From Amoeboaphelidium protococcarum X5 (taxonomy: Eukaryota > Fungi > Aphelidiomycota), in assembly GCA_023515725.1 (NCBI GenBank), contig JALDTO010000237.1, forward strand, positions 417,573 through 481,572: a stretch of 64,000 bases of DNA. The letters are read 5' to 3'. The position numbers and the translations under genes were made by a program. Below, one piece after another: positions 1 to 64,000 of the stretch; position 1 is the first letter of the stretch; each line of letters starts with the position of its first letter. The notes under the pieces are model-generated. The model saw nothing but the letters and a program-made list of their open reading frames with translations. It made no database searches and was not told the DNA's origin.

Positions 1-238
1 TGATAATTTTATGGCCTATTAGCGCGGCGGCAAGACGGCGTATGACTAAGTAACTGATTTCCGTGAGGCTCCTCAAGACCGAACTAAGATTGGACCTATG
101 AGCGAAAAAGATAGGAAGTCAATCGATGCTTTGAAGCAAAATTACCAGTAAACTCAGCAGGAAGCTCTTGACAAAGGAATGACTGAACCTAACAACAACT
201 AGGTCCCATATCTAAACCGTGCTGCAGAAGAATAATGA
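1..238 (+). CDS. 3' end of a paralog of the adjacent Pro/Gln-rich secreted protein (5' part lies outside the window)
   Basis: Frame 2 with TAR=Gln reads DNFMAYQRGGKTAYDQVTD...QNYQQTQQEALD...NNNQVPYLNRAAEEQ*. This aligns with the C-terminus of 805..3054. TGA at 236-238. Confidence 0.85.
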
Positions 239-804
239 TCTCTTGTTGTTAAAATTTTTTTGACTGATGATGAATTTGAATAATATAATGATCTGTTTTG
301 GTACTTAAGTTTTGGCAGTTTACTGTAATCTTTACCTGTCTTAGGTCGCCCTCGATGCAGTACCTATTTTAATCGATTGTCTGTCACTTCTATGCGGATC
401 AATTTCATTTTTTTATCTTGAATCATTGCGAATAATTATTGTTACTCTTCCAAAATAAGGTCCCAGGATGTTTGAATATTTTGATTGCTGTACAGTTGCT
501 GGATGCGGCCATCGAGACGCGTTCAATACTGCTTTCATGCTTTAGTAGATTGTGATTGGATCGCTCACAATTTCGGTGTCACATGTTGTACACAACTCTC
601 TGGAGATAGCAATTGGTCAATGGAGCAAGTCGCACCATGAGTACAAAATGGTCAGCACTTTCGGAATGATTAGCTGGCATCCAGTGATAAATCTGCTGAA
701 TCTTGGCATTGCAACACTAATGATTCCACAATAATTGGTAGATACCTCATCTCTGCCCATCTCATATTCTGTCTATAATATCTCCACTGTTATTCGTGTT
801 CAGA

Positions 805-3054
805 ATGATAATATCCAAAAAATGTCTAAGTGTTGCTAGTTTGTTGTGCATTGCGTCCGTGTTATATGTTGAAGCATTGCCTGCTCAGCCTGTTAATGTT
901 GCTCCCATTCGACTTTTCAAGCGTGATCCTGCTCCAGCTGGTAGATCTTAGCCTGGTAACGGCGGCAGAGCGAAAGCTGCTACTCCTAAGGCTACAACTC
1001 CAAAATAAGCTGGCCCAAAGGCTGTTACTCCTAAAGCTGCTACTCCAAAACCGGCCGATACAAAGGTTACTACACCTAAGGCTGCAACTCCCAATCTCGT
1101 AAAGCCGAAACCTTAAGTAGCTCCAGCTCGACCAGTAAAAGGAATCTAAGAGCCTAAAGCTGCAGCTCAACCTCAGAAGCCTGGGGGTACAACTGGCGGT
1201 GTTGTTGCTGCTCAACCTCAGAATCCTGCGAGCATGGTCGGTCCGGCAGCTATTGGTGCTGGCGCTGCTCCTATTCAGGGTTAATAAGGTGTTGCAACTA
1301 CCAATACCGGCGCATAGTAATAACAGCTTTAATAAGCCGCGTCTGAATAACGCGCGGCACTACAGAATGAATAGCGTGCTGCCCAAGTCCCACCACAGTC
1401 ACCTTATCAGTATCAGGTCGCGTAGCCTGCTCAAGGGCCTATTTTCGATACTGCTATGGGCATGGCGGATTAAGCTCCTGCTCAGAATCCTTAAGAATTA
1501 CAGGGACAGCCCATCCCGGTCTAAAGCTCCGTCGGAGTTGATGGAGAGCCTGCTGCCCCTCAGACTTCAATGATGGAGAGCCAGCCCGCTCCCATGGTTG
1601 GTGATTTCCCTTTCGTTGACGGTGGCTCCGGGTTTAATAATTTATTTGGTGGGGCTGATCCATAGTTGCAAAGCATAACTCCGTAAGCTCCAGCTGATCA
1701 ATCGTAATTGCCTGTACAGTAGTAGCCTCAAACCCCTGTTCCTCCTCCTCTTTCGCCAGATTTGTAAGTTCAGTAGCCTCCTGCTTCTCCATCTACTCCA
1801 CAGCAAGATGTATAACAGCCTAAAGCTCTTTCTTTTACGCCAGAATAGCCAGCTCAATAACCTGCGCTGCCATTAACTGAAGGACAATCTCAAGGTACTT
1901 TGGGTGCGAGTCAAGACCAAGCTTAGTAGCCTTCTGCTGGTTCGTCTGATCCTGAAACATTGACTGTTGATTAACAGAAGCAGTAGTAGTAGTAGTAGTA
2001 GTAGTAGTTGTAAGGTGTTTAACAAGAATAGTAGCCATTGCCTTCAAGTGATCCTCCGCCTGGTTCTCCGGAAGCCCAGTTAATGCAGAGTGTGCGAGAT
2101 GGTGAATAAGGCTTCGAATTTGATCCTGACACTAAGTAATGGACTGATCCTGCTACTGGCCAAAAATTCTAAGAAGCTAACAATCAGCTCACTCCTATAC
2201 CTCTCTCTGGAAATCCTCCGGCTAATCCTGATGTCGGCGGGCAGAATCCACCCACTTCTGGTCCACCAAATGCATAGCAGCCTGCTACTGACTTTGCTGG
2301 ACAGCCACAAACGCCTGGTACACCTCCTGGAACTACTCCTGGTACTCCGCCTGGCACTCCGCTAGGTACGCCACCTGGTTCTTAATCTCCTCCGGCTCCT
2401 CCAGGTGCGTATCGCGTCTAGTCTCCTGGATCTACCTAGTCGGCAAGTTAGGCTGGTACAGGTGGAGCTATGCCTATGCCTAATTCTAATGCAGTTAAAA
2501 CAGCAGCTTAGAAGGGCGTATAGTCCGAAATCTAGGATCCTTAATAAGCATAAGATGCCATGGCGTTGTATTTAGGTGCCGTTGGAACCGAAACTAGCGG
2601 TGGTCAGAACATGCCTAATGATGCGGATTAAGCGCGACGTGGTAAGCTGGGCAATGATATGGAAGAGATAGGTCCAGCTAGGATTGGTCGCGGCCTTTGG
2701 AAGAGAATGGGCTATTCTGAGGAAGAGATTCAAAGAATCAAAGCTGATGGTAATGGCGCTTATGCCAATGAACAGTCTGCAAGAGTTTTCGCCAAGGGAC
2801 CTCAAGAGCTTGGTGGTATGAGAAACTTTATGGCATACTAACGCGGTGGCGTTACGATGTACAATTAGGTTACCGACTACCGTGACGCTGCTCCTGGTAC
2901 TGAAAGGAAGCCATTGTCTGCTGAAGACGAAGGTCATCTGAATGCTCTGACGCAGAATTACCAGCAGACTTAGTAAGAGGCTCTAGACGGTGGTTTGACT
3001 GACGTTAATAACAACCAGGTTCCATATCTGCAAAGAGCTGCAGAGGAAATATGA
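805..3054 (+). CDS. Secreted Pro/Gln/Ala/Gly-rich low-complexity protein (~749 aa) with a conserved C-terminal domain
   Basis: MIISKKCLSVASLLCIASVLYVEA signal-like N-terminus, then LFKR (Kex2-like site), ATPK and GTPP repeats, and a (TAG)n polyQ at ~1981-2007. ATG 805 and TGA 3052-3054 are in the same frame. Confidence 0.85.
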
Positions 3055-3236
3055 ATTTTGGATTTAAGATTAAGTTTATCTCATTCAGTGCTTCGTCGTT
3101 TTCTGATACTGTACTTTTATAGAGACTTGCAGTATTTTTGACTTTCTCAACCATAAGCCCATTTCTCCTTACGCCTAATATAAGAAGAAAGCACTAATTA
3201 GTTAATATATAGGCGATATTTATCATGAACAGATCG

Positions 3237-4061
3237 TCATTATTACAATGAAACACCTACATCTTCGCGACAAATGCAACACTGCCGATTCTACTTGAGC
3301 CAGATTTCGATACAATCCTTATGGAATGCGTGTAGGCAGGATGGAAGAATCATCAACTAATCGCCCAGTTCATATTTGCTCATACAAATTGCACACTCTT
3401 TATGCTCTAGACTATTCGTATATGGAATGACCGGTATTAAATCAAATTCGCGCTTAGTCAATCCTCGCTAAACATTACCAATCTACTAGCCAAGTTCCAA
3501 AAGATCTTCATACGATTCAGCAGGTTCATCATTGTTATATGTACCAAATGCTGCACTTAATAGATTAACATCATCCAAGAGCATCTAGGACAGAAGCCTA
3601 AGCTCCATTGACTCTTCATAAAGACGATCGATTGATGGTGTCACCAAAATTTAAGTATCGCGAATTCGACGGTGACGGTGATCCTGCCTGTTTCTCCAAC
3701 GCTGTAACAAACCGTGCCTTCGACGTGGAGACGGCGTGAGATTCCTTTAATATTACTCGCTGTCCAAATCTCCAAAGTGAAATAGGCTATTCATAGGATC
3801 CTAATAAGTACTTGGTATAAGCGATAGCTCAGGAGTATCGGACAATCTCTGCTACTACTCTGACTCTGCCTGTAACATTTACTCTTGCAACGCCAAAGCA
3901 TACTCATAATCTCCGTCCATTCTCTTCTACTTGGCTCTATCCCTGCTGATATTCTCCGCCTAATTGTTAGCTTCGCCCACAATGATGATGTCAGAATCAG
4001 CGGTATCCTGTGTTAAATCAACCACGTCATCGCCGTTATCCTACCATTTTCGCTTCTTCAT
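3237..4061 (-). CDS. RING-H2 E3 ubiquitin ligase with SIM-like N-terminal motifs (RNF111/RNF38-like)
   Basis: C-terminal CAIC...CLHAFHKDC..W....CCICR. Preceded by ESYEDLLELGQQIGNVQRGL. N-terminal DDVVDLTQD and DSDIIIV. Confidence 0.85.
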
Positions 4062-4278
4062 CGGCTCTATGGGGCTCTCTGTCTCTCGGCTTTGAGGTTG
4101 ACTGACTGAAAAATGAGAAAGTCTTTGGTAGTCGAGTATCTTAAAGCGAATTGAAACGGATCAAACATTATAAATGTGTGAATCAAAAGTTAAGCCATAT
4201 CTCAAGATGAATTATAATATGTTTCGCTATCTGTTTAATGAAACAGTTCACCAATTATAATAATCAAAATCTATGTAG

Positions 4279-7200
4279 TCATACGTTGATCATCTAACTG
4301 TAGAGACCGCCAAGTTCAAGCAACTACTCATCGGTACCTTTCTCCTCAACCTTGCCATCTTTCATGACGAATATAACATCAGACTACCGGATTGTCTTCA
4401 AGCGATGAGCAATGGTGATCACTGTGCATTGGCGCATCTGGCTGATGTAATTGAGAATCTTGATTTCATTTTCCGCATCCAGAGCAGAGGTGAACTCATC
4501 AAGTAGGAGTATTCGCGGTTTCCGTAACAGAGCTCGCGCTATACAAATGCGTTATCTCTCGCCGCCGCTTATCTGAATACCTTTATCTCCCAGTACAGTG
4601 TCATACTTGAGAGGCAGTGACTAGATAAAATCATAGATGGCAGCATTTTTACAAGCTTCATCAATGTCCAAGTCCGGCGGTAGATCAGGGAGTCCATAGA
4701 TGATATTTTCGCGAATAGATCTATTAAACAGTGTAGGTTATTGAGGGACTATGGCAATAAACTTCCGCAGATGAGATGCTTCAATCTTTCTAATATTGAC
4801 ATCCTCAATATAAATTGAGCCTTTAGAGGGACGGTAAAACTTTTCCAGCAATACAAAGATGGTCGACTTTCCGGAGCCTGTTGTACCTACAATGCCAACA
4901 TGCTAACCAGAGCGTATGGATATGCTCAGCTCATCAAGTATCAGAGCATCTTTCCGCTACGGATAATGAAATGACACGTCCCGGATCGAAATATTACCTT
5001 AAATATCCACTTGATGCATCTACTCCTCTGCAATCTGGATATCTAATGCTCCTTTGCGACCTTCAATGATTTTCAATAGATTTCTAGAGCCAATCGTAGC
5101 AGACGATAGCTGTGACGGAACACTGGCACATCCGCTCAGAGCGGAAGCACAAAATACTATAGAACTAAACACCAGCAACACTTAGTTGAATGTATAGCCT
5201 TAATCAACAAGGAATCGAGAACCTGCGTATATAATTGTGGCCTCGCACAAGAATATCAACACATCGAAGAGTCCATTGCCAAGAGACTGAGCCAGAGTCA
5301 TTATATGGGAATTTCTTATACTAAATTCTAGAGTCCGCCGGAACTAGTTCACCATCTTATGCTGCAAATTATAAGCACTAACAGTACGAATTCCATCGAC
5401 GCAATCTTTGGCGAGACTTTCTATGCGCTCATGATCAGCAATCACTTTACTCTCCGCCCTGTCGATAGCCCATCCCTGCAAACGAAGGGATAGAAATAAT
5501 ATAGGAAAGATGGCCAGCACTATTAACGTCAACTTCCAACCAGCATACAAAGCCAGACCAAGGCCGCCCAAAGATGTGGCCAACGCCTCAACTATATTAG
5601 GAACAACGTCGAATACAAAGTAATTGAGAGTTTACGTATCATCATTTACTCTAGTTGACAGCACAGCGGCAATGTTCTCAGGTCGATCAAACCAAGGGAT
5701 ATCTTTCTAAATTATGGATTAGAAGGTGAGTAATCGAGCTTGATGACAAATCTAGGCGCTCAATCTTCCGGTTAATCCAGTCTTTAACCCAGCCAGAGTA
5801 GCACGCACAACAGCAAAGATTATATATCCCAGCACCGCAAAGATAATTTGATTACGAATATCATCAGGATTTCCCAAAGAGTACGCGGTAAGAACAGTGG
5901 CTAGTAAGTATGAATAAACAGGATTCATGACTCCATTGAATAGAGCAATGTTCAATATAATGCCAAAGAAGAATCTGCTGTAGTTCAATTTTGCCAATAT
6001 GCGAGTGTATGGAGCATTCTTCGCCGTGACAAGCAAGGACTTTATGCTCTCAGCAACAGACACTCGACCGGTAGCGTGTGATCTCATCGAAATAGCATCT
6101 GATTATTTCTTCGCCACTTCACCAACATCATCATCATCTTACATCACATCCACTTCCTATCCTTGACTTTCAATGAGCTAGTTATACTTTCCACCAAGTT
6201 GGATCAATTCTTCATGCGAGCCTTATTCAACTACACGACCATTATCCATAACACAAATCTAATCAGCATCTTGAATAGTCTTTAATCTATGAGCAATGAC
6301 CACAACGCTAATATCGGGAAAGCTATCAGACAGTTCTTGGTACAATCTCTGCTCAGATATAACATCTAGATAACTAGTTCCCTCATCAAGGATCAAGATT
6401 TGAGGTTTTCGCAAGAGAGCTCTAGCCAAAACAATCCTCTGTCTCTATCCACCAGAGAGCTGACTACCAGACACTCCAACTTAGGTATCATACTTTTTAG
6501 GCAGTGATTCAATTACACTATGAATCTAGGTGATCTTACATGCCTCAATAACTTCTTCACGGCTAAGTGTTGTATTTACATTTCCCAGTAGCAGATTCTC
6601 ATAAATGGATAGATCGAAAAGAAAAGGCTCCTGACTAACAAGAGCTATCTATGACCTCAGCCAATTTAAATCAAAACTTTAGATTAAAGTTCCATCTATG
6701 ACAATCGAACCATCCTGAACTTGATAAAATCGCATCAACAAGCCCACAACACTACTTTTGCCGCTTCCACTAGCACCAACTATGGCAGTGAACTTACCCA
6801 TTTAAATACTCAGATTAAATCTGTCAAATATCGGCATCTCAGGTCGAGCAGGATACGCAAAAGAGACATTTCTGAATTCAATCTAATCTTGGAATATCAC
6901 ATCACGCTTTAAAGGATCGCGTGAATTCTTGTTCTACTTCTATACCGAGTCCATGTGTATAATTTCGAATAGATCCTCCGCTGAAGCAAATGCTAGAAAC
7001 ATATTATTAAGACTAGTCATAAAAACAGTCAAATTATGGAATGTCACCACCACCAGCATGAATATCTGGACTACATTCCCGCCAGTAATCTCACCAGAAG
7101 ATACAAGAATGCCGCCGTACCAGTATACAAGAGCATATGAACTGAGCAGGAACACGAAGAACGCCACGTTGTATATAGCCCACAAATTGTAATACGCTAT

Positions 7201-8574
7201 CGCTCTCTGTAATCTCTGCTCAGATAATTTGCCAAATTATGTCTGCTCCTCACGACTGCCATTGAAAGCAAATACAATCCGGATAGCCTCGAATATTTCT
7301 AATGTAAACTTTGCCATAGCGGATCGCGCCTTCTTCTACTAAATGGCTCTCTGTTGCATAAGTTTTCTAAAATATACCACAATCAGGATAACAATTACCG
7401 TGGAGGAGAAGAATACAGCTGCCAACTTTGGACTTAGTACCAGACCAACTACAAGTGCACATAGATCAGTGGCAATGCTCTTAATCGCTTTAGGTGCATT
7501 CATCTAAATTGCCTACCTGACAACCTTGCCTTCTGATATCAAATCTGCATAATTTCTAGACTTTTTCACTTTGCCCTTACCACCTGAACTCTTTATATCA
7601 CCATCTCCCTGCTTTTCATCTTCAGCATCATCAAAAAGACTGATATCTTATAGCAGGAGTGACTCAAAGAATTTAGTCACCAGGCGATGGTATTGCCTGA
7701 ATCCAGTCCATGACCAAAAGTAATTGCTCAAAAAGCTTAATACAAAGGCACCGCACGCGATAATTACAAAATAAATCACGTACATTGTGGTATTATCAAG
7801 AAACTGCTACTAGCTGATCTTTCCATTTCGAAATTCGCCAAAGTTGTCAAATATGAATCCGTATAGAAACGGAACCAAAGTGGCAGCACAGCCATACAGG
7901 AGAGAGAAGATTGCACCCATGGTCATCAGGATTTTATCAAATCTTTCAGACATCTAGAGTAGCTATTTGATAACATTCTACCGATTTCCACTTTATATAT
8001 TATCATCCGGGCCACCATCGACATGTGCTACTGCAGGATCAATATTATAACCATCAGGGGATTATGGACTTCTTGGACTACGAGGATAAGCACTCCAGGG
8101 AGATTTAAGTCGGGAGACTGCACTGAGAGGAGACTTTAAAAATCTATCAAAATCAGACACGTCCAGCTCGAAATCATTATCAAGTTCATGCAATCTAGGC
8201 AGCCAAGGACTAGGTATGGGAAGAGCCGACTTGATATTGTCTCCCAACTCAAACAATTGATCAATGTCCGGCCTGTATGGACTCGGCGATCTGGATTTAT
8301 TCTATTTCTACAATCTTCGGATGGATTTATTAGAGGCTGATTTAGAAGTCTTTGGAGCAGTGTCTTGTTGCAGTTGCTTATTCAGCTAGTTAGGAATATC
8401 AATCTTTATAGTGAGAGGCTTTGCAGGTTTACTATGGAGACTATCACGGAATGCAGGTAACCGATTGGGAAGCAGATTCTACTGAGACTGCATTTCCTTA
8501 AGTTCGATAGACTAGTTAACATTAGTATCGCTAGAACTACTACTCTACCCAGCATTTACAGACTATTCAGACAT
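4279..8574 (-). CDS. Full-size ABCB (MDR/P-glycoprotein) transporter, ~1431 aa
   Basis: Two TMD+NBD halves. Walker A GASGSGKS and GTTGSGKS, signatures LSGGQRQRI and ISGGERQRI, and IAHRL motifs. All fragments share one frame when TAR=Gln. Confidence 0.92.
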
Positions 8575-8848
8575 ATTCCACCCTCACTCACTTATCAAAG
8601 TCAACTGTTGTGATGCACAATCTGATCAATGTAACAATGTAATGGAAAATGAACAAAACTGGTTTAGATCGCCCGTTTAAGAGAAGAAATCGGTCGGGAA
8701 AGAGTTGAAACAACAAGACTTGAAAGGAAACAACAGCAATCGAGCACGAGACGATCGGTAATGTTAATCAGTACAGGTAGTACTACTACATGATTATTCG
8801 ATAATAAAACAAGAATTAATTCTAAACATACAGCAATTGCAACTAAAA

Positions 8849-10773
8849 TCATACTTAATCCGCCGGTAATGTTCGAGAAGAGACTACTTAAGTCTGTGAT
8901 GTGCTCTTGATCCTAGGCTAAGTAGTAAATCTCAAAGCAAAGTATCCAATGACGTGAAATGACACGATTAGAATCCACATGTATATCAAGCATTCCCATA
9001 TAGTCAGCGCAGTAATGTCGAAATATTCCAAAACTTGTTCGCCAGTTTAGAAGCATAGTGTGGTAGTTGGCGAATCTGAACACGCAAAAGCTAATCCAGT
9101 CATTTCATTTCGCATCAGTGCATTATACGCGTAGAAAGGAGGTGAAATGTAGGATACCCATCTCAGGGCGGGAGTTATTTAGTCTGAACTAACAACATTG
9201 CCAGCAAATACAATCATAATCAGAACGACCATTGGGGAGACAATGAGCGCGACTTGCAAATCTTTAATCAGTGAGCCGAATATCATGCCCAATGCTTACG
9301 CACAAAGCACCAGAGTTATGACAATCGTTAAGAATGTCAGAAACTTTTGTGGATCCTGCTGCATACCAGTAGCCCAATAAACTATCAAACTGAAGACAAA
9401 GCTCCCAATTAGAGCCTGCGGTAATATGGATATAACTTTCGCCATATAGAGACTGCTAACTCTATACGACACTGACCATCGTTCCCGGGTGATCATCTTC
9501 TTCTCTCTGGGCAACGCGACAGATAGAGGCATAACGAAGCCAAACATCTCCTGCGTGACTATAAAAAATATCAAGCCAATCCTTGACTAGACGGAAGACT
9601 ATCCAGTTCCCATGTTGTAAAATATGATTGACACGGCGATTGCAAGAGCCAGCGTTTGAACCCCAAATGCAATGAGCGCAGATTTGTAACGACGATAGTC
9701 TGTAAGAAATCTGCATGTCAGAATTTGACATTGCCTCACAGCTGATGGCCGAGATTTCCATTCATTAAATGTCGGTGTTGCATCACCATCTTCAACCAAA
9801 AGAGCTTCTGGACCAGTAATATCTTGAGTCCGCTGTACTGACCAACGCTATTTAAGATGGTCAATCATTTATTGCGATGCTGCTGAAGACTCTTCATTGT
9901 GCGAGTCAATAGTAGTGCAATCCAGTAGAAAATCAACTTGAGTAGATTCCTACTGATTAAATGTGATACCACAGCCCTGGAAAAACTCAATCGCACCATC
10001 CATTCTGCCAAAGTACACCTACTCTCCTTAGGACAGTAGCATCACCCTATCGATCAGTTTCATAATGAGATTTCGAGGCTGATGAATTGTTATCAAGATT
10101 GCTTTTTACTCAGTCTCGGCCATTCGCTTCAACAGTTCAATGATACTTAATGCAGTAAACGCGTCCAGCCCGCTGGTGATTTCATCGGCGAATATCATGG
10201 ATGGCGAAGAAATGAGTTCCATTGCAAGAGCAGTTCGTCTTCGTTCACCGCCACTTAGATTCTATATTAAAGTATTGGAACAGCCAGAAAGTCCTAATTA
10301 CATTAAAAGCTAACTAACGCGACGTTCCTTGATGTCATTATCTAGAAGCTTTGAGAGTCGAAGCATAGCGTGACATGATAGTGTCTCTTTAACTGTCAGA
10401 TGTTCCTGAAAAGTCTCAAACTATTCCACATACCCATGCTAATGTCTCCAATTTCTGCTTCTCTACAAACTGTGCTATTATCTATTGTATGATTTTCATA
10501 TGTAATGTTAAATCTTACAGGGCGACCGTCAGCTAGAATAACACCATCAACCTCACCATGCGTAACTCGTCCTGATAATGCATTCAACAGCGAAGTTTTA
10601 CCTGAGCCGCTGGCTCCAATAATGGCCACAAGTTCTCCTGGCTCCACATGTCCATCAACTCCTTTCAAGATTGTCTTGTATGTTGTTTCATCGCGTAGAC
10701 CGCGAGTTGATACACGTAGACGAAAGCGCTCTTTTACTCGATACTTGATATCATACCAGCAAAGTCCATACAT
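8849..10773 (-). CDS. ABCG (White family) half transporter; one intron 10463-10518
   Basis: [24 protein letters not shown] and TIHQPR, followed by a TM domain. A GT..TGTAG intron restores the frame to GYVEQFE. The start could be further upstream (in-frame ATG at 10887). Confidence 0.9.
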
Positions 10774-11009
10774 TGTTATATGGCTATTTTGACGAAAAAT
10801 TACTCGATATATGCGTAATTCGAATCTTTAAGTGGGACAAAATAATTCAAAACATAATGTCTGTAAAAAGTCGCACAATCTGGTCATTCCGACATGTGAG
10901 TCAATTCAATCATGAAAGGTCAACTTTGTCACCTAAATAACTTTTGTGAGAGACAAAAACTGATATAACAGGATGAAATTATCATGTTCTAGTCTAGTAG
11001 TAACTCTAT

Positions 11010-12218
11010 TCATAAATCCTCTTTCTCTTTACCCTTTTCTAGCACCATAGCTAAACGCGATCTATAATCGTCCCAATTGATATAGGCTCCAGATAAGCGC
11101 CTCTTACCAGTGAATCCACTGCGACCATGCATGACGCGGTAATTGTCGACAATGATAGCTTTCCCAGGCTACATCTTGATCCAGAACTCACTATCTTAAT
11201 GCACGACCAAGTCTCTCCATACCTTCAGAGCAGCGTAGAAATCCTTAATCTGACCGACTGTATAATTCTGTCCAGAGAGCACCGAGCGATCGTGATTGTT
11301 ATAACGAATCTGATAAACTTCCTTAGTAGTTGGATCTACCTGAATCAAAGGATATCCAACTGTTGGCGTAGGACGAATGAAAATGGACTCATCTCCAGCG
11401 CTGTGGGTTGGAATTCTGAACGTGGACAATGTTTTGAAATGCTGTGGATGCTTATCTCTAATGATATTAGCAATTCTGAATCCATCAACCAGCAGAGTTT
11501 TACCGCCTTCGCCGTGGTGATGCAGCAAGTGAAATAGCTACAGGCCAATTGGGTCAGTAAAGTAAGTAGAATCTGTGTGACCACCAATAGCTAAATTGGT
11601 GTATGCAGTATCTCCATGAGCCAGATTGGATGTGAAATCCCAAAATTAACCATAATGAGTTTCGCGAATGAATGCGATACGTCTAGCCAACTCCTCAGTC
11701 TTGACCGGATCTACAGGGACACCTGACACGTATCCAAATCCGTAGATATCAATATTCTTCAACCATTTAGCCAGCCCATCATCGGAGCCCATCACTTGAT
11801 CATAAGGAGTAACTGGCTCAGGTTCAGCTTTAATCTTTTTCACATCCCACAAGATTTTCGTGCGAGCTTGCACCAATTTTGCAGCCCCGGTCGGAGGATC
11901 GTAAGCATGACGTTTCAACCAGCCGATATCATAAGTACTCACGTGTCCATCCGGCCATGTAACGGAGACATTATTAGCATTGATACTCACAGACTTTGCA
12001 GTGATATCTTGTGGGATGGAGAAGGTGTCCACCAGCCGTTGCTTCGTAGTTGGGTGGAAACATTACTCGCATTTGCAGTGGTCGCGCAACCAAAATGCAT
12101 CAAAACGGCTCTTTACGTTACCCTCAAAGTGCACATCAACCTTGTTACCATCGATCTTTGATGATACGCTCATCTATTTCATCTATTGCTATTAATTGCT
12201 CCATTTAACTCTCTACAT
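11010..12218 (-). CDS. TMLHE: Trimethyllysine dioxygenase (TMLH/BBOX family 2OG-Fe oxygenase)
   Basis: WLRDHCKC..CFHP.TKQRL, FIRETHYG..WDFT, HTD, LVDGF, DNYRVMHGR and GAYINWDDY. The N-terminus and first exon are uncertain (an upstream ATG at 12324 is possible). Confidence 0.85.
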
Positions 12219-12638
12219 GGAGCATAATGTTGGCGATATGACTCCGAATTTGCTTGAGCAAAACCTACAATTAATACTGGATTGATTTAATTCTTAGCAC
12301 TAGACAATGATCATACCTCAACATGATGTGAAAATTTAAGCAGTTTACCAAATTATAACTACTTGTGACAGATTATGTAAAAGAGAAAGTATATAGCAAC
12401 TATAAAGGCAAAGAAAATAACTCTGCTTAGCAACAGAAGGTGGGTAGATTTACTGCACTGATCAAATTATCCTCACGATCGCTTCAAATATTACATTTTG
12501 CCACATTAGTGGTTCCCTGATAAGGATGATCATGAATTAATGCTTGATTCCAATTTCAAACGCCATATTCACAAGCATAAGCGGATAATAGTGGCTACGG
12601 AGAGTCACATGGCACCAATCTGCAACTAAAGCAGTAAA

Positions 12639-12712
12639 TCTCCTGTAGCTCAGCTGGTTAGAGCGTTCGACTGTTAATCGAGAGGTCGGTAGTTCAATCC
12701 TGCCCGGGAGAG
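12639..12712 (+). tRNA. tRNA-Asn (GTT)
   Basis: Acceptor stem TCTCCTG/CGGGAGA, D arm TAGCTCAGCTGGTTAGAGC, anticodon loop CTGTTAA, T loop TTCAATC. Confidence 0.95.
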
Positions 12713-13312
12713 TCAATTTCAATATCAATCACGATAGTCACTTTTTAGCACTTACTAGTCTTCATTTTAGCCTAGAGAACGCATGACTCCTTCCATCTAA
12801 GGTGAAATGGTTGACTTCATTACTCACTATCATGGCAGCAATCTGCTTTGTCCACATTATTATTATAGTTTACGCGCAAACATGATAATAAGCGCCCTTA
12901 TTATTGCCAAAACAATTCTCATCAATTCCTTTCGATTAAATTAAACGATCCACCGTACGCGCCATGTACTGTACATAGATCGACTTTGAATGAATATGCC
13001 GTATAGCTTCAATCAGATTTCAACTTGTTTAACGAAAATAAAAGAAACTTGCTCAATAACCGACTAAAATATCATTATCAATTATGCTTTTGTTAATGGT
13101 ACTTAACCTCCCGTATGTTCGGGTATATTTTGAAAACAAAGATCTGAAACACTTTTTGATCTTGACCAGTTGCTCGTCATGTGACTCGATTCAGCCGAGA
13201 TTCTGATTAAATACTCACATGATTCACAATTATAAGAGGATAAAGCTTCATCTTTTCTGCTAAATGTACTTCCGAGGGAATATTTGCAAAAACACCACAG
13301 CTATACTCCGAC

Positions 13313-13558
13313 TGTTAGATGTATTGACGGTTTCTCAGGTTATGAAGATTGAGTCGTTCGCCTGTGGCTGATCAAGGGGTCCGCCTCTGTTGACACGGTT
13401 CTTCGGATAAGTAGTTTTTAGGATTGGAATAGTGAATTTGAATAATTGAAAATAATATTATCTGGAAATAGTGTTTTCCATGACTGACAAATATGTCCAT
13501 TGGAACGGTGGTTCCCGTGTCTCTGCCAATACTAATTGTAAAAGCAGCCCACGTAACA
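13313..13558 (+). repeat. 5' LTR
   Basis: Direct repeat of 17081-17326, identical by eye. Confidence 0.95.
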
Positions 13559-13680
13559 ACTTGGCGCGTCATCACAGACATACAGTCTCGGACTATGGCG
13601 GTCACAGTTTTCCCTGTGGTTATTATAATTTTGGTGTATGTATTGAGTGCTTTGAAATAAATAAATGGCAATAACAAAAC

Positions 13681-16600
13681 ATGGCACCAAAATTGTTATC
13701 TTTGGATGTGCCGGTGTATTCTGGTGACAATAATAATGCTGATGGTCTAGCGATGCATGGTGGTGTTGGTTAAAATGACATTGACAGTTTTGAAGCCAGT
13801 GGGAGTGGCGCAGCTCGCGTTGATTCCTTTTTTGAGAGTTTTGACAAGGTGGCGTTCGTAACCACGCGTGCAAACAATGCTACTAATGCTGGACAACCCA
13901 CTTCTCAGCCTAGTGTGCCTGCGTCATCTGTAGCAACTTTTTAAGGTCCTGGTAGTGCTTAGCAGACTTCTCAAGCCAATATTCCATCTACAGCTGGTGG
14001 TGGAAGTTAGATTGATGTTCAAATTTTGTTGAATGCTATTTAGGCTCTAGGGACTTAGTTGACTGGTTTTGATGCGCGTTTGTCATCTATTGAGGCTTCT
14101 TCATAGGCTTCTTAGTCAAGTAGTACTAGTAGTCCTCCCCTGAGCGCTGGTGTACAATCTGCTTAGACTCCGGCGGTGATATCATCCGCCTAAAGAAGTG
14201 ACAAGTTGAAACTTGGTGATTATCCTCGACTAAATTTACCCTCAGTGAAAGAGAGTGAGCAAGATTTAGTTGATGCATTGGCTGTTTTAAACTGGTTAGA
14301 CACCATAGACAGTCTGATGGTAAATGGTTTAACCTCTGCATCATCTGTGGTAAGCTTCTTGCCGATCTTATTGGAAGATAGAGCAAGAGATTTTTATAAC
14401 TAGATCAAGAACAGCAGTGGTAATATTTCATTCTTAACCTTCAAGAATTATCTTTTGTAGTCATTTGTTGGTCCGCCAATCGTAAGATCAGCTAGAAGTA
14501 AGTTAGCTCTCCTTATGCAGGCTGAGAATTAGACGTGTCTTGAGTATTTTGACTAAGTGTGTTCTCTATCGCGTTTGATTGGTATGGGACATTTTTCAGC
14601 GGATATGGCTATTATCAAGTTCAAGGAGACGATTAATATCAAGTATTTAGCGTCCGTTAATCCTTTACTGCCTGTGGCAAGCTCTTTGGTTGATGCGAGA
14701 GCTGTCTTGTAGTAGATTGATTTATCCTTCAAAAGCTAATATCAGGAAGCAAATGGTCAGTTTGCTGCGGGTTTCAGACAAAGTAGTAGCAATAAGAAGA
14801 GTAACTCGCAATCATGGAACCCGAAGTATAAAGTAAGTAAAGAACAGATGATAAAGTTCTTGAAAGCTCGTGATAAGAATGAGTTTCCTCATTGGGGTCA
14901 AAAGCACGTCTGTTGGCATTGTGGCAACAAAAGTCATGAAATTATTAATTGTTGGGAACTACAGAAGCTTGCTGCGGATTCTTGTTTCATAGTAACTGAG
15001 ACTGAAGACTAACTCGACAATGCCTTGCAATATCTGGAGTAAGATAGTGATTCTGATGGTGAAGTTGAGTAGGTACATGGTACTTATCTCTCCGATCGTT
15101 ATCAAAGTAGTTTTTTGTAGTATGGCGAGATTAAGACACTACATAAGAAGCATTTGGGGTCTATGAAGGCAGATTTGACATAAAGTGGGCGCTGTTATAA
15201 TCGTCCCGCAATGACTGTTGGTTTCATCAACTCGATTGAAGTCAAAGTTTGCATCGACTCTGGAGCTTCTGGGGCTCTGATTTCTGCTCGTGATGCGCAA
15301 CGTTGTGGCCTATAGATATAAATCACTTAGTCAACTCCTGTGAAGGGTATTGGAGATACTGTTTGCATGGGAGAGGTGGTAGCCTCACTGACACTATGCA
15401 CTATTTCTGGTTAAAAAGTTGAATTAGCTGTGAAATTTGATGTAGTTGAGGCTGATATCCCTCTTTTACTAGGAAATGTCGTACATTCTTAGCTAAGTGG
15501 AGTGATCGATCTGGCAAATAATATCTATACATGTACTGTAAACGGAGATTAAGTCAGCGTTCCTTTCATGCCAACATCATCTAGTCAAAATGCGTATGCC
15601 ACTTGTGACTTTTCTGATTGGGCCTTAATAGCGTGTAAAATGGTGGAAGATCATCAGATTGAGATCTGTACCAAGATGGAGATATTACCTGCTCGCATTG
15701 TAGAGCTCTAAGTCAGTGGAGTGAAAGATGGCTCTGCGAAAGTGTGTATCCCGTAGTCTTTGAGATAGAAGATTCTCCAAGAAGCACATGATAGTAAATT
15801 CAGTGCACATACAGGAGTTCACAAGATGTTTAAGACATTAATTAGAATTTATTATTGGAAGTCGATCGTCAAGGATATCCAATCTCATTGTGAGAAGTGT
15901 ATTAAGTGTGCTCAGATGAATTATTCTACTACGCGTCTATCAGGATAACTGACTCCTACTGGTGTGCCTCCTTCTAGGTGGCATACAATTGCTATGGATT
16001 TTACTGGACCTTTCACTCGTCCTGGTGTTCCATATCCTAAGTATGTTCTTGTTGTGGTGGATTGTCTAAGTAAGCGCTGTCACCTGATTGAGGTTGCTCA
16101 TAATGCTACCGCGAAGGAAGTGGCTGATCTCTTTGTTCTCCACATCTTTAAGTATCATGGATTACCCAAGAAGATCATAAGTGACAGAGACCCAAAATTT
16201 ACTGCTGAATTCTGGAAGTGTTTGATGAGTAATCTTGGAACGAAACTGGCTTTGTCAACTGCTCATCATCCTTAAACTGATGGCTAGTCTGAGAGATCTA
16301 TCAGAACTATTCAACAGTTGCTGCGTTGTACTTACTAAGCTGAGGCTGGAAGGGATTGGGAGATATTACTTGCTTTGGTTGAGTTCGCATATAACAATTC
16401 AGTTCATTCTTCCACTGGTTACTGTCCTTTCGAATTAGATAATGGAACATCGCCTTTAAGTCCATTATCATTCCTGTAAGCTATTTCTGTGCTGGTCACT
16501 AATAATCCAAATGTCGATGAATTCATCAATACGATCCATCTGAAGTTGGCGAGAGCGTAAGAAAATCTTCTGAATCTGAATAATGCTTTAGTGAGTAAAG

Positions 16601-17139
16601 ATCCAATCGCTAACTAGATGTTTCACCAAGGAGATTTGGTAATGGTCTCCAATGAGCTATTGAAGTAATTGGATCCTCTGGTTGCGTAGAAACTTCAGCC
16701 TAGATATTATGGACCGTTTGAAATTTTAGAAGTCGTTAGTCCCAACTCATATAAAGTGAATCTGCCTCCTCACTTCAGGCATCACAGGACTATCAATATA
16801 CAGTTTTTAAAGATGTACCAGGAGTTGTCGAGTCATTCTATACAAGTTGATGAGTGCGAAAGGCAGTATCCGGAAGCTGAAGTGATTGTCGCGTCTAGGA
16901 TGACGGCAGAGAAGAAGAAGCTATATTTGGTTAGATTCAAGAATTCAACGAAGGATGATGACACTTGGGTGTCCGAAGATTTGGTATTGAAGATTTGTCC
17001 TGAGTTGCTGGACAAGTTTATGTCATCCAACAAGTTGAAGTTTCCAAGTCTGAGAGCCTATGTTTAAAGAAGGGGGGAGATGTTAGATGTATTGACGGTT
17101 TCTCAGGTTATGAAGATTGAGTCGTTCGCCTGTGGCTGA
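13681..17139 (+). CDS. Single Gag-aspartic protease-integrase-chromodomain polyprotein (~1152 aa), no RT/RNase H
   Basis: No in-frame TGA from ATG 13681 to 17137. Zinc knuckle CWHCGNKSHEIINC, protease IDSGAS..LLG, integrase HDSKFSAH..CIKC, MDF, SDRDPKF, HPQTDGQSER, GPF, and chromodomain YLVRFK..DTWV. Confidence 0.9.
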
Positions 17140-17326
17140 TCAAGGGGTCCGCCTCTGTTGACACGGTTCTTCGGATAAGTAGTTTTTAGGATTGGAATAG
17201 TGAATTTGAATAATTGAAAATAATATTATCTGGAAATAGTGTTTTCCATGACTGACAAATATGTCCATTGGAACGGTGGTTCCCGTGTCTCTGCCAATAC
17301 TAATTGTAAAAGCAGCCCACGTAACA
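17081..17326 (+). repeat. 3' LTR
   Basis: Direct repeat of 13313-13558, preceded by the PPT. Confidence 0.95.
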
Positions 17327-17400
17327 CCGACAGGGAAAAACCAAGTGATAAACATAACTAAAGAATGATTTATTTGCGATTACATTCTTCTTCTGTGAAA

Positions 17401-18825
17401 ATGTTCGTCTCCGTTTCTAGGCTCATCTGGCGCACTAACACCGCTGCTGTAAAGAGTCAGGCATCATCGGCATGGTTCAATAATACTGAACGGACGCTGT
17501 AAAATATTATTGCACCCCTGGTGTCGTCTTAGGCTTTGCTGTTCAGTCAGTTGGCCAAGAAGCCGAATGTTGTGAAAGAGCATGATCCTAATGATGTTAA
17601 TAACAGTAACAATGAGAGAAAGCAAAAGAACCCATCATTCACACCTGATCGACACTATCAAGCGACCAAGCATCCAATAGTCTTATGCCATGGCCTATTT
17701 GGCTATGATAGAATTGGGCCGATTAATTATTGGACTGGTATAAGTGATGTATTGGAGTCACAGGGTGCCAAAGTGTACGTAGCGAGAGTATCTGCTGTTG
17801 GCGGCATTGAGCAGAGGGCCATTGAATTGGAAAAGTTTTTAGAGTAAAATCTGGCTGGTCAAGATGTCAATCTGGTGTGTCACTCTATGGGAGGTTTGGA
17901 TGCTCGACATCTTATAGCGCACCTAAAGAATCATACATTCAAAGTTCGATCTCTGGTCACATTGAGTACTCCTCATCGCGGCAGTCCATTTATGGATTGG
18001 ATTAGAGATCACGTTGGTGTCGGCCTGGCAGAGGATGCACGTAAGTAGGATGTTATGGCCAAAGTTATGGCTATCCTTGATGCTCCTGCATATTATAATC
18101 TGACTACAGAGTTTTTGACGCAGAAATTTAATCCATCTACTCCGGATAATCCATATGTAAAGTATTATTCGTACGGCGCCACTATTGACAATGCTAGCTA
18201 TCTATCACCACTCAGAATTCCATGGGATATTGTAAAGGCTAAAGAGGGAGAGAATGATGGTGTTGTATCTGTTTATAGTGCTCGATGGGGGTAGTATGTG
18301 CAGACACTGAAAGCTGATCATTTTGATTTGAATCGAACCAGGAAGTTTTATGATGACTGGTCTCTACCATCATTTGATAATCATGTCTTGGGTCCACTCG
18401 TTAGCTTGGCCTCATATCTGGATCCTATAGTGAAAGCTATTCCTACTCCATCACTGTCAGTTCCATCTCCAATCTTGAATCTGTCCTAGAAGATTATCTC
18501 ATCATCATCTGGAAATAACACTAGTGTTTAACAAGTGTAATCGTAACTGTAGCAACAGCAAGATCAACACCCATACTTGAAAAGAGTTCATGGTCTACTC
18601 AATCAAATTCACGGGCCAAGCAGTTGGACAGAGTACGTGTATGGTTATGAGAATGAATCTGCCAATGCCAAAGCTGTGAATAATCAGGCCAATAATGATA
18701 ATAGGGACAAGGTTCACGATCATAACGTTGATTTACAGGGAGAGAAGTTGGCAACATAGCCTAGTTTTGATGCTCGTGTGTTCTACCTAGAGGTGATGGA
18801 ATTATTAGCCAAAGACGGATTTTGA
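17401..18825 (+). CDS. Triacylglycerol lipase, Tgl2-like alpha/beta hydrolase
   Basis: PIVLCHGLFGYD, nucleophile elbow CHSMGGLDAR, TPHRGSP, and ENDGVVSVYSARWG. Confidence 0.88.
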
Positions 18826-18943
18826 AGAGATTCATTATACACTGAATGATAATTGTTAAAAATTATAGAATGAGTTTATAGATCATTATTAAAAGTCGCT
18901 ATTATAAAAAAAATTGAATAATATTCTGGGACAGCTTTTAATC

Positions 18944-19585
18944 TCAAATAGCGGGATAAGTGCATCCTTCGTGATGGACCTTCTCCAAGATTGACTTATC
19001 ATAGCCAAGATCATCAACGATCTACAACATATTGTCGATCACACTCTAATGCACGATTGGTTCTCTTGTCATTAGCCACAAGCCACTTCCATTAAATCCG
19101 GTGCCCATCTTGCACTTGCCATTCTGACCCTTCTTCTTTGGAGGTCCACCACTGACTATCACCCACTCGTATTAATTTACTTGATCACGGTCACTGGCAG
19201 CCACAACCCAATATTCGCCTCTGATAAAAGTGGGAACTAGTTTCGGTCCAACTTTCATTCTACTTGGAGTCTACATATCCTTAATGTGACCGTGAACTTT
19301 AAAGGTCTTTAACGGACCGTCGACACTCTTCTAGTTCCAAGTGGTGGCAAGCCATAGATTAGATAATGAAGACTTTGCTGGATGTTCAGGATAAATGTGA
19401 TCGCGTATACAGTACATGCCATCACGAGGAGAGTAAATCACTACCTGCTGCATCTGCACATACCATGGATTGCGAATATACGCGTTCAGATCCAGATTGT
19501 CCAAGTATTTGATAGAGTCAGGCGGACACTTTTGAGGTGCAAACAAGCCAAAGATTTGAAATACAGTTTACAGCTGCTGGAACAT
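18944..19585 (-). CDS. Lipocalin-like protein
   Basis: LDLNAYIRNPWYVQ (SCR1-like), GEYWVVA..YEWVIVSGGPP, GLWLMTR (SCR3-like), and C-terminal GCTY. Confidence 0.65.
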
Positions 19586-20128
19586 GATTTTAAATTTACT
19601 CTGATTTCGGTAAATAGAATCAAAAGCCGCTTATGGTTCTAAACTTTTATATTGTGGAAGGCAATGCACTGATTATTTAAAGAAGGTGTGAGGAGATTTC
19701 AGGTAAATGACAGTTGAATCATTAATCGGTATTATTAAATGACACGCGGTTATGCATGGGTTTGCCGTCCGCGATTATTTGTGCATCGTTACTGAAAGTT
19801 ATCATCAAGTTGGATGATGCTACTCGCTAGAGGTTTCGTGTCTTTCCATTGAATCGGTTTGATAAACTAAAGCTGTTAATAGCGAATAACGTACCCTTAA
19901 TATTCTAATTCGACTTCAGGTGTGATGCTGCTTGCCTATGTTTAGCTCATCTTCAAGCTGGTTGGTTATTCGTCGTTGGTACTTAACAACTTCCAAATCT
20001 CCTTCTTTCTTCTTTACTCTGTCGTTTCTTTTTCCATCGTTCGATCGTTCCTTCTCGTTACCTTTTGGCTGTTCATAATACACAGCTCAGAAATTTTGAG
20101 CGTTTTTAGTGTCAAATACAAAAGGCAA

Positions 20129-21220
20129 ATGAGTCAGTAGAATTCATAGTAGAGTAATAGTGGTAGCTCCCAGTAGTCTATAGATTTAGCATTCAGACTG
20201 ATTTGTAAGAACTGTAAAAAGAATCCACCGAATATTGTTGAGGATTATCGTGCTGGTGATCTCGTGTGTGGAGATTGTGGTCTTGTATATCCAGGTCGTA
20301 TTATTGATATGCACTCTGAGTGGAGAAGTTTTAATGATGATAATGGAAATGGAGGTGATGATCCTAGTCGTATCGGGCAGGCTGAGAATCCTCTGATGGA
20401 GGGAGTGATTGACCATCTGTCCACCTCCATTAACAGATCAGTGGTGCGCAATGCAATGACTTCCTCACTGAGCCGGATGCATGGCAAAGTGAGTGGCACA
20501 GTAAAGGGTGATAAAGACATGATGGACTCTTTTAAAGTGATATCAAACCTCTGCGAAAGAGCATCACTGCCTAAAGTTGTCGCTGATAGATCAAAATAGC
20601 TATACAAAAAGATATGGGATGCCGATTTGTAGAAGAAGAAGAATAATCAACATTTAATTGCGGGATGTTTATTCATTGCCTGTAGGTAGGAAGCTGTTGG
20701 CCGGACATTTGCAGAGATTTCAAAGGTGACGCAGGTGGAAATTGGTTATTTGAAAAAGGCTGTGAATTTACTATTGAATTTCCTTAAGCAATAACACGCT
20801 GCCAGTGCCACGTCTTCATCGTCTCAATAATCTGCTCCAGGTGCGATGCAATCCTCAGAATCATAGGCTCATGTTGCTGGAGCCAGTGCAGAATTACTGG
20901 TGCCGCGACTGTGTGCCTAGTTGGGTCTTGATGCACAATTCTCATAAGCTGTGTAAATGACTGTGAAGAACATTGAGTAATAGCAGTTGCTGACTGGTCG
21001 CAATCCTAATACAATCGCCGGCTCTACAGTTCTTCTTCTGGTCAAGTTATCAGCCACTCTGCCTGAATATGATAAAGAGGAGTTGTAAACGAAATTACCA
21101 AAGATTGTGCAGCTTAGTGAGTACACCATAAGGAAGGCTTTGAAAATACTGGAGCCTGCCGCTTCATCCATCATCCCAAAATCCTTTAAAGTATTGCCCG
21201 GTGAATAAAGTACTTCATGA
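20129..21220 (+). CDS. SUA7: Transcription initiation factor IIB
   Basis: Zn ribbon CKNC..GDLVCGDCG, SEWRSF..DPSRIG, and cyclin folds (IACRQE..RTF, LTGRNP). Confidence 0.93.
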
Positions 21221-21388
21221 TGAATTATATACGCGATTAGCATTCAATATCGTAATTAAATTTGGAATTTATGAATTTTATTAATCCCTAATTGATCAGT
21301 CTGAAAATGTCTGTAATCTGGATTTATTAAAAGATAAAAAATAAAAATGTAATAATAAATCGAATATTAATATCCATTTGCATTATGA

Positions 21389-22027
21389 TCACACAATTAG
21401 GGACATGGTAGTTGCCATTACGAACAGAGCAACGCCTGCCGATGCCATAGTATTAGACGCGGTCGAGGCATACGGAATCGCCTTACAATTAGACTCTGGA
21501 TAGAAGGAACAGACATCATTAATCACGGTGGAGTTAAAATTCTCCTTGATAGAGGAGCAGCCCTTCTTTTCCAGCTTTGAGACGGCGAATTGGAAAAAGG
21601 ACTCGCAAGTGCTCTTACATGGAATCAAATCCTGAGAGTAGGTGACATTCTTGTTTCCATTACAGGTGTTCAGCTAAGAGCTCATCGTAGCATTACTAGA
21701 TGTCACGTTATAAGCGACATAGGAGGCAGTCAGGCACGAATACTCCATCAACTGATCTTGGACGCCGCTCAGATCAATATTCTCGCAGCCACTACTCAGC
21801 TCCTTTCCTCCCAACTTGACAAAGTCATTGAAGGCGGAGACATTTGCAACCATCTGATCAGCCGGCAATTTGATGGAAATGCCAAAGCGCCCACACTCCG
21901 ACTTGCTCAAATCCACACAAGCGTTAGAAGTCGGGGTGGTAGCGTTGGTGGTATTATTGTTTGCATCAACACTTGAAACGGCCATCAGAGCAGCCGCGAT
22001 GTAAGCACACAGATTAATCAGACTCAT
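21389..22027 (-). CDS. Small Cys-rich secreted, probably GPI-anchored protein (paralog 1)
   Basis: Signal peptide, CVDLSKSECG, PCKSTCES, and a hydrophobic C-terminal tail. One frame through a TAG. Confidence 0.8.
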
Positions 22028-22362
22028 TATGATACTTGGATATTCAACAGAAATGATATTAAAGAGTACAACAATACTTTTTAGTGATTAAAAATATTTA
22101 ACAGAAGAAGAGTACAATTTATCTAGGCTATAGAGCTGACCACCAGATACCACCCAAGCCTGTGATCACGCGTTGCATTCTTATGTTACACCTTGATCTG
22201 ATAGTCCTTGTTTTATATCAGTTGAGCGATAATTAGCATGTCTAGATAGAAAAAATTTGTGCAATTAAGAGTTTAGATTGATAAATTTAAGAAGGGATTG
22301 TCAATTAATATTTCATATTTAAAGGTGTCGGTGTACCGAAGCACTCAATCAGCTCACTCTCT

Positions 22363-22965
22363 TCAAATCACCAGATAACTACCAAAAGCAATCATCAAAA
22401 TTGAGACAATCCCAACCTGAGCCTAATTCAATGCAGATGATGTAAAGGTGATCGCGTTACAACCTGTAGTAGGAAGTGCCTGACAAGCCGCCGCGATAGA
22501 GGTGGAATTCAGCTTCTTGCTAATCTCAAAGCAGCCTCTCTTGGTCGCGTATTCAACAGTCGCTTTAGCGTAAGATTCGCAACTGCTTTTACACATTATC
22601 TACTCTTGTGGATACTCAGATTTGCCACCATTACACTATGCACGCGCTTCAGTCTAATTAATGTTATCAAAAGTGGTCGGTGTAAAGGTCAGGCACTAAA
22701 ATTGCAAAGCTTAATCGTTAAAATCAGATAGATCAATGTCAGGACACAACTCACCATTCTGAACTCTTGTTGCAGGACCATTGTCATCAGGCTGACCAAA
22801 TACTGCATTAAAAGTGCTGATATTAGGATAGACAGTTGTAGGTAGCTTCACATTGATTCCATACTGACCACAAACAGACTAACTCAAATCAATACAGCCA
22901 CCAGTAGCAGATACTGCAGACAACGCGATGCAGGCTCCCACAGCTATAACCAATGAAATAAACAT
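22363..22965 (-). CDS. Small Cys-rich secreted, probably GPI-anchored protein (paralog 2; missed by the ORF track)
   Basis: MFISLVIAVGACIALSAVSA, CIDLSQSVCG, MCKSSCESY, hydrophobic tail, TGA at 22363. Confidence 0.8.
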
Positions 22966-23350
22966 TCTGCAACCAAATATTAATAACTTTAGTCAACACT
23001 TTTAAAAACAAAAATGGGGCTGAAATGTCAATTTAGATCATGAGACAGCTTAAACAATCTTTAATCACATCACATGTCCCTTAATCTCAAGGCTATCTAT
23101 ACGCGTCAATTAAAACTCCGATCAGAATAGGTAATTTTGTTATACAGTATAATGATATGACTGAGATTCAAGAGCATTTTAATCAAAAGTACATTCTACT
23201 GCTAGACTGCGCGCGTGTGATGTTGTGGTTCATATTCAAAATACGTCTTGTGTCAAGCATTAAAGGAAATTTGAAAGTTGCGACAAAGATGGCTTTATAA
23301 ATTCTAACCTGTTCATCATTTTCATAACTCATCATCACGACCCAATTTCA

Positions 23351-23968
23351 TCAAATCATCAAGTAACTTACTACAGCCAAAATCACAATAGACACAACAC
23401 TAACCTTCGCCTGAGACAAGGCAGAAGAAAATGTGACAGCCTTACAGTTACTGGTTGGATACAATTTGCAAGATTCTTCAATGCTGGTGGCATTTACTGC
23501 GGTGCCCAAAGCAGAACAGCCTCTCTTCGCAGCGTAATCAACTATTGCCTTGAAGTAGGATTCGCAACTACTTTTACACATCAACAGCTCTTAAGGATAC
23601 TCTACCTTGCCACCGTTGCACTTGCTCAATGCGTCAGTTCCATTCGGTAACAGAGCAGATAAACTATATGTTAATGGAGTCAGCGTTAAACACATAAAAT
23701 GCACAGTGTTGTCCTTCAACCCGGATGGATCAAGATTTGGGCAAGGATTATCAGGAGTAGCAGTTGCATTGCTTGGAATGTCCGGCACTTCATATGGCTT
23801 GTTGAACGCAGCAATGTCCTTATACATAAGAGTAGGCAGCTTGACATTGATGCCATACTTACCACACACAGATTGACTCAAATCGAGACAATTCTCTTGG
23901 GCAGCAACTTGAAACAGAGCCATAGAGATAGCCAATGCACCAATGTTCATCATCATCATCATCATCAT
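23351..23968 (-). CDS. Small Cys-rich secreted, probably GPI-anchored protein (paralog 3)
   Basis: (ATG)7 start region, signal peptide, CLDLSQSVCG, MCKSSCESY, hydrophobic tail. Confidence 0.8.
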
Positions 23969-24383
23969 TTATGTAAAAGACACAGTCAGAGAATGTACAA
24001 TCTGATAGGAAGAAAAGAGAAGACTCTGGTATCTAGATCTTAAACCGTCCCAGAATAACTTTGCTGTTTGATACCTACTGCGCCGTTACCGAATTCTGCC
24101 GTCATAACGTGACAACGGACATTGATCACCCGCGAATCACAATCTCCCAATGAAGATCATCTTGGGTAATCGATTAGAAGATGATTGTTCATACTAAAAC
24201 TAGTGGGACTTTCACTTCAATGCCTACATCGAGTCAATTTCAGAATATAATTTATAGTATTCAATGGCTCATGCAAAACAAGTGTTCAAATCTAGTGATT
24301 CTTAAATGTCAGTTCTTCTGAGATCCTTTCGTAAATTCTCTTCTTCTTTATTGAGCGCATGTTGTTGGAGCAGCGTATTCAAA

Positions 24384-26150
24384 ATGAAAAGATCCACTCA
24401 AGACCATAATTAAAGCAGTGTATAAGACCAAGATTTAGAGGATGGTGAAATTAAGCGATAGAAAGTGGGAGACATGAAGTCTATTGCTGGTGCATATAGA
24501 CCGCCTGCATTATAGTAATAATAGCTTCAGAGTGTACCTCAAAACGCGTCGGATGATTAGTTTTAGAGAGTGCAATGGGAATCTTTGAAGAAGAGTATCA
24601 ATGGGCTCATAAACCGCGTCAATGTGGGCAATTTGAGAGATATTGTTGTGGATTTGTTCAGTATCAATGTAGTTCGTGGTCGCGGCCTTTTGTGTAAGAG
24701 CTTAATGAAGGCCCAAGTGGCCAGTCCTGTATACACTAACATTTACGCTGCTCTCATCTCCGTTATTAATTCTAAATTACCGGCCATAGGTTAACTTTTA
24801 ATCAAGCGCTTAATTTACACATTCTAGCGAGGATATTAGAGAAGCGATAAGAAGATGCTTACCACATCGCTCACGTTTTTAGCTCATTTGATCAATCAAT
24901 AGGTGGCACATGAAATTGTAGCATTGTAAATTATTGCCCTGTTATTGGAGAAGCCTACTGATGACTCGGTGGAGATGACAGTCGCTTTACTGAAGGAAGT
25001 GGGTGCCTTCCTCGTTGAAGTCAGCCCCAAAGCCTTTAATGCCACTTTTGATCAGTTGAAGGATATTCTGTATGAAGGCGCTTCGATATCTAAACGCGTC
25101 CAGTACTCGTTAGAAGTTTTATTTTAGATACGTAAGGATAGATTTAAAGAGTATCCATGCAAGATTGAAGATCTAGATTTGATTGAGGAGGAGGAGTAAA
25201 TTACTCATTTCATTGGGCTTGATGATGTTGAAGGTTCCGCTGATACAGAGGAGACTTTGGACATGTTTATGTATGATGACAACTATGCTGAGAATGAGTA
25301 ACAGTATGAGGATATTAAGAAGGAAATTCTCGGCGAAGAGGATGAAGAAGAAGATAGAGATGAGCATCAGGTGGATGATACTCTACGTTCCGATGTAGAA
25401 TAAGTGGGCAAATCCATTATATTGGATGAGTAGAACTCGTCAGTGTAGTAATAGCAAAAGAGCGAGTCAGATGTCGAACCTATGACTACTCAAGACGGTA
25501 AAGTTGTAATCTATGACAAGACTGATGCGGAGAGTGTTGCGTTGAGGAAGAAGATTTACTTAACACTGAGATCTAGTCTGGATTTTGAAGAGGCGTGTCA
25601 TAAGTTGCTTCAACTAAAGCTAAAATTAGGACAAGATTAATTGGTTTCTGCAATGGTTATAGAGTGCGCTTACCAAGAGTCTATTTATGAAAAGTTTTAT
25701 GGCCTGATAGCTGAGCGGTTGTGTAAACTGAACAGAAAGTGGTCAGACTCTTTTGCAGATCAGTTCCACCAGTACTATTCGACTATTCACAGATACGAGA
25801 CTAATCGCGTCAGGATAATCGCCAAGCTGTTCGCCCATCTCCTTCATACTGATGCTCTAGCTTGGAATGTATTGGACTAGGTGGAACTCATTGAGGAGAG
25901 CACCACCTCATCGTCAAGAATCTTTTTGAAAGTCCTGTTCCAAGAGCTCAACGAGTGTATGGGCAAGGATAAACTGAAAGAGCGACTGTTAGAAGACAGA
26001 GTAATGCGCCCACACTATAAAGGCTTGTTCCCTGATAGAGTAGTGAAAGATATGCGTTTCGCTATCAATTATTGGACTTCTATAAACTTGGGATATCTGA
26101 CGGATGAGATGAGGGATCGCGTAAAGTAATCGTCTGCTATTTAACAATGA
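24384..26150 (+). CDS. CWC22: Pre-mRNA splicing factor CWC22 (MIF4G + MA3)
   Basis: GAYRPPA, WESLKKSINGLINRVN, RGRGLLC, KFYGL, TIHRYETN, TTSSSRIF, RFAINY. Confidence 0.93.
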
Positions 26151-26152
26151 TT

Positions 26153-27040
26153 TCATGATCCTTACAGTTCGGTGGCTGCCTTGAGAGTAATACAAAAATT
26201 GTTTAATCTATCACCAGTTTTGATTTCGCTTTTACTAGAACATTGCCATTATTATGGTGGAACCTTCTTCATCAATCGATAGAGACCGTAATATAACTTT
26301 GGACTCGTATGCTCTTGCTCAGTCACAAATCCGAGTGATTCCAGCAATTGATGTAGCAGATCTTTATCAAAGTACCGTGAATTATCAACGCATGGTCTAG
26401 GTAGGACGATAAAAAGATATCCGCCCGCCTTCAAATGCAGTACAGCCTTTCGAAGCATTTCACCTCGTTGGGCATGGTCAGGCACAAAATTCAATACTAA
26501 GGATAGACACAGAATATCAAAATGTTCGTTGATATCACGCTAATCAGGTAAACGATATTCCATAAAATCGAACTTTTGTACAAACGCATTCTGTGGATTC
26601 AAATCTATTGCAGTCACCTGCAGCCATGAGCGATATCTTTAGTAATTGTCCTCCAGAGCGCCCACGTCCAACAGGCGTAATCTCGTCCCATCCGCTGGCT
26701 TGATTCCCCGAGGCAGAGCTTTGATGAGCCATTTAGAAGAATCACCGCCACGTTATTTACTCTGACCAAGTAGACTAGCCTTCTAATACGCGTCCATTCC
26801 ACCTAAGGACTCAATTTCCTTCTATAGACGCGCCATCTCTTTATCATCACCTGCGCATCTTTGCATCTACTTCTTCAACACGTGGAAACGCGATATAATT
26901 CTCTGAGTCTACGCTTAGCTATATTATTATGATTATATCTTGTGCGCTTATGACGATTATTCTCGCCCACTGTAGTCTTTTCTTTAACTAGCTACTATAC
27001 TACCACTCCGATACACTAATTGTCGCTTCTGCTTTGGCAT
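26153..27040 (-). CDS. BMT2: 25S rRNA adenine-N1 methyltransferase Bmt2-like
   Basis: GGMDAYQKASLLGQ..RGGDSSKWL, LDVG, LSLVLNFVP, RGEML, LPRPCVDNSRY, NNFCI. Confidence 0.88.
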
Positions 27041-27570
27041 CTTAATGCTCTCTTTATGCTCTCGAAATCAGATTAAAACTAGTGGTAAAAGAGTAAAACA
27101 ATCAAATAGTAAAAACGCGATTCAGCCAGCAACATTTTCTAAATTACAATAAATGGACATAGGTTTAATTTCAAGTAATGACAGCATGTTATCAATCAGA
27201 TTTTTTTCATCTCATAGAGATTAAATAAGCAATCTTTAAGTCAGTATATTATAACTATTTGTAAACGATCCTATTCACTTTCTACAACCGTTTTGCCAGG
27301 TACTTTGGATGAAGCTAAACTTGACAGTATACTGGAAATAAGTATAAAAAAGCTTAATATTTGGCCTTAATGGAACGACGCGGTGGAATCTATCTGTGAT
27401 TGTCTGAATTGCGCGTGATTTTAGAGTGAGAGAGAGAGTGATTTTGGCCAAGCTTGGATTTAGCCCCTGGATTGAATACAACACGCTTTTAACCGCTGTA
27501 GTAATCTTATTCTCTACTTTTATATTATTCTTTGTAATAACTAAATACCATCTTGAGATTAACATCTATT

Positions 27571-30558
27571 ATGACTGGTATGAAGGGCGAAGATTGTAAT
27601 AATCATCATCATCATCACAAGTTATTCTAATGGCCATGGCGAAAGTAGCACATGATCAAAGACTATTTCACATCAGATGGCTCAATGGACGGCTAGGATT
27701 TGGATGATCGCCGCAATGTACGAGCAAATGATTAGTCTAACGCCTACATGGGGAGTGAGAGTATGCGCAAGTAGAGTGTCATTAGCTTTGCCGGTCTGTC
27801 AAGGAGAAATACCACAGTTATACCGCGCATTTCAACGTCCAGTCTCCGTGGAAAGCCGTCGCTGGAGAGCATTCAAGAGTCACCCGCGGATAATAGTAGT
27901 TATAATATTTCATCTTCAACTCCTTAATAATCACATGGTAAATAGAGTAAATTGTCGCCAAAGTAGTCTATAAAGAGATTGTTTAAGCCTGCTTCTCCCG
28001 CTCTTAGTAATAAATCTCTGCATGTGGACAAGATGACAGAGAAGGCGTTGAACGAGATCCCATCGGATATTTTGGATGTTGGTAGCTGTCAGCAGATTAT
28101 GCGCCCTGAAAGTCCATAATCATACATGAGCTATCATAGTTCTGATTCTGATGATGATGCCACCTTTGGCGCTGGTGGCGGTGATTGTAATAATTCGCGA
28201 GATAGTTTATATGATAGTGCTTATCCATCGCGCCAGGCTAGTCCTAATGGCTTATTTGATGTTGAGCCTCAGAGCACGTCGCTCTTTAAGCTGTTTGAGG
28301 AGAAGCTGACTTCTATTCGCTAATCGGAGGAGAATATGTTGCTGCGGTAAAGTATGACTGGCGTCGCTGGTAAATCGCCGGCTCAGCATCAGGCATAGTT
28401 GCGTAGAAGTTAGACTGGTTACATAGTCAGCTATGGTGGCAGCGGTAAGTAAGAGAAGATTAACCAACGATCGTCATTCCGCAAGTTGATGCTGTAGAGA
28501 CCTTCTACTATCAGTCTTGCTCGTCTAAGTAGCCCTATATCGCCAAGATAAAGTGTACCTGGTTCTAGTTTTACGCGTCAGTCTCCCGTCAATAATAATA
28601 AATAGTTTAATGACTCCAATAACTCGCCCATTAAGGTGTCCAGGATGCCTACCGTGTTGAAGAAGAGGCGTGGAATAGGTGCAGTAGCGGGACAGTTGCG
28701 CCCGATCAGCACTGACAGCGGCTTTGTGTCGCTGCGCAACAAGTAATCCAATGACTCTGTATCTACGGTGAATTAGAATGTGTCCTCTGCGGATCCTATC
28801 TTAAGGCCTGATACTCCTATACCGCCTGAGGAAGATGTTGAGAGTGGTGGTGATTCCCAGTTGGTTGTACCTCGTACCTCTCCTCTTTCACCAAATAGGC
28901 GTAATGTCACATCCATATTGGATTAGATTAAATAATCAGATGTGCCGCTGGTTGAAGAAATGAGCGCTGACTTGAAGAGGCTTATTATTGCCGCAGATAT
29001 TTAAATATTGAGCAATCTACTGGTCAATCCGGAAGTTGATGACCATTATGAGAACTTTACATCAGACTTTCTGCTTACTTATAGATATTTCATGTCTGAG
29101 AAGGATCTGTTCTATCTCTTGAAAGACAAATTTATCCATTGGCTTGGTGTTACTACTGGCGAAGAGAACAAGACGCAGCAGTAGTTGTAGTAGCAGCAAT
29201 TAAGTGGAGTCAATGCAAGCGAGGCTAGAATTGGCAGATTATGGATATTAGACGATAAAGAGCCGTTCCCTGTGCTTTTGCGTATAGTATCTCTGCTCCA
29301 TTAATGGCTGGATGAGTATAGTTATTTGGATTACTTTGCCGATTGGAGCTTTACTTTGGACGCGTCAGATCTGAAGCAGGAGAGAATATGCGACTTTGCC
29401 TTACTGAATGAAGTTTCATCATTTGTAGAGTAGAGTATCTATAAGAGCAAATTGAAGCAGATTAGAATGTGGAGTGGATCGTTCAGACTCGCATTAAAAA
29501 AAAAGTTTGATGCGTTTGGATTTAAGTAGAATATTGTAATGGATAGACGTTCGTAGACTGTCCCTATTAAAGGAGTGGGTGGCATTAAATCAACAAGACC
29601 GCGTAAAGGTACGAATCCTGAAAAGACTCACGCATCGCTGCTATCATTATCTGAGATGGAGTTATTTAAACAATTGACTCTAATGGAGATGGAATACTTT
29701 CTCAAGATTAAGCCTCTAGATCTGTATTACAAGTAGCGTGGGTAGCTGTGCAAGGCCAAGAATCTGCAGGCTCTCATTGAAAGATTCAATCATGTCTCTT
29801 ATTGGATTGCTACTGAGATTTGCATGTGCAGATCTGCCAAGACGAGAGCTGAGGTTATCAAGAGATTTATCAGAATAGCGAATCTGTGCTATAAGTGGCA
29901 CAATTACAACACTTGTTTGTAAATTGTGGCCGCTCTTAGTATGACTTGTGTTAGACGGCTGAAGAAGACTTGGAAGCTCTTGCCGCGAAAGTATGAACAG
30001 CATTGGCGGGAACTGTCGCGTATATTCTCTGCTGCATGCAATTACTCAACCTACCGATAGGATATTCTTACCAAGTTGTACCAATAAGATTCTTTGGTGC
30101 CCGATGCAGCTGATGTTGATGATAAAGATGATAAGTCTGGTAAGGCGGCGCACTCTAAGATGAAAGAACCAATAGTGGGCGGCATTCCATTTATGGGTCT
30201 CCATCTCTCAGATTTGGTATTTATTGAAGAGGCACATGGAAAAGACATCATTCCGGATCCATTTAATAGCGATGTAACGCTGGTAAATTTCACCAAGATG
30301 CGATTAGTTGCGTAGACATTCCGCCAATTTGTATACCTATAGAAAGTTACCAAGTATGATATGTTCTCAGTGGATCATTTCACACAGCGATTCCTGCAGC
30401 ATGACGCGTTCGCCCTGGATGAGGATAAGCTATGGAAGGCTAGTAAGATTATCGAACCGGCAGTGGACTTTTACGATGAGCCTGTTCATGTCATGACTCT
30501 ACTGTCCGTCTCTACTTCTGATAATAGTTAGATTAGTTCGAAATAGACTAACGAGTGA
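27571..30558 (+). CDS. Ras guanine nucleotide exchange factor (REM + CDC25 domains)
   Basis: DFLLTYRYF, QLTLME, FNHVSYWIATEI, IPFMGLHLSDLVFIEE, LVNFTKMR, and a long low-complexity N-terminus. Confidence 0.87.
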
Positions 30559-30568
30559 GTAAAGTGAA

Positions 30569-31550
30569 TTAGAATATCAAATTAATCAATCGACTTATAT
30601 TTAGTACATTCTGGAATATCGTTGTGTAATCACTGATAAGAGAAATGACTGGAGAAGGGGTACACGCTTCATGACAGCATTTCACTACGTAATGCACAAA
30701 GCGATACACCTGCAACACCCTCGACTCGTCGTAATAATCCAAAGTAATTAACATTATGTCACTTTTCCATAACAATCCAGCTTCGTCGATAAAAATGAAT
30801 CTCCAGGTTTCGGCATTAGAAAGGATTTCCCAGACACTCTTTTTAGCCTTGGATGCATCCACACGAATCTTGTAGAGAGTAGCAGCTTCAGCGACACATT
30901 GCAACAGGTCCAATGTTCCGATGCTTGTCTTTGCCTCCACAGCTACCAGATGGACTTCACGAGGAATTGCTTTAGATAAAATATCTTTCCATTTCCAAAT
31001 TCAATTGCATAGTCTGTACTTCCGCTCAGCTTGCGTTTTTTGCCCCAATTGTCTCCGTCACCGACAGTTCCAACTATGGAAATAGTCGCAAATTTCCCTC
31101 GAATTCTGGACGATGAATGATATCTAGAAGGAAAAGATTAAGGAAAAAGTGACGGCCGACTTCAGTAAACTGTGGACACCTTTACTTATCTCTTCAAACG
31201 CAGCGTGGAATCCAGGACGCGGGCTGAATATTTTCATCAATCACGAAGCTGGTCCAGCGTCGACGAGAAGCATCGACACCGGCAACTGACTGAGTCTATT
31301 CTTCGTCAGCATCTTCAAAATTCATAGCTTCTGGTTCTTGCTCTTTCATTGCGAGCTTGATGAACGATTCGTAGTGCGTGACAGAGGCTCTAGCATCAGC
31401 AAGACGCATGTCGAGACGAACCAATTCCTCTTGTTGATCTGAGTCAAACACCTACTTTCGTTCCACTTGTTTCAACGCAGCTCTTTGATCGATAAGGTCT
31501 TTCTTTACCTCTTGTTCTACGACAGCCAGTTGTTGAAATAAAGAATCCAA
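30569..31550 (-). pseudogene. Frameshifted CRN-effector-like protein with a PD-(D/E)xK (REase-like) domain and an N-terminal coiled coil
   Basis: Segments TEVGRHFFLNLFLLD..LRLFPQLEL, LSGSTDYAI and LVAVEAK..DLLQCVAE..WRFIFID lie in different frames separated by TGAs. Boundaries are approximate. Confidence 0.5.
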
Positions 31551-32016
31551 ATTGTGGTGTTTTATTTTACTTTAATTGAGGAAGAAACAAGATAAAAAAA
31601 TAATCACACTAGTACAGTACGCTATGCAGATGAAACAAAAAACGATCCGCTTAAAGTCGCCAGTGTGACGGTGACCGGTGCTCGATAATTAGAGAGTCGC
31701 GAGTCTGAGAACTTTTGAATGAGCAGATGGCACTCCAGACTGTGAGATTTAAACTCGGTTCCAGAGACTGACACTCAGCCTTAAACCCGCACTTTTAAAG
31801 TAGTCAATTCATTTGCCACTTTACTTTCTTATTGAGCTTCATTCAACGGCCGTCATGTGTCTCCGCGTCCTCGTGCATTTATTTGGCTGCAGAACGGCGA
31901 AACCGCGGCCCGCTCTGCTTGGGTGCTGATCTCCGGAAATAAAGTATTTGGTTATCTCCATTTAATTATCCAAATCATTAAGCGTGGCTTGTAAGAGTCT
32001 ATTAGTGGTCAGCCAG

Positions 32017-33383
32017 ATGCAGAGAGAACGATTGCTCTATGAGGCCCCGTGGCCTGTGTACGCTATGGGCTGGGCCAACTCGTCTCACCCTGAACGATTT
32101 CGTATGGCCATTGGATCTTTCATTGAAGAGTATTAGAACAAGGTATGAATGTTATCATCAGAGTATTAAGTGCTACCACGTTGAAATCTATTTATATATA
32201 TATATCATGTAGATGTAAATAGTGGGATTGCAACACTCTTAGAATGATATGGAGGATGAGGATGACCAAGTACAGTTAACTTGTCTCGCTCAGGCAGATC
32301 ACCCATACCCAATGACCAAGGTTTAATGGTGTCCCGTGAACGAAGTAACTTGATTTATACTAAAGTTAGGTTTCAATATCATTATTCCCTTATTTTTATA
32401 TTGTGTAGAATTAGGCTAATCTTAATATGCTTGCTACTAGTGGAGACTATCTCAGACTGTGGAAGTTTAATGATGATGAGCAGGGAAGCTCCGGTTCTGC
32501 TGGTAGTTGCTCTGGGGATACCAATTAGAATTAGTATACATTAAGTCGACTTGCCGTTCTCAATAGCAACAAGAATAATGAGTTCTGTGCTCCTATCACA
32601 TCATTTGATTGGAATTCTATGGATATTTCAGTCTTGGGTACAGCCAGTGTTGATACCACATGTACTATATGGAATGTGGAACGACAGTAGGTGAAGACTC
32701 AGTTGATTGCTCATGATCGCGAGGTGTATGACTTGGCATTTAGCTCATTCAATCCAGAGGTGTTTGCCTCAGTTGGAGCAGATGGATCTATGCGCATGTT
32801 CGATCTGAGGAACTTGGAGCATTCGAATATTCTATATGAGACTGTTGATCAGTCACCTCTACTTCGACTGTGTTGGAATTAGCTAGATTCTAATCTTATT
32901 GCCACGTTCTAGCATGGTAGCTCTGGTGCAGTTGTTGTTGTGGATATCCGGATGCCTGCCACGGCTTATTGCGAATTGTCTCATGGTATTAATTTGGCAT
33001 CAAAAAGCTAGATGATGCAGTAGACATCTGATAGCATTGGTAATCTTCATCAACATTAACAGTATAAACGTTAGTAGAATGTCAATGGTATAGAATGGTC
33101 CGCTGGTGTTGCCCATAATCTATGCTCAGTTGGTCAGGATGGATAAGCTCTGGTCTGGGATCTGGATAACGTGAATTCATCCAAACAGCTATAATAATAA
33201 TAATATCAACAAGAACAACAAGCTTAATAGTAATAATAATAATAATAATTATCCAATTATTGCCCTGAGCCGGTTCTCTGCTATAATGCGTAGGCTGAAA
33301 TAAATCAAGTCTCTTGGTCCGCAACGTAGCCAGAGTGGTTGGCCATTTCTCATGATAATATTCTAGAAATGCTGCGCGTATGA
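32017..33383 (+). CDS. DCAF7: DCAF7/WDR68 (AN11-like) WD40 protein; introns 32143-32212 and 32345-32408
   Basis: [58 protein letters not shown]. Confidence 0.92.
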
Positions 33384-33456
33384 TAACTTTTATGATTTAT
33401 GAATTGATAAATCTATTCTCCAATTTATACATAGTATACTCTTACTTGGATTGATT

Positions 33457-34993
33457 TCATTCAATTTAGTGTTGAGAGATATATTTAATGTTCTGTGATA
33501 GAGTCCAGAGATGCCAGTAATACTCGCCAAGATGAGACTTCACCTCTGATGGTAATTTACACTCCAGCATTTAGAATCTGTCAAATTGAGGACATGCGAC
33601 TTCTCCTTCAAATACCATCAGAGTTGATTGCGCTGTACTTTCATCCGTCCCATTCACTTCCACCTTCTTAGTATTGGTTTAGTCACTATCTTTCAATGAT
33701 TAGCCTATATTCCAGTTTAAGCGATTGAGTATTACATTTCTAAACTTTGATAAAGTCCGCTGGCCTCCCTCAACCACCAGAAGAGCATATCCATCACATT
33801 GAAGACAAAGTCCCCTTAGATGGTAATCTTGCGCACTAGCTCTGATTTTAAATCTATTCTTGGGATGTAGCGATAGATCTCTGAATATGACAAATACATT
33901 GATCACTGCTCCGTGGTTGGTATCATCAGAGTTCCTATACACCAACTTCAATCTCCTCTGGTCTTGAGTCAATTTTCGCTCCTCATTTAAACGCTAATGC
34001 TTCTCCAATCTCTCCTTCACCTGCTTCATCACATGCAATTCAATCGCCGTAGGTTCACCTTAAACTGACAATTGACCAGCGGCGTTCAACCTCATCACGC
34101 TGGACATTTTCAACTTTTACGGCATTGGAGGAAGAAGTCCTAGCTGCACCTTCAACTGCCTCTCCTTCTCTGCTTCTATTCGACGGAGGCGTCTGGCTTT
34201 ACGCATTTCCTTTCTAGTCAGATGGATCTTTTATATCTGAGCATTATCTGAACCAAATTAATCATCTCGGAAAGGTCTCAGTTAGACTGGATGCTGGATG
34301 AGAGATGTAATCTAGTCATACTTTATACTATCCAAGTCGTATCGAGGAAAAGACAGAATTTAACTATCCCACCACTCGACATATTGATCAGAATCTATTT
34401 CTCCAGAGACTGCGTCGTAATAAAATCCAGTTAAAGAAGGGAGATGATCATACGCGTCATCTCCCACAAGATCCAATTCAAAGTCTTGTGAATGTGACTG
34501 CAATCGCTCAAGCTCTGACTGATTCTTTACCATTTCCAGCTATAACGTCTAACGAACCTAATCAGCCTTTTGACTCAATTTACCTCTCCTTATAAACTTG
34601 AGCTTGGCATTCAATCTCTAATCTTTCGGGCCACTCTTTGTCACGTAGGGATTCTTCTATTAAGAAGCATCAGTCTATTTACTACCAGATTCATCTTTCT
34701 TGGATGGAGCAGCGATACCGGCGATTATAGGATGAATAGGAACATTGAGGATGGTCTAATGTGAATCGCCTCTGCCTAAATCGCCAGTAGAATCTTTTAA
34801 TTGTGAGCTCTACTATTTTCTCTCAGCCAGACGCTTCTTTACGTCAGCCAGTCTGTCCTTGATGGAACTAGAGGCTTTAGATTATGATTAAAGATTGATT
34901 GCCCCCATTGCTTGGACCAGTCAGTTTACTCTTCTTTACATTATCCGCTTACAATGCGGTATCATCATTGTACTACTTTCGCTTTCTTTCCAT
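33457..34993 (-). CDS. PRP3: U4/U6 snRNP protein Prp3; apparent 1-nt frameshift near 34890, or a start at ATG 34908
   Basis: VEWWD, LIQHP, HLTRKE.RK.RR.RR, LGLLPP, and the C-terminal RFKI..AQ..LRG..VVEGG..KFRN domain. Confidence 0.85.
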
Positions 34994-35145
34994 CGTTAGC
35001 TGCAACAACTTTATCTTGACTCCAGCTTGTAAAATGCTATGTGCAACACTGATCAAAGACGGATATAGAGAGAACGAGCGCGAAATCGCCGCGGAAACGC
35101 TCACTGTAATTAGATAGGGATGAAATCGCGATTAGCTGCGAGTTG

Positions 35146-38100
35146 AAAGTGAAAAGTAAAGGTGGAAACAAGATAGAGAGTGCAGTGTTGGTAGTAAATA
35201 TTTTACTGATTGATTTTTTATTCATTGTTCTAGCGCTGAACAGCACTTTCGATTTATTTTTGTAGTACAGTGGTAGACATGAAATGCGGCCAATGGATTC
35301 AGAATTGTCCAGAGAGATGAGGTGAAGGAGGAGGAGGAGCTTTTGTTACATGTGTTGACGAGAAGGAGACTGACCATACCATTAGAAACTTCAGAAACCT
35401 TAACACAAAACTCCAGAGGGGACCAATTCATGAACGTGATGAGAACCACAGCGGCAAAGCAATTCGGACTACCAGTGTAGGGAGACTCTTGCCAGAGGAC
35501 TCGATCAACTCTTAACTATTGACTACAGAGCAGATACGGACCTCGGCAACTTTCGAATGGGACTTCTATATTCTATATTCTATGAGATGTGACCGCTGCG
35601 TCTCCAATGAAATGACTATATACAAATGACATGAGACTACGGAGGACGCAGAAAACTCTTGCAATGACGCCTATGATCTAACTACGGCGCCATGTACAAA
35701 GGAAGATGAGGATCATGATGATGATGATGTGGAGCCAAAGGAGCCTATGAATGGGGACTACGGCACCAGTGGCATTGAGATGAGGATATACTCTTGCAGA
35801 CTACGCCTATGATCTAGCTACGGCGCATCTGCAAAGGATGAGGACAATGATGATGATGATGATAATGTGAAGCCAAAAGAGCCTATGACAATAAACTACG
35901 GCCCGATGGCATTGGGATGGAGAACTACTCTTGCAAATGACGCCTTGATTGACAGACTACGACGCCATTTGCAAACTATGACAAGCAACCGCCAGAGGAG
36001 TCTAAGAATGTTCACAGCGACTCCAGCGGCAAGGACACAAGACGAGATGACTCTATTCTATCCAACGCAACTAGCCAGCCTAACGAGAGAGAGAGAGAGA
36101 GATAAAAAGAGGCAGGGCCAGCCAAGATGCGCACAGAGAGTGGATAGAACAGAGAGAGAGAGAGGACAACCACAACACAGTATGCCTTGTATTGCAATTG
36201 TCCAGAGAGGGAGACTTACGGAGTGGAAGCGGAGACAAAGACGGGTGCATATTTTCAGCCTAGGACCAAGATTAAAGTCCAGATGATCAATGAGATGAGA
36301 CAACACCACAGATTATAAAGTCTTGTCAGCTTCCACCAGCTCCAATATAATATTACTTGGCACAGGCATTACGGGAACAATGATTAAAATTTTTTCATTT
36401 TCCTGCCAATGCCAAGGCGGTGCGCGGGTCAGGCATACCAGTTACTAGCTACCATTTAACTTATTGTTCCAACTCAGCCCAGTCAACGAGAATAAGATTT
36501 ACTTATGGACATCCAGAAAGAGAGAGAGAAAGACAGAGTCCAGCGGTTGACGAGGCAAAGTTGGCAGAAAGTTATTATATATGGCAAGAAGCTATCTCAG
36601 AGACCCGCGCACCAGACGATACCAGCTATAACCTATGACGGTTATAGCATAATAATTCTAACCCCAGCTCTTTGCTGGGCATATTTTTTTCTACTGGCCA
36701 TACCAGACCAACACCACCACCCCCTCTTTTCCCTACTCCATGTGAGCCATCATGGCCCACTCCCAACAAGCAAATCAGCTTCTCAACGGCCAAAGACGGC
36801 CAGGTCCAGCACAAGATGACACTGGACAGACTTGATCGCAACCTTCTTCACCACGACGCCAAAAACCAATACCCACTGGCCAGCTGCAGGTCCAATAGAA
36901 CGACAACACAACCTCTGGTGTCGTCGTGACACTAGCCAGCACTAGAGGACCAGCACAAGCTCCTTCAACCAGCCAGGGACCGAGAGGAAAGAGACCGCCA
37001 GAGATACAACTTTGACCAGGCGAAGAGGCAGCAAACAAGCAGAGAACAATCAATTTCTAAAAGCAAAGAGCAGAGGACTCCTTGCTGAGATCTAATAAGC
37101 AAAGCCCAACAAAGTGAGGGCATTATTATAGAGAGCCAACCGCAGCCAACTAGCAGCGGCGAGGCGGACCAAGTTCTTTTTTGAAGCGCCAACAATTGGA
37201 CGCCATGCTACTAAGAGCTTTCTATACTTCAAAAGCCATATTTTTGGCTAGTATCCTGGACTTTGCAACCTCAATCCTCATAACGCCAACTAAATACTCA
37301 CAAACTTAGAAGCTGGTGGTCTGATAGCATGGAAACACAACCTCTGGTGCTTCCATAGCACAAGCCAGCACTACAGACCAGCACAAGCTCCTCCGACCAG
37401 CTTCTTAACCAGCGGAAGAGACTCCCAGCAGTGAGATCTTTGGCAAGGTAGTGGAGGTACAGTCAGGACTTTAATGACAACTTTTCATTTAGCTTACTCA
37501 TTTGCACAGAGCAGAGGACTCCATGTTGCTTTTTTTTAATCACCGCATCCATTAGTATAAGGAAGGGTGCTTTAAATATGAGGACATCAATTCTTACTAA
37601 GTTAATATAGAGGTGAATCGCCAAGTTCTTTTAAAGATTCTAGCAAAATTTTTGACGAATCTAACTCCAGTATTACAGTTGGGCATTGGACAGTTCAATG
37701 CTTATCGCCAGAACAATCTGCACTCATGAGAGGCACCGGATGCAGTTTTCATAACAAAACAGTTGTCATACAAGACAACAATGACAATAACAAGTCTCTA
37801 GGCGGCTAACATGCAGAGAGATTTTATTCTATCCAGTACAGAGTAAGAGCCAGTCAGAGACATAAACGAAATGAGACTTTTTTCTTCAACCTGATGGTTG
37901 TCTTAGGGAGTAAAGAACCAGCATAACTTGAGTAACTGCATGCAATTCCATGGTCGAGTAGAGAAGGTGAATGGTCAGCAGACACACCAAGCAAAGTCTG
38001 ATTATCCTTTATAAAAGAGCAGCCTTTTCAGCTTGTAAACAATGAGCCAGAGAGACATTTCCCATTGAGCTTTTTCAACCAGCAGCAAACCAGAAGACGA

Positions 38101-39497
38101 TATCGAATGACTCTGCAAGCAGTTGTAGTACTGTGGCTCAATGATCAGTCAGCAGTTTCAAGTCAATTATCATTCACAAAAGGGCGGTTGTTCTCTGACG
38201 AATACAAGCATCAAATGAAAGCATAGCTAAAGCAGCTAGTTAGAACTTGCATATAGTATAAATCTTATTAAAGCAAAGCAAGCACAATCGACTTCAACTT
38301 CACAGATAACTAAAACCTTGTGATAGTAAAGCAAGTACAGTCGACATTAGAGACAGCCAGAGCCTTGTCCTCGCAGCAATCTTGACAAGTCAAAGTAGCA
38401 TGAACCTACACACACAGAACTATATAAGATGACAGAAACGAGCTAAATCTGTTAAAATAGACATACCGGATTAGAGACAATGACCATTAGAGCAGCTTTG
38501 AGAGGTCAGTCACAGATGGATAAAGAGAGAGAGGAGCCTTGACAATATCTTGTGATTGATAGAGGTACCAGCAAAGAGGACAGCGATTAACAACCAGCTC
38601 GACATCATGGACCACAGTAGAGGAGCAGCATTCTTCACCAGTAAGAATCCAGAGGAATGCCCAAAGGCCATCACCATAGAGCTGGAACAAGAGAGCAGGA
38701 GACGGATGGTTTCAGGTGCAGAGAGAGGAGACAGACGGCCAAACTGAGCAGATAGCAAGCGAGCACCAGAACCATCACCCAAGCAAGTAGCTAGGACACC
38801 ATACGAGCATATCGGATGAGATAAATGTATAGCGAACATAAGACTGCAATAATCGATTGTTATTAAAAGAGAAGAAGAGAGTGATATGGGACAGTGGGAA
38901 TGTTTGATTGTTCCCCCACACTTTGTTTCAGATCTGAAACGTGGCTTTAGTGAAACGGGCACCACCAAAAAGGCAACCGGGTCATTTCTTGATCAATTTT
39001 TTTGGGAATTAGCTCATCTGCCGTTTCAAAAAACGATCTATCGATTGGTACTTATATGATATGTACTCCAGTTTGGTGAGTTATATTTACTATGATACAG
39101 GAGTGAGTAGTTGTCCGGATTTGGAAGCGCTCGCGCGCGCTCCGTCGCTGAAACGATCCCGTTCTAGACCGTGGGCCGATATCGAACAATGAGGCCGCCA
39201 AAGTAGTGGAAAGTGCGCAATATAAAACTGCTAATTAGTGAGGACTTGTTACTATATTATTGCTGATATCAATGGTATATCTGTAACTTTCTATTCCCAA
39301 ACACTATCATTCCTGTTAGTTTGAAACACATGGTTATATGCCAACTTTCACCTTTCAATAACATCTTGCGGAAGCCAGACCGCACACTCTTGTATACTTA
39401 CTTGTAGTTTTATCAACCTTATTACAGTATTGTGGCGTTTGCATCTCTCACATTTATAATTCGCAGCTTCTTCCATATGCATTTTGCAACTATGAAC
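35146..39497 (+). repeat. Left arm of a ~4.3-kb near-perfect inverted repeat
   Basis: The ORF track is mirrored (paired coordinates sum to 89030). It is the reverse complement of 49533-53884; by eye the few differences fall near the ends (~35253, 35263, 35307, 39361-39362, and from 39470). Confidence 0.95.
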
Positions 39498-39676
39498 CAG
39501 TCTTGATACGCCATATGTTTGGTTGCAACAAGTAGATATGCTGTATGTACAGTAAGAGGTTCAATAAAGTATCTGTAAAAAGTAAGACATGCACAATACA
39601 ATAATGATTAAACTACACTCGCAGCATTTTGGCTTTCAAATAAACCACCTTCGACGTCGGAGTACCACAGTGAAAA

Positions 39677-42515
39677 TCAAAGTTCATTTACTCTGGTCAA
39701 ATACCGCACAATATCACCGACAAGTTCCAGTTCATTGGAATTAAGAGCTTTTTTGAGGAGAGATATTTACAGTTCTTTGGTGACGGCAGCAGGCTATTAA
39801 GTTTGCAATATAATCAGACAAGATGCGGCCACCTGCACCTCTTCAGCTTCTAGACATTACTGGAACAACTGGAGAGGACTACCAACCACAGAGAAGAGGT
39901 AATCCCACATCGTAAACTCTGTCTTTCTAGCGCAATTCACAACAATCTTGCGATACTGCTGGAAATTCTATAAATATTCGATTAACTGAGGTAGCATATT
40001 CTTGGTTGATGGAGATACAACTTGGTTATCTGAGAACATTTAAAACTCCTTTGCCACCACCTGATGAAGAATTATCTCCATCGAGTGACCGAAATACTCA
40101 AAGTCTTGAAAGAAGGCACCAAACTCCAGAGCTTCCTGATAGAGTTACTAATCCAAAAGACTCTTGACAAAATAGTGAATAAATAGAAACGTCTTTCCAT
40201 GCGACTGGAATTAAAATGAATGCAAATTGTCACCAATATTAGAACCAGCGTTAGAGTACATTGTCAAAGACTGTTCTACGCCAACAATGATTCCCTTATG
40301 GAACAGAACTCCAAACGGGTAAAAGTCGAGCTTCAATTCTAATGGCTTTCGAGGAGCCCATCTAAAGTCCGCAGATGTCTAGAGAAGCAAATTGATCCAA
40401 ATCCTAACTCTGTGGCCGTCATAAGCCCATAAAGCGTTAAACATGGTCCCAATTGGTTTACGCGGATAGAACGGCCAACAAAATTCAATCTTTTACGCAA
40501 TCAAACAAGACTGTGAGCTTTCACTGCTGTCGATAGACTGCGAGTATAATGGATTTACGAGTGATAAATCACCTCCAGAAAGGACAATATATGGAGCATC
40601 TTTGATACGCTCATTGAGATTCGAATAATCAGTAATAGGCAGAAACCAATCTATAAACTATAAGCACAGCGGTGAAGTTGATGAAGTATTCAAAGATTAC
40701 TCTGATAATGATCGCATCTACAGGAAAGAATCACCACTAGCTGCAGCATCTTCAAGCACATAATGCATTACTTAGAGTTAAGCGTCAACCAATAGCAAAT
40801 GATTATAGAGAATGTTCAGCTTTATAAGTTGACTCTACAGCGGAACTGATATCAAAACTTTTGACGGATCAAGAGATTATCTTGAGTCCACCACTATCAA
40901 TGCTTTCTGCATCTGAATATGATCAAAAACACCAGCTATAAGGTAATGCTTAAACCAAATAAGGCCGCCTTATACTTCATATCTATTCTCGCATTCTTCA
41001 TTGATGAATAACTTCCACTTATTAGAAGACTTTTAATATATAGCAAAGCCTCTGCGTCCAGCCACAGCGATTCGACTGCCATCATTATTAGCACATGCAT
41101 ATCCAATTGGACCTTGCAACTGAATATATTGTTACGGAATAAGCACCACTTTGTATACACTTACTGGATGCACGGGCTCAACATTCTACTTGACATCAAC
41201 GTCTGAATGATTATAAAGATGTAAACTATCAGCAGAAACTAGAAATGGATTTCTCATGTTATCTTTGACATTGCAGGTGGTCAATGAATTCTTTCCAAAT
41301 TGAACTTACACTACCTGACAGTCAGCGCGAGATACTATATTCAAAGAGTAGCTCATGAAATCCCAAAACAATGCACAACCGTTGTTCATGACAGATTAAT
41401 TTTCATTATTATTACCCCTTCTGTATGTATACTACTCCCCTCTATTCGTAATAGTACTGAATATACATTTGCCAAAGACAGAGTAAACAGCAAATCCACC
41501 TGCCGCATACCTCAGCGCCATAGCATATCCATCGTGTGTCCAACTAAATGAACTAGTTGCTTCCTCAGGTTCATAACTCGGACATTTAATCTTATTGACT
41601 TATCTCGTCTTCAATTACTCAGAGACTCTATAATTAATAAGCAGGCCATCAGAAGTAAGAACAGTTAGCAACCTAAAAGGAGCATTGAAGGCAATAGATT
41701 TAACTTTCAATACAACGTCCACATCATCAACATCGCGACATGATAGATGAGCAAATTCTCTATACTATAAATCTTTATCAGCGGGCGATAGCAATGAAGA
41801 CACCTTGTATAAAAACATTGAATCATCATCCAGGCATAGTACAGCAATATCCATAAGAGTATCAACATGAACTGATTACAGATGACTGCCGGTATTATCG
41901 AAATGGTACAATAAGTCCTGAAATAAGTCACTGTTAGCTTCGCTGATAAGTCCGTCTAATGTAGATAATTAAAGAATCGACTGAGAGTCTTTCAGAAAGA
42001 CCAGTGCACATTCAGGAGATAGGAACGCTGCATCTTATACGGTATGACACAAGCTGTATTGACCAGCTAAAGCCAACTTTACAGAGGTAATATTAAATCC
42101 TGCATCTATAGTCTCATCTGTTTAGAAAGCGAACTAGTATCTATTCATACCACCAAAATATTAGTCCTCATCATTGTTTTCTGGGCTCAGCTTTAACAGA
42201 GTAGCGGAATTATCGCAAAGTATTAGTATATAGCCATCATCTTGACTCCAAATAATTTTACTCAATTTCTAGACAATTACAGAATCTAGCAATATTGAAT
42301 ATACTTTAATCAAATTCTACACAGATAGATTCAAAATTATAAGAGAGAATTCTGAGTAAATTTTATCATACTTTAGACAGAAACAGTTCAAGCTGACCAT
42401 TTAATTAGAGTATACAGAAGTAATTTCTGCTAGAGCTGAGAGACAACTACCGCTCACTGATATCCTGCCACGGAATATGCTTATATATTCTAATAGTGTC
42501 AGTCGCAAAATACAT
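39677..42515 (-). CDS. RIC1: RIC1 (Rab6/Ypt6 GEF subunit); intron 42317-42371 (missed by the ORF track)
   Basis: MYF start, SWTHDGYAMAL..GGFAVYSVFG, and VVNCARKTEFTMWDYLFSVVGSP..AASCLIILQ. Confidence 0.85.
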
Positions 42516-42682
42516 GATAAAACTGGTGATTTACGCCTAGTTAGATTTATAACGTTGTATAGAAAGAGATGAAACACAAAGTTCGACCGCCTTAGTTCTT
42601 GATCGATCGTGTGAAGTTTATACACGCGTACATGACAACTGTCAATAAAAAGTGAGAAAATTGAATAAAAAATTATCAAGGA

Positions 42683-44044
42683 ATGGCTGGAATAAAGAGG
42701 AAGAAGAAGAGATCGAGTAAGAGGTGGATATAACGGGTGAATGAGGCTAAATAGAAATGCCGCTCTGCATTGAATATCTTGAATGGTTGGACGCGAAATG
42801 ATTTTGCCAGCCGTCCTCTGCCTGACAGAAGTGCTCATGCTCACGATATCACACGTATGGATGGCTCTGCGATATCACTTAAGAAATTTGAGAGGAAATA
42901 TATCGCCAAATCACAGCCTGTACTTATTGACAATATAATGAACTGGTGGCCAGCTATGCGGAAATGGGACAAGCGATTCTTTAAATCATCTCCAACCTGT
43001 CGAAATCTGATGTTTCGCGTCGGCGAGGATGATAGTGGCCGACCTGTGCGGTTGTCTATGAAAGATTACTTGAGATACTGTAAGCACTTGGCACCCCAAG
43101 AAGATTCGCCTCTATACATATTTGACTCTTCTTTTGGGCGTTAAAAATAGAGCGATACTACTTAATAATCTTCTTCAACGACGAAATCAAAGTTGAAGTA
43201 GATTGGAGCTGCAAATAATAGTAAATTGGTTGATGATTTCAGAGTGCCCGAATTCTTTCAGTAAGATCTATTCGATCTGGAGGAGGTCCGCAGTAAACGA
43301 CCACCTCACCGCTGGATTGTTATTGGTCCTGCGAGGTCTGGCACTAATCTTCATCAAGATCCACTTGGTACATCTGCTTGGAATGCGCTCATTCAAGGCC
43401 GTAAGAGATGGGTTTTGTTTCCTCCAGAGACGCGTAAAGAGTTGTTATCTCGCTAGCCTGGTGATGACTATTCTCAATATGCAACTCATCTTGATAATGA
43501 AGGTATTACATGGTTCCACACGGTATACAACAAAATACTGAGTCTTATTCCGGAGTAGCAAAAGTCTTTGCGCATTGTTGACTTTATTCAAGAAAGTGGT
43601 CAGTTTGTTTATGTTCCTCCTGGGTGGCATCATGTTGTTATAAATCTAGACCTTTCCATTGCAGTTACTCAGAATCTCTCACATCCTCTCAACGCTGAGT
43701 ACTCTTGGCTGAAGACGCGTAATGCACGTCCTAAATTTGCCGCCAAGCTCAAGCAAGCTATTATGAATATCTCCAAGAATCCTGACTGTGATCCTAGGTG
43801 GAATCAATTCTCTGCGGTCATCAATTCTATAGAAGAGTTGAAATATGTTCCCAATTTATACTCCTCCTCCTCCTCTGACAGTGACTCTAGCTCTTCGTCG
43901 TCATCCTCGTCTTAATCCGTAATGAAGGGAGCCGCTTTAAGCGTTTCATCAACAGAGAGTGAGACGGACACGGAAAGTCAGTGCAACTGTGTCAAGTGCA
44001 AGTTAAAACGGAAGCGATAACGTAAATTGCTTGATTAGCTATGA
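42683..44044 (+). CDS. JMJD6: JmjC protein JMJD6-like
   Basis: [68 protein letters not shown], and a poly-Ser tail. Confidence 0.9.
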
Positions 44045-44291
44045 CTATCAATATTTATTATTATTTGCTTAAACATCTCTCTAAATATTATTTTGAGTTT
44101 GCAATCTATTTTCGATTTTGAGTTATTATCCAGCGAAAGTTATACATTTGCAACACACAGTATCAGGCTTGGCCCGAAATCAGTGTGGCGCCGTGAAAAC
44201 TGCGCAAAGTAATTTTTGTTTCCTTTTCATTATAACAATTCTTGGAACCTTTATTGTCATATTAACGCGCACATCTTATTGCAGATTAAAG

Positions 44292-46238
44292 ATGTCTGTG
44301 TATAATTTGAAAGGAATACAGACGGTGCCTACCGCTAATGAATTCATTGATATTGTGCTGTCCAAGACCATGAGAAAGACACCGACTGTGGTGCACAAGT
44401 CTTATTAGATCTCGCGTATTAGAGCATTCTACATGCGCAAGGTGAAGTATACGCAGCAGAGTTTTGAAGAGAAATTGGAGCAGATTTTGACTGATTTTCC
44501 CAAGTTAGATGATGTGCATCCCTTCTACTCTGATCTGATTAATGTGCTCTATGACCGCGATCATTACAAGATCGCCTTGGGTCACATCTTTGCTGCCAAG
44601 AATCTGATCAGTGGTGTAGGCAGAGACTATGTCCGCTTGTTGAAGTTTGGTGATTCTCTTTACAGATGTAAGCAGTTGAAGCGCGCAGCATTGGGTAGAA
44701 TGGCCACCATTATGAAGAAGCAGAAGGAGACTCTCGCGTACCTGGAGCAGGTTAGACAGCATTTGGCGCGTCTACCTGCCATTGATCCTAACACGCGTAC
44801 GTTGCTCATTTGCGGTTATCCAAATTGTGGTAAGAGTAGCTTTATTAACAAATTGACGCGTGCTGAAGTTGATGTACAACCGTACGCGTTCACCACCAAG
44901 AGTCTATTCGTTGGCCATATGGATTACAAATATTTGCGTTGGTAGGTGATTGACACTCCGGGCATTTTGGATCATCCGTTGGAGGAGCGTAACACTATTG
45001 AGATGCTTTCTATCACTGCTTTGGCTCATTTGAGATCTTGTATCTTGTACTTTATGGATCTGTCCGAGGAGTGCGGCTACTCTATCAAACTGCAGGCATC
45101 ATTGTTCAAGTCGATTTAGCCACTTTTTGCTAATAAGCCTCTGGTGTTGGTCTTTAACAAGAGCGATAAGAGAACGCTGGCAGATCTGTCTGAAGATGAG
45201 AAGCTGGAGGTTGATTAGCTCATCAAGAGTAGCGGAGTTGAGTATACCGAAGTGAGCTGCTTCAATGAGACTGGTCTGATGGAAGCGAAGTAGCTGGCCT
45301 GTGATAAGTTGCTGGCTGCGCGTGTTGAGAGTAAGCTGCGTCAATCCAACAACAAGGTTGGAGACATTTTAGATAGGATCCATGTTGCGATGCCTGTGGA
45401 GCGTGATGACGCCGAGCGACAGCCTTTCATTCCACCTTAGATGGCTCACAAAGTTAGATAAGATGTAACAGTTCCGGAGAAGGTGCGTACCGAGCGTGAT
45501 ATTGAAGTTGAGAATGGTGGTGCTGGTGTTTACAATATTGATTTGAAGAAGAAATATATCCTGGCTAGCGATGAGTGGAAGCATGATATTATTCCCGAGA
45601 TTATGGATGGTCATAACGTGGCAGACTTTATTGATCCTGAGATTGCTGCCAAGTTGGAGGCTCTGGAGCGCGAGGAGGAGGGACTGGTAGATGCCGGACA
45701 TTATGCGGTGGAAGGAGAAGTCACTGATCCTACAGCTATCAATGCCCGTGCATTAGCCAATAATATCAAGGAGAAGAGAAAGATGATGGTGGTGCAGCAT
45801 AGAATGAAGACCACCAAGCAGACATCCAAGATTGGTTTAAAGGCTAGAGCTAGATTGCGTTCTGTAAGCGAAATTGGTAAGCAGTTACAGCCGCTTGGAT
45901 TAGATACTGTAGAAGCTGAAGAGAGCGCTCGTGGTAGAAAGAGAACTCGTAGTATCACGCAGCATCAAGATGAAGATGGAGACGTGCGTATGGGTGGTCG
46001 CGAAGTCTCAATTGCCAGATCAATGTCCAAGTTCAGATCCATTCCTATGCGTGATCGTAGCGTTATGGGACTGAGGGATAACAAGCAGAAGTCTGAAGTT
46101 ACAAACATCAAGAAGCTGAACGAGAGAAGAAACAACATGCTGGCCAAGGCTGGAGAGGCTGATCGTGTAATCCTCACCTCAATGCCTAAGCATCTATTTG
46201 CAGGCAAGCGTAAGAATGGTAAAACTGATAGACGTTGA
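44292..46238 (+). CDS. NOG1: Nucleolar GTP-binding protein 1
   Basis: [42 protein letters not shown], and [15 protein letters not shown]. Confidence 0.97.
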
Positions 46239-46465
46239 TTTACTCCAATAAGAGCATTTAAATATAAATTGAAGATAATATCACTATTTTTTTAATTAAC
46301 GAAAGTCACTTGTCTTTGGAAAGCATAACGAAGCTGCTCCTCCTTCTCTGTGTCTCTCGTCTCTCTCTTAGTTTCAGTTTCATCAGTCTTTTAAACGTGG
46401 TGATATTTATTGCCTCACTAACAATTGCGTACGATAGAACGAAAACTTTATTTAGGCAGACTAAT

Positions 46466-46996
46466 ATGGATTATAATAATTAGCAATAATAAGTTTAATA
46501 TTAGTAGTAGATGATGCCTGGAGCACCGGTGGAGGCTCAGAAAACAATGCAAGATCATATTGAAATGCTCAAAAACACAAGTGTTCAACTAGCACAGATT
46601 GCCTAGTACTGTCGAAGCTTGTACGCATAGCCGCCTATGAACAAAGATCAGTACGACTAGGTGGATATGAAAGTAAGAAGCTACGCTGCAGACGGTCTAT
46701 CAACATTTGTACAGAATCTCAATATGGCTATGGGAAGCTACGAGCAGAAGGTGAATGAGTGTAAGCGATCAGTGCAAGATTGTGAAACAAACGTTCAATT
46801 CATCTCCACGAAACTGACGATGATCCACGAGGAGTTGAGCCGAAAGTCTGTCGGTTTCGATAAAGATTACGCGGCTATTACGAAGCCGGAGAAACATCGA
46901 AGAATTGACCGTCCGTTTCATCTGCAGACTCTGGTCAATGCCGACAAGAAGCTGAACCTGTACAAGTATGACTCCATTGGACACAAGTTGATGTGA
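46466..46996 (+). CDS. Short Abl-interactor (ABI, WAVE complex) homolog without an SH3 domain
   Basis: L.NTSVQLAQIAQYC..LY, ..SYAADGLSTF..NL, and terminal YDSIGH resemble the ABI N-terminal and HHR regions. Confidence 0.55.
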
Positions 46997-47069
46997 TTTA
47001 TCGTGAATGATTATGATGGATATGGTGATGATGATAAAAAGTGCTATTTTTTAAAGTAGATTGTATATT

Positions 47070-47945
47070 TCATTTCCATTTGTCAAGTATCATGAAGGGG
47101 CGATAATACCAACCATCGAGTAGAGGGACTTACTTACCGATCCCATGGGATAACGTTTAGAATACGTGAGCGAAATCACCTGGGACGATTAGTTGAGGTT
47201 TAACGCGTGCATCTACCAGGCCAATATGTTACAGTAAAATAGTCAGAGCTTCTGAACAGAACAATTGTTCATGTTCCAAGTTTACGCGACGATGTCCAAT
47301 ATGGTCCATCTATAGCCATGGCCGCTGAGAAATGACAGCCTTGATAAATGTCCACGTATCGCGCTTAAAGTTTAGCGTCGACCATTGCTCCAAAACGGGC
47401 ATAATCTGTGTATGTATCTACGCTTCATATTACTCATACTCAAGCACTGTCATTAGTGGAATATGTACATTTTGCAATTGCTCAAATGCCACATAGTTGA
47501 AATGCCATTGCGGAAAGTCTTGAAACTTATCAGATAGCAAAATGACACGCGATCCTCGAGTCTTACTCTCACCAGATATTAGATCTTGGTGTGTCCATAC
47601 ACCATTGCTTATCTCCCAAATGTATAAATCTCGCTCATAAAATGGAATATTAAGCGGAAACCTGATAATCATTGCAATGTGAGTCCATCTTGATCTTGTT
47701 GTGAAACGCGTTATACGAGATGTGATGAACCAACTGTCACTAAACAACACCAGATCTCCAGTTTTCAGGCTGCTTTCTTTAAGCTGTTAATACACAATAC
47801 TATTCTTGAGTGGCATTGGCTGGTAAGTTTGGTGTACATAAAACTAATATGCACAAGAACTAAAGAGGCAATATAAAGTGATAAATGATGGATTGGTCAT
47901 CGCATCGCTGATCAACGTTTCAACTTTATCAAAGAGAATCCACAT
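47070..47945 (-). CDS. Permuted papain-like NlpC/P60 (YiiX/YaeF-type) hydrolase
   Basis: LKTGDLVLFS, SRWTHIAM (His), LFCSE (Cys), and I.PGDF. Confidence 0.72.
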
Positions 47946-48328
47946 CGCTTAGCGTTATAACAGAACTTTTCTACAGTACAATAATTAAAAATTTCAGATA
48001 ATTCGATAGTCTTTTATAATAACTTGTATAGTGAGATCGTGTAACACGGTAGTTATAGTTGCAATCTTTCAAATACAAATCGTTAAATCATTGAATCTGA
48101 TGACGGAGGTCGTAACACTGGTTTAACTATTAGCTTATGCGATTACAAGTAGTAGTCACAGAAGCTCAGTTTCATCTAAGATTATCAATCAAATATCGAA
48201 AAATTTAGTTATAAGACTTTAAAGTGTATTGATGACATCAAAAGAGCAACGAATTGACCTCTTTCTCTCATTTTCATAACCATCGCTCGCAAAGCACCAT
48301 AATAAAGAAGTGATTACTGAAGATAATC

Positions 48329-49423
48329 ATGCCATACGCGTAAATTGTTATAGGGACTGCTGGTAGTGGCAAGAGCACATACTGTCAAGGTGTCAGATAG
48401 TTTATCAAAGCTCTACCCAAGTAATATAAAAAGAGACGCGTAATTCTTGTAAATTTGGATCCTGCCAATGAACTCGTTAATCAACCTATTGATCAGTAGA
48501 ATGGCGAGTCATAAGATATCATGTATGACGTTGATATTAGAGATTTAATAACACTAGAAGATGTGATGGATAAGTATTAGCTCGGATCTAATGGTAGTCT
48601 GCTGTACTGTATGGATTTCTTGTATGAAAATAAAGAGTGGTTGATGCAGTAATTGGAATCTGCAGTTTCCGCTGTTGAAGACGAGCAGCACTAGCTCAAC
48701 GTGACTGCTCCAACTGACGATATTAATACGCCCGCAACCTCTCATACTAATGCTAATGATAGTAATAAGAATGACACAGCGGAAGAAGAAGAAGAAGAAG
48801 AAGAAGATGATGATGATGAAGATGCAAGAGTACATTTTATAATCGATTTCCCGGGACAAGTTGAATTGTTTACCGATACCAACATGTCCACACCAATGTT
48901 GATCTAGTGGTTATAGAGAGAGATGGATCTGCAGGTGTGCATTGTCAGTTTGACTGATGTCACACACTGTGCCGACTCTGGGAAGTATATATCATCTGTT
49001 CTACTATCTCTCAGGATGATGCTGTGCTTAGAATTCCCATTCATTAATGTAATGTCTAAGTTCGATTTGATCAGCACGTTTAAAGATGACCTGGCATTTG
49101 ATGTGGACTATTACACACAGGTTGGGGATACATCTAATCTTTTGGATCATCTAAAACAGACTAAGGATTCTTCATACCATCGACTGAATGAATCTCTAGT
49201 TGGACTCATAGAAGATTTCAAGTTGGTCACATTCCAACCGCTCAGTATCGATAATAAAGATTAGATGTTGGACCTGTAAATGCAAATCGATCGCGCCACT
49301 GGATGTGGATTTACCTCTTACTCTCTCGAGAATCCTACTTCTATCACTGATACACTTGTTGAATAGGCATAGTCCGATAAATAGTAAGAGTAAGAATTAA
49401 GCGCTGCTTAAGATTTGCAGTGA
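48329..49423 (+). CDS. GPN2: GPN-loop GTPase 2
   Basis: QIVIGTAGSGKSTYC, VNLDPAN, LGSNGSLLYCM, DFPGQVELFT, and EFPFINVMSKFDL. Confidence 0.88.
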
Positions 49424-49532
49424 AAGTATAATACATTCAGTGTTAGTATATTTCATGTCATACGTTCATGCGTCTTCTCCATCTCCCTTTCTGTATTTTT
49501 CACAAATTAAGCGAAATTAGAAACAGCAAGCA

Positions 49533-52500
49533 GTTCATAGTTGCAAAATACATCCGGGATAAGCTGCGAATTATAAATGTGAGAGATGCAAACGCCACAA
49601 TACTGTAATAAGGTTGATAAAACTACAAGTAAGTATACAAGAGTGTGCGGTCTGGCTTCCGCAAGATAGTATTGAAAGGTGAAAGTTGGCATATAACCAT
49701 GTGTTTCAAACTAACAGGAATGATAGTGTTTGGGAATAGAAAGTTACAGATATACCATTGATATCAGCAATAATATAGTAACAAGTCCTCACTAATTAGC
49801 AGTTTTATATTGCGCACTTTCCACTACTTTGGCGGCCTCATTGTTCGATATCGGCCCACGGTCTAGAACGGGATCGTTTCAGCGACGGAGCGCGCGCGAG
49901 CGCTTCCAAATCCGGACAACTACTCACTCCTGTATCATAGTAAATATAACTCACCAAACTGGAGTACATATCATATAAGTACCAATCGATAGATCGTTTT
50001 TTGAAACGGCAGATGAGCTAATTCCCAAAAAAATTGATCAAGAAATGACCCGGTTGCCTTTTTGGTGGTGCCCGTTTCACTAAAGCCACGTTTCAGATCT
50101 GAAACAAAGTGTGGGGGAACAATCAAACATTCCCACTGTCCCATATCACTCTCTTCTTCTCTTTTAATAACAATCGATTATTGCAGTCTTATGTTCGCTA
50201 TACATTTATCTCATCCGATATGCTCGTATGGTGTCCTAGCTACTTGCTTGGGTGATGGTTCTGGTGCTCGCTTGCTATCTGCTCAGTTTGGCCGTCTGTC
50301 TCCTCTCTCTGCACCTGAAACCATCCGTCTCCTGCTCTCTTGTTCCAGCTCTATGGTGATGGCCTTTGGGCATTCCTCTGGATTCTTACTGGTGAAGAAT
50401 GCTGCTCCTCTACTGTGGTCCATGATGTCGAGCTGGTTGTTAATCGCTGTCCTCTTTGCTGGTACCTCTATCAATCACAAGATATTGTCAAGGCTCCTCT
50501 CTCTCTTTATCCATCTGTGACTGACCTCTCAAAGCTGCTCTAATGGTCATTGTCTCTAATCCGGTATGTCTATTTTAACAGATTTAGCTCGTTTCTGTCA
50601 TCTTATATAGTTCTGTGTGTGTAGGTTCATGCTACTTTGACTTGTCAAGATTGCTGCGAGGACAAGGCTCTGGCTGTCTCTAATGTCGACTGTACTTGCT
50701 TTACTATCACAAGGTTTTAGTTATCTGTGAAGTTGAAGTCGATTGTGCTTGCTTTGCTTTAATAAGATTTATACTATATGCAAGTTCTAACTAGCTGCTT
50801 TAGCTATGCTTTCATTTGATGCTTGTATTCGTCAGAGAACAACCGCCCTTTTGTGAATGATAATTGACTTGAAACTGCTGACTGATCATTGAGCCACAGT
50901 ACTACAACTGCTTGCAGAGTCATTCGATATCGTCTTCTGGTTTGCTGCTGGTTGAAAAAGCTCAATGGGAAATGTCTCTCTGGCTCATTGTTTACAAGCT
51001 GAAAAGGCTGCTCTTTTATAAAGGATAATCAGACTTTGCTTGGTGTGTCTGCTGACCATTCACCTTCTCTACTCGACCATGGAATTGCATGCAGTTACTC
51101 AAGTTATGCTGGTTCTTTACTCCCTAAGACAACCATCAGGTTGAAGAAAAAAGTCTCATTTCGTTTATGTCTCTGACTGGCTCTTACTCTGTACTGGATA
51201 GAATAAAATCTCTCTGCATGTTAGCCGCCTAGAGACTTGTTATTGTCATTGTTGTCTTGTATGACAACTGTTTTGTTATGAAAACTGCATCCGGTGCCTC
51301 TCATGAGTGCAGATTGTTCTGGCGATAAGCATTGAACTGTCCAATGCCCAACTGTAATACTGGAGTTAGATTCGTCAAAAATTTTGCTAGAATCTTTAAA
51401 AGAACTTGGCGATTCACCTCTATATTAACTTAGTAAGAATTGATGTCCTCATATTTAAAGCACCCTTCCTTATACTAATGGATGCGGTGATTAAAAAAAA
51501 GCAACATGGAGTCCTCTGCTCTGTGCAAATGAGTAAGCTAAATGAAAAGTTGTCATTAAAGTCCTGACTGTACCTCCACTACCTTGCCAAAGATCTCACT
51601 GCTGGGAGTCTCTTCCGCTGGTTAAGAAGCTGGTCGGAGGAGCTTGTGCTGGTCTGTAGTGCTGGCTTGTGCTATGGAAGCACCAGAGGTTGTGTTTCCA
51701 TGCTATCAGACCACCAGCTTCTAAGTTTGTGAGTATTTAGTTGGCGTTATGAGGATTGAGGTTGCAAAGTCCAGGATACTAGCCAAAAATATGGCTTTTG
51801 AAGTATAGAAAGCTCTTAGTAGCATGGCGTCCAATTGTTGGCGCTTCAAAAAAGAACTTGGTCCGCCTCGCCGCTGCTAGTTGGCTGCGGTTGGCTCTCT
51901 ATAATAATGCCCTCACTTTGTTGGGCTTTGCTTATTAGATCTCAGCAAGGAGTCCTCTGCTCTTTGCTTTTAGAAATTGATTGTTCTCTGCTTGTTTGCT
52001 GCCTCTTCGCCTGGTCAAAGTTGTATCTCTGGCGGTCTCTTTCCTCTCGGTCCCTGGCTGGTTGAAGGAGCTTGTGCTGGTCCTCTAGTGCTGGCTAGTG
52101 TCACGACGACACCAGAGGTTGTGTTGTCGTTCTATTGGACCTGCAGCTGGCCAGTGGGTATTGGTTTTTGGCGTCGTGGTGAAGAAGGTTGCGATCAAGT
52201 CTGTCCAGTGTCATCTTGTGCTGGACCTGGCCGTCTTTGGCCGTTGAGAAGCTGATTTGCTTGTTGGGAGTGGGCCATGATGGCTCACATGGAGTAGGGA
52301 AAAGAGGGGGTGGTGGTGTTGGTCTGGTATGGCCAGTAGAAAAAAATATGCCCAGCAAAGAGCTGGGGTTAGAATTATTATGCTATAACCGTCATAGGTT
52401 ATAGCTGGTATCGTCTGGTGCGCGGGTCTCTGAGATAGCTTCTTGCCATATATAATAACTTTCTGCCAACTTTGCCTCGTCAACCGCTGGACTCTGTCTT

Positions 52501-53884
52501 TCTCTCTCTCTTTCTGGATGTCCATAAGTAAATCTTATTCTCGTTGACTGGGCTGAGTTGGAACAATAAGTTAAATGGTAGCTAGTAACTGGTATGCCTG
52601 ACCCGCGCACCGCCTTGGCATTGGCAGGAAAATGAAAAAATTTTAATCATTGTTCCCGTAATGCCTGTGCCAAGTAATATTATATTGGAGCTGGTGGAAG
52701 CTGACAAGACTTTATAATCTGTGGTGTTGTCTCATCTCATTGATCATCTGGACTTTAATCTTGGTCCTAGGCTGAAAATATGCACCCGTCTTTGTCTCCG
52801 CTTCCACTCCGTAAGTCTCCCTCTCTGGACAATTGCAATACAAGGCATACTGTGTTGTGGTTGTCCTCTCTCTCTCTCTGTTCTATCCACTCTCTGTGCG
52901 CATCTTGGCTGGCCCTGCCTCTTTTTATCTCTCTCTCTCTCTCTCGTTAGGCTGGCTAGTTGCGTTGGATAGAATAGAGTCATCTCGTCTTGTGTCCTTG
53001 CCGCTGGAGTCGCTGTGAACATTCTTAGACTCCTCTGGCGGTTGCTTGTCATAGTTTGCAAATGGCGTCGTAGTCTGTCAATCAAGGCGTCATTTGCAAG
53101 AGTAGTTCTCCATCCCAATGCCATCGGGCCGTAGTTTATTGTCATAGGCTCTTTTGGCTTCACATTATCATCATCATCATCATTGTCCTCATCCTTTGCA
53201 GATGCGCCGTAGCTAGATCATAGGCGTAGTCTGCAAGAGTATATCCTCATCTCAATGCCACTGGTGCCGTAGTCCCCATTCATAGGCTCCTTTGGCTCCA
53301 CATCATCATCATCATGATCCTCATCTTCCTTTGTACATGGCGCCGTAGTTAGATCATAGGCGTCATTGCAAGAGTTTTCTGCGTCCTCCGTAGTCTCATG
53401 TCATTTGTATATAGTCATTTCATTGGAGACGCAGCGGTCACATCTCATAGAATATAGAATATAGAAGTCCCATTCGAAAGTTGCCGAGGTCCGTATCTGC
53501 TCTGTAGTCAATAGTTAAGAGTTGATCGAGTCCTCTGGCAAGAGTCTCCCTACACTGGTAGTCCGAATTGCTTTGCCGCTGTGGTTCTCATCACGTTCAT
53601 GAATTGGTCCCCTCTGGAGTTTTGTGTTAAGGTTTCTGAAGTTTCTAATGGTATGGTCAGTCTCCTTCTCGTCAACACATGTAACAAAAGCTCCTCCTCC
53701 TCCTTCACCTCATCTCTCTGGAGAATTCTGAATCCATTGGCCGCATTTCATGTCTACCACTGTACTCCAAAAATAAACCGAAAGTGCTGTTCAGCGCTAG
53801 AACAATGAATAAAAAATCAATCAGTAAAATATTTACTACCAACACTGCACTCTCTATCTTGTTTCCACCTTTACTTTTCACTTT
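49533..53884 (-). repeat. Right arm of the ~4.3-kb inverted repeat
   Basis: Reverse complement of 35146-39497. Confidence 0.95.
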
Positions 53885-54369
53885 GCAATTTGCTGCTTGT
53901 TGCCCCAGTAATTATCTTCATCGACCGCGATACGTTGCGCTAACTAGAGTATAAACAAGTGTTTATGCAAATCGGCCCACTCTTACTTGATGCACATGCA
54001 TGCATTTACGCGACACGTCATACTGTAGTACGTAGCTAGCTATAACCGTAATATTTGGAGAATTCCATACACCCACTGAGTTGACGCTTTGAACTGATCA
54101 TCTCCAACAATCAGCCTCATTAATCGCCGCAGATGGCTCTAAGAGGATCTCCGCGATTTCCTAATTATCATTTATATTAACATGCTTTTATCCTGTGGAT
54201 GAGCAACAGTTATTCTATAGCACAATCCCCCCCCCCCTGCAATGCTTATCAAATTTTGGAATTATATTATTCGTGCCCGTTGAACTTCTCGTTCGCCAAT
54301 TGTTGGAGTTTCTTTTACCTAAACAGTAGTTAAGCTAGCTATCGAAATTACAATACTGTATAGAGAGAG

Positions 54370-55716
54370 ATGGAGTCAAATAAAGATGAGGCTATAAAGT
54401 GCATTGATATAGCTAAAGGATATTATAAAGATGGCGATTTTGCTAGAGCGTTAAAATTTGCCAAGAAATCATAGTCTTTGTATCCCCCGTTGGATGAAGC
54501 AGACTCGGTGGTGCGACTATGTGAGTCAAAGTTGAAGTCTTAATCAAGAGATACTCTGAATGGCGATAACTCCTAGTAGCGAACAAATGGAGAATAGATT
54601 AGTAGTAATAGTAGCAATGAAGATTTAAACAATTAGAAGGATTAGGAGCGAACTTATACCGAGGAGCATGTCGCGGTGGTATAGCGGATCCTGTAGAGTA
54701 AGAATGACTATTACTAAATACTATAATTGGATAAGTCTTCATCCCAAGTGACAGAAGCTCAGATCAAGAAATCTTACCGCAAGATTGCCTTATAAGTCCA
54801 TCCTGATAAGAATGGTGCGCCAAATGCTTCGGAGGCGTTTAAATTAGTTGGCACTGCATTCCAAGTGCTGAGTAATGACGATAAACGGAGGATCTATGAT
54901 CAGTTTGGTGTTGATGGTTTAAAGCGCGGTGGTCCTTCGTAGTCTTCTCCTTTCAGTAGTAGTGCTGGTGCTTAATTCCCATTCGGAGCTGCGGGTGGTA
55001 CTCGCGGCAGGTATGCGCATTATGATTAGGATGAATACGTGCCAGAGATGAGCCCGGAAGATATCTTCAACATGTTCTTTGGTGGTATGACATCTTCCAT
55101 GGATAATCCTTTCATGTCATCTGGTGGATTTGGTGGTGCCGGTGTTACAATTGGTCTAGATGGTAGGCCGCGGATCATTCGATAGAGGCATCATCATCCA
55201 TTTGGAAATCATGGTGGTATGAACCGAGGTGGACGTAGGAGGGGAAGTAGTTAATCATCACTTGATGAAGAGCAACGGGCGAATGCTGCAGCTGCCTCCT
55301 GGTTTAGATACATTCAGTTTTTACCATTTATAATTGTCATTGTGGCCTAGATATTGAACGGTTTAATATCAACAATGTACTCTGCAGTTCTGTCTCCCTC
55401 TGGCTAATACGGTAGCGGTGGTGCTCCATCCTATTCGTTCCATCCCTCTTCTGCATACAATTACAAGCTGTTTACATAGTAGAGGAATGTGCCATACTAC
55501 GTTAATCCTTATAACTTCCCTCAGGCATGGATGCAAGCAAAGTAATAACCAACTGATGCTAATCGTAATACTAATAATGGCGGATCATCCGGCCAAGTGA
55601 TACAGTTTGAATAGCAAGTAGAAGAGTAATACATCAGTGCACTAGCTAAAGAGTGTAAGAAGGGGACTGGAGAATATCAGCGATATTGTCAGGAGCTTGA
55701 AAGGATATCCAGATGA
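54370..55716 (+). CDS. DNAJB12/14-like ER J-domain protein (missed by the ORF track)
   Basis: [46 protein letters not shown], a TM helix, and a DUF1977-like C-terminus. Confidence 0.9.
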
Positions 55717-55764
55717 AACTAAAGATGGTTTGAACTCATTAAAAGTATTATATAATCATAACTA

Positions 55765-56916
55765 TCATTCTACTCCATTTTGTGGTGGCATATAAGTTTC
55801 TCTAGGGATATACGGACACAGATCATCATTGATGGAATTGTGCATCCGATCACTTCCATTCAACAGAGCATCTTAGACTTACGATACGCCAAGAGCACTC
55901 ATCAAATCCTGCATAGATTAAGCGCGCTGTAATTTTAAGGGAAGTTCCCGCTGCTCTGCGGTCATTCGCTTTCGCTGCGGCATCATTGCATTAAGAACAA
56001 ACTTGGTATTCTGATATGCATTGTGGTACCTGACTGAATGTTGCAGGTATTCACGCGCCACTTCCACAACTGGTAATGGTCCCTCTCGCCTGAATAGAGA
56101 AGCATTAGATTGGGCGGCCCTGGCAATCATCACACCATCCACTCCATAATCTTCTCTGACACGCCTAATATCCTCCTGAGAGAAGACATCACCATTCGCA
56201 ATCACTGGAATATCCAGCGCTTCTTTAACGCGTCTAAACACCTCCTAATGAGCATCAGTCTCGTATCGCTCCGATGGCAATCTTGCATGAATGGCCAGTG
56301 CACATATTCCAGTATCTTGCAATCTACCCACCAGTTTAACAGTATCCTAGATCCGATCTAGTAAGTATGTGCTAAATTCTTTATGCTCGCCTTTAGCCTT
56401 CTATTACCCATGCGAAGGTGGCACAATTCTAATCTTACAAGTCACCGGCTTTGATTTACGACCATGCACTACATCTTCCACGAGAGCACTGAGGATGGAG
56501 CATAGATTATCTGGATTCTTTAACAAGGCACTACCCATACCGCCATGGATAGAGAAATGCTTTGGGCAACCGCAGTTGAGATCAATACCAGTGACATCAT
56601 CAATGACGATATTCGCGGCGCGCACAGCCAGATCTTTATCAGCGGTACCAAGCTAGAATATCAACTTACCCTACTCCACAGACTGATCGAGAGCGAATAC
56701 ACGTCGCCTCTTATCACGGTCAATGTACTCGATAATACCCAGCTCATCATTGACGACGCGTTCAAAATTCAGCACGGCTCGATCTATAAACTCTGGCGAG
56801 TATACCAAATCGGCTCCATAGTCTAAACACAATCGACGCATAGGAAGGGACCCAGTGCGCACCATCGGAGCCAATATCGCCGTATCTCTATACAGCGATG
56901 CATGATTTTTAGTCAT
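55765..56916 (-). CDS. DUS2: tRNA dihydrouridine(20) synthase Dus2/Smm1
   Basis: LAPMVRTGSLPMR, IDLNCGCPKHFSIHGGMGSALL, CKIR, VIANGD, GVMIARAA. Confidence 0.9.
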
Positions 56917-57132
56917 ATTTCAGTCCTTGTACTGTAAATATAAAGATTATTAAAAAAGGTAGATAGTATTATTGTGGGTAAACTTCCAAGTTTAACAGGG
57001 GATATCACTATAGATATCACGATCGATAAAATTTTCAAACAATTTTCAAAAATTTTCTTCAACTTTGATTACACAGAACTTATCGGAATATTAGTGTGTA
57101 TACCTCCATTCTATATAGCCAAATTAATCAAA

Positions 57133-58849
57133 ATGAATAGGGATTTTATAAAATAGCTGGTGGTATTATCCTGCGTTATATTCTCGGAGCCTCTATCGCT
57201 CACAATCTTGTATCCGTAAGTATCTTATTGCAGGAGTGTTTGATGACACTTGAATCGTTGGATATACGTGTGTAATCGCAATTTGTAGATTTATGGTGCC
57301 CATGATTAAAAGTTTCAATCTGAGTGAAGATGTGCGAGATGTTGGATTCTATGCTGGATTTATAGCTGCAGCGTTCCCGTTCGCTCAATTTCTCACCTCT
57401 ATATTCTGGGGCTAGTTGAGTAATAAGATAGGTCGGAAGCCTGTTATTCTATTCGGCCTGTTTGGTAATGTTCTGACATCGATCCTGTTTGGCGTGTCAA
57501 AGTCATTCACATGGGCGCTGGTATGTCGCTTTGCATGTGGATTCTTGAATGGGAATATCGGTGTGGCCAAGTGTGTCCTAGGTGAGATATCTGATGATAG
57601 TACGCAGACTATAGGATTTAGTATATTTGGTCTGCTGTTTGGTATTGGCTCACTCCTCGGCTCTGCCATTGGGGGTCTCCTGGCTGAACCTGCTACCAAG
57701 TATCCGCGCGTATTCGGCGGTAGTTCTCTCTTTGCCACCTATCCTTATCTATTCCCATGCTTAGTGTCTGCTACAGTGTCGCTAGTTGGATTCGTAATCG
57801 GTCTGGTGTATTTCAAAGAGTCGCTTCACAATAGAAGACGACAAGTACTTAATATCGCCGTTGGCTATGGTGATGATGAAGTGTTGATTAACCCGCGCAC
57901 ATCGCTCAGTATTGCTCAATCTCTAAATAGAATGGCCTAAGCTTCTAATTCAGTCAGAAGAGTTAATGCTTAGCAAGATAATGTTAGTGATACAGAGGCT
58001 GATTACTTATAAAGCGAATCATAACGGCTACTTGGTTATGAAGACAGTAAGGAAGTTACTGATGGGCTCTTCCACTCTGCAGTATCTAATGCTAATGAAG
58101 AAGATGATGAAGACGTTTTAATTCAATCTCAATTGTAACAGCAATAAGAAGTTAAATCTGGCGAATATAAATGGTGTTGTTCAGGTGCCAACTATGCTCC
58201 GGTAATGACCATCTTGGCTTATATATTGTTGGCGTTTATAACAATCATATTCCAGGAAGTTTATATACTATACTGCCAGACGGATGAGCAATATAATGGA
58301 CTTGGATGGTCCAGTAGTGAGGTTGGCATATCCATGGCCATGGCTGGTGTCTTGTTGCTATTATTCCAGATTTTTGTGTATCCTTGGGCTGAGGCTCGTC
58401 GTAGGAGAAGATTGCTGTTTAGAGACTCTCTACTGGTACAGTCTGTGGTCATATTTGTGACAGCCTTCCTTACAGATGCCAAGTAACATTCGCAATAGAA
58501 ATACGGAGGACAGTCTGGTAATATCATGCTATGGTCATTGACTGCTGTGCATCACATGGTTAGAGTTGCTGCTGGTAGCTTCTCTTTCACCACCATCATG
58601 GTTATGATTAACAACTCGGCGACTTTGGGCAGTCTTGGTCTAATCAATGGAATATCTCAGAGTTTGGCTAGTCTTGTTAGAGCAATTGGTCCCGTACTTG
58701 GTGGTATCATGTATCAGTACTCATTAAAGAGTGGCATGTCGTATCCATTGAATCATCATCTGGTGTTTGTCACATTATCCTTTTTGTCTATACTCGCATG
58801 GGTATAGTCTATGTTTATTCCACCATAAGCCGAGTAGAAACAGTATTGA
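57133..58849 (+). CDS. MFS transporter (ZIF-like/YCR023C-like); intron 57216-57288
   Basis: Motif A WGQLSNKIGRKPV, GFLNGNIGVAKC..GEI, GSAIGGLL, and RAIGP..GG. Confidence 0.88.
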
Positions 58850-58977
58850 TAGATTGAATATCAGTGGTGGATAAATGCACTTTATTAAAAGTGATAATAT
58901 ATATATAGTTGAGAATAGAGTTATCAATGATGTATACACTTTTATAAATACAAGACTATCTATCTAGTAGATGAGTA

Positions 58978-60771
58978 TCACCACCAACCGATCACTTTCC
59001 ACCAGGCAAGACCAATAGAGAAGTAGATGATAATATAAACAAAACTAACAGTCAAGCCAATACCAAACCATCTAAGTCTGCCTTTACAGTAGCCTTGTGA
59101 GAAGTAGATTACAATAGGGCCACTACTGAAATTAGTAAGACATCCACTCAGAGTGGAAAAGTAGGCGAGGAGTGCAGTAGTGAGGAACGGGCTACCTGGA
59201 TTCAACAACTTGCCAGCATTCATAAACGGCCCCACAAAAGCCAGAATGTGTCCAGTCAGAGATGAGAACATGTACATTGAGTAAAAGTATATCGTGGCAA
59301 GGATTATGGTGGCTGCAATAGGCGGAATATCAAATTGAGAAATCTGGCGACTAATTTATATTCCCAGCACATCAGATACTTTGGCCAGGGATAATTGATT
59401 CGCCATCATAATCAGAATACCCAACCAAAAGAGAGTATCCAGACTCTTGTAGTTCCTGATTACATCATCCCAAGAGATGACATTCATGAATAACATGACC
59501 ATGAGTCCAATGAACGCAACCAGAGTTGTATCTAGTCTATTATAATTCTTTGTAAGCCACAGAGTCAACATGGCCACGAGTATAAATATCAATTTCCACT
59601 CCCTAATAGACAGTGGACCAAGAGAGCCTAACTCTGAATTGATTTATGATCGAAGAGTCTGAAATTTATGAGCAGTGTCTTCCAATTCTTACTGTTCTGA
59701 TGTCTCATCATCCAATGGGAAATCTGTAATCACCTCTGAGCTCCTATTTCTAACTTGTTGAGACTGCGGCAAGCTAGAAGAGGCTGAGGAGGAAGTTGGC
59801 AATGCAATATAATCTTTATCTCCTAAAGCAACTCCAAATCTACTTTTTATCCTGTTAGACAATCGCCCAATAAGAATACCAAATTTATCCCCACTAGTTG
59901 ATTATATCGATTATCTTTATTATGATTAAATAAATTATGCAGATTTAAATGATAGCCTGTATAAGAGATATGGAACGATGAGAGCAGACAATAAACCAGG
60001 CACCAGACTACCACTAACCCACTGCAGATAGCCAAACTCAATATCGAATACTTGTCGTGCTTTCACACTTACTATGGGATTTGCAGCCATTCCAGTAGGA
60101 TATAATGAGGCACTAATCAAATTGGCATGAGCACCCACCAGTATCAAAAACTCTCCACCCTTGGACCTGCTCTCAATATCCGGGAATGAGCCCAGAGTGG
60201 TGGCTATCGAGTATACAATGGGAAGTACTATACCGCCACCTCGAGCAGTGTTACTAGGAACAAAGGGCGCCAGTATAAGTTCAGAGAGCATCACAGCATA
60301 GCCAAGACCGAGTACAGATGAACCGAGCACCTTCATCAATAGCAGTGATACACGCTTGCCCAGATTCGAGTACTCTACAGCTGTGCCAATGTGGAAGGCG
60401 CAAAATACCAACCAATTAACATCATTACTAAATCCTTATAACGCCGCCAGCAATTAAGACTCTGGAGCATCATGATGACAGATTTAAGGATTACACTGTG
60501 AACAATCCAGTAACATCGCGCCATCAGCACTCTGACATTGCAATGAATTGGTGAGAGCCAAAACACACAGCGAGAGACCGGTGACCATCGATATAGGATA
60601 ATCCACGATGATAAGAGCCACTATAGTTGATATAAATATTCCCATAAGACGCATGGCTGATTGAGTTAGACCATCCAAGGGTTCAATCAAACTAAACACC
60701 ACAGCAATCGCAACACAGAGCAACATTCCCACAACGTTGACACTAATCATACGCTTAATTCTACTCCACAT
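58978..60771 (-). CDS. DASS-family dicarboxylate transporter (YflS/plastid DiT-like)
   Basis: LGKRVSL, GLGYA, APFVPSNTARGGGI, TGMAANP, MFSSLTGH, and WWKVIGWW. All fragments are in one frame. Confidence 0.88.
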
Positions 60772-61259
60772 TGCTCTTTATTACTACTCAGTATACAGAC
60801 AGACAGCAATCTATCTAATTAAATATAAATAATTTCAGTTAATTTCTCAAACTTTATATTGATTATACTTTAAATCTATTTGCAACTACTGTAGGTGAAC
60901 TAAAATAAGGAAAGAAAATGATCGATCGCCGCAACTCTAAAAGGTCTCTTTTCCCCTTGGAATATAATAAGTGCGATACTTCAATATTTAGTGAACTACT
61001 ACTTTGTAGAATTCGCGTAACTGAAAGGATTATTATGAATTAGAGGATAAAAAAGATATTGAGAGATTATTCGTGGCTCATACGGGATGTGCGAAATCTG
61101 GTTGTATTTCCAATGCTGATTGGAGTATTTTTCGGTATTGGATCTTACATTGGTAATCGACTGATAGGACAGAAGTTGGTTTACAAAGTTTAATAATAAT
61201 AATAATGACCATCTCGTAAAGGATACTTTTATTATAAAATTTATACATTCATAATTATA

Positions 61260-62252
61260 TCATTGCTTTTGATATGCTTTCCGAATCTTTCGTAGTGCAT
61301 AGTTGAACGATTTAGTGGCACCAGCAGTTAGAACTCCCTTCACAGCCTGCGTCATTGCCGGCTCGCGACTTATTGAGATGATCCGTTTCCGCAGATAGTT
61401 GGCTAATTATGAATAATCATTGACAGGAGCTTTTCCTGCTTAAAGATTTTAAGGTAGAGACAATAACGCGTCTCTTATGACAGTATCGTCCTTGTCTACT
61501 CTCATCAATTGTTCGACATCTTGAGTGGATTAAGAAATCAGCGGACTCGATTTAATCGTCTCGCGGTATAGTTCGTTAAATTGCTAATACTAGTTGGATA
61601 CAATATTATGAATTTTCTTTGGATCTTCAGCTTTGAAATACATTCTAAAGTCTCCCATGTATGATAGCTAACAGATCTGTGTAAACAACTCCTATCTTGT
61701 AAACGCGGAATGAGGCATCATTAGCACAGCCACTGTGAGAGCACTAGATAAGTTTTACTTATACGCAGAGAGCAATTCTTAGCTGTTCGATTCGAATAGC
61801 ACCGGCTTCTACAGCCTACCCGCCACGTATAAAGTATCCCAATTCGTAAGATCACTCACCAATGTAGAAGTAGATATAACGCCATATTTTAGAGTCTCCT
61901 ATTCGAACGGTATTCCTGTGTTGTAATAGATACCACCTCCTATTTGATCAGTCAAAAATGACAATACACGCGGTGAAAGAGATCTAGCAATGGAAGAGTA
62001 ATGACTGGCATTCTTTTACAGATTGAGTTTATGGAAAATTTAGGTATCAGGGACAGCCACGATATAATCAATCATCTTCTTTTCTTCCGCATTGTTAATA
62101 GTCTGTTGATTATTAGACGCTTTTGATCTGCGTTCAGATTTAGATCTTGGAACTAGGCCACCATGTTGATTGAATACACCTGAGCCGTAGGCTATTATAG
62201 CATCAAATTGTGTTACTGGAAGACACTTTTAAATTAGTTACAATTTATTCAT
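61260..62252 (-). CDS. TAM41: Mitochondrial phosphatidate cytidylyltransferase Tam41 (missed by the ORF track)
   Basis: AYGSGVFNQ, MIDYI, GIYYN, LKYGVI, DLTNWDTLYVAGRLQKPV, LSYMGDFR..AEDPK. Confidence 0.92.
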
Positions 62253-62310
62253 CAGTTTTCTTATAACTTATAATAGAACTAAAGGCAGAAAAGAGATATA
62301 TTGAGTAAGT

Positions 62311-63000
62311 TCAATCTTTTAAAATCAGGGATGCCGCGTAATAATCCTCAGTTTGATCAAGCCATAGGATGCCTTCGGACAATAGACGCGCAAGAATCAA
62401 CTCTATCCGCGGCTCATCCCACTGCAGTGTCTTCTTTATAAGATTTTTATTCAACAGTCCATCGTTTTAAGACGCCAGATCTAAAACTTTGCGGTCGTCT
62501 TGCTGCATCTCACGCGGTACACTCTGCACAAAGTCTCGCCCACCAATCCGGATGATCTCAAAGCCATTACCGAACGGTTTCAGCGTCTTGATGGCGCGTC
62601 TCACGTCACCGCTGCTTACGTTCTCAACGTTCAGGTTGCCTAACAGAGTATCCATATCTGTGAGTCCGCCTTGACTGTGCAGGATACACTGCTCTATAAC
62701 TTTGACTGCGAGTTCATTATAAAAGTCTCCCAGAATGACATTGTACACGCTCTTACTGCTGTGTAGTGGATCAATTCCCACATTATTGCACATCTGATGA
62801 AACTGGTCCCTGAACACTGGATCTGACATGATCTCTTTCTTGTACTTGACGGCAAACTGTGACAGCTGGCTTTTAAGCATTTCCAAATCTCGCTTTATAT
62901 CTTCAATTTATATTTATTTTAACTCTGAGCCTTTCTCTTTGAGCTACTTCTAGTCCTGCTTCATTTTCTGCAGTCCAGCTATACCCACTCCTCTCCTCAT
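62311..63000 (-). CDS. SNF8: ESCRT-II subunit Vps22/Snf8
   Basis: MRRGVGIAG, FRDQFHQMC..GIDPL, GDFYNEL, AIKTLKPFGNGF, QSVPRE. Confidence 0.93.
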
Positions 63001-64000
63001 ATTAAGTGTCTGTGTTAATGATTTTAATAGCGGATAGAGGAGGCTAATTAAACGGCAGAGTTTGAGATCGCGTAAGAGAAAACTTCAACGGTAATTCCAT
63101 ATGAAACAAAGCACTGTCTTGCAGTATGGAGTTTTGACTTGATCATTTGGCACACCGTGTATTGCGTCCTCATTCATTGGAGCTATTATTGGTAAGGATT
63201 ATAAACATACTTAGAGATAGGCAAATATATCAAACTACTGTAGTTCCGCTTCCAAGACGTCCTGGTCAGTATCGCGCCTTAGATCGTAACTTTCCATCAA
63301 TCAAGTTGTTGTTTGATGTGATGACTTATAAAGATCACTAGCGATGATTAGTTATTTGAGCTCATAAAGTTCTCTCTCCTAAGTTTCTCATGACTTATGT
63401 ACAATAAAAGACGGAGTGCTGTATGGTATACAGCTTATATATGCTTGACTGAAAAAAAGATTAGGACGGAGGTTAACGTGTCGCCATTGATGTCATTTGC
63501 ATTATACTGTATCAGGCTCAAATTTGCCAAGCACGAATAGCCCACGTAACACTAATGGTTTGGTAACCCGCTCAAATTTGTAAAATTCTTTATATCAACT
63601 CAAATATGGATAATCAATCGTTGATGCGGTAATTTACAAGATTACAGAAACTGGCAGAGAGAGATACAGCACTAGAAGCTTGACGCGCAAGAACAGACAT
63701 TGTAGACACAAGAAAAACAGACTGTGAATCTTTGATAATGCGGCGCTAAGAGAAGAAAGTATCAAATTGAAAGAGAAAAATGACTCGTTGTAAAATCAAG
63801 TCTCTGGTAGCAATAGAAGAATTGCTCAAATAGCGGACGAGTATAAGGATCTCCGCAACAAACTGCGCGATTTCGCGCTTTGCTGTAAGTTCATCTGCTA
63901 CTGCATGTAAACTAGAGAAATTTGTGGTAAAAACTTAGTCTTTGTACAATTGACACTATTATAATTGTGTTCTTTTGCGTAGATAACCATCTTAAAAGAA

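Follow-up and report, generated by a model that had tools for sequence, protein, structure and literature searches.

The 64,000-nt window that we analysed belongs to contig JALDTO010000237.1 of Amoeboaphelidium protococcarum X5 (positions 417,573 to 481,572, forward strand), and it includes an LTR retrotransposon of 4.0 kb at window positions 13313-17326 (Table 1). Both LTRs have TG...CA ends, and pairwise comparison showed that the two 246-nt copies are 100% identical. Thus, the element is young, and the recent insertion proposed in a previous sequence-only reading of this DNA is supported. The perfect CCGAC duplication and the polypurine tract named in that reading were also found, on both flanks and adjoining the 3′ LTR, respectively. 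In addition, the reading had recognised only a PBS-like site. This site begins 3 nt past the 5′ LTR. Its 18 nt are perfectly complementary to the 3′ end of tRNA-Arg(UCU) with its CCA, and the genome itself has the corresponding tRNA-Arg(TCT) gene. Thus, the PBS is canonical. Self-priming in the style of Tf1 was considered and rejected, because no PBS complement of 7 nt or more is present inside the LTR and tRNA-Arg matches the PBS instead. Targeting to Pol III genes in the style of Ty3 was also rejected, as a tRNA-Asn gene is located 600 nt upstream, away from the insertion point.

Table 1. Features of the element, in window positions
Feature	Start	End	Strand	Basis
Left target-site duplication CCGAC	13308	13312	+	letters read directly; same 5 bp at 17327-17331
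5′ LTR, 246 nt, TGTTAG...GTAACA	13313	13558	+	100% identity with 3′ LTR
PBS TGGCGCGTCATCACAGAC, 18 nt	13562	13579	+	pattern search, ARAGORN on matching loci, direct comparison
Single ORF, 1152 codons (TAA/TAG = Gln), product P0001	13681	17139	+	deposited product P0001
Gag-like region, CX2CX4HX4C knuckle 14911-14952 (aa 411-424)	14188	15000	+	motif; language-model look-alikes
Aspartyl protease, DSG aa 526-528, LLG 596-598, end near aa 622	15226	15546	+	Pfam
Fusion linker, about aa 623-645, putative site of missing RT-RNase H	15547	15615	+	alignment with relatives
Integrase N-terminal extension and HHCC zinc-binding domain	15616	15924	+	Integrase_H2C2 aa 690-748
Integrase catalytic core, D773, D835, E871	15988	16272	+	rve aa 770-864; D..D35E pattern
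Tf2-1-like SH3 domain, integrase C-terminus	16630	16818	+	PF24626, E = 3e-15
Chromodomain	16873	17025	+	PF00385
Polypurine tract AAAGAAGGGGGGAGA	17066	17080	+	letters read directly; abuts 3′ LTR
3′ LTR, 246 nt	17081	17326	+	100% identity with 5′ LTR
Right target-site duplication CCGAC	17327	17331	+	letters read directly

The coding region is one uninterrupted ORF, as had been described. From 13561 onwards its frame has no TGA, and it contains 42 TAA/TAG codons as far as 17079, which agrees with the reading of TAR as glutamine. The product P0001 (1152 aa) starts at the ATG at 13681 and ends at the TGA at 17137-17139, within the 3′ LTR, and it is a cluster of one among about 15 billion proteins. 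Pfam was first run on TAR-free pieces, which gave matches, and then on the whole of P0001, which superseded the pieces. The matches were the protease (aa 516-598, by gag-asp_proteas, Asp_protease and Asp_protease_2), Integrase_H2C2 (690-748), rve (770-864), SH3_Tf2-1 (984-1046) and Chromo (1065-1115), and those of the protease, integrase and chromodomain exceed the cut-offs. Furthermore, HHCC and the catalytic residues D773/D835/E871 are present in the integrase, as is DSG in the protease. No Pfam gag family matched P0001. The CCHC knuckle and the look-alikes of the N-terminal region point to a Ty3-type Gag; the look-alikes (language-model score 0.94-0.96, a lead only) were all clusters of Ty3-capsid/Retrotrans_gag/zf-CCHC. 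AlphaFold, run on the single sequence of aa 170-440, gave a mean pLDDT of 38, too low for the fold to be of use. A homologue search with aa 1-690 returned P0001 itself only, and no representative of 1.84 billion proteins exceeds 58% identity to the integrase core.

We found that RT and RNase H are absent from the element. No RVT or RNase H family of Pfam matched P0001 even at E ≤ 10, and YxDD is absent from every sense frame of the element. Six-frame searches of the genome gave 27 matches to RVT_1 and 18 to RT_RNaseH, none of them on the contig of the element. The profile searches suggested with the earlier reading thus returned the integrase and the chromodomain and neither RT nor RNase H. 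In addition, the short protease-integrase linker described there was recovered at about aa 623-645, and the end of the protease and the start of H2C2 are separated by 92 aa, versus 577-658 aa in relatives that share 44-54% identity in the integrase core and are all arranged as PR-RVT_1-RT_RNaseH-H2C2-rve-SH3-Chromo. Compared with them, the element lacks about 1.5-1.7 kb, the entire RT-RNase H module. When this length is added to the 4.0 kb of the element, the sum is about 5.5-5.7 kb, at or slightly over the range of the autonomous Ty3/gypsy elements of the genome (5.07-5.49 kb). The protease and the integrase N-terminal extension are complete on the two sides of the putative deletion, the frame is kept, and the edges are near the borders of the mature RT-RH protein. 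On the protease side, homology to a relic in locus L038 extends to aa 632, and on the other side aa ~646-689 align with the linker after RNase H in the relatives.

In a set of 150 representatives whose integrase resembles that of the element, four apart from P0001 have 350 aa or more before the core and are without RT/RNase H. Only one of the four, the fern protein P0068, has the order Gag-PR-IN. Since its 942-aa product is spread over a gene range of 11.5 kb, it most likely represents a spliced gene model across transposon debris. The plant protein P0150 is Gag-IN, and its genomic context is not on record. Both were rejected as precedents.

The joint could in principle be a collapsed or chimeric assembly of a normal element. 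This is extremely improbable, because each of two source-sample runs independently yielded a 3582-nt Logan contig that spans 13529-17110 in one piece, with 0 differences and thus no mismatch where protease and integrase meet. At depths of 92.2 and 79.8, respectively, this contig corresponds to a single locus version, with the flank contigs at 86.5 and 108.4. No point in support of an artefact was found. Meanwhile, the element is present on one of two diverged locus versions, and the other version (C192) is colinear through the insertion point and empty. In a second strain, contigs connect 14983 to 15873, and the matches were limited to B-type flank variants and to rearranged pieces of the family. 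A hot-spring metagenome run (X5) contained 6% of the sampled words. These results also bear on whether P0001 is a host gene, that is, a domesticated Gag-PR-IN-chromodomain protein under host selection. In favour of this, the ORF is long and intact. However, the element still has its full LTRs, its PBS and PPT and a target duplication, the second locus version lacks it, the second strain has only the variants and scraps just mentioned, and no orthologue was found among about 15 billion proteins. Domestication is thus scarcely credible.

The internal region of the element has one copy in the 23.6-Mb genome and one in the source reads, and no second copy with the same protease-integrase junction was found in either. 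The proposal of an RT-less family is therefore not supported. The sequence-only reading had also named as a refuting case a single copy nearly identical to a full-length element apart from one recent in-frame deletion; the copy is indeed single, but a full-length sibling was not found in the genome or the source reads. Other members of the family are all solo LTRs. At least 10 of them are full-length and 89-97% identical to the element LTR, nine each have their own perfect 5-bp duplication, and LTR searches of the genome returned only solo LTRs of this family. These remains show a family that decays mostly into solo LTRs, which carry no record of their internal architecture.

The relics of related chromoviruses give further information. 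At C207:683976-684826, a decayed relic has Gag-PR joined to a chromodomain, and on C98 and C264 scraps of RT are found beside scraps of the integrase C-terminus. These RT scraps show that the lineage formerly had RT; no other retroelement lineage with a chromodomain was detected in this genome. The internal deletions of the relics differ from that of the element and have varied breakpoints. Together with the joins in the second strain, they indicate that internal deletion is a common fate in this lineage.

An RT-less element could depend on a partner, and it had been suggested that this one could be half of a two-component system. Four or more Ty3/gypsy families that encode RT and have identical LTRs occur in the genome (5.07-5.49 kb). 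However, these four families share only 20-27% integrase identity with the element and are without a chromodomain, and no similarity in Gag or protease between them and the element was detectable. Their LTRs are like that of the element only in a generic TGTTA start, with unrelated LTR bodies, and the sequence after the LTR is CTTAACACG or AACACG, which differs from the element PBS. The only exact PBS-sense match in the genome is the element's own, and a tRNA-Arg-like PBS match in L037 does not adjoin an LTR end. No close RT-bearing relative, and no RT-bearing element with the same LTR, PBS or chromodomain, was found in the genome or its reads. The suggested search for helpers gave no candidate with the same PBS or LTR body, and the two-component proposal is not supported. 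Autonomous and non-autonomous partners are recognised by a PBS, LTR termini and an LTR promoter half in common (PMC11302176). By these signs, the four families do not qualify as partners of the element, because PBS, LTR body, integrase, Gag and chromodomain all differ. Such pairs also have several copies with the same interior at different sites, and here there is one internal copy.

With these data, we can weigh a true non-autonomous lineage, in which the element's own proteins package and integrate, RT is supplied in trans and this copy was made from an RNA already without RT. In its favour, identical LTRs and a target duplication are the product of reverse transcription and integration, a full-length sibling is missing from the reads, and the excision is modular and in frame, leaving protease, integrase extension, catalytic residues, PBS and PPT intact. 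In addition, possible sources of RT exist in the four or more families above, and mouse IAP 1-delta-1, with an in-frame deletion and a fusion ORF, is mobilised in trans (PMC6466679). However, there is only one copy, its junction is found in no other, and the nearest LTR is 97% identical. Moreover, co-assembly or co-packaging with the candidate helpers is unlikely, because they differ in PBS, LTR body, Gag, chromodomain and integrase. This lineage also needs two missing elements (a master and a partner) versus one for a one-off deletion. We consider it unlikely, and a slender chance remains that the element works today as a non-autonomous chromovirus borrowing only RT-RNase H from an unsampled partner or a distant Ty3/gypsy family. 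If this were true, we would have an LTR retroelement of a modular, two-component kind. The existence of more copies sharing the junction would show that reverse transcription alone can be outsourced by an element that keeps its own particle, protease and targeting integrase, which is not described as a class in the literature compared here.

The element looks like a one-off deletion rather than a new class. We propose that it probably derives from a chromovirus by a one-off in-frame deletion. The parent may have been a tRNA-Arg-primed, chromodomain-bearing Ty3/gypsy family of chromovirus type, of which this would be the last internal copy. A single in-frame internal deletion of about 1.5-1.7 kb would have taken the whole RT-RNase H module, either by template switching in the reverse transcription that produced this copy or by chromosomal loss following the insertion of a full-length copy. 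Later, the source copy would have been lost, like most of the family, through LTR-LTR recombination. If transcribed, the element would give a Gag-protease-integrase-chromodomain polyprotein and no cDNA; as it stands, it is predicted to be unable to copy itself, because without RT there is no cDNA.

The open frame and intact motifs had been taken as a sign of selection rather than of a fresh deletion. This argument does not hold, because 100% identical LTRs leave no time for decay and an intact ORF shows youth only; as there is just one copy, dN/dS does not apply. Some points speak against a one-off deletion. It would be unusually tidy, modular and in frame, which is somewhat lucky for a random event. 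Without a sibling, its breakpoints are not open to inspection, and every scenario has to do without the source copy, since no LTR is closer than 97% identity. In addition, the combination of a clean internal loss, identical LTRs and a target duplication could come from an aberrantly spliced RNA of a full-length parent, in which a cryptic intron covered RT-RH and the proteins of the parent packaged and reverse-transcribed the RNA. However, there is no parent sequence in which to check splice sites, introns are under no requirement to respect domain borders, and the varied breakpoints of the other relics suit plain deletion better. Splicing is therefore an improbable origin.

With a one-off deletion as the preferred reading, the element is a well-documented example of an LTR family dying out, with solo LTRs, scrambled relics and a last polymerase-less copy, in a small genome where TAA and TAG are reassigned to glutamine.

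In comparison with known systems, the element is closest in structure to single-ORF chromoviruses (Ty3/gypsy, Tf1/Tf2-like). They have in common TG...CA LTRs, a 5-bp duplication, a tRNA-type PBS, a PPT, a CCHC knuckle in the Gag-like region, a DSG protease, an HHCC and DDE integrase, a Tf2-1-like SH3 domain, a C-terminal chromodomain and one Gag-Pol frame without a stop. However, RT and RNase H are entirely absent from the element, its integrase core does not exceed 58% identity to any representative protein, and for its Gag-like region and protease no homologue was detectable outside this genome. In IAP 1-delta-1, an in-frame internal deletion likewise created a fusion ORF in an LTR element that is immobile alone. 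IAP 1-delta-1 lacks part of gag and pol, is multi-copy and is mobilised by full-length IAPs, and its fusion protein was shown to act in cis (PMC6466679), whereas our element has one copy, no sibling and no observed mobilisation. Meanwhile, RLG_Cereba/RLG_Quinta and BARE-1/BARE-2 also include a partly coding LTR element that would need enzymes made elsewhere. In these pairs, PBS, LTR termini and LTR promoter halves are identical, both partners are abundant, and RLG_Quinta retains Gag only (PMC11302176). In contrast, the PBS and LTR body of our element are matched by no RT-bearing element of its genome. Finally, TR-GAG, LARD and TRIM elements and the partly coding non-autonomous families of sugar beet (PMC13570524) are likewise LTR elements without a complete pol. 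All of these are families with decayed domains, and TRIM, LARD and TR-GAG are defined as non-coding or as carrying Gag with or without protease only. In contrast, the element described here is a single copy that keeps an intact protease and a complete integrase with SH3 domain and chromodomain in one frame.

No reverse transcriptase (RVT) or RNase H family of Pfam matched P0001, the deposited product of the LTR element at window 13313-17326, even at E <= 10, and no YxDD motif was present in any sense frame of the element. In addition, a six-frame search of the whole 23.6-Mb genome gave 27 RVT_1 and 18 RT_RNaseH matches, none of them on the element's contig. Thus, the lack of both domains described in the sequence-only reading is borne out. 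In representative proteins whose integrase core is 44-54% identical to that of P0001, the order is PR-RVT_1-RT_RNaseH-H2C2-rve-SH3-Chromo, and the end of the protease match is separated from the start of the H2C2 match by 577-658 residues, whereas only 92 residues lie between them in the element. Furthermore, the protease-side homology of P0001 extends to about residue 632, and an alignment showed that from about residue 646 the protein matches the linker of its relatives between RNase H and the zinc finger. This spacing and these boundaries indicate the loss of an RT-RNase H module of ~1.5-1.7 kb; the protease and integrase flanking the loss are both whole, and the reading frame is kept. Adding it back would bring the element to ~5.5-5.7 kb, which equals or slightly exceeds the size of the genome's autonomous Ty3/gypsy elements (5.07-5.49 kb).

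The protease-integrase joint is real. One 3582-nt Logan contig, assembled independently from reads, from each of two source-sample runs spans 13529-17110 with 0 differences, which contradicts a misassembly at the joint. These contigs have depths of 92.2 and 79.8, matching a single locus version. If the source strain held a near-identical full-length sibling, the sequence common to both should be covered more deeply and the contig would probably break at the joint; neither sign was present in the source-strain Logan contigs.

Pairwise comparison showed that the LTRs of the element, two 246-nt direct repeats starting with TGTTAG and finishing with GTAACA, are 100% identical, and CCGAC on either side was read from the sequence as the target-site duplication. 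The primer-binding site (PBS) was identified by a pattern search over the whole genome and ARAGORN on the matching loci. Since it perfectly matches a tRNA of its own genome, what had been called a PBS-like site is a canonical PBS. TAA and TAG encode Gln in this genome and TGA is the sole stop codon; read in this way, a single frame is TGA-free from 13561, with 42 TAR codons up to 17079, which fall at positions where relatives carry Q (e.g., HPQTDGQSE). P0001, recovered from a search of representative proteins, has 1152 residues; its reading frame opens at ATG 13681 and closes with the TGA at 17137-17139, within the 3′ LTR. Its integrase contains the HHCC motif and D773/D835/E871. No gag family of Pfam matched its N-terminal part; the language-model look-alikes of the first 400 residues were all Ty3-capsid/gag clusters, which is a lead only.

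Features of the element, its relics and the autonomous elements (L numbers in this table, stretches of the same genome; C numbers, its other contigs)
Feature	Location	Strand	Basis or remark
Primer-binding site	3 bases past 5′ LTR		TGGCGCGTCATCACAGAC; perfect 18-nt complement of tRNA-Arg(TCT) 3′ end plus CCA
Polypurine tract	adjoining 3′ LTR		AAAGAAGGGGGGAGA; purine run in sequence
CX2CX4HX4C knuckle	P0001 aa 411-424		motif, Gag-like N-terminal part
Aspartyl protease	P0001 aa 516-598, DSG at 526		Pfam
Integrase_H2C2	P0001 aa 690-748		Pfam
rve	P0001 aa 770-864		Pfam
Tf2-1-like SH3 domain	P0001 aa 984-1046		Pfam
Chromodomain	P0001 aa 1065-1115		Pfam
C207 relic	L038:4474-5521 (C207:683976-684826)	minus	broken frame, 35-38% identical to P0001
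C98 and C264 relics	L045:4685-5154, L048:4791-5158		RT scraps 70-150 nt from integrase C-terminus scraps
Autonomous Ty3/gypsy elements	L001:2316-7387, L002:2713-7880, L003:1413-6903, L004:2604-8004		LTRs 100% identical

At the DNA level, no second copy of the internal region was found across the genome, except one 88-nt scrap at 74%. Meanwhile, the genome search found at least 10 full-length solo LTRs of the family (89-97% identical), 9 of them with their own perfect 5-bp duplication, and shorter LTR variants. Thus, the family has made many insertions and nearly all of its members have collapsed to solo LTRs; the proposed RT-less family comes down to one internal copy.

The second locus version, on contig C192, shows ~83% identity over the flanks, rising to 91% within the gene downstream, and is colinear through the insertion point without the element. 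The empty form was also found as a Logan contig of equal depth. Thus, the element is carried by one of two versions, which are diverged at least at this locus. Such divergence, like TAR = Gln, TGA as sole stop and the genome size of 23.6 Mb, would be in keeping with an aphelid. It ends 74 nt upstream of ATG 17401 (window 17327-17403), the start of a long plus-strand ORF (the gene conserved at 91%), on which the 3′ LTR could act. A tRNA-Asn gene (window 12639-12712) lies 600 nt upstream. In a second sample of the same species label (runs X6 and X7), the examined flank contigs carry only variants of the empty version, and gag and integrase scraps (85-95% identical) occur in rearranged joins. In one join (14983 to 15873), the integrase zinc finger follows the end of gag after 23 foreign letters; strand-switch joints also occur. 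About 6% of the 31-mers sampled from the element occur in run X5, a hot-spring metagenome.

Protein search of the genome revealed decayed relatives of P0001 at 35-68% identity. In the C207 relic, the Gag end and protease are followed by ~90 nt and then a chromodomain; RT, RNase H and integrase are all absent. The integrase scraps of the C98 and C264 relics are 54-68% identical to P0001, and both loci are scrambled relics of its RT-bearing relatives, which shows that the lineage once had an RT. Members of the lineage have thus often undergone internal deletions in this genome, and the breakpoints vary. A fern Gag-PR-IN protein without RT (P0068, L050:6001-17523) is a 942-aa gene model over 11.5 kb, probably an annotation artefact of transposon debris.

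Candidate helpers exist in the genome, where at least four Ty3/gypsy families have identical LTRs and an intact RT. However, their integrases are only 20-27% identical to that of the element, no Gag or protease similarity was detectable, their LTR bodies are unrelated, and other sequence, not opening with TGG, occupies the expected PBS position. Their gag and pol lie in the same frame split by a single TGA, which suggests Gag-Pol production by readthrough, whereas the element has one frame. None of them has a chromodomain; beyond the element and the C207 relic, no chromodomain match lay at any located RT-bearing element, and no chromovirus lineage other than that of the element was detected in the genome. 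Autonomous and non-autonomous partners are expected to share the PBS, the LTR ends and the promoter half of the LTR (PMC11302176), and the four families do not pair with the element in this way. Thus, the suggestion of a two-component system finds no matching partner in this genome.

The most economical account is that the element is a one-off in-frame deletion derivative. The deletion would have arisen either while this copy was being reverse-transcribed or within the locus once the element had inserted, and the source copy would since have been lost. The open frame and intact motifs had been taken as signs of selection rather than fresh deletion, but identical LTRs leave no time for decay, so they are not evidence of selection. 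A propagating RT-less lineage that takes RT from a partner would fit both the absence of a parent and the neatness of an excision the size of one module; we consider it unlikely, because it needs two further elements, a master that is missing and a partner that is either missing or very distant, and no second copy was found. Partly coding non-autonomous LTR families have been recorded in plants (PMC13570524). Among functional precedents, the IAP 1-delta-1 provirus form of the mouse comes closest; in it, an in-frame deletion creates a fusion ORF and the element is mobilised in trans (PMC6466679).
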